Origin: Acidimicrobiia bacterium
GTDB taxonomy: Bacteria > Actinomycetota > Acidimicrobiia > Spongiisociales > ZC4RG35
DNA length: 64,000 nt
Direction: 5' to 3'
Assembly: GCA_965215185.1 (NCBI GenBank)
Contig: OZ244034.1
Span: 2,368,001-2,432,000 of the forward strand
The translations under genes were made by a program, and so were the position numbers. Below the pieces are notes generated by a model. The model was not told the origin of the DNA. It did not search any database and was given only the letters and a program-made list of their open reading frames with translations. This document shows positions 1 to 64,000 of this stretch, in pieces; position 1 is the stretch's first letter; each line of letters begins with the position of its first letter.

Positions 1-839
1 GGCGTCTGAGCCATGATGGTCACCTTCTCGTCAGCCATCATCTTGGCCGCCTTCGGCGGATCCACCGCATGAACCAGCACCAAGGTGGCGCCCAACAGGG
101 TGAGAGTGGTCATGCTGCCCAAACCGGCGATGGTGAAAAAGGGCATCAGGAACAGCCAAACCTCGTCGGGAGCGATCCCCAGCGCCGACTGCCAGGCGGG
201 CGTGGTGGAGATCAGGTAATTGCGATGGGGGATCATCACCCCCTTGGGATAGGCCTCGGTGCCACTCGTGTACTGGATGATGGCCAGATCGTTCTCGCCC
301 ACGTCGGCCTCCGGTTCAGAATCGTCTCGGTCCTCACCGACCAATGTCGAGATCCGAGTCCAACCGGCCGGCCCGGCGTCTGAGACAACATCGGAAACTA
401 AGAAGTGTTCCACGGCCGCCAATTGTTCGGCGATCGGCTCGAAGCGATCGACAAACACCGATTCCACCACTACCACCTTGGGCTGGCAGTGATCCACCTG
501 ATAGGTGATCTCTCGGGCGGTGAAAGTAAAGTTGATACCGGTCAGCGCGGCGCCGAGCTTGAGGGTGGCGTAATAGATCGCCACATAGTCGGGGCTGTTG
601 CGGGACATGATCGCCACCACATCGCCCCGGCCCACTCCTCGCTCGGAAAGGGCATGAGCCATACGGTTGACCATCCGGTTCAACGACCCGTAGGTGTGCA
701 CCTCCCGTTCGCCTTCGGTGGTATAAAAGATAAGGGCGGGTTTGTGGGGCTGCAGGCTGGCGTTGCGCCGCAACTGGTCCCCAATGGTCGCCCTGCCTAT
801 GACAGTGTCCCGCTGGTGCATTCCGGTATCGACGATCAT
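1..839 (-). CDS. AMP-binding acyl-CoA synthetase/ligase (5' part; runs off left edge; absent from ORF track)
   Basis: Manual minus-strand translation gives MIVDTGMHQRDTVIGRATIGDQLRRNA... and the AMP-binding motif IIQYTSGTEAYPKGVMIPHRN. ATG at 839 is preceded by the RBS AAGGAGG. Confidence 0.9.
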   Translation of the reverse strand, partial: MIVDTGMHQRDTVIGRATIGDQLRRNASLQPHKPALIFYTTEGEREVHTYGSLNRMVNRMAHALSERGVGRGDVVAIMSRNSPDYVAIYYATLKLGAALTGINFTFTAREITYQVDHCQPKVVVVESVFVDRFEPIAEQLAAVEHFLVSDVVSDAGPAGWTRISTLVGEDRDDSEPEADVGENDLAIIQYTSGTEAYPKGVMIPHRNYLISTTPAWQSALGIAPDEVWLFLMPFFTIAGLGSMTTLTLLGATLVLVHAVDPPKAAKMMADEKVTIMAQT

Positions 840-875
840 ATAGGCGTCCTCCTTACGTTTTCTTTCGTGCCGATG

Positions 876-1286
876 TCATATCTGTTGCGCGCCTCGACGT
901 CTGACTTCCACCAGTCGCCGCGCCTCTTCAACAATGTCCGCAAACATTGATCCGGGCGGAAAGGTGGAGGCTCCTCGGTCCTGCAAGACCGATCGGTGCT
1001 GTGGCTGGATGGTTCCACCCACCATCACCCCGGCGTCGGGAGCACAACTCTCCAGTTCATCAAGGATCCGCATCACCACCGGCAGACTACCCCCCACGTT
1101 CAGACCTACCACGTCCGCGTCTTCCTGAACGGCGGCCGCCGCTATCTCTTGGGCCGTGGCCATCCCCAGGTATATCACCTCGAACCCGGCGTCACGCAGC
1201 ACATGCACCACCACCGCCGGACCTCGCCAGTGGCCGTCTAGGGCAGTCTTGGCAAACAACACCTTGCCCGGCCGGTCAACGCTCAA
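876..1286 (-). CDS. cobalamin-binding (small) subunit of acyl-CoA mutase
   Basis: C-terminal part of ORF 876..1643 has the DxHxxG motif (LDGHWRG), LRDAGFEVIYLG and VMVGGT. The TTG start overlaps the large-subunit stop (TTGA). Confidence 0.9.
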   Translation of the reverse strand: MSVDRPGKVLFAKTALDGHWRGPAVVVHVLRDAGFEVIYLGMATAQEIAAAAVQEDADVVGLNVGGSLPVVMRILDELESCAPDAGVMVGGTIQPQHRSVLQDRGASTFPPGSMFADIVEEARRLVEVRRRGAQQI

Positions 1287-2917
1287 AATGAGATCGGCAC
1301 CTTCCAGTCCCCGAAAACCTCGCTGAACACATCTCCGAATTCTCCCAGAGTGGCCTGTGCGGCCACCGCTTCCATCACGGCGGGCATGATGTTGTCGTCC
1401 CCTCGACACGCCGTCTCCAAGTCGCGCAGAGCGGCCACCGCCGCTCGACCGTCCCGTTCCCGCCGGACCAGGCTCAATCTCTCCATGGAGCTCTCCCAGA
1501 CTCCCTCCACCGGCTCGAACCCGGTCATCTCCCAAGGCGCCACATCCTCGGTGAAGGCATTGACGCCCACCATCGTGGCGTTCCCCCAGTTGACCGCGCC
1601 CGCCAGGTCCAGTTGATTGACCGCGGCCAGCGAATGAAGCCACCCCTCGTCCAGCACCGCCGCGAAACCGCCCCGACTCTCGATTTCTTCGAACATCTCC
1701 CAGGCCCGGGCCTCCAATTCGGCGGTCAGCGCCTCCACATAGTGCGATCCACCCAATGGGTCGGCCACCGCCGGGATGTTGGTCTCATGATGGATGATCT
1801 GCTGGATGCGTAGCGACATCTGGTGAGCGTGCTCGGAAGGAACCGACATGGCCTCGTCATAAGTGGACACCCCCAGAGACTGGGTGCCGCCCAGCACCGA
1901 GGCCATGGCCATGATGGTTCCCCGGGCGATGTTGTTGAGAGGTTGCTGGTAGGCAAGAGCCGATCCGGCGGTCACAATGTGAATGCGCAGTCGGGTGGCC
2001 CGCGGGTCGGTTATCCCGTAGCGGCGTCTCAGCAGATCAACCCACATTTTGCGGGCCGCTCGCATCTTGCAGATGTCCTCGAAGAAGTCCATCGCCACCC
2101 GCAGGTTGATCCCTCCCACCATATAGGCCAGCCGGGCCAGGTTCTCCGGCGCCCGACGTTTGATCTCGTCCAGATACACCACCGCGTTGGCGAACAGCGC
2201 GGCCAACTCCTGATAGGCGTTCAAACCAGTGTCGGCCGCGTTGTATGCAGCGATCGAGACCGGGACCCAACGGGGCAGATGACGTCCGCAGAACTCGATG
2301 ATGTCGGTGTTGAGCCGGATCCCCGCTTCGGTGGGAACCTGACGTTTGGGAATGCACCCCAGGTAGGTGAGGAAGAAGTCGCTCTGCCCGGTGCCCGAGA
2401 GCCGGGATAGATCCAAGCCGCGCCGCTGCGCCACCGTCCAATAGCACCCCAGCGCAAAGGGGGCATGCTGGACCACCGCTCCCCCGGGGTGGGCGTAATA
2501 GCGACCCATGTCGATGCCGTCCAGCACCGTCTCGTAGTCCCGGACGCTTTGGATCACCGCCCCGGTCTGTCCCACATCTTCACGGCGGGCCACCACTTCG
2601 GGGTGATCCACGTTGTAGAGATGGTCGGCGGTGTTGCGGTCGTGCTCCATTATGAAGCCCGTCTCTCCCTGGCTCAGCAGGAACTTGATCCGCTCCCGCT
2701 CATCCTCGGGGTTGCCATGTCCGCTGAGCTGGAACACCCGCCAAGGCTTGGTCCGGTACATGCCGGGATAGGCACCGCGGAGATAAGGTGGGGCCCCCGG
2801 CGGACCAGCGGCGGCTTCCCGAGCCTCGTCGGGCACATCGTCGGGGCCGTACCAGCCCTGTACCGGTATCCCGGACGCTGTGAAAAACTGATCAGATGTG
2901 ACCTGGTCAGAACTCAT
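1283..2917 (-). CDS. methylmalonyl-CoA mutase family large (substrate-binding) subunit, non-canonical specificity
   Basis: Motifs PPYLRGAYPGMY, KMRAARKMW, NNIARG, GGTQSL, YDEA and DPLGGSHYVEALT. Specificity residues differ from MCM. Confidence 0.92.
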   Translation of the reverse strand: MSSDQVTSDQFFTASGIPVQGWYGPDDVPDEAREAAAGPPGAPPYLRGAYPGMYRTKPWRVFQLSGHGNPEDERERIKFLLSQGETGFIMEHDRNTADHLYNVDHPEVVARREDVGQTGAVIQSVRDYETVLDGIDMGRYYAHPGGAVVQHAPFALGCYWTVAQRRGLDLSRLSGTGQSDFFLTYLGCIPKRQVPTEAGIRLNTDIIEFCGRHLPRWVPVSIAAYNAADTGLNAYQELAALFANAVVYLDEIKRRAPENLARLAYMVGGINLRVAMDFFEDICKMRAARKMWVDLLRRRYGITDPRATRLRIHIVTAGSALAYQQPLNNIARGTIMAMASVLGGTQSLGVSTYDEAMSVPSEHAHQMSLRIQQIIHHETNIPAVADPLGGSHYVEALTAELEARAWEMFEEIESRGGFAAVLDEGWLHSLAAVNQLDLAGAVNWGNATMVGVNAFTEDVAPWEMTGFEPVEGVWESSMERLSLVRRERDGRAAVAALRDLETACRGDDNIMPAVMEAVAAQATLGEFGDVFSEVFGDWKVPISF

Positions 2918-2953
2918 GTGCGGGAATTGCGGAAAAACACAACTCTCATCATC

Positions 2954-3853
2954 TTAGAAGCCAGGGCTCTTTCGGATACTCAAATGAACCACCGCAATTC
3001 CCAGGGCTGTCAGCGCCACTCCGGTCACTTCGAGAGAAGAAAGAGTCTGGCCCAAGACCATCCAGGCCGTCAAAACTCCCACAATCGGCTCGGAAGTGGC
3101 GGCAACCCCCGCCGGGCCGGGACTGATGTAGCGGAGGGCGCTCATCAGCAGCAGATACGCGAGCGCCATACCCATCACCGAGACCCAAGCCACTCCCACC
3201 CAGCCTCCCAGCGACAGTTGGGGCACTTCCACCGGAAGCACCACCAGCCAGATCAACGCGGCAATGGTCAGGCTGTAAGAACCGTAGGTGAGAGGATGCA
3301 GGGTCCTGCCCAGCTTTTCGGCCACGATGGTGAGGGCGGCGTAGGAGAAAGCCGATGCCAGGCCCGCCAGCACCCCCACCGCGTCCGCGTAGTCGGCGGT
3401 GAAGGCGCCGGTAACCAGTCCGATTCCCAACACCGCCCCCGCCGCTCCCAGCCAACCGGTGATCGGAACCTGCAAACGCTGGACGAAGCGTCTCCACATC
3501 AGCATCAGAATCGGTCCCAGGTACTGAATGGTGATTCCCGGGCCCACTCCCAGCCGTTCAACCGCTACATAGAAGACAAAGGTGATCACCGCGGTGATGG
3601 CGCCGAGCAGCATCAGCCAGCCCAGTTGTCCTCCATGATGCATCAGGCCCTTGCGAGCAGCCAACGCCGAGAGGACGACCGCCGCCACCACCAAGCGGTA
3701 TTGATTGAGTTCGGCCGGACCGATCGATGAGAACAGACCGGCGGCCACCGTGTCCGAGATTCCGAACAGGATTCCTCCGCTCAAAGCCATGGCAAAACCG
3801 AGACCGGGGCGCCGCGACAAGGAGGCCGGCTGGGGGGATGACGTCATTCCCAT
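2954..3853 (-). CDS. EamA/DMT family transporter
   Basis: About 10 hydrophobic segments in two repeats; motifs IQYLGP and SEPIVG. Confidence 0.85.
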   Translation of the reverse strand: MGMTSSPQPASLSRRPGLGFAMALSGGILFGISDTVAAGLFSSIGPAELNQYRLVVAAVVLSALAARKGLMHHGGQLGWLMLLGAITAVITFVFYVAVERLGVGPGITIQYLGPILMLMWRRFVQRLQVPITGWLGAAGAVLGIGLVTGAFTADYADAVGVLAGLASAFSYAALTIVAEKLGRTLHPLTYGSYSLTIAALIWLVVLPVEVPQLSLGGWVGVAWVSVMGMALAYLLLMSALRYISPGPAGVAATSEPIVGVLTAWMVLGQTLSSLEVTGVALTALGIAVVHLSIRKSPGF

Positions 3854-3987
3854 TTCAGACTATGCCCGGCGCTCCCCCTCCCCCATCCGCAAGTCACCTC
3901 TATCAAGCTGATACCTGGGTCTGGCTGGGTTTCCTACCGGTAATCTGGACTTTGTCAATGCCACTAGCCGATAGGTCTGTACGTTCC

Positions 3988-6108
3988 ATGAAAACTCCCG
4001 GCTCTCCAGTGGCCACCTATCGAATCGGGGTTGATATTGGAGGCACCTTTACCGATCTGCTGCTGATCGACGACCGGTCGGGAAAGACGGTGGTGGGAAA
4101 GGTGTTGACCACTGCCGACGATCCTTCCCGGGGGGTGGAAGACGTGCTTCTGCACGCCTTGGAGGGCTGCGGCATCACTGCGGCACAAATCAGACACCTA
4201 GTGCATGGAACCACTCTGGTGACTAACACCATCATCGAACGTAAAGGGGCTCGTACCGCCTTGCTGGCCACCCAGGGTTTTCGAGACTCGGTCGAGATAG
4301 GTCGGGAGCACCGCTATGAGCTCTATGACCTGTTTCTGGAGTTGCCGCGCCCCCTGACTCCTCGCCATCTTCGTTTTGATGTGCCCGAACGGACTTTGGC
4401 GGGTGGGGAAACACTTCAGGAGGTGGATGAGGAGTTGGTGGAGATTCTCGCCGCCGAGTTGGCGGAGCGGGGAATCGAGGCGGTGGCGATCAGCTTCTTG
4501 CACAGCTTCGCCAATCCAGCCAACGAACAGGCTGCTCGCCGGGCGGTTAACCGCGCCGCACCGGGGTTGCGGGTCTCCATCTCCTCGGAGGTGGCGCCCG
4601 AGATTCGAGAGTACGAACGCGTTTGCACCACCATCGCCAATGTTTATGTCCAGCCGCTGGCCGAGCAATACCTGCAGGACTTGGAGGGCCGGCTTGCCGA
4701 CCTGGGATTTCAAGGATCGTTTTTTGTGATGTTGTCCTCGGGAGGGATCGCCACGGTGGAGACCGCCACCCGCTTTCCGATCCGCCTGCTCGAATCCGGC
4801 CCGGCGGCCGGCGCTCTGGCCGCCGCCACCCTGGGCGCAGACGCCGGGGTGGATGACCTGCTGTCATTTGACATGGGTGGCACCACCGCCAAGCTGTGCG
4901 TCATCGCGGAGCGGCGCCCAGAAGTCACTTATGACTTCGAAGTCGACCGACGTTACCGGTTTCGCAAGGGCTCGGGGCTTCCGGTGAAAGCGCCGGTGAT
5001 TGAGATGATCGAGATTGGGGCGGGAGGAGGTTCCATCGCTCGGATAAACCAGCTTGGACTGCTCAAGATCGGACCGGATTCGGCCGGCTCGGATCCCGGA
5101 CCGGCGTGTTATGGGCTGGGCGGCGCCCAACCCACTGTCACCGACGCCGACCTGACGCTGGGCTATCTCGACCCCGACTATTTCCTGGGGGGTCGGATGC
5201 CCCTAGACGCCGAGTCGGCCCGCCGGGCCATCGAATCCCAGATCGCGGAGCCACTGGGACTGCCGGTCGCCGACGCCGCCTGGGGCATCCACCAATTGGT
5301 GAACGAAAACATGGCTAACGCCGCCCGGGTCCATGTGGTGGAGCGGGGCAAGAACCCCCGCTCGCTACCCGTGATCGCTTTTGGAGGGGCAGGTCCGATG
5401 CACGGGTACCGGGTTGCCGAGTTGACCGGCTGTCCCGGCTTGATTCTTCCCCCTGCCGCCGGGGTCACCTCGGCTCTGGGGTTCCTGGTCGCCCCGCTGG
5501 CTTTTGATTTCGTCCAGTCCTATTACGCGCAACTGGACGATCTGGACTGGAATTACCTCAACCGGATTTTTTCGGACCTCGAAGAGCATGGGACCGCGTT
5601 GCTGACCGATTCGGGCGCGGTACCCGATGACATCACCCACACTCGAAGCGTCGACATCCGCTACATAGGACAGGGCCACGAGGTGCGAGTTCCGGTTCCG
5701 GGGGGCCTGCTGAGCGAGAAGGACCAGCAAGCCCTGCAGCAGGATTTCGATCAGGTCTACAGAAGTCTCTATGGCCGGTCCGGCCCGGATGTGGGGCTGG
5801 AGGCCCTCACCTGGAGAGTGGTCAGCGCCGGACCGAAGCCGCTGATCCATCGGCAGCCACGTGAGGTGAGGTCCCTCGACCGTACGGCTCTCAAGGGACG
5901 TAGACCCGCCTATTTTTCCGAGTACGCCGCCTTTGCGGACACCCCCGTCTACGACCGTTACCGACTGCGGGAAGGAGACCAAATCAAAGGTCCAGCCATC
6001 ATCGAGGAGCGGGAGTCGACCGCCGTTATCGGCCCGGGTGGCGACATCCGGGTGGACTCCGGGTTCAATCTGGTGGTGTCGCTTCCTGGAAGGAATGGAG
6101 GAGGTTGA
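3988..6108 (+). CDS. hydantoinase A / 5-oxoprolinase (ATP-dependent) subunit A
   Basis: Motifs GVDIGGTFTD, HGTTLVTN, LESGPAAG, DMGGTT, IGAGGGS and GPAIIEE. Start chosen at ATG 3988; 3958 is also possible. Confidence 0.92.
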   Translation: MKTPGSPVATYRIGVDIGGTFTDLLLIDDRSGKTVVGKVLTTADDPSRGVEDVLLHALEGCGITAAQIRHLVHGTTLVTNTIIERKGARTALLATQGFRDSVEIGREHRYELYDLFLELPRPLTPRHLRFDVPERTLAGGETLQEVDEELVEILAAELAERGIEAVAISFLHSFANPANEQAARRAVNRAAPGLRVSISSEVAPEIREYERVCTTIANVYVQPLAEQYLQDLEGRLADLGFQGSFFVMLSSGGIATVETATRFPIRLLESGPAAGALAAATLGADAGVDDLLSFDMGGTTAKLCVIAERRPEVTYDFEVDRRYRFRKGSGLPVKAPVIEMIEIGAGGGSIARINQLGLLKIGPDSAGSDPGPACYGLGGAQPTVTDADLTLGYLDPDYFLGGRMPLDAESARRAIESQIAEPLGLPVADAAWGIHQLVNENMANAARVHVVERGKNPRSLPVIAFGGAGPMHGYRVAELTGCPGLILPPAAGVTSALGFLVAPLAFDFVQSYYAQLDDLDWNYLNRIFSDLEEHGTALLTDSGAVPDDITHTRSVDIRYIGQGHEVRVPVPGGLLSEKDQQALQQDFDQVYRSLYGRSGPDVGLEALTWRVVSAGPKPLIHRQPREVRSLDRTALKGRRPAYFSEYAAFADTPVYDRYRLREGDQIKGPAIIEERESTAVIGPGGDIRVDSGFNLVVSLPGRNGGG

Positions 6109-7841
6109 GCGGGATGGATCCCATCATCTTGGAGGTGCTGTGGAACCGCCTCTTATCGGTGGTGAACGAACAGCAGGTGGCTCTGATGCGCACCGCTTTC
6201 AGCACCATCGTCAGAGAGACGCAGGATCTGGCCTGTGGGGTGTTCAACACCGAAGGCGCCATGGTCGCCCAGTCCCTGACCGGCACTCCCGGCCACATCA
6301 ATGCCATGGCCACCGGAATGCGTCACCTACTGGCCGAGTATCCGCCCGAGAGACTGTCGGAAGGTGACGTGCTGCTCACCAACGACCCGTGGATGACCGC
6401 CGGCCAAATCAATGACATCACCGTCGCCACTCCGGTGTTCCGGGCGGGACGGATCGTTGGCTATTTTGCCAACACCTGCCACGCGGCTGATATCGGCGGC
6501 AGAATTCTCTCCGCCGAAGCGCGGGAGGTCTACGAGGAGGGTCTGCGGTTGCCCATCATGAAGCTCTTCCGAGAAGGGGAGATCAACCGGGACCTCATCA
6601 AGCTGATCCGAGCCAATGTGCGTACCCCCGACGAGACGGTGGGCGACCTTTACGCGCAGACCACCAGCAACGAGGTGGGCACCCGCGCCCTCCTCAAATT
6701 CATGGACGAATTCAACCTCGACTCCATCGATCCGGTCGCCCAGGAGATAATGGACCGATCCGAGGAAGCCATGCGTCAGTCGATCGGCGCCATTCCCAAC
6801 GGCCGGTACGAGCATGAGACCTGGAGCGACGGGTTCGAGGAACCCATCAAGATCAAAGTGGCAGTCACCGTTGGAGACCGGGATATCCACATCGACTTCG
6901 CTGGGTCCTCGCCGCAGAGCCAAAGGGGGATCAACGTGGTCTTCAACTACACCCACGCCTATGCCTCCTTCGCCATGAAAGCCGCGGTCAGCCCCGAGGT
7001 TCCTCACAACGAGGGAGCCTTCCGGCCGGTGCATGTCTCCGCTCCTGCCGGCTCCATTCTCAACTGCCTCCCTCCGGCGGCGGTTGCCTCTCGGCACATC
7101 CTGGGGCATTTTCTCCCCGGGGTCATCTTCGGGGCCCTGGCTGAAGCGCTGCCCCTGATGGCGGCCGGATCAGACCCGATCTGGATCAGCGTTTGGCGGG
7201 GGCGGCCCCCTGGAAGCAAGCGCCTATTCACCTTCAGCCTCTTCCAGTGCGGAGGAGGGGGCGCCCGGGCCGGAAAGGATGGATTGAGCGCCACGGGCTT
7301 TCCGAGCGGGGTGGCGGGGGTGCCCGCCGAGGTGGTTGAAACCTTGTCTTCCCTTATCCAGCACCGCCGGGCACTTCGCCCCGACTCTGGTGGTCCGGGG
7401 CTCTACCGGGGGGGCCTGGGTCAATACACAGAGATGGGCTGCCGCACCGACGAGGTCTGGACAGTCTCGGCCATGGTCGACCGGATCAAATATCCCCCCG
7501 AGGGAATCTTGGGGGGCCTCACCGGCGCCCGGGGCGAATTGCTCCTCGACGGCCAGCAAAAGGGCCAGCCCAAAGCTCTGCTCACCCTGCAACCGGAGCA
7601 ACGGGTACAGCTCAATCTCCCCGGCGGCGGAGGGGTCGGAGATCCGCTTGAGCGCGATCCGCAGATGGTGATGGCCGATGTTGTGGAGGGCTATGTCTCG
7701 ATAGCTGGAGCAAAAAGGGATTACGGGGTTATCGTCCGGTACACCGGAGAGCCCGATCAGATGGTTCGTCTGCCTGAGGACTACCAACTGGACCAGGAAG
7801 CCACCGCAGCGCTGCGAACGCAACGCCGCAGTCTCGTATAG
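6105..7841 (+). CDS. hydantoinase B / oxoprolinase subunit B
   Basis: Motifs RTAFSTIVRE, NDPW, CHAADIGG, EEGLRLP, DSGGPG.YRGG and PGGGGVGDP. Overlaps the subunit A stop. Confidence 0.92.
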   Translation: MSGMDPIILEVLWNRLLSVVNEQQVALMRTAFSTIVRETQDLACGVFNTEGAMVAQSLTGTPGHINAMATGMRHLLAEYPPERLSEGDVLLTNDPWMTAGQINDITVATPVFRAGRIVGYFANTCHAADIGGRILSAEAREVYEEGLRLPIMKLFREGEINRDLIKLIRANVRTPDETVGDLYAQTTSNEVGTRALLKFMDEFNLDSIDPVAQEIMDRSEEAMRQSIGAIPNGRYEHETWSDGFEEPIKIKVAVTVGDRDIHIDFAGSSPQSQRGINVVFNYTHAYASFAMKAAVSPEVPHNEGAFRPVHVSAPAGSILNCLPPAAVASRHILGHFLPGVIFGALAEALPLMAAGSDPIWISVWRGRPPGSKRLFTFSLFQCGGGGARAGKDGLSATGFPSGVAGVPAEVVETLSSLIQHRRALRPDSGGPGLYRGGLGQYTEMGCRTDEVWTVSAMVDRIKYPPEGILGGLTGARGELLLDGQQKGQPKALLTLQPEQRVQLNLPGGGGVGDPLERDPQMVMADVVEGYVSIAGAKRDYGVIVRYTGEPDQMVRLPEDYQLDQEATAALRTQRRSLV

Positions 7842-7895
7842 TCGTTACGGTCGACTCTTGGTCGACAGCGCCGAAAAAGTGGAAAGGGTGAATGA

Positions 7896-9008
7896 ATGAG
7901 CAATAACGATCCGGTACGAGTGGGAGTGGTGGGGGCCAGCCCGCCGGGGTTCGGCGACCGTGCTCATTTGCCGGCGGTGCAATCCGCCCCGGGACTTACC
8001 TTGGAGGCCGTCTGCACCACCCGTCCGGAGACGGCCAGGGCAGCTGCCGACCGGTGGGGCGCTCGTAAGTGGTATGCGGGCATAGAGGACCTGTGCAATG
8101 ATCCCGAAGTGGACCTGGTTACGGTGGCGGTGCGACCCCGGCTTCACTATCCGCTGGCCATGGAGGCACTTCGGGCCGGCAAACCAGTGTTCTGCGAATG
8201 GCCCTTGGCGCTCGACACCTCCCAAGCCTTGGAAATGGCCTCAACCGCGGCACAGGCGGGTATCCCCACCGCGGTGGGACTGCAGGGCAGGTTTGCGCCT
8301 GCCGTCGCCTGGGCGCGACAACTGCTGGCCCAGGGGGCGGTCGGACGGCCCTTGTCGTTCGTGGTCTCCCAAATGCTCTCCAAATTCGAAGTGGATTCCG
8401 ACCGATCCTGGTTGGTACGCCATGAAGAAGCAAGCGGCGCTCTATTCGTGGCTTTCGCCCATGTGATTGACTCGGTCCGTTTCATCCTGGGAGATGTGGA
8501 AAACATCTCGGCCCGCCAGTTGACCCTATCGCCGGAAGGGAAATACGCGGAGGGCGGGACCTTTGAGTGGAAGACCGCCGACACAGTGATGGCCATTGCC
8601 GAGTTAGCCGGGGCAATAGTGGGAACGGCCTATGTCTCCAACACCACATCGCCTCCCCAGGGATACTCTTTGCGAATCCTCGGAGAGGAGGGGCAGATCC
8701 TCTTGGGCGCCCCCTCCTACTACCAGTTCAGCCCTGTCAAGCTGTCCGTGGGTCCTATCAAGGTCTCGGTAGGCCGAAGGGAGACGGACAGACTGGAAGA
8801 GGCGGAAATTCCCACCGAGTATTTTTCTGACATGCCGGTAACCGAAGGCCACTCCGCCTACAACGTGGCCAGGGCCTTGACCGACTTCACAGACTCCATC
8901 CGGGAAGGGCGGCGTTTTAGGCCCGACTTCCAAGACGGCGTGGCCCTTCATCGGATCCTCGACGCGGCCATGACCTCCAGCGGGGAAGGCCGGATGGTGA
9001 CTGTCTAG
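7896..9008 (+). CDS. Gfo/Idh/MocA family oxidoreductase
   Basis: Rossmann start VRVGVVGA, GKPVFCEWPLA, H-x-x-D (HVID), C-terminal PDFQDG. Confidence 0.9.
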   Translation: MSNNDPVRVGVVGASPPGFGDRAHLPAVQSAPGLTLEAVCTTRPETARAAADRWGARKWYAGIEDLCNDPEVDLVTVAVRPRLHYPLAMEALRAGKPVFCEWPLALDTSQALEMASTAAQAGIPTAVGLQGRFAPAVAWARQLLAQGAVGRPLSFVVSQMLSKFEVDSDRSWLVRHEEASGALFVAFAHVIDSVRFILGDVENISARQLTLSPEGKYAEGGTFEWKTADTVMAIAELAGAIVGTAYVSNTTSPPQGYSLRILGEEGQILLGAPSYYQFSPVKLSVGPIKVSVGRRETDRLEEAEIPTEYFSDMPVTEGHSAYNVARALTDFTDSIREGRRFRPDFQDGVALHRILDAAMTSSGEGRMVTV

Positions 9009-9084
9009 ACGGCCCGCTCCAAGACGAGATCTCGCCACCCGGCGCTTGTCGGCTTCCTTCTAGACTGAAGATTCAATACTCTCA

Positions 9085-9158
9085 GCGGGTGTAGTTCAAT
9101 GGTAGAACACGAGCTTCCCAAGCTCGGAGTGGGGGTTCGATTCCCCTCACCCGCTCCA
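9085..9158 (+). tRNA. tRNA-Gly (anticodon CCC)
   Basis: Cloverleaf: acceptor GCGGGTG/CACCCGC, D arm GTTC..GAAC, anticodon arm CGAGC-TTCCCAA-GCTCG, T loop TTCGATT, encoded CCA end. Confidence 0.97.
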
Positions 9159-9283
9159 GTTAGAAGAATAAAGATCTCCTGAGGATAGTCCGTGGGTAGG
9201 GAGGGTCGGAGGGAACCGATAACACATCCAGACCATTACTCTTTGGTATTGATATTTTCTCACCATTCTTCCGGAGATTCGTT

Positions 9284-12200
9284 GTGACTCTTAAGTCGTC
9301 CCCATTTATGACCGTACTCGTCGCCCTGGCGCTGCTTGCAGCACTTGTGGTCAGCCCTGCGGCGGCTGCCGACGGTGGTGGTGTTTACGAAGATGTCCCC
9401 ACCGATAACACTCATGCCCCGGCTATTGAGGCTCTGCAGATGGTGGGACTTCTGTTGGACACGGATTGCGCAGAGGGGAGCTTTTGTCCCAGCGAGCCCG
9501 TGCAGCGTTGGGTGGTGGCCGTGTGGCTGGCCAGGGCAGTTTACGGCTTCACACCAATGCAGGAGGCGCCGTCAACACAGTTCGCCGACTTGGACGACGA
9601 AATACAATGGGCTGCCCCCCATATAGAACGGATTGTCGATCTGGGCATCATCGAGGGATGCGGCGTCGATCCGCTCCGGTTCTGCCCTGAGGAAGCCCTG
9701 ACCCGTGCGGAGGTTGCGACTGTCCTGACCCGTGCCTTCAAACTCCCACCCGCAGGCTATGTGGGATTCGCAGATCTGGCGGGCGTCGAAAACGCTGGGG
9801 ACATCAATGCTCTCGCCGCCGCTCGGCTGACCGCCGGTTGTTCCGCCGACCCTTTCCTTTACTGCCCCTCTTTGGTGGTGACACGAGCCGAGATGGCGTC
9901 GTTCCTGGCGCGTGCCGTGGGCCTGATCCCCAAGCCCGGTTACCAGCCGGCGATGGACTCGACTTCGCTGTCCACCGATCCGGCGGTGCGTATCGGAACT
10001 CTGGACAACGGTTTCACCTACTACTTGCGACACAATGAAAGGCCTGGGAAGAGCGTAACTCTTCGACTGGTCGTGAAGGCGGGGTCGATCAATGAACCCG
10101 AACCGGGCCGGGGTATCGCTCACTTCCTGGAGCACATTCTTTTTGAGGGAACCGAGGCGTACACGGCCGAATCTTTCAACGCCACCATTCGTTCCTTGGG
10201 CGCCGAACTTGGTCCGGACATCAATGCCGGCGTCTGGTACGACCAGACCGTCTACGAATTGACAGTGACGGCCGATCCGATAGAAAATGTGAGCACGGCG
10301 CTGCATGTCCTGTCGCAGATGGCCCATGCCGCCCTTATTGACCCGGACGGGGTAATCGCAGAGCGAGGGGTGGTTCTGGACGAGTTGCGTTTCCGGACCG
10401 AGACCAGTGGTGGTCAGATCGGCGCCGAGTTCGATCGTATCTACACCCAGGGCACGCCTTATGAGGGGTATTACCCGGGCGGTACGGCGCCGTCTCTGGA
10501 GTCGATGACCGCTGAGGACCTGAGGGATTTCTATGAGACCTGGTACGTCCCGTCCAACATGGCCATCGTGGCGGTGGGTGACGTACCAGAAGACGACCTC
10601 TTTGCCCTGGTGGAGGAACACTTCGGACCGATAGAACCAGGTACCCCTCCAGCATTCTCGCTTCTCGAGGTGACACCTGACCCGGCGCCGTCCTATCACG
10701 TGGTCACCAACGAAGCGCAAGGCTACACATTCATTTCCCTCGACATCCCCATTCCGTCGTTTAATGCCGGCACGTTTGGCGGAGAGCGCCTCCTGCTATT
10801 GGACAGCCTGGTGGAATTGATGATCGCCAATCGGCTGGAAGACGCCTTCTACCGCGGTGAACTGGCACAGGTGGATCGCCCTCGCTTCCAAACCTTCAAC
10901 CACAACCGGGGATTGCGCTACTACGGCACCAACTGGCAGGGCGAGAATCTCGACACGGCTTCCAGCAACTACTTGTCGGTGTTGCAGACCGCACAGAGGT
11001 ACGGCTTCACCGATGCCGACCTGGTCCGCGCCAGAGAAGCAGTCGCCACCGCATTGGAGCACCGGCTTGAAACGGCCACTACTTCCACGGACCCCCAGTA
11101 CACGGGAAACTACGTAGACCACTACCTGTACGGCGCTGACATCAGTGCCCCTGAGGATCGGCACGACCGGATCTCGGCCCTTCTCGAAGAGGTGACGCCC
11201 GAGGAGTTGACCGATCACTACCGGTGGCAGATGAACCAGGCCGGGCCGATTGTGGTCGCAGTCGGTCCCAACGCCGCCAGCCTCCCTTCCACCGCTGATC
11301 TGGAAGCTGCGGTGGCGGCCGCAACGCCGCGCAGCGAGCCTCCACCAGTCGAGCCGGAGATCGATCAGTTGATGGCGGTTCCCGAGCCGGCGGAGCCGGT
11401 TTCCAGTGGCCCCTTCGCCCTACTGGAAGGCACCCAGTGGGAGTTCGCCAACGGGGCCCGGGTGGTGTTCGTGTACTCCGACATCGCCGAAGCGACTGTG
11501 CACCTGCGAACCCGGTCGCTGGGGGGATGGTCCCAACTGGAACCGGGCGCGCGGGCGCTCGCTCCCCGAGCGGTAGAAGCGGTGGTGCGCAGCGGCTTCG
11601 GTGACCTGACGCAATTGCAGATCAACCGTTTCCTCGGGGATAGCACCGCCTCCTTGAGCGCGTCGATCGGAGAGACCACCGAAGGTTTCGATGGCGGCGC
11701 CAACAGCCACGACCTGGAAACGCTGTTCCAACTCCTGCACCTGCTCATCACCGCTCCCCGGGTGGACGACATCGCCTTCGAACAGGCACTGAACAGTGCC
11801 ACCATCCGCACTCAACTGGCCGAGGTAAATCCTGGCTGGCAGGCATGGGTGGCCTATAACGAAGCCCGTTTCGATCCCGCCTGGCACCGACCGGTGGCGA
11901 CCTGGGAACAACTCGCCACGATGAGCGCCGAATCGCTACTCGATCTCTACCAGCGCCGACTGGGTGACGTGGACGACATGGTGGTGGCGGTGGTGGGTGA
12001 CACCGACGCCGAGGTCATCGAACGACTGGCTCGTCATTACATCGGGACTCTCCCCGCTGGCGAGTCCGACACCTTCGCCAACCGCCATCCGGCGCCACCC
12101 GATGGCCTGGTGCGGCGAGAGATACCGATCGGCGAGAATATGAGCGCCGTTCTGCAGATGTACCACGAAGCCGAGGGCACTGTTACCCCGTCAACAAGAG

Positions 12201-12667
12201 TCAACGCTCACATCCTTCGAGTGATTCTGGATGATCGTCTCACCCAGTTGGTGCGTGAGGAGTTGGGCGCCTCCTACATTGCGGGAGTCTCGATCCAACC
12301 GGCCCTCACGCCCAAACCCACGATCTACTCGGACCTGTTCTTCACCGTCGATGCCGACGGCTACCAGGACGCCTACAACCGGGTCCTTGCGATTCTGGCC
12401 GATATGGTGGCCAACGGACCCACGAGCGAGGAACTCGAACAGGCCAAGGCCGTTGCCCGGGCCGACTTCGACAAAGTCAACAACGACGGGTTGCTCAATG
12501 TCATCACGAGTCAATTGCATCTTGACGACGAAGACCTCTTCACGTCGGGACGTTCTCTGGAAGAACTCCAAAAGGTCACTGCCGCCACTGTGCAGGCTCT
12601 CGCCGCCCGGCTTTACGACAAGGAAACTCGGGTCGAGGTAATCCGGGTGCCCACCCCCAGGCAGTAA
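9284..12667 (+). CDS. SLH-domain-anchored M16 (PqqL/insulinase-like) zinc peptidase
   Basis: Signal peptide, SLH-like repeats (FCP..TRAEMASFLARA), GTLDNGFTYYLRHN, inverted zinc motif HFLEH, ERGVVLDE; second M16 half lacks HxxEH. Confidence 0.88.
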   Translation: MTLKSSPFMTVLVALALLAALVVSPAAAADGGGVYEDVPTDNTHAPAIEALQMVGLLLDTDCAEGSFCPSEPVQRWVVAVWLARAVYGFTPMQEAPSTQFADLDDEIQWAAPHIERIVDLGIIEGCGVDPLRFCPEEALTRAEVATVLTRAFKLPPAGYVGFADLAGVENAGDINALAAARLTAGCSADPFLYCPSLVVTRAEMASFLARAVGLIPKPGYQPAMDSTSLSTDPAVRIGTLDNGFTYYLRHNERPGKSVTLRLVVKAGSINEPEPGRGIAHFLEHILFEGTEAYTAESFNATIRSLGAELGPDINAGVWYDQTVYELTVTADPIENVSTALHVLSQMAHAALIDPDGVIAERGVVLDELRFRTETSGGQIGAEFDRIYTQGTPYEGYYPGGTAPSLESMTAEDLRDFYETWYVPSNMAIVAVGDVPEDDLFALVEEHFGPIEPGTPPAFSLLEVTPDPAPSYHVVTNEAQGYTFISLDIPIPSFNAGTFGGERLLLLDSLVELMIANRLEDAFYRGELAQVDRPRFQTFNHNRGLRYYGTNWQGENLDTASSNYLSVLQTAQRYGFTDADLVRAREAVATALEHRLETATTSTDPQYTGNYVDHYLYGADISAPEDRHDRISALLEEVTPEELTDHYRWQMNQAGPIVVAVGPNAASLPSTADLEAAVAAATPRSEPPPVEPEIDQLMAVPEPAEPVSSGPFALLEGTQWEFANGARVVFVYSDIAEATVHLRTRSLGGWSQLEPGARALAPRAVEAVVRSGFGDLTQLQINRFLGDSTASLSASIGETTEGFDGGANSHDLETLFQLLHLLITAPRVDDIAFEQALNSATIRTQLAEVNPGWQAWVAYNEARFDPAWHRPVATWEQLATMSAESLLDLYQRRLGDVDDMVVAVVGDTDAEVIERLARHYIGTLPAGESDTFANRHPAPPDGLVRREIPIGENMSAVLQMYHEAEGTVTPSTRVNAHILRVILDDRLTQLVREELGASYIAGVSIQPALTPKPTIYSDLFFTVDADGYQDAYNRVLAILADMVANGPTSEELEQAKAVARADFDKVNNDGLLNVITSQLHLDDEDLFTSGRSLEELQKVTAATVQALAARLYDKETRVEVIRVPTPRQ

Positions 12668-12746
12668 CGTTTGTGCAGTTACAGTGATAGCGGAAGAGAC
12701 CTGTACCCCAAAGGCGGAAGCGGTATTTGCTTGAGACGAGGACACC

Positions 12747-13307
12747 ATGATTTTCTCTGACCGATCGATAAAGGAAGCCTTGGCGGAGGGTCGGCTGGAG
12801 ATCGATCCCTTTGAAGAGTCGAATGTCCAGCCATCCAGCGTAGATCTGCGAGTGTCATCCACCTTCCGGGTCTTCGCCAATCACCTCTATCCCTACATTG
12901 ATCCCCGCCAGCACCAGGAGAACCTCACCTCAATCCACGAAGTGGAGCCCGACAATCACTTCATTCTCCACCCTGGCGAATTCGCGTTGGGGGCCACCTT
13001 GGAACGGGTCCGGTTGGGAGATGACGTGGTCGCCCGACTGGAAGGCAAATCCAGTCTGGGACGCTTGGGTCTGATGATCCACTCAACAGCCGGGTTCGTC
13101 GATCCGGGGTTCAACGGCCACCTCACACTGGAACTCTCCAACGTGGCTCAACTCCCCATCGCCATCTACCCGGGGATGCAGATCGGGCAAATCAGCTTCT
13201 ACCAGATGACCACCCGGGCCGACCACCCGTATGGAAGCGGAGTCACCGGTTCCAAATACCAAGATCAGATGGGACCAACCGCCAGCCGGAGTCATCAGAA
13301 CTTCTAG
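12747..13307 (+). CDS. dcd: dCTP deaminase
   Basis: Motifs [32 protein letters not shown] and SKYQDQ. Confidence 0.95.
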
Positions 13308-13345
13308 ACCCGGCAATAGCCCTCGTTTATCCCAGCAGGGCAACC

Positions 13346-14353
13346 TCAGTACTCGTGGTCGGCGCGGCGCTGGCGGGAGGGCTGCACCCGGGGAGGCTCC
13401 CCCGGTTGCTTGGGGTAGTGGGGTGGCCAAGGGGCATCTCCCAAGCCATATTCTTCTTCGTCACGCACCACCCACTCCAAAAGAGTGTGAATTTCCCCCG
13501 CCGACTGGTCGATGCCGTCCGTCAAATCACCCACCACCCGGTAGCGATCGGCGAACCGGTCCATCGGGAAATCCTCGATCTGGACATCCGGCAGTTCGTC
13601 CCAGGTCAGGGGCGCCGAGACATATCCGGTGGGCCGAACCCCATAGGCGGATGAGACGGTTTTGTCTCGGGCGTTCTGGTTGTAGTCAACAAAGATTCCC
13701 GTGCGTTCTTCCTTCCACCACTTTGTGGTGACCAGACCAGGCAGGCGCCGCTCCAACTCCCGGGCGAAAGCCAGCACCGCCCGACGGGTGTGGTGGAAGT
13801 CGTACTCACGTGCGACCCGGACGTACACATGGATACCACGACTTCCTGAAGTCTTGGGCCACCCCCTAAGCCCCACCTCCGTCAGCAGACCACCGGCTGC
13901 CAGAGCAACTTCTTTCACGTGCGCAAACCCAAAGCCGGGGGTGGGATCAAAGTCGAACCGCAGTTCGTCGGGGTGATCGATGTCGTCAGCCCGGACCGGC
14001 CAGGGATGGAAGTCGAGACACCCCAACTGCGCCAGCCGCACGATATCCGCCGGATGGGTGGGAACATTCATCACCCCCGGCCGTTGGGAGGGAAAACGAA
14101 TATCGACGGTCTGGAAAGGCGTGCCCCGCTGGGCGCGCTTCTGATAGATGGGCGGCTTATCCACCCCCTTCATATAGCGCTTCAGCATGGTGGGGCGGTT
14201 GGCCACTCCCCGCAGAGCCCCCTCCGCGCAGACCATAAAGTGGTTGATGACGTCCAACTTGGTCCATCCCCGCTTCGCAAAGACCACCCGGGAGGGACTG
14301 GATATCCGCACCGTTTCGCCGGCTACCTCGACAGTGGTGACTTCTTGGGCCAT
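13346..14353 (-). CDS. stand-alone LigD-type primase-polymerase (Prim-Pol) domain protein
   Basis: Motifs PDELRFDFDP, PKTSGSRGIH, WWKEER, FVDYNQN and WPPHYPK. Start trimmed to MAQEV. Confidence 0.88.
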   Translation of the reverse strand: MAQEVTTVEVAGETVRISSPSRVVFAKRGWTKLDVINHFMVCAEGALRGVANRPTMLKRYMKGVDKPPIYQKRAQRGTPFQTVDIRFPSQRPGVMNVPTHPADIVRLAQLGCLDFHPWPVRADDIDHPDELRFDFDPTPGFGFAHVKEVALAAGGLLTEVGLRGWPKTSGSRGIHVYVRVAREYDFHHTRRAVLAFARELERRLPGLVTTKWWKEERTGIFVDYNQNARDKTVSSAYGVRPTGYVSAPLTWDELPDVQIEDFPMDRFADRYRVVGDLTDGIDQSAGEIHTLLEWVVRDEEEYGLGDAPWPPHYPKQPGEPPRVQPSRQRRADHEY

Positions 14354-14479
14354 CACCGAATCACGGTACCTTATCTGAGAGAGTGATTCATCATTTCTTG
14401 CCACCATCGATCCCGCACCGCCGAAGAAATCCAAGCCTGAGCGCAACGCAACGGGACGGTTGCGGGTTCTTATAAACAG

Positions 14480-15025
14480 ATGGAAAACTTGGCAAGGGCT
14501 TTGGCATCCGATTTGGACAAGGCATTTGCGGAGTTGGTGTGTGAGCTGCAGCACGGTGTGTTCAGCGGGATTCTTCAACTCACCGGAGACCATCACCGGG
14601 CGCAAGACCTGACACAAGAGGCTTTCATCCGGGCCTACCTGGCCCTTCGGACCTATCCGAGCGAACGCATCCGTAGCATGCGGCTGCGGGGATGGGTGTG
14701 GACCATCGCCCTCAATCTCCTCCGCAATCAGATCCGCTCCCAGACTCTAAGACCTGTCCCGGTGAGACTGGAGGACGTCGGGTACATCCCGACGGAACCC
14801 CCCGACTCCTGCGCCTGGCAACGCAGGTGGGCGCTCCTGCCTTCCACCCAGCGGCAGGCAGTGATCCTGCGACATGTGGCGGGACTCTCCTATCAGGAGA
14901 TATCGGAAGCCACCGCCCGTCCCCGCAGCACTGCCAGAAGCGATGTCCATCGTGGTTTGAACCGACTACGTGCCATCATCGAACAAGAACACTTCGAGGA
15001 GGAAAGAAATGAAACTGGAAAGTGA
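14480..15025 (+). CDS. ECF RNA polymerase sigma factor
   Basis: Region 2 AQDLTQEAFIRAY..WVWTIALN; region 4 LP..QRQAVILRHVAGLSYQEIS. Confidence 0.9.
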   Translation: MENLARALASDLDKAFAELVCELQHGVFSGILQLTGDHHRAQDLTQEAFIRAYLALRTYPSERIRSMRLRGWVWTIALNLLRNQIRSQTLRPVPVRLEDVGYIPTEPPDSCAWQRRWALLPSTQRQAVILRHVAGLSYQEISEATARPRSTARSDVHRGLNRLRAIIEQEHFEEERNETGK

Positions 15026-15581
15026 TTTGCAGCGATTGTCGACCATCGCACCCCGAGGCATGGTTGAGGGGGTGGAGTTGGGAACCGGTCTGGCTGACGG
15101 ATTCTCGGTGTTCGAATCCCCGCTGGGACCGGTGGTGGTGGCTTTCAATCCCGTGGGCGTGTCAGCGGTGGACCTATTCAATGATGGGTTCAAGGAGCGT
15201 TTCGAACAACGGTTCCGAAGACGGCTGTTGGAGGCTCGTCCGCCCCGGAGTTGGAACGATCTGATCCTTCAGGCCCTGGCGAAGGGTACGCCCGGCACTC
15301 TGCCGGTCGACTTTCGCTCGGTCACCGACTTCCAGAGGCAGGTGCTGAGAGAGACTTCCGCTATTCCCCGCGGCGAGACGCGCTCCTACGGATGGCTTGC
15401 CCATCGGGCCGGGCGCCCCAAGGCTGCCCGAGCAGTAGGACAGACCATGGCCCGTAACCCGGTTCCTTTGGTGATCCCCTGCCACCGGGTGGTCCGTTCC
15501 GACGGCCGCGTCGGACACTACGGCCTGGGGGGGGTCGAGCGCAAACGCACATTGCTCCAAGTCGAAGGCGCCATCAGGTAA
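15009..15581 (+). CDS. ogt: methylated-DNA--protein-cysteine S-methyltransferase
   Basis: IPRGETRSYG, AARAVG, active-site PCHRV. ATG 15009 follows GAGGA and overlaps the sigma gene end. Confidence 0.9.
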   Translation: MKLESDLQRLSTIAPRGMVEGVELGTGLADGFSVFESPLGPVVVAFNPVGVSAVDLFNDGFKERFEQRFRRRLLEARPPRSWNDLILQALAKGTPGTLPVDFRSVTDFQRQVLRETSAIPRGETRSYGWLAHRAGRPKAARAVGQTMARNPVPLVIPCHRVVRSDGRVGHYGLGGVERKRTLLQVEGAIR

Positions 15582-15637
15582 TCCCCAGATCCCAACCTCC
15601 CCGGTCACAGACATCCGGGGCGAGTTAGGCTGGCCAC

Positions 15638-18034
15638 ATGGCTTGCCGTTTCCCTGAAATAGTTAGCCGTTGTGGTGGGGTTTCTCGAGTGGTTGCGGGA
15701 GTCTTGGCGGTGCTCGTGATACTGGCCCCATCCGGATCAGCACTCGCCGAAGGGGAGGCGGTTGCCGACGATACACCCCCACCGGGCATTGTTTTTGCCA
15801 GCGATGTCGGAGACACGATTTGGGCGATGGACGCCAACGGCGACAACCAACGGCAGCTCACCACCGACCGCAGCGGTGATCCGGCTTGGTCACCCAACGG
15901 GACCCGGATCGCCTACACCCGTTACAACGGGTCCACCTATGACGGTGTCTGGGTGATGGATACGGACGGGCGAAATCAGAGAAGACTCACCAACGGGTTC
16001 ACCGGTGGACCGTCATGGTCACCCGACAGCACTCACCTCACGTACAGCGGCCCGGTGGGGATCGGGGTAGTGAATGCCGATAGCGCCGTTTCACACCAAA
16101 TCACCATCAACTCCGACTGGGGCCCCGCATGGTCACCCAACGGAACCCGGATCGTCTATACCAGCCGCCAGCTCGATGAAATCTGGGTTATGGATACCAA
16201 TGGCGGCGACCAAAAGCAACTCACCACCCACGGCGCCCACCCGGTGTGGTCACCCGACGGAACCCGCATTCTCTATACCAGCTCTCATCTCGACGGCATT
16301 TACATAGTGGAAGGCAAAGAGAACCTTCAGAGACAACTAACCAGCGACGGGTCTGACCCGACCTGGTCACCCAACGGCGCCCACATCGCCTACACAGGCA
16401 CAGGAAACGACTTTTTCCTGTGGACGGCAGACACCATTGGGGGGATTCTCGTGGTGGACGCAGGCGGCGGAAACCAACAACAACTCGCCCCAGACGGGTC
16501 TGACCCAACCTGGTCACCCAACGGCGCCCACATCGCCTACGTGGGCACGGCTGGGGGCATCTATGTGATGGACGCAGACGCGGCTAACCAACGGTCGATA
16601 ACCCTTGAGAGGGGCCTGCGACCACAGTGGTCGACCGACAGTCAACGCCTTGCCTATTACACCCCGGGCGGGATCTTTGTAGTGGAGATCGACGGCGCCC
16701 CGCCACAGCAATTGACCGGCTACGGGGTGACTCCGGCGTGGTCACCGACAACAACCCTGACAGCAGCCACAGAACCCACAACTGCGGATACGCCAGCCTG
16801 TCCGGCGACTACCAACATGCACGCCCCCAGATTCCTCCCACTCACGGTGAGGATAACCTCCTCGGCGCCGCAGACCGTGAAAGGGCCCTTTGAGATCTCG
16901 ATCGAGTTCTCCCGTCCGGTGACCGGCTTTTCTGCAGATGAGGCGTCAGTTGTCAACGGCCATGTAACGACCCTAGTGGACTGCGGCTCTACTTATCGAG
17001 TGCGAATCTCACCGGCCTCGGTGGGGACCGTGGTAGTGCGGATACCACGGAACGTGGCTCGCGATATAACCAACCAAGGCAACTTCGCCTCACTACCTCT
17101 GTTGAGAACCGGCGTTTCAACGCAGGATCTAGCAGTTGCGGGTATCGATACGTGGGACCGCATCGAGGTGCTAAGGGCATACAGGGTGGAATTTAATCGA
17201 AGCCAGCCGGTGGGGGAATACACCAGCCGGGTTGAAAGATGTCTGGCGGGATCGACTAGCCAGGAGTTCCGTGACAGCGTAATCCAGCGTGTCAACTGGT
17301 ATCGCCGGATGGCCGGGTTGGAGGTGGTGGCGGAACGACCGGAATACTCCCAATGGGCGCAGGAAACCGCCATGATGATGTCCGCTGCAGGCGCCCTCTC
17401 ACACCGCCCGGGCAGCGATTGGGCTTGCTACACCAGCGTGGGCGGAGCCACCGCCAACCAAAGCAATCTCCTATTGGGGGCCGTGGGGATCCTTGCCATC
17501 GACGGATACATGAGAAACCATGGCCCTCCAAACCTTCATGTAGACCATCGACGCCTCCTCCTTTACCCGCAACTCCTCGAGATTGGTACCGGTGACGTTC
17601 CAGGCGACCAGGGCAGACGGTCGGCCAATGCTCTCTACATACGGGGGGAGGATGTCCCGCAATCTCGCTTGAGGGTTCGGGAGCAACGGAGATTTGTAGC
17701 ATGGCCTCCGCCGGGCTACGTACCTGCCGAAACCGTGTGGGGCCGCTGGTCGTTTTCGGTGCCCGGCGCTGACTTTTCCCATGCCGAGGTCACCGTCACC
17801 GACGATCAGGGCCGGGTCCCGGTGGAAGTCCTGGTCAGAAACCCGGCCTCTTCCGGTTCGCGAAATATCCCGGAAACAGCCTTCGTGTGGGCCGTAGCCG
17901 GGGATACAGACTCGAACCGGCTGCCGCCCCCCACCGATGGCGACCATTGCTATTCAGTCGTGATCAGCAACGTGCGGATCGAAGGCAACACCCAACCACC
18001 CTACGAATATGCCACCTGCGTTATCGACTCCTAA
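15638..18034 (+). CDS. secreted TolB-like (PD40) beta-propeller + Ig-like + CAP(SCP)-like domain protein
   Basis: Signal peptide; about 8 P.WSP.G..IAY repeats; beta-sandwich segment (PFEISIEFSRPVTGF); CAP-like segment (RVNWYRRMAGL..LSH..HRRLLL). Start uncertain. Confidence 0.75.
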   Translation: MACRFPEIVSRCGGVSRVVAGVLAVLVILAPSGSALAEGEAVADDTPPPGIVFASDVGDTIWAMDANGDNQRQLTTDRSGDPAWSPNGTRIAYTRYNGSTYDGVWVMDTDGRNQRRLTNGFTGGPSWSPDSTHLTYSGPVGIGVVNADSAVSHQITINSDWGPAWSPNGTRIVYTSRQLDEIWVMDTNGGDQKQLTTHGAHPVWSPDGTRILYTSSHLDGIYIVEGKENLQRQLTSDGSDPTWSPNGAHIAYTGTGNDFFLWTADTIGGILVVDAGGGNQQQLAPDGSDPTWSPNGAHIAYVGTAGGIYVMDADAANQRSITLERGLRPQWSTDSQRLAYYTPGGIFVVEIDGAPPQQLTGYGVTPAWSPTTTLTAATEPTTADTPACPATTNMHAPRFLPLTVRITSSAPQTVKGPFEISIEFSRPVTGFSADEASVVNGHVTTLVDCGSTYRVRISPASVGTVVVRIPRNVARDITNQGNFASLPLLRTGVSTQDLAVAGIDTWDRIEVLRAYRVEFNRSQPVGEYTSRVERCLAGSTSQEFRDSVIQRVNWYRRMAGLEVVAERPEYSQWAQETAMMMSAAGALSHRPGSDWACYTSVGGATANQSNLLLGAVGILAIDGYMRNHGPPNLHVDHRRLLLYPQLLEIGTGDVPGDQGRRSANALYIRGEDVPQSRLRVREQRRFVAWPPPGYVPAETVWGRWSFSVPGADFSHAEVTVTDDQGRVPVEVLVRNPASSGSRNIPETAFVWAVAGDTDSNRLPPPTDGDHCYSVVISNVRIEGNTQPPYEYATCVIDS
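16346..16540 (+). repeat. 48-bp near-identical intragenic direct repeat (16346-16393 / 16493-16540)
   Basis: GACGGGTCTGACCC[G/A]ACCTGGTCACCCAACGGCGCCCACATCGCCTAC, one mismatch; encodes DGSDPTWSPNGAHIAY twice. Confidence 0.9.
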
Positions 18035-18110
18035 AAACGACGCCATATCAATCTCGGCGCATCTCTACCCAACGTTTGGCGACGATGATCCTGATCAAGC
18101 TCTAGGTGAC

Positions 18111-19577
18111 GTGTTGAGCAACGATCAACCCAAGAACCATCTTCCCATCACCAACGGACTGGTAGTGGTAGTCAAAGACGATTGCGAAACCTGCCACCTG
18201 GTGATACCCGTTCTCGCCGAGTTGGCTCGGGGTGAACAAGCTCTGGTGGTGGTGTCCCAGGACCGAGCCGATTTTCCCCGGGGATTCGCGGTCACTCACG
18301 ACCGGGAGTTGGATATCTCCTGGCGCCTTCAAACCGAGACCACCCCCACCATATACCGAATTGAGAGCGGCAAGGTGGTGGATCAGCAGCCAGGGTGGCT
18401 GAGAGGCGGTTGGGAGCGGGTCGCCGGGACTCAAGACCTGGGTGCGGGTCTTCCCGACCAACGCCCCGGCTGCGGGTCTGACACCATGCTGCCCGACGTC
18501 TACCAACGTCTGTTCCGACGACACTCCCCTAACCACTTGACATCTCGCCGAATCGAATTGGGAAGCTCCGAAGATCCCATGGAAGCAGCCTTCGCCCGCG
18601 GATGGACAGATGGCCTTCCCGTTACTCCCCCCACCGAGGAGCGGGTGGCGAGGATGCTGGGAGGCACCGCCCTTTCTCCTAACGAGGTGGTCTGTGCGCT
18701 GCCCCCCGACTTAGCCGAATGCACGGTAGAGAAGGTGGCGATCAACGCCGTGATGGCGGGATGTCTACCCGAATACCTGCCGGTGGTGTTGGCGGCGGTG
18801 AAGGCAGCTGCCGGAAGGCGCTTCAACATCCATGGGATCTCGGCCACCACCTACTTCACGGGACCCGTGATGGTAGTGAACGGTCCGATCCGCCACAGGA
18901 TCGGAATGAACGCGGGGATAAACGCGCTCGGGCCGGGCAACCGGGCCAATATGACCATCGGGCGGGCTCTCAACCTGGTGGTCCGCAATGTGGGCGGCGC
19001 CCGGCCCGGTGGGGTGGACCGGGCCGCGCTGGGCAGCCCCGGAAAGCTGTCCTTTTGTTTTCCCGAGGACGAGGAAGGATCCCCATGGGAGTCTTTGTCA
19101 GTAGAGCGGGGCTACTCCTCCCAGGATTCCACCATCACCCTCTTCGCCGGACACGGGCCGATCGAGATAGTTGATCAGAGATCCCGCCACCCCGAATCCC
19201 TGGCCCGCACTTTCGCATTGCAGCTGCGCATGATCGGTCATCCCAAGATTGCCGGATTGTCCGACGCCATAGTGGTGGTTTCTCCCGAGCATGCCCGAGT
19301 CTTCCGGGAAGCGGGTTGGTCCAAGACCCGGCTTCGCCAAGAGATCTTTGCCCTTCTCACGCTCCCCACCGACGAGATGGTGGCCGGCGCTGGTGGAGTG
19401 GCGGAGGGCCTGCCGCCGGCCGTGGCTGCCACGAAGAAGAAAGTATTGAAGTTCACTCCCGAGGGCCTTTGGTTTGTTCACGCCGGCGGGGACGCCGGAA
19501 TGTTCTCCGCGATAATCTCAGGTTGGATCGGGGGATCATCCAGTTCGCAAATGACCACCATCGCTATCGACTACTAA
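18111..19577 (+). CDS. thioredoxin-like (CxxC) domain fused to an uncharacterised domain; partner of UGSC protein
   Basis: KDDCETC, RPGCGS, then GWTDGLPV.PPT, EKVAINAVMAGC.PEY and GNRANMTIGRA. Start uncertain (GTG 18111 chosen). Confidence 0.75.
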   Translation: MLSNDQPKNHLPITNGLVVVVKDDCETCHLVIPVLAELARGEQALVVVSQDRADFPRGFAVTHDRELDISWRLQTETTPTIYRIESGKVVDQQPGWLRGGWERVAGTQDLGAGLPDQRPGCGSDTMLPDVYQRLFRRHSPNHLTSRRIELGSSEDPMEAAFARGWTDGLPVTPPTEERVARMLGGTALSPNEVVCALPPDLAECTVEKVAINAVMAGCLPEYLPVVLAAVKAAAGRRFNIHGISATTYFTGPVMVVNGPIRHRIGMNAGINALGPGNRANMTIGRALNLVVRNVGGARPGGVDRAALGSPGKLSFCFPEDEEGSPWESLSVERGYSSQDSTITLFAGHGPIEIVDQRSRHPESLARTFALQLRMIGHPKIAGLSDAIVVVSPEHARVFREAGWSKTRLRQEIFALLTLPTDEMVAGAGGVAEGLPPAVAATKKKVLKFTPEGLWFVHAGGDAGMFSAIISGWIGGSSSSQMTTIAIDY

Positions 19578-19591
19578 AAAGGGGGCGCCAG

Positions 19592-20104
19592 ATGACTGCC
19601 TTGTTGGACCCGACCAGCGAAAGAACCACCCATAAGCGGCCTCTCAGTCCTCGAATCGCCGATCTTGCCGGACGGACCGTTGCCCTGCTGGACATTTCCA
19701 AACCGCGCGGCGATGTCTTCATAAAGAGACTGGAAGAGCTGTTCTCGCAAAGGGGGGTGTCGGTAAGGCACTACCGCAAGCCCACTTTCTCCAAACCGGC
19801 GCCAATCGATCTGCGCCAGCGGATCGCTGCCGAGTGCACGGCGGTGGTGGAAGCCTTAGCTGACTGAGGATCATGCGCGTCGTGCAGTGTGCACGATCTC
19901 GTTGATCTCGAAGAACGTGGCGTGGCTGGCGTGTTCGTGGCGTCGGACCGTTTCGCCCAGGCAGCCGATACCCAGGGGGAGGCACTGGGAATGCATCCCC
20001 GTCGGGTGTTGACTGCCCATCCCATCCAAGATCGAAGCGACGACGAGATGCGTACCCTCGCCGAAGCTGCCTTTCCCGAGATCCTCGCCGCCCTCTCCCG
20101 CTGA
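19592..20104 (+). CDS. UGSC-family selenoprotein (TGA 19865-19867 read as Sec), 170 aa
   Basis: ORFs 19316..19867 and 19889..20104 are in one frame separated only by TGA: ...VVEALAD-U-GSCASCSVHD... ATG 19592 has upstream AAGGGGG. Confidence 0.88.
19879..19897 (+). promoter_or_regulatory. candidate bacterial SECIS hairpin
   Basis: TCGTGCA-GTG-TGCACGA perfect 7-bp stem with a G-containing loop, beginning 13 nt after the UGA. Confidence 0.7.
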
Positions 20105-20111
20105 AACGGGG

Positions 20112-20862
20112 GTGCGCGGCATCGTCCGGTTGGTAACGTCCGGGGCTACCGGACCTGACAGCATCCTGGAATTGGTGGAAAGAGCCACGAGAGGCTCCGA
20201 CATCAGCATGGCCGCCGGTGGAGTGGGCGAGGGCAACTACAACGAGGTGTTGTTGGAACAGATCGCCGACCAGGCCCAGGGCTGGTATCAGTACATATAC
20301 GACTACCGAAGCGGCGTTCGGTTCCTAGACAAGGTCCTGTCGGGAATCGTGGGTTGGGAAGCAAAAGCCCAGGTGGAGTTCAATCCCGACTCGGTCGAAC
20401 TGTGGCGTCTGATCGGCTACGAAAACCGTAAGATCGACTCGGAGTTGTTCCGAGAGGACGAGTTGGTGAAGAGTCAATCCGCTCCGCTGCTTGGCGGAGT
20501 TGCCACTGCTGCCTTCTTCGAGGTGAAACTGGCTGGTGTCGGCCACCGTGCGTTACCGACCCTGCCTGGACTGCTTCTTCAAGGAGTTGAACATCCGCAC
20601 CCCGGTGGGAGCCGTGGATCTGCCATTCAGCGACGGCGCCTGCGACTATCGGGGCCAGTCCTACGTGATGCAATATGCCGAGTTCGCTCGGAACAGCTTC
20701 TACGCCTGGGACCGCAACACCCCCGACGCGTTGGTGGACGCCCTTTACCGAGATCTGGACACCCTGTATCGGGACGAGCGGGGATCTTGCGAACAGGACT
20801 TGGAGACGGTAGCGCGAACCGTACGCAAGTACCGCAACGCCTCCCCCCTGGAAACCAGATAG
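20112..20862 (+). pseudogene. truncated, frameshifted YfbK-like VWA/DUF3520 gene remnant
   Basis: GVGEGNYNEVLLEQIAD, QVEFNP..V..WRLIGYENR; frame switch near 20535 into YAEFARNS-type C-terminus; N-terminal VWA part missing. Confidence 0.65.
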
Positions 20863-20877
20863 GACCATCCGACCAAG

Positions 20878-20908
20878 AGGAAGGGGGCGGGACACCCACC
20901 CCCTTCCT
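20878..20908. terminator. GC-rich hairpin, probable terminator
   Basis: AGGAAGGGGGCGGG-ACA-CCCACCCCCTTCCT with one mismatch. Confidence 0.55.
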
Positions 20909-20974
20909 TACCGACGGCCGGGTGCCCCATGCAAGACGGTAATTTCATGGTAAGTCCCGTTGGCGGAAGGAAAC

Positions 20975-21670
20975 ATGGTCTTAGAACACCCACGCGCAGA
21001 TGACTACCGAGTGCTTACCTTTGACTGCTACGGGACACTGGTGGATTGGGGTTCAGGAATAACCGGCTATCTACTACCACTGCTTGAGAGCCACAGAGTT
21101 AAGATTTCAGGCGATGTCCTGCTGAAATTGTTCGCAGAGTTGGAGCCGCAAGTTCAGTCCGAAGGCGGTCGCTATGTGCAGGTGTTGCGAGAAGTGCTCA
21201 GGCGCATGGGCGCTCGCCTAGGATTCACCCCGTCCGAAAACGATCTCCAAGGATTCGCGCAGAGCGTCGGCGACTGGGAGCCGTTTCCTGACACCGTGGA
21301 TGCTTTATCGCGACTGGCAGAGCGATTCGATCTGGCCATCATCTCCAATGTGGACAACGACCTCTTCGCCCGCACCAACCGGCTGTTGGAAGTCTCGTTC
21401 AGTCACATCATCACGGCCCAGGACGTGGGCCTTTACAAACCCGACCGCGCCATGTTCGATGCCGCCTTTTCCACTCTGGGTGAGCGGAGCCGAGTCTTGC
21501 ACGTTGCTCAGAGCCTATTTCATGACATCGCCCCGGCCAGCGCTCTGGGCATCAAAACGGTGTGGATCCGGCGCGATCACAACGCAGCAAGGGTGGTAGA
21601 CGCCCGACCCACTTGGAGTTACGCCACTCTCGGGGACTTCACTGACGCCATCTTGGGGGATGCGTCATGA
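20975..21670 (+). CDS. HAD-family hydrolase (haloacid dehalogenase type II-like)
   Basis: Motifs LTFDCYGTLVDW, ISNVD, YKPD and HVAQSLFHDI. Confidence 0.9.
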   Translation: MVLEHPRADDYRVLTFDCYGTLVDWGSGITGYLLPLLESHRVKISGDVLLKLFAELEPQVQSEGGRYVQVLREVLRRMGARLGFTPSENDLQGFAQSVGDWEPFPDTVDALSRLAERFDLAIISNVDNDLFARTNRLLEVSFSHIITAQDVGLYKPDRAMFDAAFSTLGERSRVLHVAQSLFHDIAPASALGIKTVWIRRDHNAARVVDARPTWSYATLGDFTDAILGDAS

Positions 21671-21713
21671 CCGTGGTCACTACTTGTTTTTCACCGAATG
21701 GCGAGTCTTGACT

Positions 21714-22178
21714 ATGGCCCCCCGAGCCAGTGCAGGATTGCTGATCTATCGCCGCCGTGCATCCGGGGCTCTGGAAGTGCTGCTCGGCCATTACGGTGGG
21801 CCGTTCTGGGCTCGCCGGGACCAGGGCGCGTGGACGGTGTTCAAGGGAGCGCCGCATCAAGACGAAACTGTTTTGGAGACTGCTACCCGCGAGTTCGAGG
21901 AGGAAACGGGTTGGAAGGCGCCATCGGATCCGTGGCTACCGCTCCCCCAGGTCAAGGCCGCCAACCAGATCATGAACATCTGGGCGGTGGAAGCCGATTT
22001 CAATACGGCCGCACTTGCCCCAGGGCTCTTCTCAATGGAATGGCCGCCCCGCTCCGGAAAGACCCAGGAGTTTCCTGAAATCGACCGGGCCGAGTGGTTT
22101 TCCATTTCCGAAGCCCGGGGCAAGCTGTCCTCCAGCCAGACAGTGCTGTTGGATCACCTGATCTGTCTCCTTCAATAA
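21714..22178 (+). CDS. NUDIX hydrolase
   Basis: Nudix box (ATREFEEETG), H.GGPFW, EWPPRSG..QEFPEIDR. Confidence 0.88.
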   Translation: MAPRASAGLLIYRRRASGALEVLLGHYGGPFWARRDQGAWTVFKGAPHQDETVLETATREFEEETGWKAPSDPWLPLPQVKAANQIMNIWAVEADFNTAALAPGLFSMEWPPRSGKTQEFPEIDRAEWFSISEARGKLSSSQTVLLDHLICLLQ

Positions 22179-22293
22179 TGCTCTTTGTATCCGAAACGCT
22201 GCCAGACCATGTTCGCTAGGACCGGCAACACCCCCTAAGACTGTCCGACATACCCAAATGTGATTGCGGTGGTGGGTCGGTTTCGGCCAGGCG

Positions 22294-23283
22294 TTATCGC
22301 TGCACCCGTCCCGGGGTGGGGCGGTTCTCCAGCAAGGCCGCGATCTCGTCTTTGTCCACAACTGCCATGTCTCCGGGGGTGGCGTACTTCAGGCTGGCGG
22401 CGGCCACGCCCCAGTCCAGGCAGCGTCCCAACTTGTCGGGACCCGGAGGGAACTGCAGCCAGCCGTACAGAAAACCGGCGTTGAAGGCGTCGCCGCCGCC
22501 CAGCCGGCCGATGGGCGTGGTGGGAATGGCCGGACGATACACCATTTCGCTCCCCGGGAGGCAGGCGATCGCCCCCTCGGCCCCCCGGGTGACCACGCAT
22601 ACCTGGTCGGGCAACCGCCGCCGGAGCCATTCCAGGGCGCCTTCGGGGTCCGACCCGGTCGAGAACACCGTCATCAGGTCGCTGGCCGAGGAAATGACAA
22701 TCGACGCCCGCTGCATGTGGTGCAACAGTTCGCCGCGGGCTTCTCTTGGCGACCACAGGCCGGCCCGGTAGTTGGTGTCGAAGCTGATCGGCCGCCCGGC
22801 GGCGCGGGCCACTTCCATGACATGGCGCGTGGTCAGTCGAGCTGACTCGCCGATGGCCGGAGTGATACCGGTGAGGTGCACCAGCCGGCAACGCTCAGAG
22901 GAGAACAGCCCGGGGTCGATGTCGGTGGGACTGAGGCCACTGGCGGCGCTGGCCGCCCGGTCGTAGACCACCCGCTGGCGCCGGGCCGGTGGGCCATCCT
23001 CGTAGAAGTAGAGGCCGAGGCGTTCGCCGGGGCGTCGCACCACATGGGAGACATCCACCCCGTGGCGGGAAAGCTCGGCGCATACCAGGTCCCCCAGCGG
23101 CGACCTGGGAAGGCGCGAAATCCACGCGCAGCGTAACCCCATCCGGGCCAGTCCCACCGCCGTGTTCGATTCGGTGCCGCCTACCTCCACCTCGAAGCGA
23201 CGAGCTTGGTCCAGCCGGCCCGCCCCAGGCGGGGTCAGGCGCAGCATCGTCTCACCCAGGGTCACGACATCATAAAAGGTCAT
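22294..23283 (-). CDS. PfkB-family sugar kinase (KdgK-like)
   Basis: Motifs GETMLRL, GGTESN, FDTNYR, TRGAEGA and GGGDAFNAGF. Confidence 0.88.
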   Translation of the reverse strand: MTFYDVVTLGETMLRLTPPGAGRLDQARRFEVEVGGTESNTAVGLARMGLRCAWISRLPRSPLGDLVCAELSRHGVDVSHVVRRPGERLGLYFYEDGPPARRQRVVYDRAASAASGLSPTDIDPGLFSSERCRLVHLTGITPAIGESARLTTRHVMEVARAAGRPISFDTNYRAGLWSPREARGELLHHMQRASIVISSASDLMTVFSTGSDPEGALEWLRRRLPDQVCVVTRGAEGAIACLPGSEMVYRPAIPTTPIGRLGGGDAFNAGFLYGWLQFPPGPDKLGRCLDWGVAAASLKYATPGDMAVVDKDEIAALLENRPTPGRVQR

Positions 23284-23479
23284 TTTCTTCCTTGGGCCTC
23301 TCGCCGCGGCGGCCTCTTCAATCATATCGAAGGAGGGGAACTGCCCTTGGCCTGCCACCCACCGAGGCACGGATACAAGAAAGGTTCACTGCATCCGCCG
23401 CCCGACCGAACGGGGCAACACCTGGTCGCAAAAGCAACTGCAACCACCGGAACAACCGAAACCTCTTTCTGTAAAGTTC

Positions 23480-23890
23480 ATGGATATGAGCGAAAAGACT
23501 GCCCTACCCCAATCCGACGGCGAGTGGCGGGAGCGCCTTGACCCGATGCAATACCGCGTGCTGCGGGAAGGCGACACCGAGCACCCCTTCACTGGCACTT
23601 ACTGGAACACCAAGGACCCCGGAATCTACGCCTGCGCGGGATGCGGAATGGAACTGTTCGATTCCAACACCAAATTTGATTCGGGCACCGGGTGGCCCTC
23701 CTTCTGGGAAGCCATGGATCCGCAACGAATTGAAACCCGTATCGACACTGCACACGGCATGGTCCGCACCGAAGTGCTGTGCAAGGCGTGCGGGGGTCAC
23801 CTCGGACATGTGTTCCCGGACGGCCCCGGCCCTGCCGGGATGCGTTATTGCCTCAACTCCTGCTCACTGGACTTGAAGCCCTCCGACTAA
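23480..23890 (+). CDS. msrB: peptide-methionine (R)-S-oxide reductase
   Basis: KFDSGTGWPSF, HLGHVFPDGP, RYCLNS, two CxxC motifs. Confidence 0.96.
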   Translation: MDMSEKTALPQSDGEWRERLDPMQYRVLREGDTEHPFTGTYWNTKDPGIYACAGCGMELFDSNTKFDSGTGWPSFWEAMDPQRIETRIDTAHGMVRTEVLCKACGGHLGHVFPDGPGPAGMRYCLNSCSLDLKPSD

Positions 23891-23918
23891 GCACATCGGC
23901 TCCAGCAGAAAAGTCGAT

Positions 23919-23947
23919 TTGACAATTAGCGATTGCGGAAATATGAT
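23919..23947 (+). promoter_or_regulatory. sigma70/SigA-type promoter of the dnaK operon
   Basis: TTGACA-17 nt-TATGAT. Confidence 0.75.
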
Positions 23948-24050
23948 AGCCCCTTTGTTAGGTTGTAATAGATAGAACAGCCAATACGGACCCTTCACCG
24001 ACTGGTGCGGGGACCGTGCCTCAAATCGAAACAACGGAGGAGCAATCAAT

Positions 24051-25877
24051 ATGGCATCCGCAGTCGGAATTGACCTCGGAACCACTAACAGCGTGATCGC
24101 CGCCTTGGACGGCGCCGATCCGGTTATCATCGCCAACGCCGAGGGGTCGCGTACCACGCCCTCGGTGGTGGCTTTCAAGGACGGAGAGATCCTAGTGGGA
24201 GAGGTAGCCAAGCGGCAGGCCATCACCAATCCCGACTTCACCGTCCGCTCGGTGAAGAGAGAAATGGGCACCAACTGGTCCATCGAGGTCGACCAAAAGA
24301 CCTATCGGGCGCAGGAGATCGCGGCCCGGGTACTGCTCAAACTCAAGCGCGACGCCGAAGCCTATCTGGGGGAGCCCATCACCGACGCGGTGGTCACCGT
24401 CCCCGCCTACTTCAACGACGCGCAGCGTCAGGCCACCAAGGAGGCCGGAGTCATCGCCGGGCTGAACGTGCTGCGCATTATCAACGAGCCGACCGCGGCT
24501 TCACTTGCTTATGGCCTCGACAAGGAGGACGATCAGACCATCCTGGTATTCGACTTGGGTGGCGGAACTTTCGATGTCTCCATCCTGGAGATCGGCGAAG
24601 GCGTCTTTGAGGTAAAGTCGACCAGCGGTGACACCAATCTGGGTGGCGACGACTGGGACCAGGCCATCATCAACTGGCTGAACAAGCGTTTCCGCGATGA
24701 ACACGGAGTTGACCTCGCCGCCGATCGGATGGCCGTCCAGCGACTCCGGGAAGCCGCCGAGAAAGCCAAGATAGAGCTTTCCTCCGTGGCCGAGACCGAA
24801 GTCAACCTTCCCTTCGTGACAGCTACCTCGGCCGGACCGCTGCACCTGCAGTACAAACTGACCCGCTCGGAGTTCCTAAGGCTTTCCGAGCCTCTCCTCA
24901 AGCGTTTGGAAAGGCCCTTCCTCTCCGCCGTGAAGGACGCGGGTGTCAAGACGTCGGACATCGACCATGTCGTGATGGTGGGAGGGTCCACCCGCATGCC
25001 CGCCGTGCAGGAGTTGGTGGAAAGGCTGTCCGGACGCAAGCCCCACCGGGGAGTCAACCCGGACGAGGTGGTGGCAGCCGGAGCTGCTATCCAGGCCGGT
25101 GTGCTCAAGGGCGAGGTGAAAGATGTCCTGCTGCTGGACGTCACTCCGCTGACCCTGGGGGTGGAAACCAAGGGAGCGGTGATGACCAAGATGATCGAGC
25201 GCAACACCACCATCCCCACCCGCCGCTCGGAGATCTTTACCACCGCGGACAGTAACCAACCGTCGGTGGAGATCCATGTGCTGCAGGGAGAGCGCGCCAT
25301 GGCCATGGATAACAAGAGCCTGGGCAAGTTCCTTCTGACCGGGATTCCCCCCGCCCCCATGGGGGTGCCCCAAATCGAGGTCACCTTCGACATCGACGCC
25401 AACGGGATAGTGAACGTCTCCGCCAAGGATTTGGCCACCGGCAAGCAGCAGGCCATGACCATCACGGGCGGAACTGCCCTGGGCCGGGACGCGATCGACG
25501 AAATGGTCCGTAACGCCGAGCAGTACGAGGAAGAGGACCGCAAGAAGCGAGAGGCCGTCGAGACCCGCAACCAAGCTGAGCAACTGGTGCATCAAACCGA
25601 GCAACTCATGTCGGAACAGAGCGAACAGTTGACCGACGAAGAGAAGAGTGCCTTGGAAACGGCGCTATCCGACCTGCGGGCGGTACTGGAGGATCAAAAC
25701 GCCGACTCCGCGGCGGTGCGCGAGAAAATGGAAGCGATGATCGCGGCCAGCCAGCAGATGGCTACCCGCCTCTACCAAGAGGCAGCCGCCCAAGCCCAGC
25801 AGAGCGAAGCCACCAGCGGCGAAGACCATGATGACGATGTGGTGGAGGCCGAGATCATCGAAGACGAGGACGAATAG
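24051..25877 (+). CDS. dnaK: molecular chaperone DnaK
   Basis: Motifs [27 protein letters not shown] and NPDEVVA. Confidence 0.98.
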
Positions 25878-25880
25878 ACA

Positions 25881-26516
25881 GTGGACGACTCCCAACACAC
25901 CCTTGACGCGGTGGGCTCCGATCTCACATTGGAGCACGTTCCTGCCCAAGAGGTGGAGATAGTCGCGGAGCAGGACGAGGCGGGACCGGATGCCGACCTT
26001 CCCGAAGGGACGGAAGAGCCTTCCCAGGATCCCGCCGAGACCCTGACCATCGTTATGGCGGCCCTTCATGAGGCGGAGCAGAGAGCCGAGCAAGCTCATC
26101 AGTCCTACCTGCGGGCGGTGGCCGACCTGGACAATTACCGCAAGCGAATGCGCCGGGAACAGTCAACCATCGCCTCCCGAGCGGAGGGGCGGGCCGTGAC
26201 GTCTATGCTGCCCGTCCTGGACAGCTTCGATGCGGCACTGGGGATAGAGGTGTCCTCCGACCAGGAACAGAACGTCCTGTCGGGGATAAGGGCCACCTAC
26301 GAGTTGATGCTGAGCACCCTGCAGAACCATGGCCTGGAGATCGTCCCCACCGCCGGCCAAGACTTTTCCCCCGACATACACCAACCGATCAACGCCCCAC
26401 CGGAGGGAGACGGAGCGGTGATTGTGTCGAACGAGGTGCGCCGCGGGTATCAGCTTAAGGGACAACTCCTACGGCCCGCCTTGGTCCTGGTTACCAGAAG
26501 GGGTGAATCTGAGTAG
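25881..26516 (+). CDS. grpE: nucleotide exchange factor GrpE
   Basis: YLRAVADLDNYRKR, GY.L..QLLRPALV; operon position. Confidence 0.95.
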   Translation: MDDSQHTLDAVGSDLTLEHVPAQEVEIVAEQDEAGPDADLPEGTEEPSQDPAETLTIVMAALHEAEQRAEQAHQSYLRAVADLDNYRKRMRREQSTIASRAEGRAVTSMLPVLDSFDAALGIEVSSDQEQNVLSGIRATYELMLSTLQNHGLEIVPTAGQDFSPDIHQPINAPPEGDGAVIVSNEVRRGYQLKGQLLRPALVLVTRRGESE

Positions 26517-27638
26517 ATGAATCGCGACTGGGTAGATAAGGACTTCTATCAGACCCTGGGGGTCAGCAGATCCAACAGCGCCGAGGAGATCAAGCGCGCT
26601 TATCGTAAGCTCGCCCGGCTCCACCACCCCGACGCCAACCCCGGTGACGACAGCAAAGCGGAGAGGTTCAAGGAGATCTCTGAGGCCTACTCGGTTCTCT
26701 CGGATGCCGAGCGGCGCAAGGAATACGACGAGGTCCGCCGCCTGGTCGAGTCGGGAGGGTATCGACACTTCCCAGGTGTAGGTGGCGGCGGTTCTCCGTT
26801 CGGGGGACAGGTCAATCTGGAAGACCTACTGGGGGGCCTGGGAGGCTTCGGGGATCTGTTCGGACGGGCGGGACGGCAGACGAGGACCGCCAAAGGTGCA
26901 GACCTCACCGCTGAGTTGCAAATCGCCTTCGAAGAATCCCTGGAGGGCCTCACCAGATCCATTGCGGTGAAGGGCCAGGCCACCTGTCCCGACTGTCGGG
27001 GTACGGGAGCTCGGGCAGGCACCATACCCGACATCTGTCCGGCCTGCTCGGGACAGGGCACGAGCGTCCAGAACCAGGGAATGTTTTCGTTCAGCCGACC
27101 CTGCCGCCAGTGCCAAGGCTCGGGAAGGATGATCAAAGACCCCTGTCCGGGGTGTCGGGGAAGAGGAGCCCGCCACCGCACCCGCAAGGTACACGTCAAG
27201 ATTCCCGCCGGCGTCAAGGACGGGAGCCGCTTAAGGATCAGAGGGAAGGGCGCGGCGGGCCAATCCGGTGGACCACCGGGTGATCTGATATTGAAGGTGG
27301 AAGTCGAACGCCACCCACTATTCGAGCGGCGCGGCAACCATCTCAATTTGGTGCTGCCCCTTACCTACAGCGAAGCCGCCCTGGGCGCCACCTTGGAGAT
27401 TCCCACCCTCAACGGGGCCGTCAAGCTGCGGGTTCCACCCGGTACCCCCAACGGCAAGACCTTTCGAATCAGAGGGCGAGGAGTGCCCACCCGCAAGGGC
27501 AAAGCCGGTGACCTACTGGTGGAAGCCAGAGTCCAGATCCCCAAACGTGTCACCACACAGCAGCGGAAACTGCTGGAAAACCTCGCCGAGTTGGATGGCA
27601 ACGATATACGCTCCCATTTTGTGTTGAACAATGAGTAG
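26517..27638 (+). CDS. dnaJ: chaperone DnaJ
   Basis: J domain with HPD, G/F region, four CxxCxGxG repeats. Confidence 0.97.
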   Translation: MNRDWVDKDFYQTLGVSRSNSAEEIKRAYRKLARLHHPDANPGDDSKAERFKEISEAYSVLSDAERRKEYDEVRRLVESGGYRHFPGVGGGGSPFGGQVNLEDLLGGLGGFGDLFGRAGRQTRTAKGADLTAELQIAFEESLEGLTRSIAVKGQATCPDCRGTGARAGTIPDICPACSGQGTSVQNQGMFSFSRPCRQCQGSGRMIKDPCPGCRGRGARHRTRKVHVKIPAGVKDGSRLRIRGKGAAGQSGGPPGDLILKVEVERHPLFERRGNHLNLVLPLTYSEAALGATLEIPTLNGAVKLRVPPGTPNGKTFRIRGRGVPTRKGKAGDLLVEARVQIPKRVTTQQRKLLENLAELDGNDIRSHFVLNNE

Positions 27639-28089
27639 CCGACAGGAAGCCGTGTTCGTGATATCGGTGGCGGCCCGGTTATCGGGCATGCATCCTCAGA
27701 CCTTGCGCATCTACGAACGGCGCGGCCTGTTGTCGCCCTACCGCACCGAGGGAGGCACCCGCCGCTACTCCCAGCAGGACATCGACAGGCTGCTACTCAT
27801 CAGTGAACTCACCTCGGCCGGGCTCAATCTGGAGGGGGCGAAGATGGTGATGGAACTACAGGACCAACTTCTAGAGATACAAAGAGAGAGGCGAAGCCGA
27901 CGACGGCACCGGGAAATATTGGCCAGCACCGCCGGGCGGGCAGTCCAACTGGAAGCAGAAAACAAGCGGCTGCGGGCCAAGATCCGCGAACTCGACGACC
28001 GCTTGGGTGCCGTCTCCGGAGAATTGGAGGGCCTGCGCCGCATCTACTACCAGAACCTGTCGAGCCAAGGCGCGCATGAGCATGGCTAA
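27631..28089 (+). CDS. hspR: heat-shock repressor HspR (MerR family)
   Basis: VISVAARLSGMHPQTLRIYER..GGTRRYS; follows dnaJ. Confidence 0.93.
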   Translation: MSSRQEAVFVISVAARLSGMHPQTLRIYERRGLLSPYRTEGGTRRYSQQDIDRLLLISELTSAGLNLEGAKMVMELQDQLLEIQRERRSRRRHREILASTAGRAVQLEAENKRLRAKIRELDDRLGAVSGELEGLRRIYYQNLSSQGAHEHG

Positions 28090-28101
28090 TCTGATAAACC
28101 C

Positions 28102-28383
28102 GTGAGCGACTCCTACCAAGGCATCCTGAGAGTGATGGACCCTAACGGGTTCCTGCTGGACATTGGGTCGGCCGGACTGCAGATCATCAATTCGGCGCGA
28201 AGGACTTGGGGCGGCGAACTCACCGTTTCAAGAGGTTCGTGTCTGGACAGAAAGAGCTTGACCACTTTGGTGGAGACGACCGACGGAACCCGATCACTGG
28301 CTCAGATAGGCCCGACAGACAGATCCGATCCGGGCCGCTTCGTCAAGATGGACGTGGTTGGTCTGGGAGAGGCGCCCTTTTAA
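28102..28383 (+). CDS. small hypothetical protein (possibly DUF4873-like)
   Basis: 93-aa beta-rich ORF with TWGG and terminal G.GEAPF. Confidence 0.55.
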   Translation: MSDSYQGILRVMDPNGFLLDIGSAGLQIINSARRTWGGELTVSRGSCLDRKSLTTLVETTDGTRSLAQIGPTDRSDPGRFVKMDVVGLGEAPF

Positions 28384-28510
28384 CCCCGCACCCAAACTGG
28401 GCACCGCCCGCCCACCAACAGCCGGACCGTCGATCAACGCTCGTTCCTAGCGGCCCGGCATCCAGGCCGGGGCTTGATCGGCGTAGTCGTTGTCGATGCT
28501 CCTATGGTTG

Positions 28511-29772
28511 TCAAATCGAGTTTTGGTGGGGTGTGAGGGCGGTGAGCCATTGGTGGTATTGGGTGGCGAGTTGATGGTTGTGGTAGATGCCTCGCTCGAG
28601 TTGTGAGAGGCGTACTGGGTAGGTTTGTAGGGCTGTGGCGGCGTGGGTGAGGGTTGTTAGCGCGTTTTTGCGTAGACAGCGAAGATGGGCGCCGTTGGGA
28701 GTTTCGGGTGGATTGGTGAGCAGGTGGTAGATCTGGCGGGCGATGTGGCGTTTCAGGCAGCGGATGATCTCCCGGCGGTTTTTGCCTTCTGTTTGTCTTT
28801 TTTGGGCGTAGGCGATGGTGGTCTGGTCGTAGCGCATGCGGGTGATGGCGATCCGCCACAGGGCATTGTTGGCTTGGCGGTTGCCGCCCCGGTTGAGACG
28901 GTGGCGTATGGTCCGTCCCGACGACGCCTGGACGGGACTGGCGCCGCACAATGCTGCGAAGGACGCTTCCGATTGCATGCGTTCGGGGTTGTCACCAGCG
29001 GTGACCAACAGGGCAGCGGCGGTGTCGGCGCCGACTCCGGAGGCGGCTAACAGCGCCGGTGTCGGCGCCGACTCCGGAGGCGGCTAACAGCGCCTGGGCG
29101 CAGAGATGGTTGATCTGGGTGGTGAGCTCTTCGATCTCGGCGGTGAGCGCCTGATATCGGCGGGCCAGGGAACGCAGCGCCTTTTTGGCGTAGGTGACGG
29201 TGATGGTGGCTGTTCGGGGACGGAAACCGGCGCAGGCCTTGACGCGGGCTTTGGCCGGCAGTCCCCCCAGTTGGTGTTTGACCTGGTCGGGGGCGGTTAC
29301 CACCAAAGCGTGCAGCTGGTTTATGGCCTGGGTGCGGGCTTTGGTCGCCGAACGGCGGGCCACCGAAAGCATCCGTATTGCTTCCACCCGACCGTTGCCG
29401 CTTTTGGGCACCGCAGTGGCCTGTCCGTTGAGAACCGCCCGTGCCGCTCCTTGGGCGTCGGTGGCGTCGGTCTTGCCCAACCGGCGGCGCAACTGCCGGT
29501 TGGGACGGTTCACCTCTGTCACCTCGACACCGGCCTCGGTTAGATAACGGGCCAGGCCGGCGCCGTAACTGCCCGTGCCCTCTATACCGACCCGGACCAC
29601 TCGACCGTGTGACCCCAACCAGTCGCCCAGTTGCTGATAACCGGCCTGCATCGGCCACGAAGGAGGCTGTTCCCAAGACCCGACCGGTGCTGTCCACCAC
29701 CACCGCCATATGAACATCCCGGTGGGTGTCCACCCCACCAAACACAATCCGATCATCCTTTGACATATGCAT
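28511..29772 (-). pseudogene. IS110 DEDD recombinase/transposase, frameshifted twice, with C-terminal HTH-like extension
   Basis: GGVDTH / GIEGTGSYG / GKTDATDA / SSG catalytic motifs lie in different frames; breaks near 29650 and at a 37-bp duplication. Confidence 0.88.
29020..29093. repeat. 37-bp perfect tandem duplication inside the IS110 transposase
   Basis: CGGTGTCGGCGCCGACTCCGGAGGCGGCTAACAGCGC at 29020-29056 and 29057-29093. Confidence 0.93.
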
Positions 29773-29809
29773 CTTCTCCTCTCAAAGGTAGAATTCGTTT
29801 CTGTTCTCC

Positions 29810-29992
29810 ACTGACCCGAAAAAGCGGTGGACAGACCACTCAGAATGAGGGAGAAGCAAAGCTCCTATCAGGTCACAGCCGCTCTGTCGGGAGAGCACCG
29901 CCCCCAGACCGAAGGCGGGCCGACAGATCGACTCAAAGGCACAATCGGCCAGGTAGCTGTCGGGTCAGACCCGCCCCGGCCTGGGGGCACCT
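29810..29992 (-). ncRNA. putative IS110 bridge RNA (ends approximate)
   Basis: Non-coding left end carries GACAGCTA (matches target left), GTCG (complement of target right), ATAGGAGC (matches donor left) and TGAGTG (complement of donor right), in the order LTG-RTG-LDG-RDG. Confidence 0.8.
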
Positions 29993-32412
29993 ATAAGTAT
30001 GAGTGGTTAGCTGTCTCAGGTTGCTGCCATCCGCATACATGACAAAGATCTCATCATCACCGTTAAGATCACTGGTGAAGGCAATTGCATAGCCATCCGG
30101 GGACCACACAGGACCACGGTCATCAGCGTCGTTGTCGGTGAGTCGCTGCTTGTTGGACCCGTCCGCGTCCATCACATAGATCTCATCATCACCGTCACGG
30201 TTACTGGTAAAGGCCACGCGGGTCCGATCCGGTGACCACACCATCCCATCTGCCGGGCTGTAGTTGTTGTCGGCCAAGGCTTGCGGCTCGCCCCCCTCCA
30301 CATTCACTGCGAATAGCCCGAAGTTACGACCGCGGGCATTGGCTACATACAACTGCCCACCATCCAGAAACCAGACAAATCCTTCCACCGAAGTGGTGTC
30401 GTCGGTGAGCTGCCGAACATATCGGCCTTGGTCTCCCACCACAAATACCTCCAGGTCGAAGCCGGAACCCCGACTGGTGAAAGCAATTGTGGCACTGTCG
30501 GGCGCCCAAGTTGGATCCCACACCTGATAGTCACTGTCGGTCATTTGGTACAGGTTGCCGCCAACCGGATCCACCACAAAGATCTCACTGTCCCGGCCCC
30601 GGCTGCCCAGAAAAGCTATCCACATGCCGTTGGGAGACCACACCGGCCCAGTGTCATTGTCGTTGTTGTAGGTGAGTTGCTGCTGATTGGCGCCGTCATC
30701 ATCCATCAGGAGAATCTCGCTTCGGTAGGAGCGGGTGAAGGCGATGGTCTTGCCGTCAGGCGACCAGGCCTGTTCGCTTTCAGCAATGTGGTTGCTGGTG
30801 AGTTGTCGACGCGTCCCACCTTCGGCCTCTACCACGAAGATCTCGGTGTCACTGCCCAAAACGCCCTGATAGGCCACATACTTGCCGTCGGGGGACCATT
30901 CGGGATGGCTGTCCTGGATAGAGTCATCGGTGATTTGCTGTAGGTTGCCACCATCAGAATCCACTACAAAGATGTCTCCATGCAGGGAGAAGGTAATCCG
31001 CTTGCTGTCAGGCGACCACGCCGGATAGGCACCGTGTACAAGGAGGCGCGGGTTTCCGCCGTCCGAATCCATCAGAAAAATATTTGAATGGCTATAGAAG
31101 GCGATGGTTGTGCCGTCAGGCGACCACGCCAACGCCCAATCGCTGTAATCGTTGTCGGTGAGTTGTCGATCGTTAGTACCGTCCGAATCTATCAAGTAGA
31201 TCTCGGCGTTGGGATCTCCCTGAGGGTGACTGTGGTAGGCGATTCGCTTACCATCCGGTGACCAAATCAGGTCATCGATGGAAGCCCTTGGGACAGTTGG
31301 CGCAGATCCCCGCCATCGGCATTAACCACGAAGAGATCCCCCGAAGAGACAAAAGCGACTTGGGTGCCGTCAGGCGACCACGCCGGAAGCCGACCACTGG
31401 CAAGATATTGCTTGCCTTCCCCATCCGCATCAATAGCGAAGATCTCACCCCGGCTGTGGAATACAATTCGAGAACCGTCAGGCGACCACGCCGGGTCGTC
31501 TCCGTGAGTCAGGATTCGGTGATTGCTGCCGTCAGCATCCATTACCACTGCGTCATCATCCTGTCCGCGGGTGTCGTACCTGGTGAAAGCGATCCGCATC
31601 TTGGCTTGTTCAGCAACCGCGTAATCCGCAACCGGCAGGGCAACCAGACCCAGAGAACGGGCCAGGAATGTGGCCATCTCCCCTCGGGTCACCGGAACCT
31701 CGGGACAGAATCTCGCCGGGTCAGTGGCACACCCTCGCGTAACATTGGCGGCCGCCAAAGAGTCGATGCTCCCCGCGTGAGTGTTGCCCACGGTGTCAAC
31801 AAACCGGCGGAAGCAGCGGGGCGCAGACCCATGGCGCGGACGAGGAATGTTGCCATCTGCCCACGACTCACGAAAGCATCGGGACAGAACTTCTCCGGAT
31901 CGGCGCTGCGACCTTTGGTTAGACCCAACTCGGCCAGCCTTTCCACATACGGTGCCCACCACTGTCCGGCGTCCACATCCGCGAATCGCGAGGAAATCAC
32001 CGGGGCGGGCGGCGTTTGTTCCAACGCCCTCACCATCCACACCGCCATCACCCACCGCTGTAGTGCCTCTTCAGGACAGAACGCATCCTCCCCGCACTCG
32101 GTGCCCACGAATATCCCCCTACCGGCCAGCGCGTCGATCGCCGGAGCGTGAACACTGCCATTGTCATCCCCGAAGGCCCCGGATCCTTGCGCTCCCACGG
32201 GTCCCAACAGTCCCAGGACCAATCCCGCCACGCCCAGAAACACCAATGAGCCACGCAACCGAAACTTCTCCCTATCAGCAACCATCACAGACAACCTCCT
32301 CTTGGTCGGGCCGCCCGGGGCCGAGCGCCCAACCCACGTCCTGAGAAAACGCCCCCGCACGGGCTTGCCAGCACGCCACCCCACTTCAAGGTCCATCAGC
32401 CGGGCAGCCCGG

Positions 32413-34290
32413 TTACTTGCCTATCGGCGACCATGTGACACCGAAGTCATCAAGGTCGTTGTCGGTGATCTGTCGAACGTTGGAACCGTCCGCGTCCATC
32501 ACAAAAATCTGCCAGCTGCCCGCGCGATAGCTTTCGAAGGCGATATACGAACCATCGGGGGACCACACCGGGTACTCATCCTCAAAATCCGTGTTGGTAA
32601 GTTGTCGAACGTTGGAGCCGTCCGCGTCCATCACAAAGATGTTTCTGTTGCCCTCGCGTTCGCTGTGGAAAACGATGCGGGTCCCGTCTGGAGACCACGA
32701 CGCACCGCCGTCCGTCACATCATTGTCGGTTAGCAGCCTTTGGTTCAAGCCATCCGCGTCCACCACCGCCACTTCCGAATATCCCTCACTGGTACTTTCG
32801 AAAACGATGCGGGAACCATCTGGGGACCACTTTGGATACTCGTTGTCGTGTTCATTGTCGGTGAGTAGCCGCAGGTTGGAACCGTCTGGGTCCATCACAA
32901 AGACCTTCCAACCCGTGGGCTGCCGGCTCTCGAAAGCGATTAGCGAACCATCAGGAGACCATCTCGGCCCCCATTCGAAGGAATCGAAATTCGTCAGTTG
33001 CTGAACATTGGACCCGTCCGCATCCATCACATAAATGTCGCCGTCACCGTCGCGGGTACTCATGAAGACAATACGAGAACTATTGGGAGACCACGTTGGA
33101 CGTATGTCGTGGGACTCGTTGTCGGTTAGTTGCTGGAGATTGGCGCCGTCCGCATCCATCACAAACAGCTTCGCGTCGCCGTCACGGGTACTGGTGAAGA
33201 TCATCCGGCTACCGTCGGGCGACCACACCGGAAGGGAAATCCAGGGAGGCGGTGTCCGTGAGTTGCCGGCGATTCGAACCGTCAGCATCGATTGCAACCA
33301 CATCGTAGCGACGGTCGCGGTTGCTGGTGTAGGCGATCTGCGTTCCGTCAGGAGACCACACCGGATACTCGTCGTGGTGTCGGTCGTTGGTGACCGCCTG
33401 GCGGTTGGCGCCGTCCGCATCCATAACCACAATCTCCCCGTAGCCGTCCTCGTGACTCTCGAAAGCGATTCGGGTGCCGTCAGGAGACCACACCGGATCA
33501 GAATCCCTCACGTCGTTATCGGTAAGGCGGCGAGAACCATCCGCATCCATCACAAAGATCTCATCGTTTCCCTGGGCACTGGTGAACGCGAAGCGCCCAA
33601 CGGGCGCTGCAGGCAGAGGGGCAATGAGATCGAGAGCGCTGGCCAAGGAAACCGCAGAGACATTGGAACCATCCGCATTTCTCCCCGGGTCACCTCCGCG
33701 CCAGGACAAAACCGGAAACTCCCGGTCGGGCAGCCCTGCACAATACCTGCCGCAGCCGCCGCCCCGATGTTCTCCCGGCGCCTATTCCCCGCCACATCGA
33801 TGAACCCGACCACATCCACCGGCTCCAAACGCAAGGCGCGAGCCAGGAAGGTGGCCATCTGCCCGCGAGTGACCGGAGAGTTGGGACAGAACCGATCAGG
33901 TTCCGTCGCGCATCCCCTGGTCACTCCCAACTCCGCCAAGCGCTCAACATATGGCGCCCACCACTGTCCGGCGTCCACATCCTCAAATCGAGAGGTTTCC
34001 ACTGGGGCAGATGGCCCTCCCTCCAGGGCTCGGACAAGCCACACTGCAGCTACCCACCGTTCAATCATCTACTCCAGACAATCCGACTCCCCCTTACAGT
34101 CAGTGTCATCCAAAATGCCTAGCACCGCCAGTGCATTGATCGCTGTGTCTTGACGTGCCTGTTCAGCATCACCTTCTGCGTCTGCTACCACTGGACCGAA
34201 CATGCCTGACAACAGCCCCACCACCCCTAGGACCACCAGCGAACCACGATACCGCCACCGTACTCTTCCCAACAGGTGACCGCCCACCAC
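32413..34290 (-). pseudogene. SLH + PD40/TolB-like repeat surface protein (copy A), with stop and frameshifts
   Basis: Fragments 34069..34290, 33550..34068, 33209..33709 and 32413..33432 form one colinear paralogue of copy B; in-frame TAG at 34069-34071. Confidence 0.8.
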
Positions 34291-34523
34291 AGACTCCTAT
34301 TTCAATAGACACAAAATCGCGGCTAACAAGGCAATACACCACGGTTGCCGTGCGCCCATAGCAAAATGCTATTTCCGCACGCTCCCAGGACAAGGCGCCG
34401 TTTGAACGCCTACCTGTTAGGTGCCGCCTCCAGATAGCGAAGGGAGTCGAAATAGTTCTGGCGGTAGAGGTCCCCTACAAACCCGGATTCTCGTCCAACT
34501 ATCCGTCATATCCTCTGGATGAA

Positions 34524-35255
34524 ATGGTTTATCACGTGGTATGGGACTGGAACGGGACTCTTTGGGACGATCTTCCCCAGGTGCATCTGGCCACCAACGA
34601 TGCTCTCCAGTTGGTCGGCGCCGGCCCGCTTGATCTCCCCGAATACGTCAAATTGTTCACCCGGCCCCTCCCTATGTTCTACCGGCGGGCCCTCGGGCGG
34701 GATCTCACCCCATCGGAGTGGGAGCAGGTAAGTAACCGCTTTCTTGTTTCTTACGAAAGCAGTCTCCACCTCGCCCAGCTTGCCACCGAAGCCATCCCGG
34801 CCCTGGAGATGGTGGCCCATAACGGCGCCACCCAGTCGATTCTCTCACTGTATCCCCACGACTCCTTGAACACCCTGGTCGCAGAGCTTGAAATTGCCCA
34901 TTATTTCACTCGCGTCGACGGCCTGCGGGGATCTCCGGACCGAAGCAAGGTCGGCATGTTTCCTGATCACCTCCAAGAGGCGGCAAAAGGAATTCCACCG
35001 CACCGGGTAGTCATGATCGGAGACACCGATGATGATTTGACCGCCGCCCAGGCGGCCGGGAGCGCCGGGATTCTCATCAACCATCACGGATATCACCCTC
35101 TCGGGGATGCCTCACTTGATAGTTATTTCGCAGGAGGGCTGTTGCAAGCCCTGACCAGAGCAGGTTTACTTCTCCCAGAGGCTCCGAACGCGGTCTCTCC
35201 CGATAAGGACCGTCATCAGATGTTGCACAAATCCCTGGCCGCCCCGCTTAAATAG
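34524..35255 (+). CDS. HAD-family phosphatase
   Basis: Motifs WDWNGTL, SILS and MIGDT.DD. Confidence 0.85.
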   Translation: MVYHVVWDWNGTLWDDLPQVHLATNDALQLVGAGPLDLPEYVKLFTRPLPMFYRRALGRDLTPSEWEQVSNRFLVSYESSLHLAQLATEAIPALEMVAHNGATQSILSLYPHDSLNTLVAELEIAHYFTRVDGLRGSPDRSKVGMFPDHLQEAAKGIPPHRVVMIGDTDDDLTAAQAAGSAGILINHHGYHPLGDASLDSYFAGGLLQALTRAGLLLPEAPNAVSPDKDRHQMLHKSLAAPLK

Positions 35256-35284
35256 AAAAGCACCACCCGATCATCTTGGGAGCA

Positions 35285-36130
35285 ATGGATTACCAGAGTA
35301 TTCGCTACGAAGTCTCCAGCCGGATAGCCACCATCACCCTCAACCGTCCCGAACGGCTCAACGCCATCGACATGCAGATGCCGGGCGAGATCCGGGCGGC
35401 CGTGGAAGCGGCCGATGCCGACCCACAGGTTCATGTGGTGATCCTGACCGGAGCGGGCCGGGCCTTCTGCGCAGGATATGACCTGAAAGAGTTCGCCGAG
35501 CAGGCCGACGAGCCCCACACCCAGGAAATGCCTTGGGATCCCACCGTGGACTATCGGATGATGAGCCGCAACACCCGGGACTTCATGTCACTGTGGCGCT
35601 GCACCAAGCCCACCATCGCCAAGGTTCGAGGATACGCGGTGGCGGGAGGATCGGATATCGCACTGGCCTGCGACCTGGTGGTAATGGCTGAGAACGCCAA
35701 GATCGGATACCCGCCCGCCCGCGTGTGGGGCGTCCCCACCACCGCCATGTGGGTCTACCGGGTAGGCGCCGAACAAGCCAAACGGATGCTGTTGACCGGC
35801 GACCTGATCGACGGAGTGGAAGCCAGACGCATCGGTTTGGTGATGGACACCGTCCCCGAAAACCAACTCGACGCCCGGGTAGCGGAGTTGGCCGACCGGA
35901 TCAAAGGCATTCCCCGCAATCAGTTGATGATGAACAAGATGATGATCAACCAGGTGCTGGACAACATGGGACTGGCCGGAACCCAGATGCTCGCCACCCT
36001 GTTCGACGGAATTGCCCGCCATTCGCCCGAGGGCCTCTGGTTCAAGCAGCGAGCCGAACAGGTTGGGTTTGCCCAAGCGGTGCGTGAACGAGACTCCGGC
36101 CACCCCATTGCGCCTGACGTCGCCCGCTGA
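35285..36130 (+). CDS. enoyl-CoA hydratase/crotonase family protein
   Basis: Motifs ITLNRPERLNAI, GRAFCAGYDL and AVAGGSDIAL. Confidence 0.92.
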   Translation: MDYQSIRYEVSSRIATITLNRPERLNAIDMQMPGEIRAAVEAADADPQVHVVILTGAGRAFCAGYDLKEFAEQADEPHTQEMPWDPTVDYRMMSRNTRDFMSLWRCTKPTIAKVRGYAVAGGSDIALACDLVVMAENAKIGYPPARVWGVPTTAMWVYRVGAEQAKRMLLTGDLIDGVEARRIGLVMDTVPENQLDARVAELADRIKGIPRNQLMMNKMMINQVLDNMGLAGTQMLATLFDGIARHSPEGLWFKQRAEQVGFAQAVRERDSGHPIAPDVAR

Positions 36131-36225
36131 CCTCAATGCTCACAGCCAGCACTGGACATTTGACCCTTCCTCAAACCATCTCTCTTCTCTGGTTGGCCCG
36201 GACCTCAACTCCTGTCTGATCGTGT

Positions 36226-37197
36226 CTATTGTCCTTCCAACCGAGCCAAGTTGTGGTAGGTCTGGATGTAGCGGATGGTCCCGGTGCTGGCTCGCATGGT
36301 GACGCTATGAGTGATGGCCTGTTCGTGACCGAACGCCACGCCCCGTAAGAACTCACCGGTGGTCACCCCAGTGGCGGCCAGATAGGCTTCGCCTCCTCCC
36401 ACCAGATCGGCGGTGGTCATCACTTGATCGAGGTCCTGATCATGTTCTCTCGCATATTGGCGCTGCTGTTCCGTGCCCGCCCATAGACGCGTTTGGATCT
36501 CTCCCCCCATGCATCTCATCGCAGCGGCTGCTATCACAGCCTCCGGCGATCCTCCGATACCCACCAGCAGATCGATTCCCGTCTCAGGCTGAGCCGTGGC
36601 GATCGCCGCAGAGACGTCACCGTCACCGATTAGCCGGATCCGCGCTCCCACTGCGCGGACCTCCCTCATGTAATCCTGGTTGCGGGAACGGTCCAACATG
36701 ATCACCGTCAACTGGTCGAGGTCCAGGCCCTTTGCCTTGGCCACCTGGCGGAGATTGTGGCTCACCGGGGCCTCCAAATCGATCACTCCCACGGCCTCCG
36801 GGCCCACCACCAACTTGTCCATGTAGACCAGACCCCCGGGTGAGAACATGGTCCCCCGCTCAGATAAGGCGATGACCGACAGAGCTCCCGGGCCCCCACG
36901 AGCGGTCAGGGCGGTGCCGTCCACCGGATCGACGGCTATGTCGACCCGGGCGCCTCGTCCGCTCCCCACTCGTTCCCCGTTGTGAAGCATGGGAGCGTGG
37001 TCCTTTTCCCCCTCTCCGATCACCACCACTCCGTCCAGATCGATGGTGCCCAGATGTTCGCGCATCCCATCCACCGCCGCCTGGTCAACGGCCTCTTTGT
37101 TGGCTCTCCCCTGCCAATGGGCAGCAGCGATTGCCGCCCGCTCCGTTACTTTGGCCAAATCGAAGGTGTAACTGTGACCGGAGACCGAGGCCATCAC
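36226..37197 (-). CDS. glpX: class II fructose-1,6-bisphosphatase
   Basis: Motifs VVIGEGEKD.APML, DIAVDPVDGT, DGDV and GIGGSPE. Confidence 0.95.
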   Translation of the reverse strand: MMASVSGHSYTFDLAKVTERAAIAAAHWQGRANKEAVDQAAVDGMREHLGTIDLDGVVVIGEGEKDHAPMLHNGERVGSGRGARVDIAVDPVDGTALTARGGPGALSVIALSERGTMFSPGGLVYMDKLVVGPEAVGVIDLEAPVSHNLRQVAKAKGLDLDQLTVIMLDRSRNQDYMREVRAVGARIRLIGDGDVSAAIATAQPETGIDLLVGIGGSPEAVIAAAAMRCMGGEIQTRLWAGTEQQRQYAREHDQDLDQVMTTADLVGGGEAYLAATGVTTGEFLRGVAFGHEQAITHSVTMRASTGTIRYIQTYHNLARLEGQ

Positions 37198-38384
37198 TCC
37201 ACCCTTATAACCAATGCATCACCCTGGCCGCCGCCGCCGCACAGGGTCGCCGCTCCGTAACCACCGCCGGCCTCTCGCAACGCATTGACCAGAGTGACCA
37301 CCAGGCGGGCGCCGGTGGCGCCGATGGGATGCCCCAAGGCTACGGCCCCCCCGTATACATTGACTTTCTCAAATGGGATTCCCAGAACTTGGGCCGACCA
37401 CAAAGAAACCGCGGCGAATGCCTCGTTGATTTCAACCATGGCCAGATCGGATGGAGCTAGGTCAGCCCGTTTGAGCGCCACCGCCAAAGCGTCGGCCGGC
37501 CGCTCATGAAGCGTGGCGTCAGGTCCCGCCGACTGGCCATAGGAAAGTATCTCCGCCAGGATCGGGACGCCGATGGCCTCGGCTGCCGAGCGACTTGCCA
37601 CCACCAACGCCGCCGCTCCGTCCGAGATCTGCGACGAGTTCCCAGCTGTCAGCGTTCCCTCGGAAGTAAAGGCACTGCGCAGTCCTGCTAGCTTGTCGGC
37701 GGTGATTCCGGGGCGGATGCCTTCATCGGCTGCCATGGTCACCGGGTTGCCGCGGTGTTGGGGGACCTCCACCGCAACGACCTCCCGGGAAAAGTGGCCC
37801 TCATCAGTGGCGTGGGCGGCCCGGCGATGACTCTCTGCGGACCATTCGTCCTGCTGAGCGCGAGTGAGGCCCAATTTGGTGTTGACCCCATCCGACATCT
37901 CGCCCATAGTGCACTTGTTGAAAGCACAGAACAGACCGTCGTGAGTCATGACATCCACCAACGCCGCGTCTCCCATCCGCCGCCCGGAGCGCAGACCTCG
38001 CAGCATGTGGGGTGCATTGCTCATCGACTCCATTCCTCCCGCCACCACGAAGTTCGCCTCGCCCAAACGAATGGACTGGGACGCCAAGTTCAAGGCAACC
38101 AGACCCGAAATACACACCTTGTTGACGTTCAAGGCGGGAACCGTCATGGGCAGACCGGCTCTGATCGCCGCCTGGCGGGCCGTGATTTGACCCTCTCCTC
38201 CCACCAGAACGTGACCGAAAACCACTTCGTCTACATCGCCCGGGGAAACGCCGGAACGCGCCAAGGCTGCCGCGATGGCCCGTCCTCCCAGATCAACAGC
38301 CCGCAGCGGCGCCAGACCTCCCAGGTACCGACCGATGGGCGTACGGGCGATAGAACAAATGACGGGATTGGCAAGACTCATCAT
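37194..38384 (-). CDS. acetyl-CoA C-acyltransferase (thiolase)
   Basis: Motifs NKVCISG, GGMESMS, EINEAF, GHPIGATG and LCGGGGQG. Confidence 0.95.
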   Translation of the reverse strand: MMSLANPVICSIARTPIGRYLGGLAPLRAVDLGGRAIAAALARSGVSPGDVDEVVFGHVLVGGEGQITARQAAIRAGLPMTVPALNVNKVCISGLVALNLASQSIRLGEANFVVAGGMESMSNAPHMLRGLRSGRRMGDAALVDVMTHDGLFCAFNKCTMGEMSDGVNTKLGLTRAQQDEWSAESHRRAAHATDEGHFSREVVAVEVPQHRGNPVTMAADEGIRPGITADKLAGLRSAFTSEGTLTAGNSSQISDGAAALVVASRSAAEAIGVPILAEILSYGQSAGPDATLHERPADALAVALKRADLAPSDLAMVEINEAFAAVSLWSAQVLGIPFEKVNVYGGAVALGHPIGATGARLVVTLVNALREAGGGYGAATLCGGGGQGDALVIRVE

Positions 38385-38487
38385 CTACAGGGAGGGTAGT
38401 TGAGTGCTCGGGCAGCCTTTTTCGATTGTTGCCCTTTGCCCGTAACCTGAGGGTGTTTTGTAGTGTCTAAAGGCCGGACAGCGGGTA

Positions 38488-38901
38488 TTGCTTATCAAAC
38501 TCTTGAACCTTGATCACGTCGGCATAGCCGTGCATAACCTTGACCACGCCTTGGGCGAGTACCGGACCAAATACGGGATCACCCCCTTGTATCGGGAGAC
38601 GGTCGCCTCGCAGGGAGTGGAGGAGGCGATGCTTCCTTTGGGCGGATCATTCATCCAATTGCTCCAGCCGCTCGGACCCGACACTCCGGTGGGCCGGTTC
38701 CTGGCCAGGAATGGAGAAGGAGTTCACCACCTGGCAATGGCGGTGGCCGACATCGAGGTGGCCTTGGAACATCTGAAGTCCCAAGGAGCAAGACTGGTCG
38801 ATTCCAAGCCTCGTCAGGGCGGCGGAGGTAACCGGATCGCTTTCGTTCATCCCCGCGATTTGGCGGGGACGCTGATCGAATTGGTGGAGCCATCCCAATG
38901 A
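38488..38901 (+). CDS. mce: methylmalonyl-CoA epimerase
   Basis: Motifs LDHVGIAV, GEGVHHLA and IAFVHP..GTLIELVE. Confidence 0.88.
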   Translation: MLIKLLNLDHVGIAVHNLDHALGEYRTKYGITPLYRETVASQGVEEAMLPLGGSFIQLLQPLGPDTPVGRFLARNGEGVHHLAMAVADIEVALEHLKSQGARLVDSKPRQGGGGNRIAFVHPRDLAGTLIELVEPSQ

Positions 38902-39173
38902 TTGACAGGTTCGAGATAAAAGGCGGGGCCGGTGAATACGAGGCGGCAGTGCTGGCGGCGGTGTTAGAGCAGGTTCGGAGACGAAAGCAGGCAGCCCGGG
39001 CTCGTCGCCCTCACGCTTCCAAGCAACTGTCCGCCTGGATGCGAGCCGGGCGACTTACTCCCGCCGATCTTATGCCGCGCCCCGACCCAGGCCTCAACGG
39101 CAACACGGCTCCCACCAGACCACCCGAACAACCCTGGCTGAAAACTTCTGCTCGACCAGGGGCATTCGGCTGA
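38898..39173 (+). CDS. small protein resembling acyl-CoA carboxylase epsilon subunit
   Basis: EIKGG...EAAVLAAVL...SAW pattern; coupled to mce. Confidence 0.45.
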   Translation: MIDRFEIKGGAGEYEAAVLAAVLEQVRRRKQAARARRPHASKQLSAWMRAGRLTPADLMPRPDPGLNGNTAPTRPPEQPWLKTSARPGAFG

Positions 39174-39323
39174 ATCACTGTTTAGCGCGATACGCCCAAG
39201 TCAGTGCCCGGGGATGGGCTGTAAGGTAGTGAGCAGGTAAACTTTGCCGTGGCAAACCTTCCGGTGCAGCAAGGCCGCAAAGAACGCTGGTGGGACTTTA
39301 CAACTAAGGGAAGGAACAGCTTC

Positions 39324-39974
39324 ATGCTGAGATTCGCAGAGGAAATCATCCTGCTCCTGCTTCGTGATCATGATGGAAGGTTCGTGCGCGTGCCCAACTG
39401 GTCGCTCGAGTACGGCATCGCGGGCGGGGTGCTGATGGACCTGGCAATGGAGAACCGGATCGATACCGACCTTGAGAATTTGGTTTTGATCGACTCCACG
39501 CCGGTTGGCGACAGCCTGCTGGACCCAACGTTGGCCGAGATAGCCGCAGAAGGGATGAAACCTACCCGGTACTGGGTGGAACGAACCGTGGAACACGCCC
39601 GCGCTCTCCACGAGGAGGCCTTATCGAGGCTGGTGGAACGCGGCATCCTGGAGCGCCAGGAAAAACGTGTTCTGTGGGCATTTCGGTCCCGCCGCTATCC
39701 GACTGTGGACGGCAAGGCGGAGCGGGAGGTGAAGCTGCGCATCATGGAGGTCCTTTTCGGCCAAGAGATCCCCGACCCCCGCGACGTAATGCTCATCTGC
39801 CTGGTAGATGGGTGCGGCATTTTCAGCGAACTGCTCTCCAAGCACGAACTTAGCAATGCGGCTGACCGCATCGCTCAGGTCCGCCAGATGGACCTCATCG
39901 GCCAGGCCACCTCGCAGGCAATCCGTGACATCGAATTGTCGATCGCCGTGTCGGTTCAGCCCCACATGTACTAA
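39324..39974 (+). CDS. GPP34 (GOLPH3-like) family protein
   Basis: Motifs FAEEIILLLL, AGGVLMDLA..NRI, GDSLLD and L..RGIL..EKRVLW.F.SRRYP. Confidence 0.82.
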   Translation: MLRFAEEIILLLLRDHDGRFVRVPNWSLEYGIAGGVLMDLAMENRIDTDLENLVLIDSTPVGDSLLDPTLAEIAAEGMKPTRYWVERTVEHARALHEEALSRLVERGILERQEKRVLWAFRSRRYPTVDGKAEREVKLRIMEVLFGQEIPDPRDVMLICLVDGCGIFSELLSKHELSNAADRIAQVRQMDLIGQATSQAIRDIELSIAVSVQPHMY

Positions 39975-40005
39975 CCGGTACGAAGGCGCGCCGATCTCAC
40001 AGCAA

Positions 40006-41604
40006 TCACGCCTCTTCTGAAGAGTGTCGGCCGAAGTTTCGGAGCCATCCGGCCCACAGTGATTTAACTTCCCTGCTTCCCATCATCCGGGCTGCACCCG
40101 CGAAAACCAGGGCGACCGTTGCTCCTCCCACCACGAAGGCGCCCAGCGCCTCGGCGACTTCCCAGGTCCCTTCTTCGGAGAACCATCGGGCAACTAGCCA
40201 GCCGGCCCCGGCTGCCGCCGCCCCGGCCACTATGGAACGAGCCATTCCCAAGACCAAGCGCCTCCCCTCCAACCCTCGGCCTCGCAACCAAAAGAAAGTG
40301 AGGGCCGTCGTATAGGCGGCCATGGACGCAACACTGGCCCAAACCAGCCCGTGGGTGTCCCAAGCCGAAACCAGCGCCAAGGAGAGCGGGACTGCCGCCG
40401 CGGCAGCCAGGGTGCCGATCACCACCGGTGGCCACATCCTTCGCTCTGCGTAGAACGAACGGGAGATCACCTGATGAAGACCCCAGGCGGGAATAGCCAG
40501 CGCGTAGACAGCCAACAGTTGTGCGACCATCGTCGAATCCGCGGCACTAAAAGCCCCCCATTGAAAGACCAGCCTCACCCCGGGACCCCCTACCGCCAGC
40601 ACCGCAGCCGCCGCGCCGGTCCCCAAGAATAGGGTCATCCGGGCGGTTCGCAAGGTCGTCTCGGTCAGTTCTGAGTGGCGACCCGAAGCCGCCAGGGAGG
40701 CCAAGAAGGGAAAAGCCGCCACTCCGGCGGCCTGGGCCACCATTCCCACTGGGACCATGTTCAGTACTCGCGCGAAAGAAAGGGCCGAAATCCCACCTTC
40801 TCCAGCCAGTTGGCCGAAAAACCGGACGAACTGCTCATCGAGAACCGCCACCGACTGGCCGACCATCAGCGGAATGGCCAGCGCCAAATAGGTTCGGACC
40901 GCTGGATGCTTCCACGCCACCCCCCTTACCAACCGCAGACCCACGCGGCGGGCGCCCCACCACTGGATGGAGAAGTTTCCGATCACCGCACCCGCCAGCG
41001 CTCCCCAAACGAATCCATCGGCGGGAGGCGGATCGGTTAGGAGTCCACCCGCCAGTCCTCCCACGATTATGGACAGGTTGTAGACAATGGGGGCGGTGAC
41101 CGGAACCAGGAAGCGGCGATGAACATATTGGTAGCCCATCAGCAGGGACCCCCCCACGAAGAACACTTGGGCGGGTAGGGCAATCCGAGTGAGTCTGATC
41201 ACCTCTTCGAGTTGGGCGGGGGACAGCTGCGGATAGATCAGGCCCATGAGCGGTTCCGTCCAGATCATTAGCCCCACAGTGAGCAGAGCGGTCAGGCCGG
41301 TCACCACTCTGAAGACCGCCACGAACGCCTGGTTGCCTCCGTGGGGATCGCTCGCCTGCAGGCGGGAAGCCAGGATCGGCACGAAGGTGATGGTCAGATA
41401 GCCCCCAGCCAAGAGATAGTTGAGAAGATCGGGAACCAAGAAGGCGGCCCGGTAGACGTCTCCCACCGCATTGACTCCGATGAAAGCGGCCAACATCGTC
41501 TCTCGCGCCAATCCCAGCACCCGGGACAGCAACACCCCGCCCGACACCACCAGGGCGGCGGCGCCCATCCCCATAGCCCTGCCCTTTATGATCGCCCTGG
41601 CCAA
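40006..41604 (-). CDS. murJ: lipid II flippase MurJ (MviN)
   Basis: SRVLGLARE, AAF.VPD.L..LLAGG, many TM segments. Start may be ATG 41574. Confidence 0.92.
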   Translation of the reverse strand: MARAIIKGRAMGMGAAALVVSGGVLLSRVLGLARETMLAAFIGVNAVGDVYRAAFLVPDLLNYLLAGGYLTITFVPILASRLQASDPHGGNQAFVAVFRVVTGLTALLTVGLMIWTEPLMGLIYPQLSPAQLEEVIRLTRIALPAQVFFVGGSLLMGYQYVHRRFLVPVTAPIVYNLSIIVGGLAGGLLTDPPPADGFVWGALAGAVIGNFSIQWWGARRVGLRLVRGVAWKHPAVRTYLALAIPLMVGQSVAVLDEQFVRFFGQLAGEGGISALSFARVLNMVPVGMVAQAAGVAAFPFLASLAASGRHSELTETTLRTARMTLFLGTGAAAAVLAVGGPGVRLVFQWGAFSAADSTMVAQLLAVYALAIPAWGLHQVISRSFYAERRMWPPVVIGTLAAAAAVPLSLALVSAWDTHGLVWASVASMAAYTTALTFFWLRGRGLEGRRLVLGMARSIVAGAAAAGAGWLVARWFSEEGTWEVAEALGAFVVGGATVALVFAGAARMMGSREVKSLWAGWLRNFGRHSSEEA

Positions 41605-42455
41605 CTGGCAACCGACCGCAAGGCTGCCGCCCTGCGCAGTTCGGTCAGCGCTTCATCGGGGACCACCAGGTCGCCCCGACCCACTCCCAGCCTTGTGTCT
41701 GCTTTGAAGCTCCCGTGATAGTCGGAACCTCCGGTGGGTATCAGCCCATGGCGTCTCGCCAAGCAGGCCAATGATCGACGAGTGGGCGGCCCATACGTTC
41801 CGTAGTAGGCCTCCATCCCATCCAGCCCCTGCTCGGTCAGTTCCGAAAGCAACGCCGAAAGTGCCCCACCCTCCACTCCCAGGGTGAGCGGATGAGCCAA
41901 GACCGCGACTCCACCCACAGCGTGAGCCAACCCGATTGCCTCGGCCGAGGAAAGACGGTACCTCTCCACATAAGCGGGACACCCCCTGCCCAGGTATCGG
42001 GAAAAGGCCTCTGGAATGTCGGTGACATAACCCTTCCTCACCAAGAGGGCCGCGAAGTGAGGTCTTCCGACAGTTCCCTTTCCACCCTCGCGTTTCACTT
42101 CACCAACAGATATATTGACGCCTTGGCCACGGAGACGCTCCACAATCTCCAAATTGCGAAGGTCCCTGCCTTGCCGAACCTGCTCCAGTTGGGAGGAGAG
42201 CAACTCGCGGTCTCGGATCATCAAAACCAACAGATGCATACCGCCCCTATTCCACTGCAGAGAAAGCTCCACTCCTGCGACCAGTTCTATGCCGGTGGCG
42301 GCAGCCGCCTCCTCGGCCTCCTGCAACCCCTCGGTGGTGTCGTGATCGGTGATGGCCACCGCCGACAATCCCAGTGCGGTGGCCGACACTATCAGTTCCG
42401 TTGGCGAGTCGGATCCGTCCGAGGCGGTGGTGTGGGTATGCAGGTCGACCCCCAT
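41586..42455 (-). CDS. PHP-domain metal-dependent phosphoesterase
   Basis: Motifs DLHTHT..SDG, AITDHD, GRPH, LAHP and GGSDYHG. Confidence 0.92.
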   Translation of the reverse strand: MGVDLHTHTTASDGSDSPTELIVSATALGLSAVAITDHDTTEGLQEAEEAAAATGIELVAGVELSLQWNRGGMHLLVLMIRDRELLSSQLEQVRQGRDLRNLEIVERLRGQGVNISVGEVKREGGKGTVGRPHFAALLVRKGYVTDIPEAFSRYLGRGCPAYVERYRLSSAEAIGLAHAVGGVAVLAHPLTLGVEGGALSALLSELTEQGLDGMEAYYGTYGPPTRRSLACLARRHGLIPTGGSDYHGSFKADTRLGVGRGDLVVPDEALTELRRAAALRSVASWPGRS

Positions 42456-42468
42456 CAGCGGGGCCTGA

Positions 42469-43260
42469 TCAGGATCCTACGGTGATCTCTACCGACTCGA
42501 TATAAACGGCTTCGCGGGGAAGGCTCTGCTCGCCGGTGGGAGACAGGGAGGTGCGTATTTGAGTAATGCGGTCCAAGGCTTCCCATCCTTCGGTTATGCG
42601 ACCCAACACGTTGTATTGCGGATTCAGAAATGGAGCATCGTCCAGCATCCAGAAGAATTGGCTGCCGGTGGTGTTCTTGCCGGCGTTGGCCATGGCCACA
42701 ACTCCCCGGGTGTACTGGAAGTCCTCAGCGGGGAATTCGTCGGCGATCTCGTACCCGGCATTTCCCCGCCCGGTGGCGGTGGGATCGCCTCCCTGGGCGA
42801 CGAAACCTTCCAAGATGCGATGAAAGACCGAGCCGTCGTAGTACCCCTCCCGGGCCAGGAACACGAAAGAGTCGACCGTTTGGGGGTAATTCGTGTCAAG
42901 TTGTATCACCACTTCCCCGCACGAGGTTTTCACCCGAGCGGTTACCGTGGTCCCGGCCGTGATGTCTTGGGTTTGGAAGTTCTCGAATCGCATCATCCGC
43001 AGGGGAGGCGGGGCCTGCGCCCCGCATGCGGTGGGCTTATCTCGATATTCCTGGTAGGTATCGGACACTTCCATGAAAGCTGCCTCTTCTTCCTCGCCGG
43101 CCCCCAGGTTGCAGACCACCAGCACCGTCACCAGGGCGATGGCCATCCCCATCCCGATTCCCAGTCGCCTGATGTTCTCTTTACGGGAATGCTTCTTCTT
43201 TTCTGCCTGCAGACGCGCCGTCTTAGCCGCTTTTTGCCGCTGTCGCTTCGTGTTAGCCAC
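42469..43260 (-). CDS. membrane-anchored cyclophilin-type peptidyl-prolyl isomerase
   Basis: N-terminal TM segment; FHRI..GFVAQGGDP, AMANAG and GSQFF. Confidence 0.92.
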   Translation of the reverse strand: MANTKRQRQKAAKTARLQAEKKKHSRKENIRRLGIGMGMAIALVTVLVVCNLGAGEEEEAAFMEVSDTYQEYRDKPTACGAQAPPPLRMMRFENFQTQDITAGTTVTARVKTSCGEVVIQLDTNYPQTVDSFVFLAREGYYDGSVFHRILEGFVAQGGDPTATGRGNAGYEIADEFPAEDFQYTRGVVAMANAGKNTTGSQFFWMLDDAPFLNPQYNVLGRITEGWEALDRITQIRTSLSPTGEQSLPREAVYIESVEITVGS

Positions 43261-43473
43261 GGAAAGGGGCTCCTTGCGTTATCGGTTTACAAAATGGCTG
43301 GCGCGTGGAACAACAAGATCTATGTTGCCATTCCCTAGAGTCAACCGCTCCCTATTTTACGCGCCGGAAAAGCTGTGCGGGGTGTTGCATCTCTCCCCGT
43401 CGCAAAACCGGTGGCCGGAGGAGGGAGGCAAAGCCGTAAGATTGGGGCCTGGCCCTCTTTCTCTTCCTCGGAT

Positions 43474-44718
43474 ATGTCGCGGATCGTACAAAAATTCGGT
43501 GGTTCTTCTCTCGCCACACCAGATCGGATAAAGAACGTGGCCTCGCGGGTGGTGAGCGCTCGCCGGACCGGCGCCCAGGTGATGGTGGTGGTCTCCGCCA
43601 TGGGCGACACCACAAACAACCTGATGAGTCTGGCTCGGGAAGTTAACCCCCAACCGCCGGCTCGAGAGATGGACATGCTGCTCACCGCCGGGGAGCGTAT
43701 CTCGATGGCCTTGACCGCTATGGCCATCGCCTCACACGGCGTGGAGGCGGTGAGCCTCACCGGCAGCCAGGCCGGGATTCTCACCGATGACACCCACGGG
43801 GCGGCCAAGATCCAGGGGATTACCGGATCTCGTGTCACCGACAACCTCGCCGAGGGGAAGGTCGTGATCGTGGCCGGCTTCCAGGGAGTGAGCCCCCGAT
43901 CCAAGGAGATCACCACCCTAGGCAGGGGTGGCTCCGACACCAGCGCCGTGGCTTTGGCGGCCGCGCTGGGGGGAGACGTGGTAGAGATTTACACCGATGT
44001 GCCGGGGGTGATGACCGCCGATCCCCGGATCGTCCCCGAGGCGCAGAAACTCGATGAGGTCTCTTATGAGGTAATGATGGAGTTGGCCGCAGGGGGAGCG
44101 GGAGTGCTCATCCCTCGGGCGGTGGAAGTGGGGCGGCGATATGGCGTCCCCATCCACGTACGATCTTCTTTCAGCGACTCACCCGGCACTTGGATTAGAA
44201 AGGCGACCGAGATGGAAAGTATGGAACAAGCCATAATCAGCGGAATAGCCCATGACGCCTCGGAGGCGAAGGTCACATTAAGGGAAGTTCCCGACCAACC
44301 GGGCGTTGCGGCTTCCATCTTCGAACCGCTGGCCAAGGCTGGTGTGAATGTCGACATGATCGTGCAAAACGTTTCCCGGGAGGGTCTGTCCGACGTCAGC
44401 TTCACAATCCCCAAGAGCTGCATGGATTGGGCGGAAGAGGTGGTGAGGATGATCGGACGTCAGGTGCGTGCTTCGGCGGTGGAGATTCACCACGACATCG
44501 CCAAGGTGTCACTGATCGGAGCGGGGATGAAAACCGAGCCGGGCGTGGCGGCCCGGGTGTTTCGTACCCTGGGCCAGGCCGGGATCAACATAGAGATGAT
44601 CTCCACCTCCACCATCAGAATCTCCTGCGTGGTGGACCAATCGGAGATGAGCAGAGCCGTGCAGGCGCTTCACCGCGAGTTCAGACCCCCCCTCATCAGA
44701 AGCGAGTGGGGAGCATGA
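43474..44718 (+). CDS. lysC: aspartate kinase
   Basis: [23 protein letters not shown], two ACT domains. Confidence 0.96.
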
Positions 44719-45728
44719 GCGTCGACCTGGCTTTGGTGGGCGCCACCGGGGCGGTCGGTCGCACCGCCCTTGAGATACTGGCCAACCGGGACTTTCCCAT
44801 CGGCCGGTTGCGCCTGATCGCTTCGGCTCGCTCCGCCGGGCAGAAGATCTCCACTGCCTGGGGAAAGGTGGAAGTGGAAGATCTCGACGAGGTTGAACCC
44901 GACGGGATCGAACTGGCGATCTTCTCGGCCGGGGCCTCCCGCTCTCGGATCCACGCCCCTCGCTTCGTGGCAGGGGGAGCGGTGGTGGTCGACAACTCGT
45001 CCTGTTTTCGCATGGACCCCTCGGTTCCGTTGGTGGTGGCCGACGTCAACGACCATGCACTGGGGTCGCACCAGGGAATCGTGGCCAATCCCAATTGCAC
45101 GACCATGGTGTTGATGATGGCGGTCGCTCCCCTTCACCGGGAAGCAGGCATTCGCTCGATGGTGGCCACCTCGTATCAATCGGTTTCGGGCTCGGGACAG
45201 AGAGGGATGACCGAGCTCTCCGAGCAGATTCATCATTTCCTGGAGAACCCCTCCGGCCTGACACAGGGAGGCTGGGCCGATCCCCACGGCGACGTGTACA
45301 GCCGTCCCATCGGGTTCAACGTGCTGCCCTTGGCCGGAACGGAGACGCAACGCAGCTACACCGACGAAGAGTGGAAGCTGGTAAACGAGTCCCGAAAAAT
45401 CCTCGAACAGGCAGAGTTGGCCGTTGAACCCACCTGTGTGAGGGTCCCGGTCATGGTTGGCCACGGCCTGGCCGCCTCGGTGTGGTTCGACCGTCCCGTG
45501 AATCGAACCGAGACGCTGCAGATTCTGGGTGAGGCGCCGGGTTTGGAGGTCTGGGAAGATGTCCCCCCCACCCCTCTGGACAGCGCCGGAAAAGACCACG
45601 CCCTGGTAGGCCGAATACGGGAAACGGTGGGAATACCCGGTGGGATCAACCTGTGGGTGGTGGGCGACAATCTCCGCAAGGGGGCGGCGCTCAACGCCAT
45701 CCAACTAGCCGAGCGACTCACGCTTTAG
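44715..45728 (+). CDS. asd: aspartate-semialdehyde dehydrogenase
   Basis: Motifs GATGAVG, DNSS.FRM, ANPNCTT, TCVRVPV and DNLRKGAA. Confidence 0.96.
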
Positions 45729-45765
45729 GTTGTTCTTTCCAGGCCGCGAATAACCTTTCGCAAAC

Positions 45766-45787
45766 GGGGTTGGCTCTTGTCCCAACC
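45766..45787 (+). terminator. left part of the asd rho-independent terminator, split by IS607 (remainder at 48072-48077)
   Basis: Reconstructed empty site GGGGTTGG-CTCTTGTC-CCAACC|CC-TTTT. Confidence 0.75.
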
Positions 45788-45960
45788 GTTCCTTTTTGGA
45801 TAGATGGTTGTTCCTATCCCGGCGTTCCGAACGATCTTGAACGCCTGTGCAACTCACTAATCAGGGTTCCGCTCGGGCGGTCGTAACACCCACAGAATGT
45901 GAGCGCTCGCGCCGGTCGTTGTCTGTTGTGTGCGCCATGCCAGTTGCATTAGCGGTCTGC
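45786..45960 (-). ncRNA. putative TnpB omegaRNA scaffold (5' end uncertain)
   Basis: Right-end hairpins GGCGTTC/GAACGCC (45821-45845) and GGATAG/CTATCC (45798-45819); loop AUCGUUC can pair with terminal GAACGGU (pseudoknot). Confidence 0.55.
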
Positions 45961-47435
45961 TGGACAGTTGCTTTCCCGTGCCTATCCTCCGGTAGGCAAG
46001 AGCTCTGACTGCTTTTACGCTTCTCGCTATATCCCTGGCTTCTTCTGCCGATCACCACTGCGGCCGCCTGGTGGCGGTCGCCGCGTTGTCGGCGAGATCT
46101 ATCTAAGGGCTTCTTCCAGTATCTGGCTCCCCAGATACTGGTGTAGGCCGGATCCACCGCTATCACCACCATGCCATGACGGTACGCCGCCGAGGCAATG
46201 GTGTGGACGAACTTGGCGGTGGGTATGCCGCACACCTTGCGGCGGGTGGTCTTGCCTGCTTTGCCTCTCCGTCCCCTCTGCCTGGTGCGAATGTCCTCAA
46301 AGTTGAGCTTCTCCACGGCTATGACCGTCACGCCCTGTTGTTTGGCACGTTTGACGAGATGGCTGACCCCTTCTCGCAGCCCTCCGAGGCGGTGAGCCGA
46401 GGATCCCCGTTCGGGAATGTTTTCTCTGACGGGTCCGCCTATCGGGTTGCCGTGAACATCCAACACCCGTGCGTCCACATGTCCCGAGTTGACGTCTATC
46501 GCCAAGCACCTGCCCGACCTGGCCGCTTCTTTAACTCCGGGACTTTCTTTGGGTGGCTGAGACCATGAGGCGGTGATGTACCAGCGCTCCCTGCCTGGGT
46601 CGAAACGAATGTGGTAGCCGACCGCCCGGTCAGAAGAGGCCTGCGTGTTCCACTCGTCGGCCAGGTGATGCCAGCGTATGGGTGTGGAGAGCCGGTAGGT
46701 GGGTGTTCTGCCCGGAGTGTTGGACAGATGGCTGAGAGGTGCGGGTAGGCGGATAGTCACCGTGTATTCATCTCCGCGGTGAGGGGCGACTCTGATGGTC
46801 TCGTTGCCGAAAGGTTTTCCCGCCTCACCGTCGGCGGAGAGGAACATTCGTTTAGCGTTCCACTGGTAGCGCCACTCATCCAAAGAGAGGCCTGCTGCTT
46901 CGAGGTTGTGGCGTTTGCGAGCCAGGCGTGTGCCGCCCACCACCACTGATACACGGCCCTCGGCCAGGCGCTGCTCTGTGCTAGCCAGCCTGGCTACCAG
47001 TTTCTGGCGGCGGCGCTGCTTCTGGTAACGCTCGGAACGGCTGGCATAGCCGCGCTTCTTGCGTTTCCCTTCTCCTACCGGCAGAACGAGGCGGCGATCC
47101 AACTCGGCTAACTCCTTGCGATCCCGATACTCCAAGTCCTCCAAATTGAGCAGTTCTCTTTCCCACATGTCATCGGTAGTGCGGGTAATAGCACCCGCCC
47201 AGCGAGAAGAACACTGTGGAGTCAACACACGTTTCCGTTTGGCGCGTCCCAGGTACTTAGGTCCCGCTCCGAGGCGGCACCGCGTAGCCAGGTCGGAACG
47301 CAACAGGCTGCCCAAATGTTCGCCTATCTCCCGCAACACTGTCTCATCAGAATCCGAAGGGAACAAACGCGTTCTGGAACTCACCGCTTGGGGAGGGGCG
47401 ACCACAAAGGGCTCGATCAGAGCACGCTTGGTCAC
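45861..47435 (-). CDS. tnpB: TnpB-family RNA-guided nuclease (actinobacterial IS607 type)
   Basis: RuvC-I LAIDVN, RuvC-II IAVEKLNF, VDPAYTS, RuvC-III region DRHQAAAVVIGRR. GTG start overlaps the tnpA stop. Confidence 0.88.
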   Translation of the reverse strand: MTKRALIEPFVVAPPQAVSSRTRLFPSDSDETVLREIGEHLGSLLRSDLATRCRLGAGPKYLGRAKRKRVLTPQCSSRWAGAITRTTDDMWERELLNLEDLEYRDRKELAELDRRLVLPVGEGKRKKRGYASRSERYQKQRRRQKLVARLASTEQRLAEGRVSVVVGGTRLARKRHNLEAAGLSLDEWRYQWNAKRMFLSADGEAGKPFGNETIRVAPHRGDEYTVTIRLPAPLSHLSNTPGRTPTYRLSTPIRWHHLADEWNTQASSDRAVGYHIRFDPGRERWYITASWSQPPKESPGVKEAARSGRCLAIDVNSGHVDARVLDVHGNPIGGPVRENIPERGSSAHRLGGLREGVSHLVKRAKQQGVTVIAVEKLNFEDIRTRQRGRRGKAGKTTRRKVCGIPTAKFVHTIASAAYRHGMVVIAVDPAYTSIWGARYWKKPLDRSRRQRGDRHQAAAVVIGRRSQGYSEKRKSSQSSCLPEDRHGKATVQQTANATGMAHTTDNDRRERSHSVGVTTARAEP

Positions 47436-48034
47436 GTCGAGGCTGCTTTCAGGGCTTTCTCGGCGCGTCTCGCCGCCGATCTCTTGCCGTACAGACGGGC
47501 ACAAAACAATGTCAACACCTCAGTCACATCTCGCACCAGGTCATCCTCCACCTCGCCATCCTCCATCACCACGATCTCCCCACCGCCGCCACGAACAGCC
47601 GCTTCCACCATCTCAAATCCGAACCTCGCCAACCGGTCCCTGTGTTCCACCACCAGCCGCACAGCACCACCGGATCCCAACACTCTCAGTAGCTTCCTGC
47701 GCTTGCCGTTCATGCCCGACGCTGTTTCCATCACAACCTCGTCCACTACCCAGCCTCTCTTGCGAGCAAACACTTGAACGCGTTCCACCTGTCGTATCAA
47801 ATCGGCGGACTGACCAGAACTGGACACTCGGGCGTACAGCACCGTGCGTATACCCGACGCTACAACCGCTGAACGGGACCGGACATAATAGATACGTCCG
47901 ATCTTCTGCACTTCCAAGTCTTTGGGAAGGCGACCATCTTTCATCATCTGCCACGACACTCTCGGCACCCGTCCGAACTGTCGTCCCCAGTCGGACAAAC
48001 GAACCCAGCCACCACTAGAAAGGTCAGCACTCAT
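47432..48034 (-). CDS. tnpA: IS607 TnpA serine recombinase
   Basis: N-terminal HTH, YARVSS, ASGMN, EHRDRLARFG, FCARLYG.RSA. Confidence 0.93.
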   Translation of the reverse strand: MSADLSSGGWVRLSDWGRQFGRVPRVSWQMMKDGRLPKDLEVQKIGRIYYVRSRSAVVASGIRTVLYARVSSSGQSADLIRQVERVQVFARKRGWVVDEVVMETASGMNGKRRKLLRVLGSGGAVRLVVEHRDRLARFGFEMVEAAVRGGGGEIVVMEDGEVEDDLVRDVTEVLTLFCARLYGKRSAARRAEKALKAAST

Positions 48035-48196
48035 CAACAACAATCTACTAAAACGGCAACAGTTGTCAACCCCTTTTCATATTGCTTAAGAGCCAAATAC
48101 ACGAAAAGCGGTCTGGGGACGCTTTCAAGGTGCCCGGCTCGGTGCTCATGAATCTTGTCCGAATCCGCCGCTAACCCGATGGCTATGCTCGCAAAT

Positions 48197-49036
48197 ATGA
48201 CTGCCTGGATTACTACTTCCGACGGAGCGCGCATCGCCTATCACGAAATGGGCGCCAGCGACCCGCCCATAGTCTTTGTCCACGGTATCTACGGCAACCG
48301 GAGAGGCTTCGGCTTCCAGGAGGAGTATTTCTCGCCCAACCACCGGTGCGTGGCGGTTGACCTGAGGGGCAACGGAGATAGCGACAAGCCCAATGAGGTT
48401 TATTCGATAGCTCAATATGCCGATGACGTCGCTGAATTGATCCGGCAACTGGGCCTGGGGCGATCCGTCTTGGTAGGCCATAGCATGGGCGGGCAGGTGG
48501 TGATCTCGGTCGCCGCTCGTCACCCTAAACTGGTGATGGCCGTGGCCAGCTTGGACTCACCCAGCAACATCCCTGGGTGGCAAAACCGCTTTCATGCACC
48601 CTTTGACCACCTGATGACTTTCGACGGTCCCTACCGGGAGGCAGTGCATGCCTTCCTGAAAGCCGCTTATCTTCCCACCGATGATCCCTCTCGTGTCGGG
48701 GGGCTGGCCGACCGGCTGGCCGGGATTCCCGATCATGTGATCGTCAGGGCTTGGCAGGCGATGAGCGCCTACAACCCGACCTCCACCCTTCGCCAGATGA
48801 GGTGTCCCTATCTCTATATCGATTGCGGCCAGCCCGATCTCGACCTGGGTCTGTTACGAGAACTATGTCCACAGGTGGTGATCGGCAAGACGGTGGGCGC
48901 CGGGCATCAGGCCACCAAGGATGTGCCGGACCAGATCAACGCCATGCTCAATCGTTTCATTCAACACGCCGAGGGCATCGCCGCCGAAATGATCCGCACC
49001 GGCGGAGTCTTCCAATACAATTTTCCCTCAGCTTGA
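48197..49036 (+). CDS. alpha/beta-fold hydrolase, tandem copy 1 (279 aa)
   Basis: HG oxyanion motif, GHSMGG nucleophile elbow, GAGH. Confidence 0.9.
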   Translation: MTAWITTSDGARIAYHEMGASDPPIVFVHGIYGNRRGFGFQEEYFSPNHRCVAVDLRGNGDSDKPNEVYSIAQYADDVAELIRQLGLGRSVLVGHSMGGQVVISVAARHPKLVMAVASLDSPSNIPGWQNRFHAPFDHLMTFDGPYREAVHAFLKAAYLPTDDPSRVGGLADRLAGIPDHVIVRAWQAMSAYNPTSTLRQMRCPYLYIDCGQPDLDLGLLRELCPQVVIGKTVGAGHQATKDVPDQINAMLNRFIQHAEGIAAEMIRTGGVFQYNFPSA

Positions 49037-49050
49037 AAGATCGCCCGCAT

Positions 49051-49890
49051 ATGACTGAACGATTCACCACCTCCGACGGCGTACGCATCGCCTACCACCA
49101 AGTAGGGGAGGGCGACCTCGCCATCATCTTCATCCACGGCGCCTACAGCAATCGAAGAGGCTTCGGCTTCCAAGAGGAGTACTTCTCCCCCAACCACCGC
49201 TGCGTGGCGGTCGACCTGAGGGGACACGGGGACAGCGACAAGCCCGATCACCTTTACACCATGTCCCAGCATGCCGATGATGTAGCGGAACTGATCCGGC
49301 ATCTCGGGCTCCAGCGACCGGTGCTGGTGGGCCAGAGCTTGGGCGGCCAGGTGATCATCGCCGCCGCCGCTCGGCATCCCGAACTGGTGGGCGCCGTCGC
49401 CAGCCTGGACTCACCCAGCAACATCCCCGGATGGCACCAGCGTTTTCACGAACCCTTCGACCACCTGATAGCCAAGGGCGGCCCACTCCGGGAGACGGTG
49501 CAGATGTTTCTGAGCGCCGCCTACCTGCCCACCGACGACCCCTCCCGACTGGGGGGAATGGCTGCACGGCTGGCAGAGGTTCCCGATCATGTGATATTCA
49601 ATAGTTGGCACGGCAAAAGCGATTTCGATCCGGGGCCGATGCTGCGCCGACTTAAGTGCCCTTATCTCTACATCGATTGCGGCCAGCCGGATCTCGACCT
49701 GGATCTGCTGCGGGAGTTGTGCCCGCAGGTGGTGATCGGCAAGACAGTGGGCGCCGGACACAAGGCTCTCCTGGATGTCCCGGACCAGATCAATGCCATG
49801 CTCAACCGTTTCATCCAGCACTCCGACGGCATCGCCGCCGAAATGGTCCGCACCGGCGGAGTCTTCCAATACAACTTCCCCGAGACCTAA
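49051..49890 (+). CDS. alpha/beta-fold hydrolase, tandem copy 2 (279 aa)
   Basis: HGA, DLRGHG.S, GQSLGG and GAGH; true start is ATG 49051. Confidence 0.9.
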   Translation: MTERFTTSDGVRIAYHQVGEGDLAIIFIHGAYSNRRGFGFQEEYFSPNHRCVAVDLRGHGDSDKPDHLYTMSQHADDVAELIRHLGLQRPVLVGQSLGGQVIIAAAARHPELVGAVASLDSPSNIPGWHQRFHEPFDHLIAKGGPLRETVQMFLSAAYLPTDDPSRLGGMAARLAEVPDHVIFNSWHGKSDFDPGPMLRRLKCPYLYIDCGQPDLDLDLLRELCPQVVIGKTVGAGHKALLDVPDQINAMLNRFIQHSDGIAAEMVRTGGVFQYNFPET

Positions 49891-49995
49891 AGAAAGCCAG
49901 GCTCGCCAACCGGACCAGGTTGCCGGTTGGTTCAGGACTTTCTGGGACGAACTTTCTGATGTTCCACCCACACGCCGACAACTAGGCTGTGGCCC

Positions 49996-50835
49996 ATGAC
50001 TGAATGGATCACCACCTCCGACGGCGTACGAATCGCCTACCACCAAGTGGGGGAGGGCGACCCCGCCATCATCTTCATTCACGGCGCCTACAGCAATCGA
50101 AGAGGCTTCGGCTTCCAAGAGGAGTACTTCTCCCCCAACCACCGCTGCGTGGCGGTCGACCTGAGGGGACACGGCGAAAGCGACAAACCCGACGAGATCT
50201 ACACCATGGACAGACACGGGGATGATGTGGCTGAACTCATCCGCCACCTGGGGTTGGAGAAGCCGGCGCTGGTGGGCCAAAGCATGGGCGGCCAGGTGAT
50301 CATCGCCGCCGCGGCTCGGCATCCCGAACTGGTGGGCGCCATCGCCAGCCTCGACTCACCCAGCAACATACCCGGATGGCACCAGCGCCATCACGGTCCC
50401 TACCAACACCTGATGACCAAAGACGGCCCATTCCGAGAGACACTCATCGCCTTTCTGAGCGCCGCCTACCTTCCCACCGACAACCCTACCCGGCTCGGGG
50501 GAATGGCCGAGCGGCTGGCCGAAGTCCCCGACCATGTGATTACCAACAGTTGGCAGGGTAAAGAGAACTACGACCCCACACCGACCCTACGCCGGGTGCG
50601 ATGCCCCTATCTTTATATCGATTGCGGCCAGCCGGATCTCGAGCTGGACCTGCTGCGAGACTTGTGTCCGCAGGTTGTGGTTGGAAAAACGGTCGGCGCC
50701 GGACACAAGGCGCTCCAGGATGTACCCGACCAGATCAACGCCATGCTCAACCGTTTCATCCAACACGCCGACGGCATCGCCGCCGAAATGGTCCGCACCG
50801 GCGGAGTCTTCCAATACAACTTCCCCAAGACCTAA
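49996..50835 (+). CDS. alpha/beta-fold hydrolase, tandem copy 3 (279 aa)
   Basis: HGA, GQSMGG and GAGH. Confidence 0.9.
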   Translation: MTEWITTSDGVRIAYHQVGEGDPAIIFIHGAYSNRRGFGFQEEYFSPNHRCVAVDLRGHGESDKPDEIYTMDRHGDDVAELIRHLGLEKPALVGQSMGGQVIIAAAARHPELVGAIASLDSPSNIPGWHQRHHGPYQHLMTKDGPFRETLIAFLSAAYLPTDNPTRLGGMAERLAEVPDHVITNSWQGKENYDPTPTLRRVRCPYLYIDCGQPDLELDLLRDLCPQVVVGKTVGAGHKALQDVPDQINAMLNRFIQHADGIAAEMVRTGGVFQYNFPKT

Positions 50836-50936
50836 ACCCCGCTTCTCGCAAGGGACTCAAGTTCTTACCAGTCCTGTGACCAGCGTGGAGGGTGACCTTG
50901 GAATTCCACCCGCACCCGGCAAGTAAGCTCCGGTCC

Positions 50937-51776
50937 ATGACTGAATGGATCACCACCTCCGACGGCGTACGCATCGCCTACCACCAAGTAGGCGCCGGCG
51001 ACCCGGCCATCATCTTCATTCACGGCGGATTCGGAAACCGGGGCGGCTTCGGCTTCCAAGAGGAGTACTTCTCGCCCAGCCATCGCTGTGTGGCAGTGGA
51101 CCTGCGGGGCCATGGTGAAAGCGACAAACCCGATGAGATATACACAATGGAGGGTCATGCCGACGACGTGGCGGAACTGATCCGTCAACTGGGCCTCAAA
51201 AGACCGGTGCTGGTGGGCCAGAGCATGGGCGGCCAGGTCTTAATCTCCACCGCCGCCCGCCATCCCGAGTTGGTGGGCGCCATCGCCAGCCTCGACTCAC
51301 CCAGCAACATCCCCGGATGGCACGACCGCCATCATGGTCCATTCGATCACCTGATGACCAAGGACCAGCCGTTCCGCGATACCCTGCGCGACTTCCTCAA
51401 AGCCTCCTACCTACCCACCGACGATCCCTCGCGGGTGGCCACCATCGGCAACCGGTTGGCGGAAGTGCCTGACCATGTCATCCTCAACGGCTGGCAGGGG
51501 ATGATGGGCTTTGACGCGGGGCCGCTACTGGCCGGGGTGCAGTGTCCGTATCTGTACATCGACTGTGGACAGCCGGATCTCGATCTCGAACTACTCCGCG
51601 AGTTATGCCCCCAAGTTGTGATCGGAAAGCCCGTCGGCGCCGGACATAAGGCGCTCCAGGATGTGCCCGACCAGATCAACGCCATGCTCAACCGTTTCAT
51701 CCAACACGCCGACGGCATCGCCGCCGAAATGATCCGCACCGGCGGAGTCTTCCAATACAATTTCCCTGACGTTTAG
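50937..51776 (+). CDS. alpha/beta-fold hydrolase, tandem copy 4 (279 aa)
   Basis: HGG, GQSMGG and GAGH; start ATG 50937 by alignment with the other copies. Confidence 0.9.
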   Translation: MTEWITTSDGVRIAYHQVGAGDPAIIFIHGGFGNRGGFGFQEEYFSPSHRCVAVDLRGHGESDKPDEIYTMEGHADDVAELIRQLGLKRPVLVGQSMGGQVLISTAARHPELVGAIASLDSPSNIPGWHDRHHGPFDHLMTKDQPFRDTLRDFLKASYLPTDDPSRVATIGNRLAEVPDHVILNGWQGMMGFDAGPLLAGVQCPYLYIDCGQPDLDLELLRELCPQVVIGKPVGAGHKALQDVPDQINAMLNRFIQHADGIAAEMIRTGGVFQYNFPDV

Positions 51777-51921
51777 AAGACCCCTGCCGCCTGAAGATCA
51801 GGCTGGTTAATACTTGCTGCCTTGACCGAGGTCGACCCTCAAGGCCTCTAGCAACTAGCAGCTGAAGGGGCGGCAGCCGCTAATACCGGGCAAGGCCGCG
51901 GCCGATCTCAAACCGCCGTCG

Positions 51922-52836
51922 CTAGCCAGCGATGGACATAACCAGGCCAACCCCCACCAGCCCGACCCCGGTCCACTGCAGGCTATGGAGCCGTTCGTTG
52001 AAGAACATCACCGCGCCGATCACGGCTATCACCCGCCCACTTTGGGAGAGGATCCCGATCAACCAAGCCGGCGCATAAGCCAAGCCATATCCGAAAGTCA
52101 CGAAAGAAACGGCGTCGATCAACCCCACCAACCCCAACATCCATCCGCTCTTCCAGGTCAGTTTGGCTATTACCTGCTCACCAAACCTTGACGGGGAGTC
52201 AACTCCCCTGCGTAATCGCCGGTCGGCGACCCGGGAGACTATCACAAACACGAAGAAGACGTAGGCCACCGTGTAGGCACGCTGGGTGATGATGGTCCAG
52301 TTGGAATCCAGTCCATCACGGATGGGTATCTTCAAGCCAGCATTGGATAGGGACCCCACCAGTACCGCGATCATGGCAAAGACCGGCCCCCAGGTGACCA
52401 GTCGGATCTTGGCGCCTTTTTCGATCACCAGCGAAGCCAGCACCGCTCCCAGAGCCGCGATCGGGATCCCGATCCACTGCACCGTACTCGGCCTCTCGGC
52501 CAGCAACCAATAGGAGTAGACCACGGTGACAGCCCCCGACAGGGCGCTGATAGGGCTCACCACCGAGATCGGACCTAAGCGCAAGGCCATGTAACTGCCT
52601 AGAAACGACCCTCCCGCTGCCGCGCCCAGCCATCCCAGAAAGATGATCTGGTCTTTGTTGATCGCCAACGGCACACCGATGGCCAACGCCCAGGCGATCA
52701 TCACCACAAAGGCTATGGACAGAGTGATGGTGGTGGAACGCAACACGCCGAAGCGGCGAGCAACCACCGCAGTTAATAGGTTGTTGACACCCAGCGTCAC
52801 CGCCGTAATCAGCCCGAATACGACGCCGGTCACCAT
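51922..52836 (-). CDS. EamA/DMT family transporter
   Basis: About 10 TM segments; GPISVVSPI..L and FFNERL..LQW.G. Confidence 0.82.
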   Translation of the reverse strand: MVTGVVFGLITAVTLGVNNLLTAVVARRFGVLRSTTITLSIAFVVMIAWALAIGVPLAINKDQIIFLGWLGAAAGGSFLGSYMALRLGPISVVSPISALSGAVTVVYSYWLLAERPSTVQWIGIPIAALGAVLASLVIEKGAKIRLVTWGPVFAMIAVLVGSLSNAGLKIPIRDGLDSNWTIITQRAYTVAYVFFVFVIVSRVADRRLRRGVDSPSRFGEQVIAKLTWKSGWMLGLVGLIDAVSFVTFGYGLAYAPAWLIGILSQSGRVIAVIGAVMFFNERLHSLQWTGVGLVGVGLVMSIAG

Positions 52837-52924
52837 AGTGCTATACGTCCCGGATGTAGAGGAACACCGGACAACCAGTCGGCCTTGACAGGCTCCTTCG
52901 CCTCAAACCGAATCCGGTTAGGAC

Positions 52925-54142
52925 TCAGACCTCTTGAACGATTTCAGCACGGGCCGCGCCAGCCACCCCGGCCACCTTGGAGATATCGGTCCGGCCGGTT
53001 CGCTGTGGCATCCAACTTACCAGCTTGTTGAACATCTGGTTGAGCATGTAGAAGGTCAGCAGCGAATAGAAAGCCACCACCACCGCCACGATCACCAACC
53101 GAGCTGTGTTGGTTTCCTGCACAGCAATGCTGGCCATATGGCCCAGTCCGGTGGGAAAACCCAGGAATTCTGCGGCAATGGTCAAGGACCATCCCAAGCC
53201 AGCAGAGAGCAACAGAGCAGTACGCAACTCAGGCATCGCCCCAGGCACGATCACCTTGAAGTAGGTGTACGGTCGCGAAGCGCCCAGTGTCCGGGCGCTT
53301 TCAATGAACCGGTCAGGCACATTGGCCACAGAGTTCATGGTGGCCACCACCAACGTCACCCACACACCGAAAGCAATAAAGGCGACGGCGCCCCGGAAGT
53401 TGGCGCCCAACCCGAACTGCAACCAGGGAATGGCCGCCAACAGGGGGATCATCCGCAGGAAGTTCATAGGAGCCCAGGCGGTCTGGCGCAAGACCGGCCA
53501 ATAGGGAATGGCCAAACCGGTGGCAATGCCGATCACCAGACCGATAGCCAAACCAACCAACAACCTGGAAAGGGTCATGAACGAGTGAAAACTCAGCGCT
53601 AGAAACACCGCCGGCCAAGTCCGAGCAGCGTCACCGCCCAAGGCGGGGTAGGGCGCCAATTCCTCGAATCGCACCTCTAAAAAGAGAATTGGGACTTTAT
53701 TAAGGAACCAGTCCCCGGACATTCTGAAAAGAGTGTCTCCGAACACGTAGTCCCATCCAGGAACCAAGGGGTGTTCCAGAGTCCCTTCCGGCGCCACATA
53801 AGACACCAATTGCCATCCCACCAACAACACTGCCCAGGTGATGAAGAAAAGCGGGTTATTCCGCATCGCGTTCAGCAACCTGCGAGGCGCGTTTCGCAAA
53901 CCCTGACCTATCCTGGCAAGCCTGCTCACGGAACCAGAAAAGCGAAGCGTGAGGGGCCAAACCCAGAACAGAATCACCCACAAAGCCAAGAATGACCAGG
54001 TGATAAAAAGCACATCGTCCTGTCGCGTCCAAGTCGTCAGAGAAAAGCTGTCAGGCAGCAGCAGCAGCAGCAGCCAAGGCACCAACAGGAACCAAACAAA
54101 CCACCCTATCCAGAAAAGACTGGGGCGAAGCGACTTATTCAA
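52925..54142 (-). CDS. ABC transporter permease (NitT/TauC type) with N-terminal TM extension
   Basis: EAA loop IESARTLGAS, IAAEFLG..GLG. TTG start overlaps the ATPase stop. Confidence 0.88.
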   Translation of the reverse strand: MNKSLRPSLFWIGWFVWFLLVPWLLLLLLPDSFSLTTWTRQDDVLFITWSFLALWVILFWVWPLTLRFSGSVSRLARIGQGLRNAPRRLLNAMRNNPLFFITWAVLLVGWQLVSYVAPEGTLEHPLVPGWDYVFGDTLFRMSGDWFLNKVPILFLEVRFEELAPYPALGGDAARTWPAVFLALSFHSFMTLSRLLVGLAIGLVIGIATGLAIPYWPVLRQTAWAPMNFLRMIPLLAAIPWLQFGLGANFRGAVAFIAFGVWVTLVVATMNSVANVPDRFIESARTLGASRPYTYFKVIVPGAMPELRTALLLSAGLGWSLTIAAEFLGFPTGLGHMASIAVQETNTARLVIVAVVVAFYSLLTFYMLNQMFNKLVSWMPQRTGRTDISKVAGVAGAARAEIVQEV

Positions 54143-54915
54143 ACCTTGGTCGCCTCTTCTTCGGTGATGCCCAAATGCTGCAGGATCACCTTGGTGATCT
54201 GTACCGCCTCGGCGCCAGCCCGGACATCTTCGTCGCGGGGACGGGGAAGGGTGACCGGGATGTCGTCCACCAATTTGCCTTCGGCCAAAAGGATCACCCG
54301 ATCGGCCAAGATCAGCGCCTCCTCGATGTCGTGGGTAACGAAAAAGATGGTCTTTTGGGTCTCTCCCCACAAATCCAGGAGCACATCATGAAGGTTGCGG
54401 CGTGTGAAGTAGTCGAGCGATCCGAAGGGCTCATCCATCAGAATCACATCCGAACCCACCGCCATGGCCGACGCCAGCGCAACCCGCTTGCGCATACCTC
54501 CCGAGAGTTCCCGCGGCCACGAGTCAGCAAAATCGGTCAAACCCACTGCCTCCAACCAATGGGCGGTGATCTCCTCTCGTTCCTCTTCGGGCGCTTTCAT
54601 GGCCCGCAGGCCGAATTCCACATTCTCCTTGACATGCAACCAAGGGAACACCGTGTCCTGCTGGAAGACCATTGCTCTATCGGCACCCGGCCCGGTCACC
54701 ACTTCGTCACCCAATTTCACCTGCCCGGCGGTGGGAGGCTGCAGGCCTGCCAGTACTCGAAGAAGGGTGGTCTTGCCGTGCCCGGAGCGTCCCACCACAC
54801 ATACGAACTCGCCGCTCTGCACGTCGAAGTTGACGTCTTGAAGAGCATTAACCAACTGGCCGGACCGGTGTTCGAACACACACCACAGGTTCTCGAAAGT
54901 GACGACTCTTGACAT
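54139..54915 (-). CDS. ABC transporter ATP-binding protein (NitT/TauB type)
   Basis: Walker A GRSGHGKTT, LSGGMRKR, LMDEPF, VTHDIEEA. Confidence 0.95.
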   Translation of the reverse strand: MSRVVTFENLWCVFEHRSGQLVNALQDVNFDVQSGEFVCVVGRSGHGKTTLLRVLAGLQPPTAGQVKLGDEVVTGPGADRAMVFQQDTVFPWLHVKENVEFGLRAMKAPEEEREEITAHWLEAVGLTDFADSWPRELSGGMRKRVALASAMAVGSDVILMDEPFGSLDYFTRRNLHDVLLDLWGETQKTIFFVTHDIEEALILADRVILLAEGKLVDDIPVTLPRPRDEDVRAGAEAVQITKVILQHLGITEEEATKV

Positions 54916-54931
54916 ACTGTTTCCTCCTTGT

Positions 54932-55882
54932 TTAAAGCCCTAGTCGGCGGCCGGACTCGGACCACCTGGTTATGAAACGGATTCCCAACACCAGCAAACC
55001 GTCGACCACCACGGCCAGCACACCGAGAAACACCGTCAGGGAAACCAGCGCCTCCGCAGCGCCGACCGTACCCATCAAAAAACTCCATATTCGGATCAGA
55101 AACCCTCCCCCCAACTGTGGCCCAAGCACCTCCACTAAGGCGCCCAGCCCCCAGGCGCCAGCCAAGGCGATCCGAAAGCCACCGGCTATTTCGGGCACCG
55201 TCCCCCTCAAGTACACCCATCGGAATATGGATCTGGGGGTCCCTCCCAGGGTAAGAGCGGACTCCACAATACCCACCGGGATGTTCTCCGCTGCCCGACG
55301 GCTGAAAAAATACATGAGCAGAGTGGTGTAGAAGGTAATCAACCCGATCGTGGTAAGGAGAGGAATCTCGATCCCGAACCAGATCACGAAGAAAGGGGCA
55401 GCGATAAAGATGGGCGCCGTCCCGAAAAAGGAAGCAACCGGTGTTACTACCTCGGCAATCTTGGGAAAGACCAGGCTTCCCAATCCCATCGATAAGCCTA
55501 AGATCGTCCCAAGGGCAGCCCCTATCAGGATGTTCTTGGTGGTCTCCGCCAGATGGAGCGCATATCCAAAGCAGATATCGGGGATGTCTACAATTCTCTC
55601 GCCGGCCAAATCCGGGCAGGCTTGCGTGATATATCTGCTTCGCAAACCCTCGCTAAACAAAAAATTCTGTACGAAATGGGTGATTGTATTCCAAGGCCTC
55701 GGCATAAAGGTCTGAGGATCATCCATCAGAAACAGGAGAGGCGAAATGGACGAGGCCATCCACTCCCAGACCGCGAAAAACGCCAGCATCCCAAGTATCA
55801 AATACAGTACGTAGGCCACTCGGCGCCGCCGACTGGCGCGCCGCGCCTTCGCTCTCACATCAAGAACATCGGTTCTCGTCAT
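54932..55882 (-). CDS. ABC transporter permease (NitT/TauC type)
   Basis: EAA loop VESALTLGG, multiple TM segments; start trimmed to MTRTD. Confidence 0.85.
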   Translation of the reverse strand: MTRTDVLDVRAKARRASRRRRVAYVLYLILGMLAFFAVWEWMASSISPLLFLMDDPQTFMPRPWNTITHFVQNFLFSEGLRSRYITQACPDLAGERIVDIPDICFGYALHLAETTKNILIGAALGTILGLSMGLGSLVFPKIAEVVTPVASFFGTAPIFIAAPFFVIWFGIEIPLLTTIGLITFYTTLLMYFFSRRAAENIPVGIVESALTLGGTPRSIFRWVYLRGTVPEIAGGFRIALAGAWGLGALVEVLGPQLGGGFLIRIWSFLMGTVGAAEALVSLTVFLGVLAVVVDGLLVLGIRFITRWSESGRRLGL

Positions 55883-55930
55883 CGTCACTGGAGATCTGGT
55901 CCTTGCTTGTTTTTGGTTTTTACAGGCCAA

Positions 55931-55965
55931 ACGCGGGGCCGGACAGACTTTGTCCGGCCCCGCGT
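55931..55965. terminator. 15-bp perfect intercistronic hairpin after the substrate-binding protein gene
   Basis: ACGCGGGGCCGGACA-GACTT-TGTCCGGCCCCGCGT; probably a partial terminator or mRNA stabiliser. Confidence 0.75.
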
Positions 55966-56007
55966 CAGGCTTTTCTCTTGTCTACTCAGACAAACGCTTC
56001 TCAGAGC

Positions 56008-57774
56008 TTAGCCGATAAGGGCGGCTTCGAGATAACGCTGGGCGTCGTAGAAGTTGTAACGGTCATAGAAGACATGGGCCTGATCGATCAACGCCTGCTG
56101 GCTCTCAGAGAGGCTCATGTCCATCGCCCGGGCGAACAGGTCATCAGAGCGATCCTGCATGCCCTTCAGGTCGTAGTAGAGCTCCTGGGCCAGCAAGAAC
56201 TGCTCCAAGCCTGCCTGCGTATCGTAGGTCGCCGACAAAGTCCCTTGAGACTTCAGCTTCTCGATCTGGGTCCTGAACACCGTCTCGGGGTGATAGCTGG
56301 GCAGAGTCAAGTCCCACAGGGCTGCCTGGTCTTCCCAGTTGAAGGACGGGTCGATCGTGTCCCAGATGATCCCGATGTCGGCGGGCTCCATGGACAACTG
56401 GCGCTTCTCGTTGATGAGGTTAGCTTCAATAGCCCAGAGTTCCTCCTGAGTGGCGGGATCTTCCAGAGCGGCGAAAATGCGGTTGGCGACGGAGATAACC
56501 CGGTAAGCCAGGTCCTTGTTCTCCTCCACCCACTCGCGGCGGGCCAACAGTCCGGTACCACCGACAGTGGCCGAAGCAATAGCTGTCTGCTGCGAAAGAG
56601 CGTCGTGCTCATACATCTGCGCGAAGTTGATCAGCGGATCCCATCCGTTGCGCATCATCTGCACCAGCGTGGGAGCGCCATAGGGCATGGCGAAGTCAAT
56701 ACGACCTGCAACAGCCGAGAGCTCCACGATCGTGGGGTCATCGACATACACCGGCTGAGAGTAGTTACGCCAGTCGTTGGTGGTTATGCGGATGGGCTGC
56801 GTGTTGCCGTCAGCGTCCAGAGCCGGCGTGCCGTCCCTGTTCAAAAGCACCAGCGGGTTGCCTTCACCATCCAGAGCCGGGATGTCCGCTTCCACATCCT
56901 CCCACCACTGGGGCAGATATGCAAAAAAGGCGTCCGAATACTGGGACTGGGTGGTGCTGTGCGGCGGGATGTGAACCTCGGAACCGACCAACTGCTGGAC
57001 AGCCGCAGTGGCCGCCTCGGGATAGGTCATCCCTTCATCCATGAACTCCAACGCAGTCTTGGCATCGCTGTCGGGCGATACCAGGATGGCGTATCCCACA
57101 TAGATGTCCGCGAAGTGGATCGCAGGAAGGGACTGACCGAAGGTCTCCAACGTTCCGAACACTCCTGGCACCCAGGCTTGGGCCACATCACCGTCACCAC
57201 GCTGCAACCAGGGAACGATTTCCTGGGAAGCGGTGAAGTAGTGATAAGTGGGCGAATTGGGGGTGATGGTGATATTCAGTTCATCCCACCAGCCCAACTC
57301 GATCGGAATCTGCCAATAGGCGAGGTCGGCGCAGCAGGGATAGATACCCATGGCCACTTCGGCGGACCGGATCCCGGGCGCCTCGACCATCGAAGCCATC
57401 TCCAATTCCATCTGGGCTTGGGACGCAGCATCAGCAGCAGCAGCAGCATCCGCCTCCGCCGCAGCAGCAGCAGCCTGAGCATCCGCCAGCGCAGCATCAG
57501 CATCCGCGCCACCGGCTGCGGCATCCGCCTCCGCATCGGCCAGCGCAGCCTGAGCATCAGCCAGCGCAGCCTGAGCATCAGCAGCAGCAGCATCCGCCGC
57601 AGCAGCAGCAGCCTGAGCATCAGCAGCAGCAGCAGCTTGGGTAGCAGCATCCGCCTCCGCCGCAGCAGCAGCAGCCTCAGCCGCAGCAGCAGCATCGTCG
57701 TCACCACCACCGCAGGCCGAAGCCAACAACGCCAGAGCAGCCATCAATACGATGACACCTCTAAGTTTCTTCAT
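56008..57774 (-). CDS. ABC substrate-binding lipoprotein with long Ala/Asp-rich linker
   Basis: Lipobox LASAC, about 90-aa Ala-rich repeat, then globular domain; first gene of the ABC operon. Confidence 0.8.
   Translation of the reverse strand: MKKLRGVIVLMAALALLASACGGGDDDAAAAAEAAAAAAEADAATQAAAAADAQAAAAAADAAAADAQAALADAQAALADAEADAAAGGADADAALADAQAAAAAAEADAAAAADAASQAQMELEMASMVEAPGIRSAEVAMGIYPCCADLAYWQIPIELGWWDELNITITPNSPTYHYFTASQEIVPWLQRGDGDVAQAWVPGVFGTLETFGQSLPAIHFADIYVGYAILVSPDSDAKTALEFMDEGMTYPEAATAAVQQLVGSEVHIPPHSTTQSQYSDAFFAYLPQWWEDVEADIPALDGEGNPLVLLNRDGTPALDADGNTQPIRITTNDWRNYSQPVYVDDPTIVELSAVAGRIDFAMPYGAPTLVQMMRNGWDPLINFAQMYEHDALSQQTAIASATVGGTGLLARREWVEENKDLAYRVISVANRIFAALEDPATQEELWAIEANLINEKRQLSMEPADIGIIWDTIDPSFNWEDQAALWDLTLPSYHPETVFRTQIEKLKSQGTLSATYDTQAGLEQFLLAQELYYDLKGMQDRSDDLFARAMDMSLSESQQALIDQAHVFYDRYNFYDAQRYLEAALIG
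57420..57700. repeat. low-complexity (GCA)n-based tandem repeats encoding ADAQAA/AEADAA units
   Basis: Repeated GCCTGAGCATC, GCATCCGCCTCCGCCGCAGCAGCAGCAGCCT and GCA runs. Confidence 0.85.
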
Positions 57775-57837
57775 TCGATCTTCCTTCCGCTCGCTTGCAT
57801 ATCGGGCCCCAAGGGCACACGACTAGGACATGGCTAT

Positions 57838-57851
57838 GTCGGTATACCGAC
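57838..57851. promoter_or_regulatory. 14-bp perfect palindrome, candidate GntR/FadR-type operator of the ABC operon
   Basis: GTCGGTATACCGAC lies between a candidate minus-strand promoter (TTGGCA-18-TATATA) and the SBP start. Confidence 0.5.
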
Positions 57852-57945
57852 TCCAGCCCCTAAATATATAGCGACTTCACCCGGTTAATGCCAAAAACAG
57901 AGAGAACTTTTGATCTAAAGCAGGCAACTGCCACGTAGCACAGCC

Positions 57946-60180
57946 CTACCCAACGGATCGCAAACCGGTCGACACTTGGCCGGGAGTGAGGGGAAGTTCG
58001 TCGAACCACACACCCACCGCGTCGAACAAGGCGGCGGAAACGGCCGGGGCCAAGGGAATGAAAGGCATCTCGGCCATTCCCCGCACCCCCCATGGGCCTC
58101 TCGGATCGGGAATCTCCATTATCACGCTCTCCACTCGATCAGGTATGTCCCCGATGCCCGGAATCAGATAGGTGCTGAGGTGGGGATTGAGGATCTTTCC
58201 CTGCTCGGTTACCAGCCGCTCGGTGACCGCGTAGCCGTGGGCCTGGACCACTGCTCCCTCGATCTGTCCTCTCACCAACCCCGGATTGATGGCCTTTCCC
58301 ACATCCACCGCACAGACCACTGTCTCCACCTTCAGGTGCCCGGTGTCCAGATCGACCGTCAACTCCACTGCTTCGGCCATCCAGCCATAGGCGAAGTTAA
58401 TGTCCCCCCCTCCGGTATGAGGATCGAAGGCTTCGGTGGGCGGGGGCACGAACCGGAACTTGCCCAGCGCGGGACGATCGCCCTCCAGCCACCGTTTCTG
58501 AGCCTCCTCGGTGGCCCCCAGGATGGAGTTGCCTGCCATCCAGGTCAGCCGGGAAGCGGAAGCCGATCCCGAATCGCCGGTATGGGCAGTGTCCGAGTAA
58601 TGAGTCTCAACCATCTCCACATCCACCCCGGCCGCCTCGGCAGCCATCTGAGCAAAGGCGGTGTGAGCGCCCTGCCCCACCTCTGCTCCACCGTGATAGA
58701 GCACCACTCGCTCCACTTCCTTGTCCCCCCACAACTCGATAGCCGCTTCGCATCGCTCCGGGAAGCCGAACGAAAAGCCGACGTTCTTCATTCCGCAGGC
58801 AAATCCCCGTCCCCGGCGCTGACGGGAAGGATCGGCGGGAAGGGAACGGAACACCGGGAAATGGGATGGCCTGGGCTTTTGGGGATCCTTCCACCCCGCC
58901 CGATCAGCGCACGCCTCAATCACCTCGGGAATACTCACCACCGATGGAAGCACCGTTCCCGAAGCGCCCACATCACCTTCCCGGTAACAGTTGAGCAGCC
59001 GGATGTCCACTGGATCCATGCCCAACTTGACAGCCAATCGGTTCATCTGCCCCTCGGCGGCCATCGCCCCCTGCGGCGCTCCGAATCCGCGGAATGCCCC
59101 GCCAGGAACCGAGTGTGTATAGACCGCCCGGGAGTCAATCCACAGGTTGGGAACCCGATATGGACCCAGTGTGCACAGGTGCATGTTCCCCAGCACTTTT
59201 TCGGAGGTGTAGTTATAAGCCCCGGCGTCCAACCACCCCTCGGCCTCCACGGCGGTCAACCGGCCTTCTCGCGTAGCCCCCCAGCGGGCGTGGATAACAG
59301 CTCGGTGCCGCTTGTGGTGACCGACGATGCTCTCCTCCCGCGACCACACGGTCCTGACCGGCCGGTGGATCCCCCTTCGGGCCAGCTTCCGCACCGCCAG
59401 AGCCAACACGATTTGAAGCGACATGTCCTCGCGGCCACCGAACGCTCCACCGATGGCCGGGTAAATGACCCTGATCCGCTCTGGTGGCAGATCCAGGGCA
59501 TGGGCGATCTGCTCCTGATCCTCGTGGGTCCACTGCCCGGCAATCTTCACAGTGATGCGGTTCTGGGAATCGAGATAGGCCAAGGCTGCCTCTGGCTGCA
59601 GATAGGCGTGCTCCTGGAGAGGAAGCACATACGTGCCGCTCACCTCCACCTCCGCGTCCCGCCATCCCTGCCCCATATCCCCCACCCGAAACTTGAAATG
59701 CTTGTAGGTGTTGGTGCCCAGCCCGTTCTCGGGATGTACCAGCACCGAGTCGGTTCGAGCAGTCTCCAGATCAGGGACCAAGGGAAGGTCCTCCCATTCA
59801 ACCCTAAGGCGCTTGGCCCCTTCCTCGGCCTCTTGGCGGGTCTCTGCCACCACCACCGCGATTTGATCTCCTTCCCAACGGCTTATCTGCGAAGGGACCG
59901 CGCTTACACCCGTTGCTCCTAGTCCCACCAGCACCGGTTGATCGAAACGGGTAAGCCCGTATTCGTTGACAGGCACATCCGAGGCGGTCACCACCTCCAC
60001 CACTCCCGGCGCGGTCAGCGCGTCGGAGAAATCCATGGCCAGCATCCGGGCATGGGGTCGCCCGCTGAACACCACCTTGGCGTACAGAGCATCGGGGCGG
60101 TGCAGGTCCGCCGGATAGAGCGCCTCACCGGTGGTCTTGGCGAGGGCGTCGCGGCGCGGCGTCGACTGTCCGACACTCAC
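57946..60180 (-). CDS. xanthine dehydrogenase family molybdopterin-binding subunit
   Basis: Motifs QEHAYLQPE, GGAFGG, GAFRGFG.PQ, EVGQG, GQIEG and GMAEMP. Confidence 0.93.
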   Translation of the reverse strand: MSVGQSTPRRDALAKTTGEALYPADLHRPDALYAKVVFSGRPHARMLAMDFSDALTAPGVVEVVTASDVPVNEYGLTRFDQPVLVGLGATGVSAVPSQISRWEGDQIAVVVAETRQEAEEGAKRLRVEWEDLPLVPDLETARTDSVLVHPENGLGTNTYKHFKFRVGDMGQGWRDAEVEVSGTYVLPLQEHAYLQPEAALAYLDSQNRITVKIAGQWTHEDQEQIAHALDLPPERIRVIYPAIGGAFGGREDMSLQIVLALAVRKLARRGIHRPVRTVWSREESIVGHHKRHRAVIHARWGATREGRLTAVEAEGWLDAGAYNYTSEKVLGNMHLCTLGPYRVPNLWIDSRAVYTHSVPGGAFRGFGAPQGAMAAEGQMNRLAVKLGMDPVDIRLLNCYREGDVGASGTVLPSVVSIPEVIEACADRAGWKDPQKPRPSHFPVFRSLPADPSRQRRGRGFACGMKNVGFSFGFPERCEAAIELWGDKEVERVVLYHGGAEVGQGAHTAFAQMAAEAAGVDVEMVETHYSDTAHTGDSGSASASRLTWMAGNSILGATEEAQKRWLEGDRPALGKFRFVPPPTEAFDPHTGGGDINFAYGWMAEAVELTVDLDTGHLKVETVVCAVDVGKAINPGLVRGQIEGAVVQAHGYAVTERLVTEQGKILNPHLSTYLIPGIGDIPDRVESVIMEIPDPRGPWGVRGMAEMPFIPLAPAVSAALFDAVGVWFDELPLTPGQVSTGLRSVG

Positions 60181-61640
60181 AGTGACGCTCCACGGGCTCC
60201 GGCGGCCGCTTCGGAGACGGCATCAATAATCGGGTAGTAACCGGTGCAGCGACACAAGTTGCCGCTCAGAGCGGTTCGGATCTCCTCGGTGGTGGGATCG
60301 GGAATCTTCTCCAATAGCTTGGTGGCCGACATCAAAAAGCCTGGCGTGCAATAGCCGCATTGGACGGACCCGGTCCGACAAAAGGCGGCTTGAACCGGGC
60401 TGAGGCCACCATTGGCCAGTCCCTCCACGGTGACGATCTGCGCCCGGTGGGCGCGGGGAGCAGGTGTCAGGCAGGAGAGGGCCGCCTCGGAGTCCAAAAA
60501 GACCAGGCATGCCCCGCACTCTCCCTCCGCGCAACCCTCCTTGGTCCCGGTCAAGGGTGTCCCAGACGTCGGGCCGGCCACATCCCGCAACCAATCCAAG
60601 AGCGTCAAGTCGGCGCCGGTTCGGGTGGTTACCGGTGAACCATTGATCACCGTCTCGATGGCGTCGCCCTCCCGGTGGGAGTGCGCCTCGGCCAGAGTCG
60701 GCTGGCCGGAGGATCCGAAATGGACCGGACGAGAGGGAATCGTCCGCCGTTGGTCGCCATTGCGCAGGGCGGTGAGAGCCCGCCGGACCATCACTTCGGT
60801 CATCCACCGCCGGTATTCAGCCGTGCCCCGCAGGTCGTCGATGGGATTGATCCCTTCGCCGGCCGCCCGCGCCGCCTCCATGATGGCGACATCGTCCAGC
60901 TTCCGGCCCAACAACGCTTCCTCAGCCCCGGACGAGCGGACGATCACCGGCGCCACGCTTCCCAGGGCGATGCGAGCCCCGGTGGTAACGCCCTGCCCGT
61001 CTCTCTCGATCACCAACGCCACATGCACCACCGAGATGGCCTGCGCCATCCGCAGTCCCAGCTTGACAAATACCCCCGATTGGCCTCCGGTCAGCCCTCG
61101 AAAGCTCACCCCGGTCACCATCTCGGCCGAGGCCAAGGTGGTGCGTCTGAATCCGGCGTAGAAGTCGGCCAGCGCCTCCTGTCGCTCTCCACCCGCCGAC
61201 CGGATGGTCAGCCAGGCGTCCAAGGCGGCAAGAGCGGAGATGGTGTCATTGGCCGGGCTGGCGGTGACCAGGTTTCCCACCACCGTGGCCCGGGCCTGAA
61301 GGGGCGGAGCCCCCACCTCCAATGATGCCTGCGCCAGGGGAAGAGCCCGGTTCCAGAGCATGTCGGAAGCGACCACGTCGGAGTGGGTCACCAACGGTCC
61401 CAGGTGAATGATCCCTGCTGAGTCCTGTTCGATGCCATCCAGGCCCTTCACGCGGGAGATGTCCACCAGCATCTCCACCCCCGGACGCGCGCCACGGCGT
61501 ATCTCCAACACCAGATCGGTTCCTCCCGCAATCAGTCGGGCCTGCTCTCGATGGTCGGCCAGAAGCGCCAGCGCCTCCTCAACCGTGGAGGGCGACTCGT
61601 AACGGTCGGTCAGGTCGGCTCGATGCTGAACCTCGTGCAA
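60177..61640 (-). CDS. fused FAD-binding + [2Fe-2S] subunit of xanthine dehydrogenase family
   Basis: IAGGTDL, AT..GNL..ASPA.D, GTKEGCAEGECGAC, QCGYCTPG and GNLCRCTGY. Confidence 0.93.
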   Translation of the reverse strand: MHEVQHRADLTDRYESPSTVEEALALLADHREQARLIAGGTDLVLEIRRGARPGVEMLVDISRVKGLDGIEQDSAGIIHLGPLVTHSDVVASDMLWNRALPLAQASLEVGAPPLQARATVVGNLVTASPANDTISALAALDAWLTIRSAGGERQEALADFYAGFRRTTLASAEMVTGVSFRGLTGGQSGVFVKLGLRMAQAISVVHVALVIERDGQGVTTGARIALGSVAPVIVRSSGAEEALLGRKLDDVAIMEAARAAGEGINPIDDLRGTAEYRRWMTEVMVRRALTALRNGDQRRTIPSRPVHFGSSGQPTLAEAHSHREGDAIETVINGSPVTTRTGADLTLLDWLRDVAGPTSGTPLTGTKEGCAEGECGACLVFLDSEAALSCLTPAPRAHRAQIVTVEGLANGGLSPVQAAFCRTGSVQCGYCTPGFLMSATKLLEKIPDPTTEEIRTALSGNLCRCTGYYPIIDAVSEAAAGARGASL

Positions 61641-61645
61641 AGTAG

Positions 61646-62239
61646 TTATCCCTCCGTCATGGAACTGTTGTAGACGAGACCCCCACCCTCCACATAGTCC
61701 CGGAGCACGGCGACCGCCTCTGCCCGCAGCACATCTTCGACAACCTCGATTCCCCGCCGCTGCAAGCCTTCCACCCAGTCCGATGGTCGATTTCCCTCGT
61801 CGAATCCCACTGAGCGGGCATCTTCCTCACGGGCGGCGATCAGCACCCTGGAGACGCCCGACCAGGGGACCGCCCCCAGGCACATCGCGCAGGGAGCGCA
61901 ACTGGTGACCAGTTCAGTGGGTCCCCCGGCGCCCGCGGTCAGGTCGAAGTTCCTCACCCGCTGTCCGGCCAGACAGATCGCCACCACCTCGGCATGAGCG
62001 GCGGCAGAGGAGGTAGGCACCACCAGGTTGACCCCCAGCGCCAGGGGACGGAAGGTGGAAAGATCGAACACCGCCGACCCGAACGGGCCCCCCGTTGCTT
62101 CCAGCACGTTTCGGCGGGAAAGCTCCACCGCCAAACCCATCCGTGCCGCCGGGGTGGGGAAAGACTGTCCCGGCTTCACCAGTTCATGCGCCCAAAGGGG
62201 CAGATCCCAACGCATGCTGACGGGGAGAGACAAGAACAT
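61646..62239 (-). CDS. cytidine-deaminase-superfamily nucleobase deaminase (guanine deaminase-like)
   Basis: GGPFG, HAE, PCAMC, W-SG, GFDEG, C-terminal VYN. Confidence 0.85.
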   Translation of the reverse strand: MFLSLPVSMRWDLPLWAHELVKPGQSFPTPAARMGLAVELSRRNVLEATGGPFGSAVFDLSTFRPLALGVNLVVPTSSAAAHAEVVAICLAGQRVRNFDLTAGAGGPTELVTSCAPCAMCLGAVPWSGVSRVLIAAREEDARSVGFDEGNRPSDWVEGLQRRGIEVVEDVLRAEAVAVLRDYVEGGGLVYNSSMTEG

Positions 62240-62247
62240 GGTGGACC

Positions 62248-62817
62248 CTATTTCTCCCCTCCCCCAGCCGCATATTCCCGAAGCACCCCCACCGCCTCGG
62301 CTCTAAGGACATCCTCTGTAACCGCGATCCCCTGCCGCCTCAACCCTTCCACCCAGTCGGCAGGCCGGCTACTGGTGCCCAATCCCAACGACCGGGTGTC
62401 CTCTTCGCGGGCGGCGATCACCAGGCTGGACACCCCCGACCCCAGTATCGCACCTTGGCACATCATGCAAGGGGCGCAGCTGGTGACCAACTCGATCGGA
62501 TCCCCACTCCCCACCCCCACGTCGTAGTTCCCCACCGCTATACCGGCCAGACAGAGAGCCACGACCTCGGCATGGGCGGCGACGGTGGCGCTCGGCACCA
62601 CCACATTGACTCCCAGCGCCACCAGACGGAAGGTGGAAAGGTCGAACACCGCCGCCCCGAACGGCCCCCCCGTAGCTTCGAGGAGATTTCGGCGGGAGAG
62701 CTCTACAGCCAGCGCCATCCGCTCCGTTACGGTGGGATAACGCTGTCCCGGCGCCACCAGACCGTGCGCCCAGGAAGGCATCTCCCAACGGAGCGCCAGG
62801 GGAACAGCCGGGTCCAT
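62248..62817 (-). CDS. divergent tandem paralogue of the nucleobase deaminase
   Basis: HAE and PCMMC retained; GFDEG and C-terminal YN absent. Confidence 0.8.
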   Translation of the reverse strand: MDPAVPLALRWEMPSWAHGLVAPGQRYPTVTERMALAVELSRRNLLEATGGPFGAAVFDLSTFRLVALGVNVVVPSATVAAHAEVVALCLAGIAVGNYDVGVGSGDPIELVTSCAPCMMCQGAILGSGVSSLVIAAREEDTRSLGLGTSSRPADWVEGLRRQGIAVTEDVLRAEAVGVLREYAAGGGEK

Positions 62818-62820
62818 CTC

Positions 62821-64000
62821 TTAATACCCGGCCGCCATTTGGTTGAACTCGTCAATCAGCGGATCGATCCTTTCCCCGGCGCGGCGGATCCTCTCCCAGT
62901 ACTCGTCGTTGTACCACTGGTCCTCCAGTTCGGAGGCGGACTTGCCTTGCTGCTCCACCCAGGTGAAGTACTTGAGGCTGTGGATGCGTCGCCGCTCGGG
63001 GTAATCCAGCTCCGCCATGTGATCGGTGGAGGCGCCCAGAAGGTAACGGTGATAGAGTCCTGCCGCGTCGGCGGCGCTTAACTCCCCATGATCTTCGGTT
63101 AGTTCCACCAGGCGACTGCGGTAGAGATCCATGGAGTCCGTGAGGATGGTGAACACCAGGTCCCTTCGGCCCAACTCGTACCACTTGGCCATCTTGATGG
63201 CCGACAGCAAATTGGCCACCCCCGATATCCCCAGCAGGTCAAGGCTCTCAATGACTTGAGAGGACACTCCCTGACCGGTCAAATATTCCCGGCCGGCCGG
63301 TTCGTTGAAAAGGCGGATCAGTCCCAAGGGGGCGGCGTCATCGATGGCCACCACCATGTCGGTGTTGCGCACATTATGTATCCAGGGAATGTGCTTGTCT
63401 CCGATCCCTTCTATGCGGTGCTCCCCGAAGCCCCCGTGGAGCATGGTGGGGCATTGCAACGCCTCCCCGGCCACGATCCGGCTGCCGGGATACTGCTCCT
63501 TCAAATAGTCACCTGAAGCCAACGTCCCCGAAGAACCGGTGGTGAGGGCAATTCCTGCCAGGCGGTCGCCCGGACCCATGAGTTGCTCCGCCAAATCGCC
63601 GAAGGCCGGACCTGTCACCGAGTAGTGCCACAGGTAGTTTCCGAACTCATCGAATTGGTTGAAGATCACAATATCCCTGCCCGAGCGGCGCAACTCCCAG
63701 CATTTGTCGAAGATCTCTTTGACGTTGCTCTCCGAACCGGGGGTGGCGATGACCTCGTCGGCCACGCTGTCCAGCCATACAAACCGTTCCCTGCTCATCC
63801 CCTCGGGGAGAATTGCGATGGAGCGACAAGACAGGATACGGGAGTCGTATGCCCCCCCACGGCAGTAGTTACCCGTTGATGGCCAAGCCGCCAGTTGGCG
63901 GGTCGGATCGAACTGACCGGTGACCAGGCGCGGCGCCAGACAGCCGAATGCTGCGCCAACCTTGTGAGCGCCGGTTGGGAACCACTTACCTACTATTGCC
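62821..64000 (-). CDS. PLP-dependent (fold-type II) enzyme, 5' end beyond the window
   Basis: The frame of ORF 62821..63798 stays open to the edge: GKWFPTGAHKVGAAFGCL..WPSTGNYCRGG; also TGSSGT and HRIEGIGDK. Confidence 0.85.
   Translation of the reverse strand, partial: AIVGKWFPTGAHKVGAAFGCLAPRLVTGQFDPTRQLAAWPSTGNYCRGGAYDSRILSCRSIAILPEGMSRERFVWLDSVADEVIATPGSESNVKEIFDKCWELRRSGRDIVIFNQFDEFGNYLWHYSVTGPAFGDLAEQLMGPGDRLAGIALTTGSSGTLASGDYLKEQYPGSRIVAGEALQCPTMLHGGFGEHRIEGIGDKHIPWIHNVRNTDMVVAIDDAAPLGLIRLFNEPAGREYLTGQGVSSQVIESLDLLGISGVANLLSAIKMAKWYELGRRDLVFTILTDSMDLYRSRLVELTEDHGELSAADAAGLYHRYLLGASTDHMAELDYPERRRIHSLKYFTWVEQQGKSASELEDQWYNDEYWERIRRAGERIDPLIDEFNQMAAGY

Follow-up and report, generated by a model that had tools for sequence, protein, structure and literature searches.

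The element and its insertion site

Positions 28495-30004 of the window (the whole 64-kb stretch of DNA analysed here) are occupied by a 1510-bp insertion sequence of the IS110 group, which interrupts a WD40/TolB-like gene. Its sense strand is the minus strand of the window, on which all features below are read. The non-coding left end spans 232 nt (30004-29773) and is followed by a transposase pseudogene (28511-29772), while the right end extends about 19 nt past the stop codon. The same genome carries at least 11 related copies of the element.

The limits of the element were derived from empty sites. In contigs of three public runs (X5, X6 and X7), which come from three studies, position 28494 is joined straight to 30005, so that 1510 bases are skipped and one letter fits both sides. 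Furthermore, putting the left and right flanks together restores the frame QLT|DNDY of the interrupted gene. The joint seen in the three runs therefore proves the limits of the element, the target GACAGCTAAC-C-GACAA and the single shared C. The earlier note had reconstructed both target and donor correctly, and its proposal of a single shared C agrees with the one-letter ambiguity at this joint and with the junctions of the family.

On the target side, the sequence and the empty-site joint define a left target at 30005-30015, which consists of GACAGCTA-AC and, at 30005, the shared C; the right target GACAA lies at 28490-28494. The donor is built from the two ends of the element. The right donor, ACTCA(T), is formed by its first bases (29996-30004), whereas the left donor, ATAGGAGC-AT-C, is read at its right end (28495-28505). 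These donor ends are identical in all sister copies. Insertion is scarless and proceeds without target duplication; apart from the empty site in the three runs, an empty site for copies E and F was recovered at C1:2519238, as well as a paralogous one for copy C, the right end of which is occupied by copy D.

Guide sequences in the left end

Four strings that the earlier note had placed in the left end are all present at those positions. GACAGCTA occupies 29961-29954 and recurs in the flank at 30015-30008, and ATAGGAGC occupies 29868-29861 and recurs at the right end (28505-28498). The other two are GTCG (29932-29929) and TGAGTG(G) (29842-29836). The scaffold words that the two halves had been said to share also occur twice each, TGACC at 29967-29963 and 29875-29871, and TCTGTC at 29927-29922 and 29835-29830. 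Across both strands of the 64-kb window, the chance expectation for the two 8-mers is 0.70 or 0.96 occurrences each; for any one 200-nt stretch read on a single strand it is about 0.001 per 8-mer. GTCG by itself is uninformative, as it occurs 11 times within 28400-30100.

In the target-binding half, the left target guide (LTG) is the 10-mer GACAGCTACC (29952-29961). Running in the same sense as the left target, it matches it in nine of ten positions, with a mismatch at the ninth position (C in the guide versus A in the site); its last C is invariant in the family. In this element the 10-mer ends one base before the crossover C. The right target guide (RTG; 29929-29934) is GAGTC with a G behind it for pairing with the core C, and only three of its five variable bases are complementary to the right target. 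It is followed by the target-loop handshake guide AT (29927-29928), the complement of donor bases -2 and -3 (..ATC).

In the donor-binding half, the left donor guide (LDG), ATAGGAGC (29861-29868), equals bases -11 to -4 of the right end. It ends 3 nt before the junction; the other loop reads the intervening two bases. The right donor guide (RDG), TGAGT plus a G pairing with the core C (29837-29842), is the complement of the right donor. Both donor guides match the joined element ends exactly. The donor-loop handshake guide GT (29835-29836) is complementary to target bases -2 (C) and -3 (A). The proposed 8-nt left guides with a 2-nt offset from the shared C were thus right for the donor guide ATAGGAGC but not for the target guide, which is the contiguous 10-mer GACAGCTACC with one mismatch.

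Conserved structure of the left-end RNA

An alignment of 22 relatives, from which L026:917, L054 and L044 were omitted as near-copies of L021, L025 and L030, supports a structure of two stem-loops. It comprises 39 pairs that are 94.6% paired, with compensatory changes at 11 of them; when the partner strand was slid by one to three columns as a control, pairing dropped to 36-53%. In this family alignment, the basal stem of the target-binding stem-loop (5′ strand 29964-29988, 3′ strand 29900-29924) has 24 pairs, 95.2% paired and five changed on both sides. Its loop carries an apical 3-bp hairpin (GGC...GCC, 29938-29950), in which pairing is 100% and both sides have changed at one pair. The basal stem of the donor-binding stem-loop (5′ strand 29872-29884, 3′ strand 29823-29832) consists of ten pairs, 95% paired and three changed on both sides.

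In this structure the guides are situated in internal loops, and the target-loop guides are unpaired in the unconstrained consensus fold as well. The single-sequence fold has a z-score of -3.9. In the minimum-energy fold of this one sequence, six of the eight LTG bases are weakly paired with the RTG side; the centroid fold retains just three such pairs (GCU with AGU), and the family consensus has none. A placement of the LDG in a stem was also considered, as the unconstrained consensus pairs its GGAG with a downstream CUCC, and was rejected since this pairing is not kept in distant relatives. An Rfam scan of 28300-30200 with E values up to 10 returned no family; the best matches were chance-level hits of the miRNA type on a tandem duplication in the transposase gene, none of them near the gathering score.

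Guides and flanks in related elements

To compare guides with insertion sites, 53 elements were reduced to 47 unique ones. Five of them (L023, L080, L087:2722, L076 and L055) have no usable left boundary, that is, their flank is under 12 nt or the element start has more than one mismatch from the right donor guide, and copy F duplicates copy E. Elements with doubtful boundaries (L047, L056, L072, L073, L074 and L075) were retained in the counts, and the right end of copy C was set to none.

The LTG matches its own flank in at least eight of ten positions in 28 of the 47 elements, compared with 1.25% of 2156 mismatched pairings, a figure that overstates independence because the relatives are kin. 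For the RTG and its own right flank, all five bases match in 16 of 33 elements and at least four in 23 of 33; among mismatched pairings, at least four match in 17 of 1054 (1.6%), where kinship again overstates independence. Two registers of the LTG were observed: the 10-mer reaches the C in 27 of the 47 elements and ends one base short of it in eight. In 12 of the 47 relatives, fewer than seven of ten LTG positions match the element's own flank; L022 and L054, whose guides fit neither flank, are among these.

The donor guides change together with the element ends. The LDG variants ATAGGGGC (L040 and L067), ATAGGTGC (L061) and ATAGAAGC (L048) match the right ends of their own elements, with L069 and L071 off by one base. 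In distant relatives the RDG and the element start vary in concert (TCTCT/AGAGA, TCACA/TGTGA, TCGCA/TGCGA and TCCCT/AGGGA).

The handshake bases vary in step with the other DNA partner. In the donor loop, Watson-Crick pairing to the target of the same element was counted in 30 of 35 elements for position -2 and in 29 of 35 for position -3. In the target loop, AA occurs with TTC (L069 and L071), TT with AAC (L070) and, judged by eye, AC with GTC (L074). The handshake-like pairing noticed earlier at a single element is therefore borne out for the two bases after each right guide. Likewise, the folding and covariation checks that the earlier note had set in advance turned out in favour of an IS110 bridge RNA with four readable guides: the fold, with its compensatory changes, keeps the guides in internal loops, and these guides track the flanks of homologous elements.

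Geometry of the core and the crossover

Unlike IS621 and IS622, this family has a single C in common between target and donor and no core dinucleotide. At position -2 the donor carries T in most elements, while the target can have C, A, G or T there, and target base +1 varies. Judged by the junction sequences, the predicted single-C core holds across the family. The donor's bases are kept in all 17 complete right ends (18 are listed in the genome, the 18th being cut by a nested copy) and in the external ends aligned in register; they read ATC in most, TTC in L069 and L071, and AAC in L070.

Three other arrangements of the core were considered and rejected. Explaining the two registers by a 1-nt bulge, or by an additional C in the left end that would make the core ATC or CC, is contradicted by the element's reading frame and the empty sites, which place the extra base in the target, and by the right junctions, which without exception finish on one C. 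A two-base core at -2 and -1 with segregation of a heteroduplex does not fit either, as the right ends keep the donor's bases and the well-matched left junctions all keep the target's base. Finally, a core at -1 and +1 fails because in the majority of elements donor and target do not agree at +1.

In four elements with the rarer LTG register (E, L053, L029 and L030), the handshake base fits this rarer register and not the common one, so the spacing looks selected rather than accidental. We tentatively propose that this family, found mainly in Acidimicrobiia, may use a geometry not described for IS621 or IS622, although we hold this view with less than even confidence. It would combine a one-nucleotide core C, handshake bases abutting the core-pairing G, an LDG that ends 3 nt short of the crossover and two evolved LTG registers, with identical loop sizes. 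If so, pairing on the bottom strand would not be metrically coupled to the cut, which would fit top-strand-only transfer, and the core constraint on programmable sites would be relaxed to a single C.

A full-text literature search for a one-nucleotide core with a bridge RNA found none, and the supplementary tables of Durrant et al. may list other core lengths. The available portions of the published studies (PMC11208160, PMC11208158 and bioRxiv 10.1101/2025.05.14.653916) describe dinucleotide cores only. A one-base core may nevertheless be on record, and we do not claim it as unpublished.

Proposed mechanism

Combined, these data make it very probable that 28495-30004 is an IS110-group element whose 232-nt left end encodes a bridge RNA, with a top-strand swap at the C, a handshake and a junction promoter. 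In the proposed mechanism, the left-end RNA would fold into two stem-loops, each with an internal loop and closed by the same GAC/GUC scaffold. The target loop would present GACAGCUACC on its 5′ side and GAGUC-G on its 3′ side. In the donor loop, AUAGGAGC would read the right end of the element, and UGAGU-G the C together with the element's first bases. By analogy with IS621, a DEDD/Ser recombinase would cut the top strands just 3′ of the shared C and then swap them, and the bases located after the right guides (AU for the target loop, GU for the donor loop) would act as handshake guides by pairing with the strand coming in from the other DNA. We infer that the RNA is made and bound by the protein, and the cleavage chemistry and order of events would likewise be as outlined here.

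A candidate promoter would be created when the element ends are joined. Its -35 half, TTGACA, lies at 28509-28514, near the right end, and a 17-bp spacer would separate it from the -10-like CATACT (30001-29996), which overlaps the right donor; the promoter would form only with the ends joined and may drive both the RNA and the transposase gene. Among relatives, 27 of the 34 right-end/left-end pairs have the -35 hexamer, 19 of them together with a -10-like hexamer. A promoter and terminator scan of 29700-30200 in the integrated state found nothing, and the T-run after the donor stem is for this reason not called a terminator. Among the listed runs that contain this DNA, none is recorded as an RNA data set; two metatranscriptome runs from one study contained next to none of the sampled words and have no bearing on expression.

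Transposase and present state of the element

The transposase gene is spread over three reading frames; the frame changes near 29647, and 37 bp are tandemly duplicated at 29014-29094. The DEDD/Ser motifs are still present, but distributed across the three frames. In contrast, the frames of copies C, D and F are open and match both PF01548, the N-terminal DEDD (RuvC-like) domain, and PF02371, the C-terminal domain with the catalytic Ser (E values of 1e-19 to 1e-26); both domains are found in the intact sister copies. The closest solved structure is the IS621 transposase (E = 9.5e-12, partial alignment), with the catalytic residues D, E, D, D and S aligned and conserved, followed by the ISCro4/IS622 structure 9t56 (E = 2.5e-10). 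Since its own transposase gene is broken, the element could move only with the enzyme of a sister copy.

This raises the question of whether the locus, while being the right kind of element, is a dead relic, in which the RNA gene is no longer transcribed or used and the matches record a past insertion. We regard this as a serious possibility that falls somewhat short of being probable. In its favour are the duplication and the further frame change in the transposase gene, the fact that the closest sisters (copies B, H and I) are broken or truncated too, the lack of a promoter-like site within 29700-30200 in the integrated state, and the one LTG and two RTG mismatches to the site. However, the RNA module itself is intact and received the top score of the family model (206 bits, with the module being among the sequences used to build that model). 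The insertion is absent from related populations in the three runs, which argues that it is not ancient. Moreover, copies C, D and F, with their open transposase frames and identical donor ends, could act on it.

It is far less likely that the element was placed by the bridge RNA or enzyme of a sister as a non-autonomous passenger, with its own guides fitting only through their similarity to those of the sister. Some relatives do point this way: the guides of L022 and L054 match neither flank, and L022 lies in the site type of copies E and F, whose guides match. The donor ends are moreover common to all sisters, and the fit of this element to its site is imperfect. Against such an origin, nine of ten LTG positions and both handshake bases fit this very site, and no other copy in the genome has a better-matching LTG.

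The view that the flank repeats in the left end are DNA features, i.e. protein-binding subterminal repeats or a captured target copy, can draw on the left guides having the same sense as the DNA they resemble, but is extremely improbable, because left guides as direct copies and right guides as reverse complements reproduce exactly the IS621 pattern given in the available parts of the IS621 reports, the loops that contain the guides belong to a structure maintained through compensatory changes, handshake covariation with the other DNA partner is not predicted by it, and the protein is homologous to a solved RNA-guided recombinase.

Comparison with known systems and implications

The bridge-RNA reading places the element close to IS621 of E. 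coli. As far as the accessible sections of the two IS621 papers (PMC11208160 and PMC11208158) go, both elements carry a bridge RNA in a long left end that precedes a DEDD/Ser transposase, with two stem-loops containing internal loops and two handshake bases after each right guide that read the other DNA; a promoter across the joined ends (predicted for our element), scarless insertion without duplication and conserved catalytic residues are further common traits. By the same partial accounts, IS621 differs in having a CT core that is common to target and donor and lies within all four pairings, whereas our element shares one C, has its handshake bases adjoining the single core-pairing G, and has an LDG that stops 3 nt before the junction. 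The LTG of this family comprises 10 nt in two registers, compared with 7 + 2 in the parts of the IS621 description at hand. The protein similarity is also low (the partial alignment given above), and the family is known from sequence alone.

ISCro4/IS622, as described in the portion of the preprint consulted (bioRxiv 10.1101/2025.05.14.653916; structure 9t56), is alike in architecture and handshake logic, but its core is CT, its recognition site is 14 nt long and it comes from Enterobacteria. The seekRNAs of ISEc21 (IS110 type) and of IS1111-type elements (Siddiquee et al. 2024, PMC11187229) resemble the present case, according to the excerpts available, in the non-coding RNA upstream with short matches to both target strands, the insertion without target duplication and the circular form that creates a promoter (here a predicted one). 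The same excerpts give the RNA of the IS1111 type as downstream with the guide order reversed; our element, with its 232-nt left end and only about 19 nt of right end past the stop codon, is of the IS110 type. Durrant et al. (PMC11208160, Extended Data Fig. 10; seen in part) report a short subterminal inverted repeat, ATA...TAT, flanking the IS110 donor. Here, the left donor begins with ATA and bases 10-12 of the element read TAT; the sisters have TGT, GAT or GGT instead of TAT.

Experimental work on other elements, namely CazIS110-1 (bioRxiv 10.1101/2025.10.25.684509) and "half-match" recombination by IS621 (bioRxiv 10.64898/2026.08.31.748434), points, in the sections of these preprints available, to mainly top-strand transfer. 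Such transfer would explain both why all natural junctions keep the bases of the left partner up to the C and why some copies reside at sites unmatched by their own guides.

Bridge RNAs have been known since 2024, with thousands predicted in the founding study (as stated in the available part of that source), and one more is an ordinary find. The locus adds a natural data set in which a single genome holds more than ten diverged copies together with nested insertions and empty sites, and this data set shows a bridge system with one base common to target and donor and the handshake bases right beside it. If confirmed, this would mean a wider range of sites for bridge editors, with a C required instead of CT, and would bear on whether the bottom-strand guide sets the position of the cut.

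Limits of the insertion and the empty site

The IS110-group element occupies 1510 bp on the minus strand (window 28495-30004), starting with ACTCATAC and ending with ATAGGAGCATC. It interrupts a minus-strand gene of WD40/TolB-like type after ...CAG CTA ACC; beyond the insertion, GAC AAC GAC TAC resumes the frame and restores the recurring motif QLT/DNDY (slash, insertion point). In contigs from three public sequencing runs of three studies (X5, X6 and X7), position 28494 is joined straight to 30005, with exactly 1510 bases missing and one letter assignable to either side; the X7 contig spans 4920 nt, and its shorter arm beside the joint has 255 letters. These joints demonstrate an empty site in related populations, define the target as GACAGCTAAC-C-GACAA and leave exactly one base common to target and donor (the joined element ends). 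Both insertion junctions were found in a further run, X1. The insertion is polymorphic, being present in X1 and absent from the X5, X6 and X7 contigs, whose flanks diverge by a few percent. One listed DNA run that contains this stretch is labelled as sponge metagenome. Immediately upstream of the interrupted gene lie DnaJ-like and MerR/HspR-like reading frames of the plus strand (26517-28089), named by the look of their translations only.

Structure of the predicted bridge RNA

None of 200 shuffled sequences folds as well as the left end of this copy (z = -3.9). A structure alignment was built from 22 left ends, of which 7 belong to this genome and 15 to other assemblies, mostly Acidimicrobiia. 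Its unconstrained consensus fold is a long stem around an internal loop with a 3-bp apical hairpin, and both target guides are unpaired in it, which places them in a loop and not in a stem. When the donor loop was also held open, the consensus contained 39 pairs with 94.6% of cells paired and 11 pairs changed on both sides; sliding the partner by 1 to 3 columns as a control lowered the paired fraction to 36-53%. The same U-GAC/GUC scaffold closes both loops, which explains the shared words TGACC and TCTGTC that an earlier note, written from the sequence alone, had pointed out and that we located where it placed them. With a covariance model made from this alignment, 16 of 150 other sampled genomes of the class gave matches, and 33 fetched loci yielded 31 matches.

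The four guide strings proposed in the same note are likewise present at their coordinates. By chance, 0.70 and 0.96 occurrences would be expected for the two 8-mers across both strands of the whole window. Each recurs, correctly ordered and oriented, inside a stretch of 200 nt, which is far from chance, while GTCG, with 11 occurrences in 1.7 kb, is uninformative by itself.

Guides follow the insertion sites of relatives

On its 5′ side, the first loop of all relatives reads CC or UC, then 10 variable bases (the left target guide, whose base 10 is always C) and usually U; on the 3′ side, about 5 variable bases (the right target guide) precede G-A-U. We compared guides and flanks in 53 elements, of which 47 were unique with a usable left limit. 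The left target guide agrees with its own flank at 8 or more of 10 positions in 28/47 elements (mean 7.5), compared with 1.25% of 2156 mismatched pairings (mean 3.7), and the complement of the right target guide agrees at 5/5 positions in 16/33 and at 4/5 or more in 23/33, compared with 17/1054 mismatched pairings, although these elements are kin and the figures overstate their independence. The guides thus covary with the insertion sites, as the guide reading predicts. Against this reading, agreement between guide and own left flank falls below 7 of 10 positions in 12/47 elements, and two loci, L022 (with its left end from 952) and L054 (from 946), fit neither of their flanks. L022 occupies the site type of sister copies E and F of this genome, whose guides fit that site. 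The mismatch in L022 and L054 suggests guidance in trans by the RNA of a co-resident sister, or an exchange of left ends.

On the donor side, both element ends are invariant among close relatives, and therefore no covariation is possible there. Among distant relatives, changes in the right donor guide go along with changes in the first bases of the element (TCTCT-AGAGA, TCACA-TGTGA, TCGCA-TGCGA, TCCCT-AGGGA and TTGAT-ATCAA). Three variants of the left donor guide, ATAGGGGC, ATAGGTGC and ATAGAAGC, recur at their own right ends, and L069 and L071 show a one-base difference between this guide and their own end.

A single shared base and predicted handshake pairing

C ends every left flank in the close family, a result not imposed by the procedure, and also all right ends. 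The preceding base is T in the donor and C, A, G or T in targets, and the following base differs between donor and target. Because the bases on either side vary, the single C is all that target and donor have in common, in agreement with the one ambiguous letter of the empty-site joint. The shared C of the earlier note is thus supported.

In IS621, once the top strands have been exchanged, the two bases lying 3′ of each right guide base-pair with the other DNA at positions 6-7 (PMC11208160, PMC11208158). Here, the first donor-loop base past the core-pairing G is Watson-Crick to the element's own target position -2 in 30/35 well-matched elements, with three more G:U pairs, and the second is a partner of position -3 in 29/35. 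The corresponding target-loop bases follow the donor end, being AU with ATC, AA with TTC (L069, L071), UU with AAC (L070) and AC with GTC (L074, read by eye). In this copy both pairs fit (GU to target A-C, AU to donor A-T), and the handshake suspected in the earlier note is thus supported. The principle is the same as in IS621, except that these bases directly adjoin a one-base core.

Two registers of the left target guide

In 27/47 elements, the 10-mer extends to the crossover C inclusive. In a further 8/47 (this copy, C, E/F, L049, L053, L029, L030 and L070), it stops one base earlier and the target carries an extra C, with identical loop sizes of 13 + 13 nt in both groups. Both registers are real: the empty E/F site at C1:2519238 (C1, this genome) contains both Cs, copy C has a paralogous empty site, and the X5/X6/X7 joint confirms the second-register site of this copy, while the copy B site has one C only and the open frame of another transposase gene is restored there. 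The handshake base of E, L053, L029 and L030 suits the second register and not the first, so the second register looks evolved. The geometry of 8 nt plus a 2-nt offset in the earlier note therefore needs revision on the target side, where the guide of this copy is better read as a second-register 10-mer with a mismatched ninth base; it stands for the donor, where ATAGGAGC stops at -4 and positions -3 and -2 fall to the other loop. The ACTGAAATC/C site type of copies E and F is also occupied at C1:281182, by a different element with a left end beginning ACTCATGGTGGG.

Transposase, putative junction promoter and sister copies

The transposase reading frame of this copy is scattered across three frames, with a frame change near 29647 (minus strand) and a 37-bp tandem duplication at 29014-29094 (2.2 copies, 97% matches), which also produces spurious miRNA-type Rfam hits. 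This copy has no means of producing its own enzyme. The genome also contains many relatives of it at 70-92% identity, of which only C, D and F have an open frame (404-409 aa). Their products match PF01548 (DEDD transposase domain) and PF02371; among solved structures, the IS621 transposase is their closest relative (E 9.5e-12), and its catalytic D, E, D, D and S residues are aligned and conserved in them.

Joining the ends would place TTGACA (28514-28509) 17 bp upstream of CATACT (30001-29996). Among 34 right-end/left-end pairs, 27 contain a -35 hexamer (no more than one mismatch), and 19 of these 27 also have a -10-like hexamer at 16-18 bp spacing, and a scan of the integrated copy (29700-30200) found no such promoter. 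This putative promoter agrees with descriptions of IS110 and IS621 (PMC11208160, PMC11208158, PMC11187229).

Sister elements also insert into one another. At C1:1095994-1098932 (L004, L006), copy C carries copy D in its right end; the guides of D (TTGACAAAC / ATAG) read as the right-end sequence of the family itself, namely the -35 box and the first part of the left donor. Several other right ends have another, partial one behind them (C1:1612692, 1621752, 370984, 909140 and 2341230, listed with this type of insertion). Some copies target conserved codons of transposase genes (L034; C1:371322 and 1621891; copy B, C1:978480-979954), with one site, CLK/R.IAR, in sister genes and another, GDRQLN/QAIH, in a different IS110-type gene with an uninterrupted paralogue at C1:2344867.

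Relation to known bridge-RNA elements

The testable defining features of an IS110-group bridge-RNA element are all present, apart from the core dinucleotide, here a single C. Dinucleotide cores are described in published IS110 work (PMC11208160, PMC11208158, bioRxiv 10.1101/2025.05.14.653916). A phrase search of article full texts found no one-base core. Since the founding study covered thousands of elements (PMC11208160), the element is assigned to the already known kind, the IS110-group bridge-RNA elements. The one-C-core geometry is the boldest reading that the evidence would allow, and we give it somewhat under even chances.

IS110 enzymes are reported to transfer mainly the top strand (bioRxiv 10.1101/2025.10.25.684509; 10.64898/2026.08.31.748434), and insertion junctions in this family always retain the bases of the left partner. 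We suggest that mainly top-strand transfer would explain both this retention and how the bottom-strand guide could tolerate two spacings.
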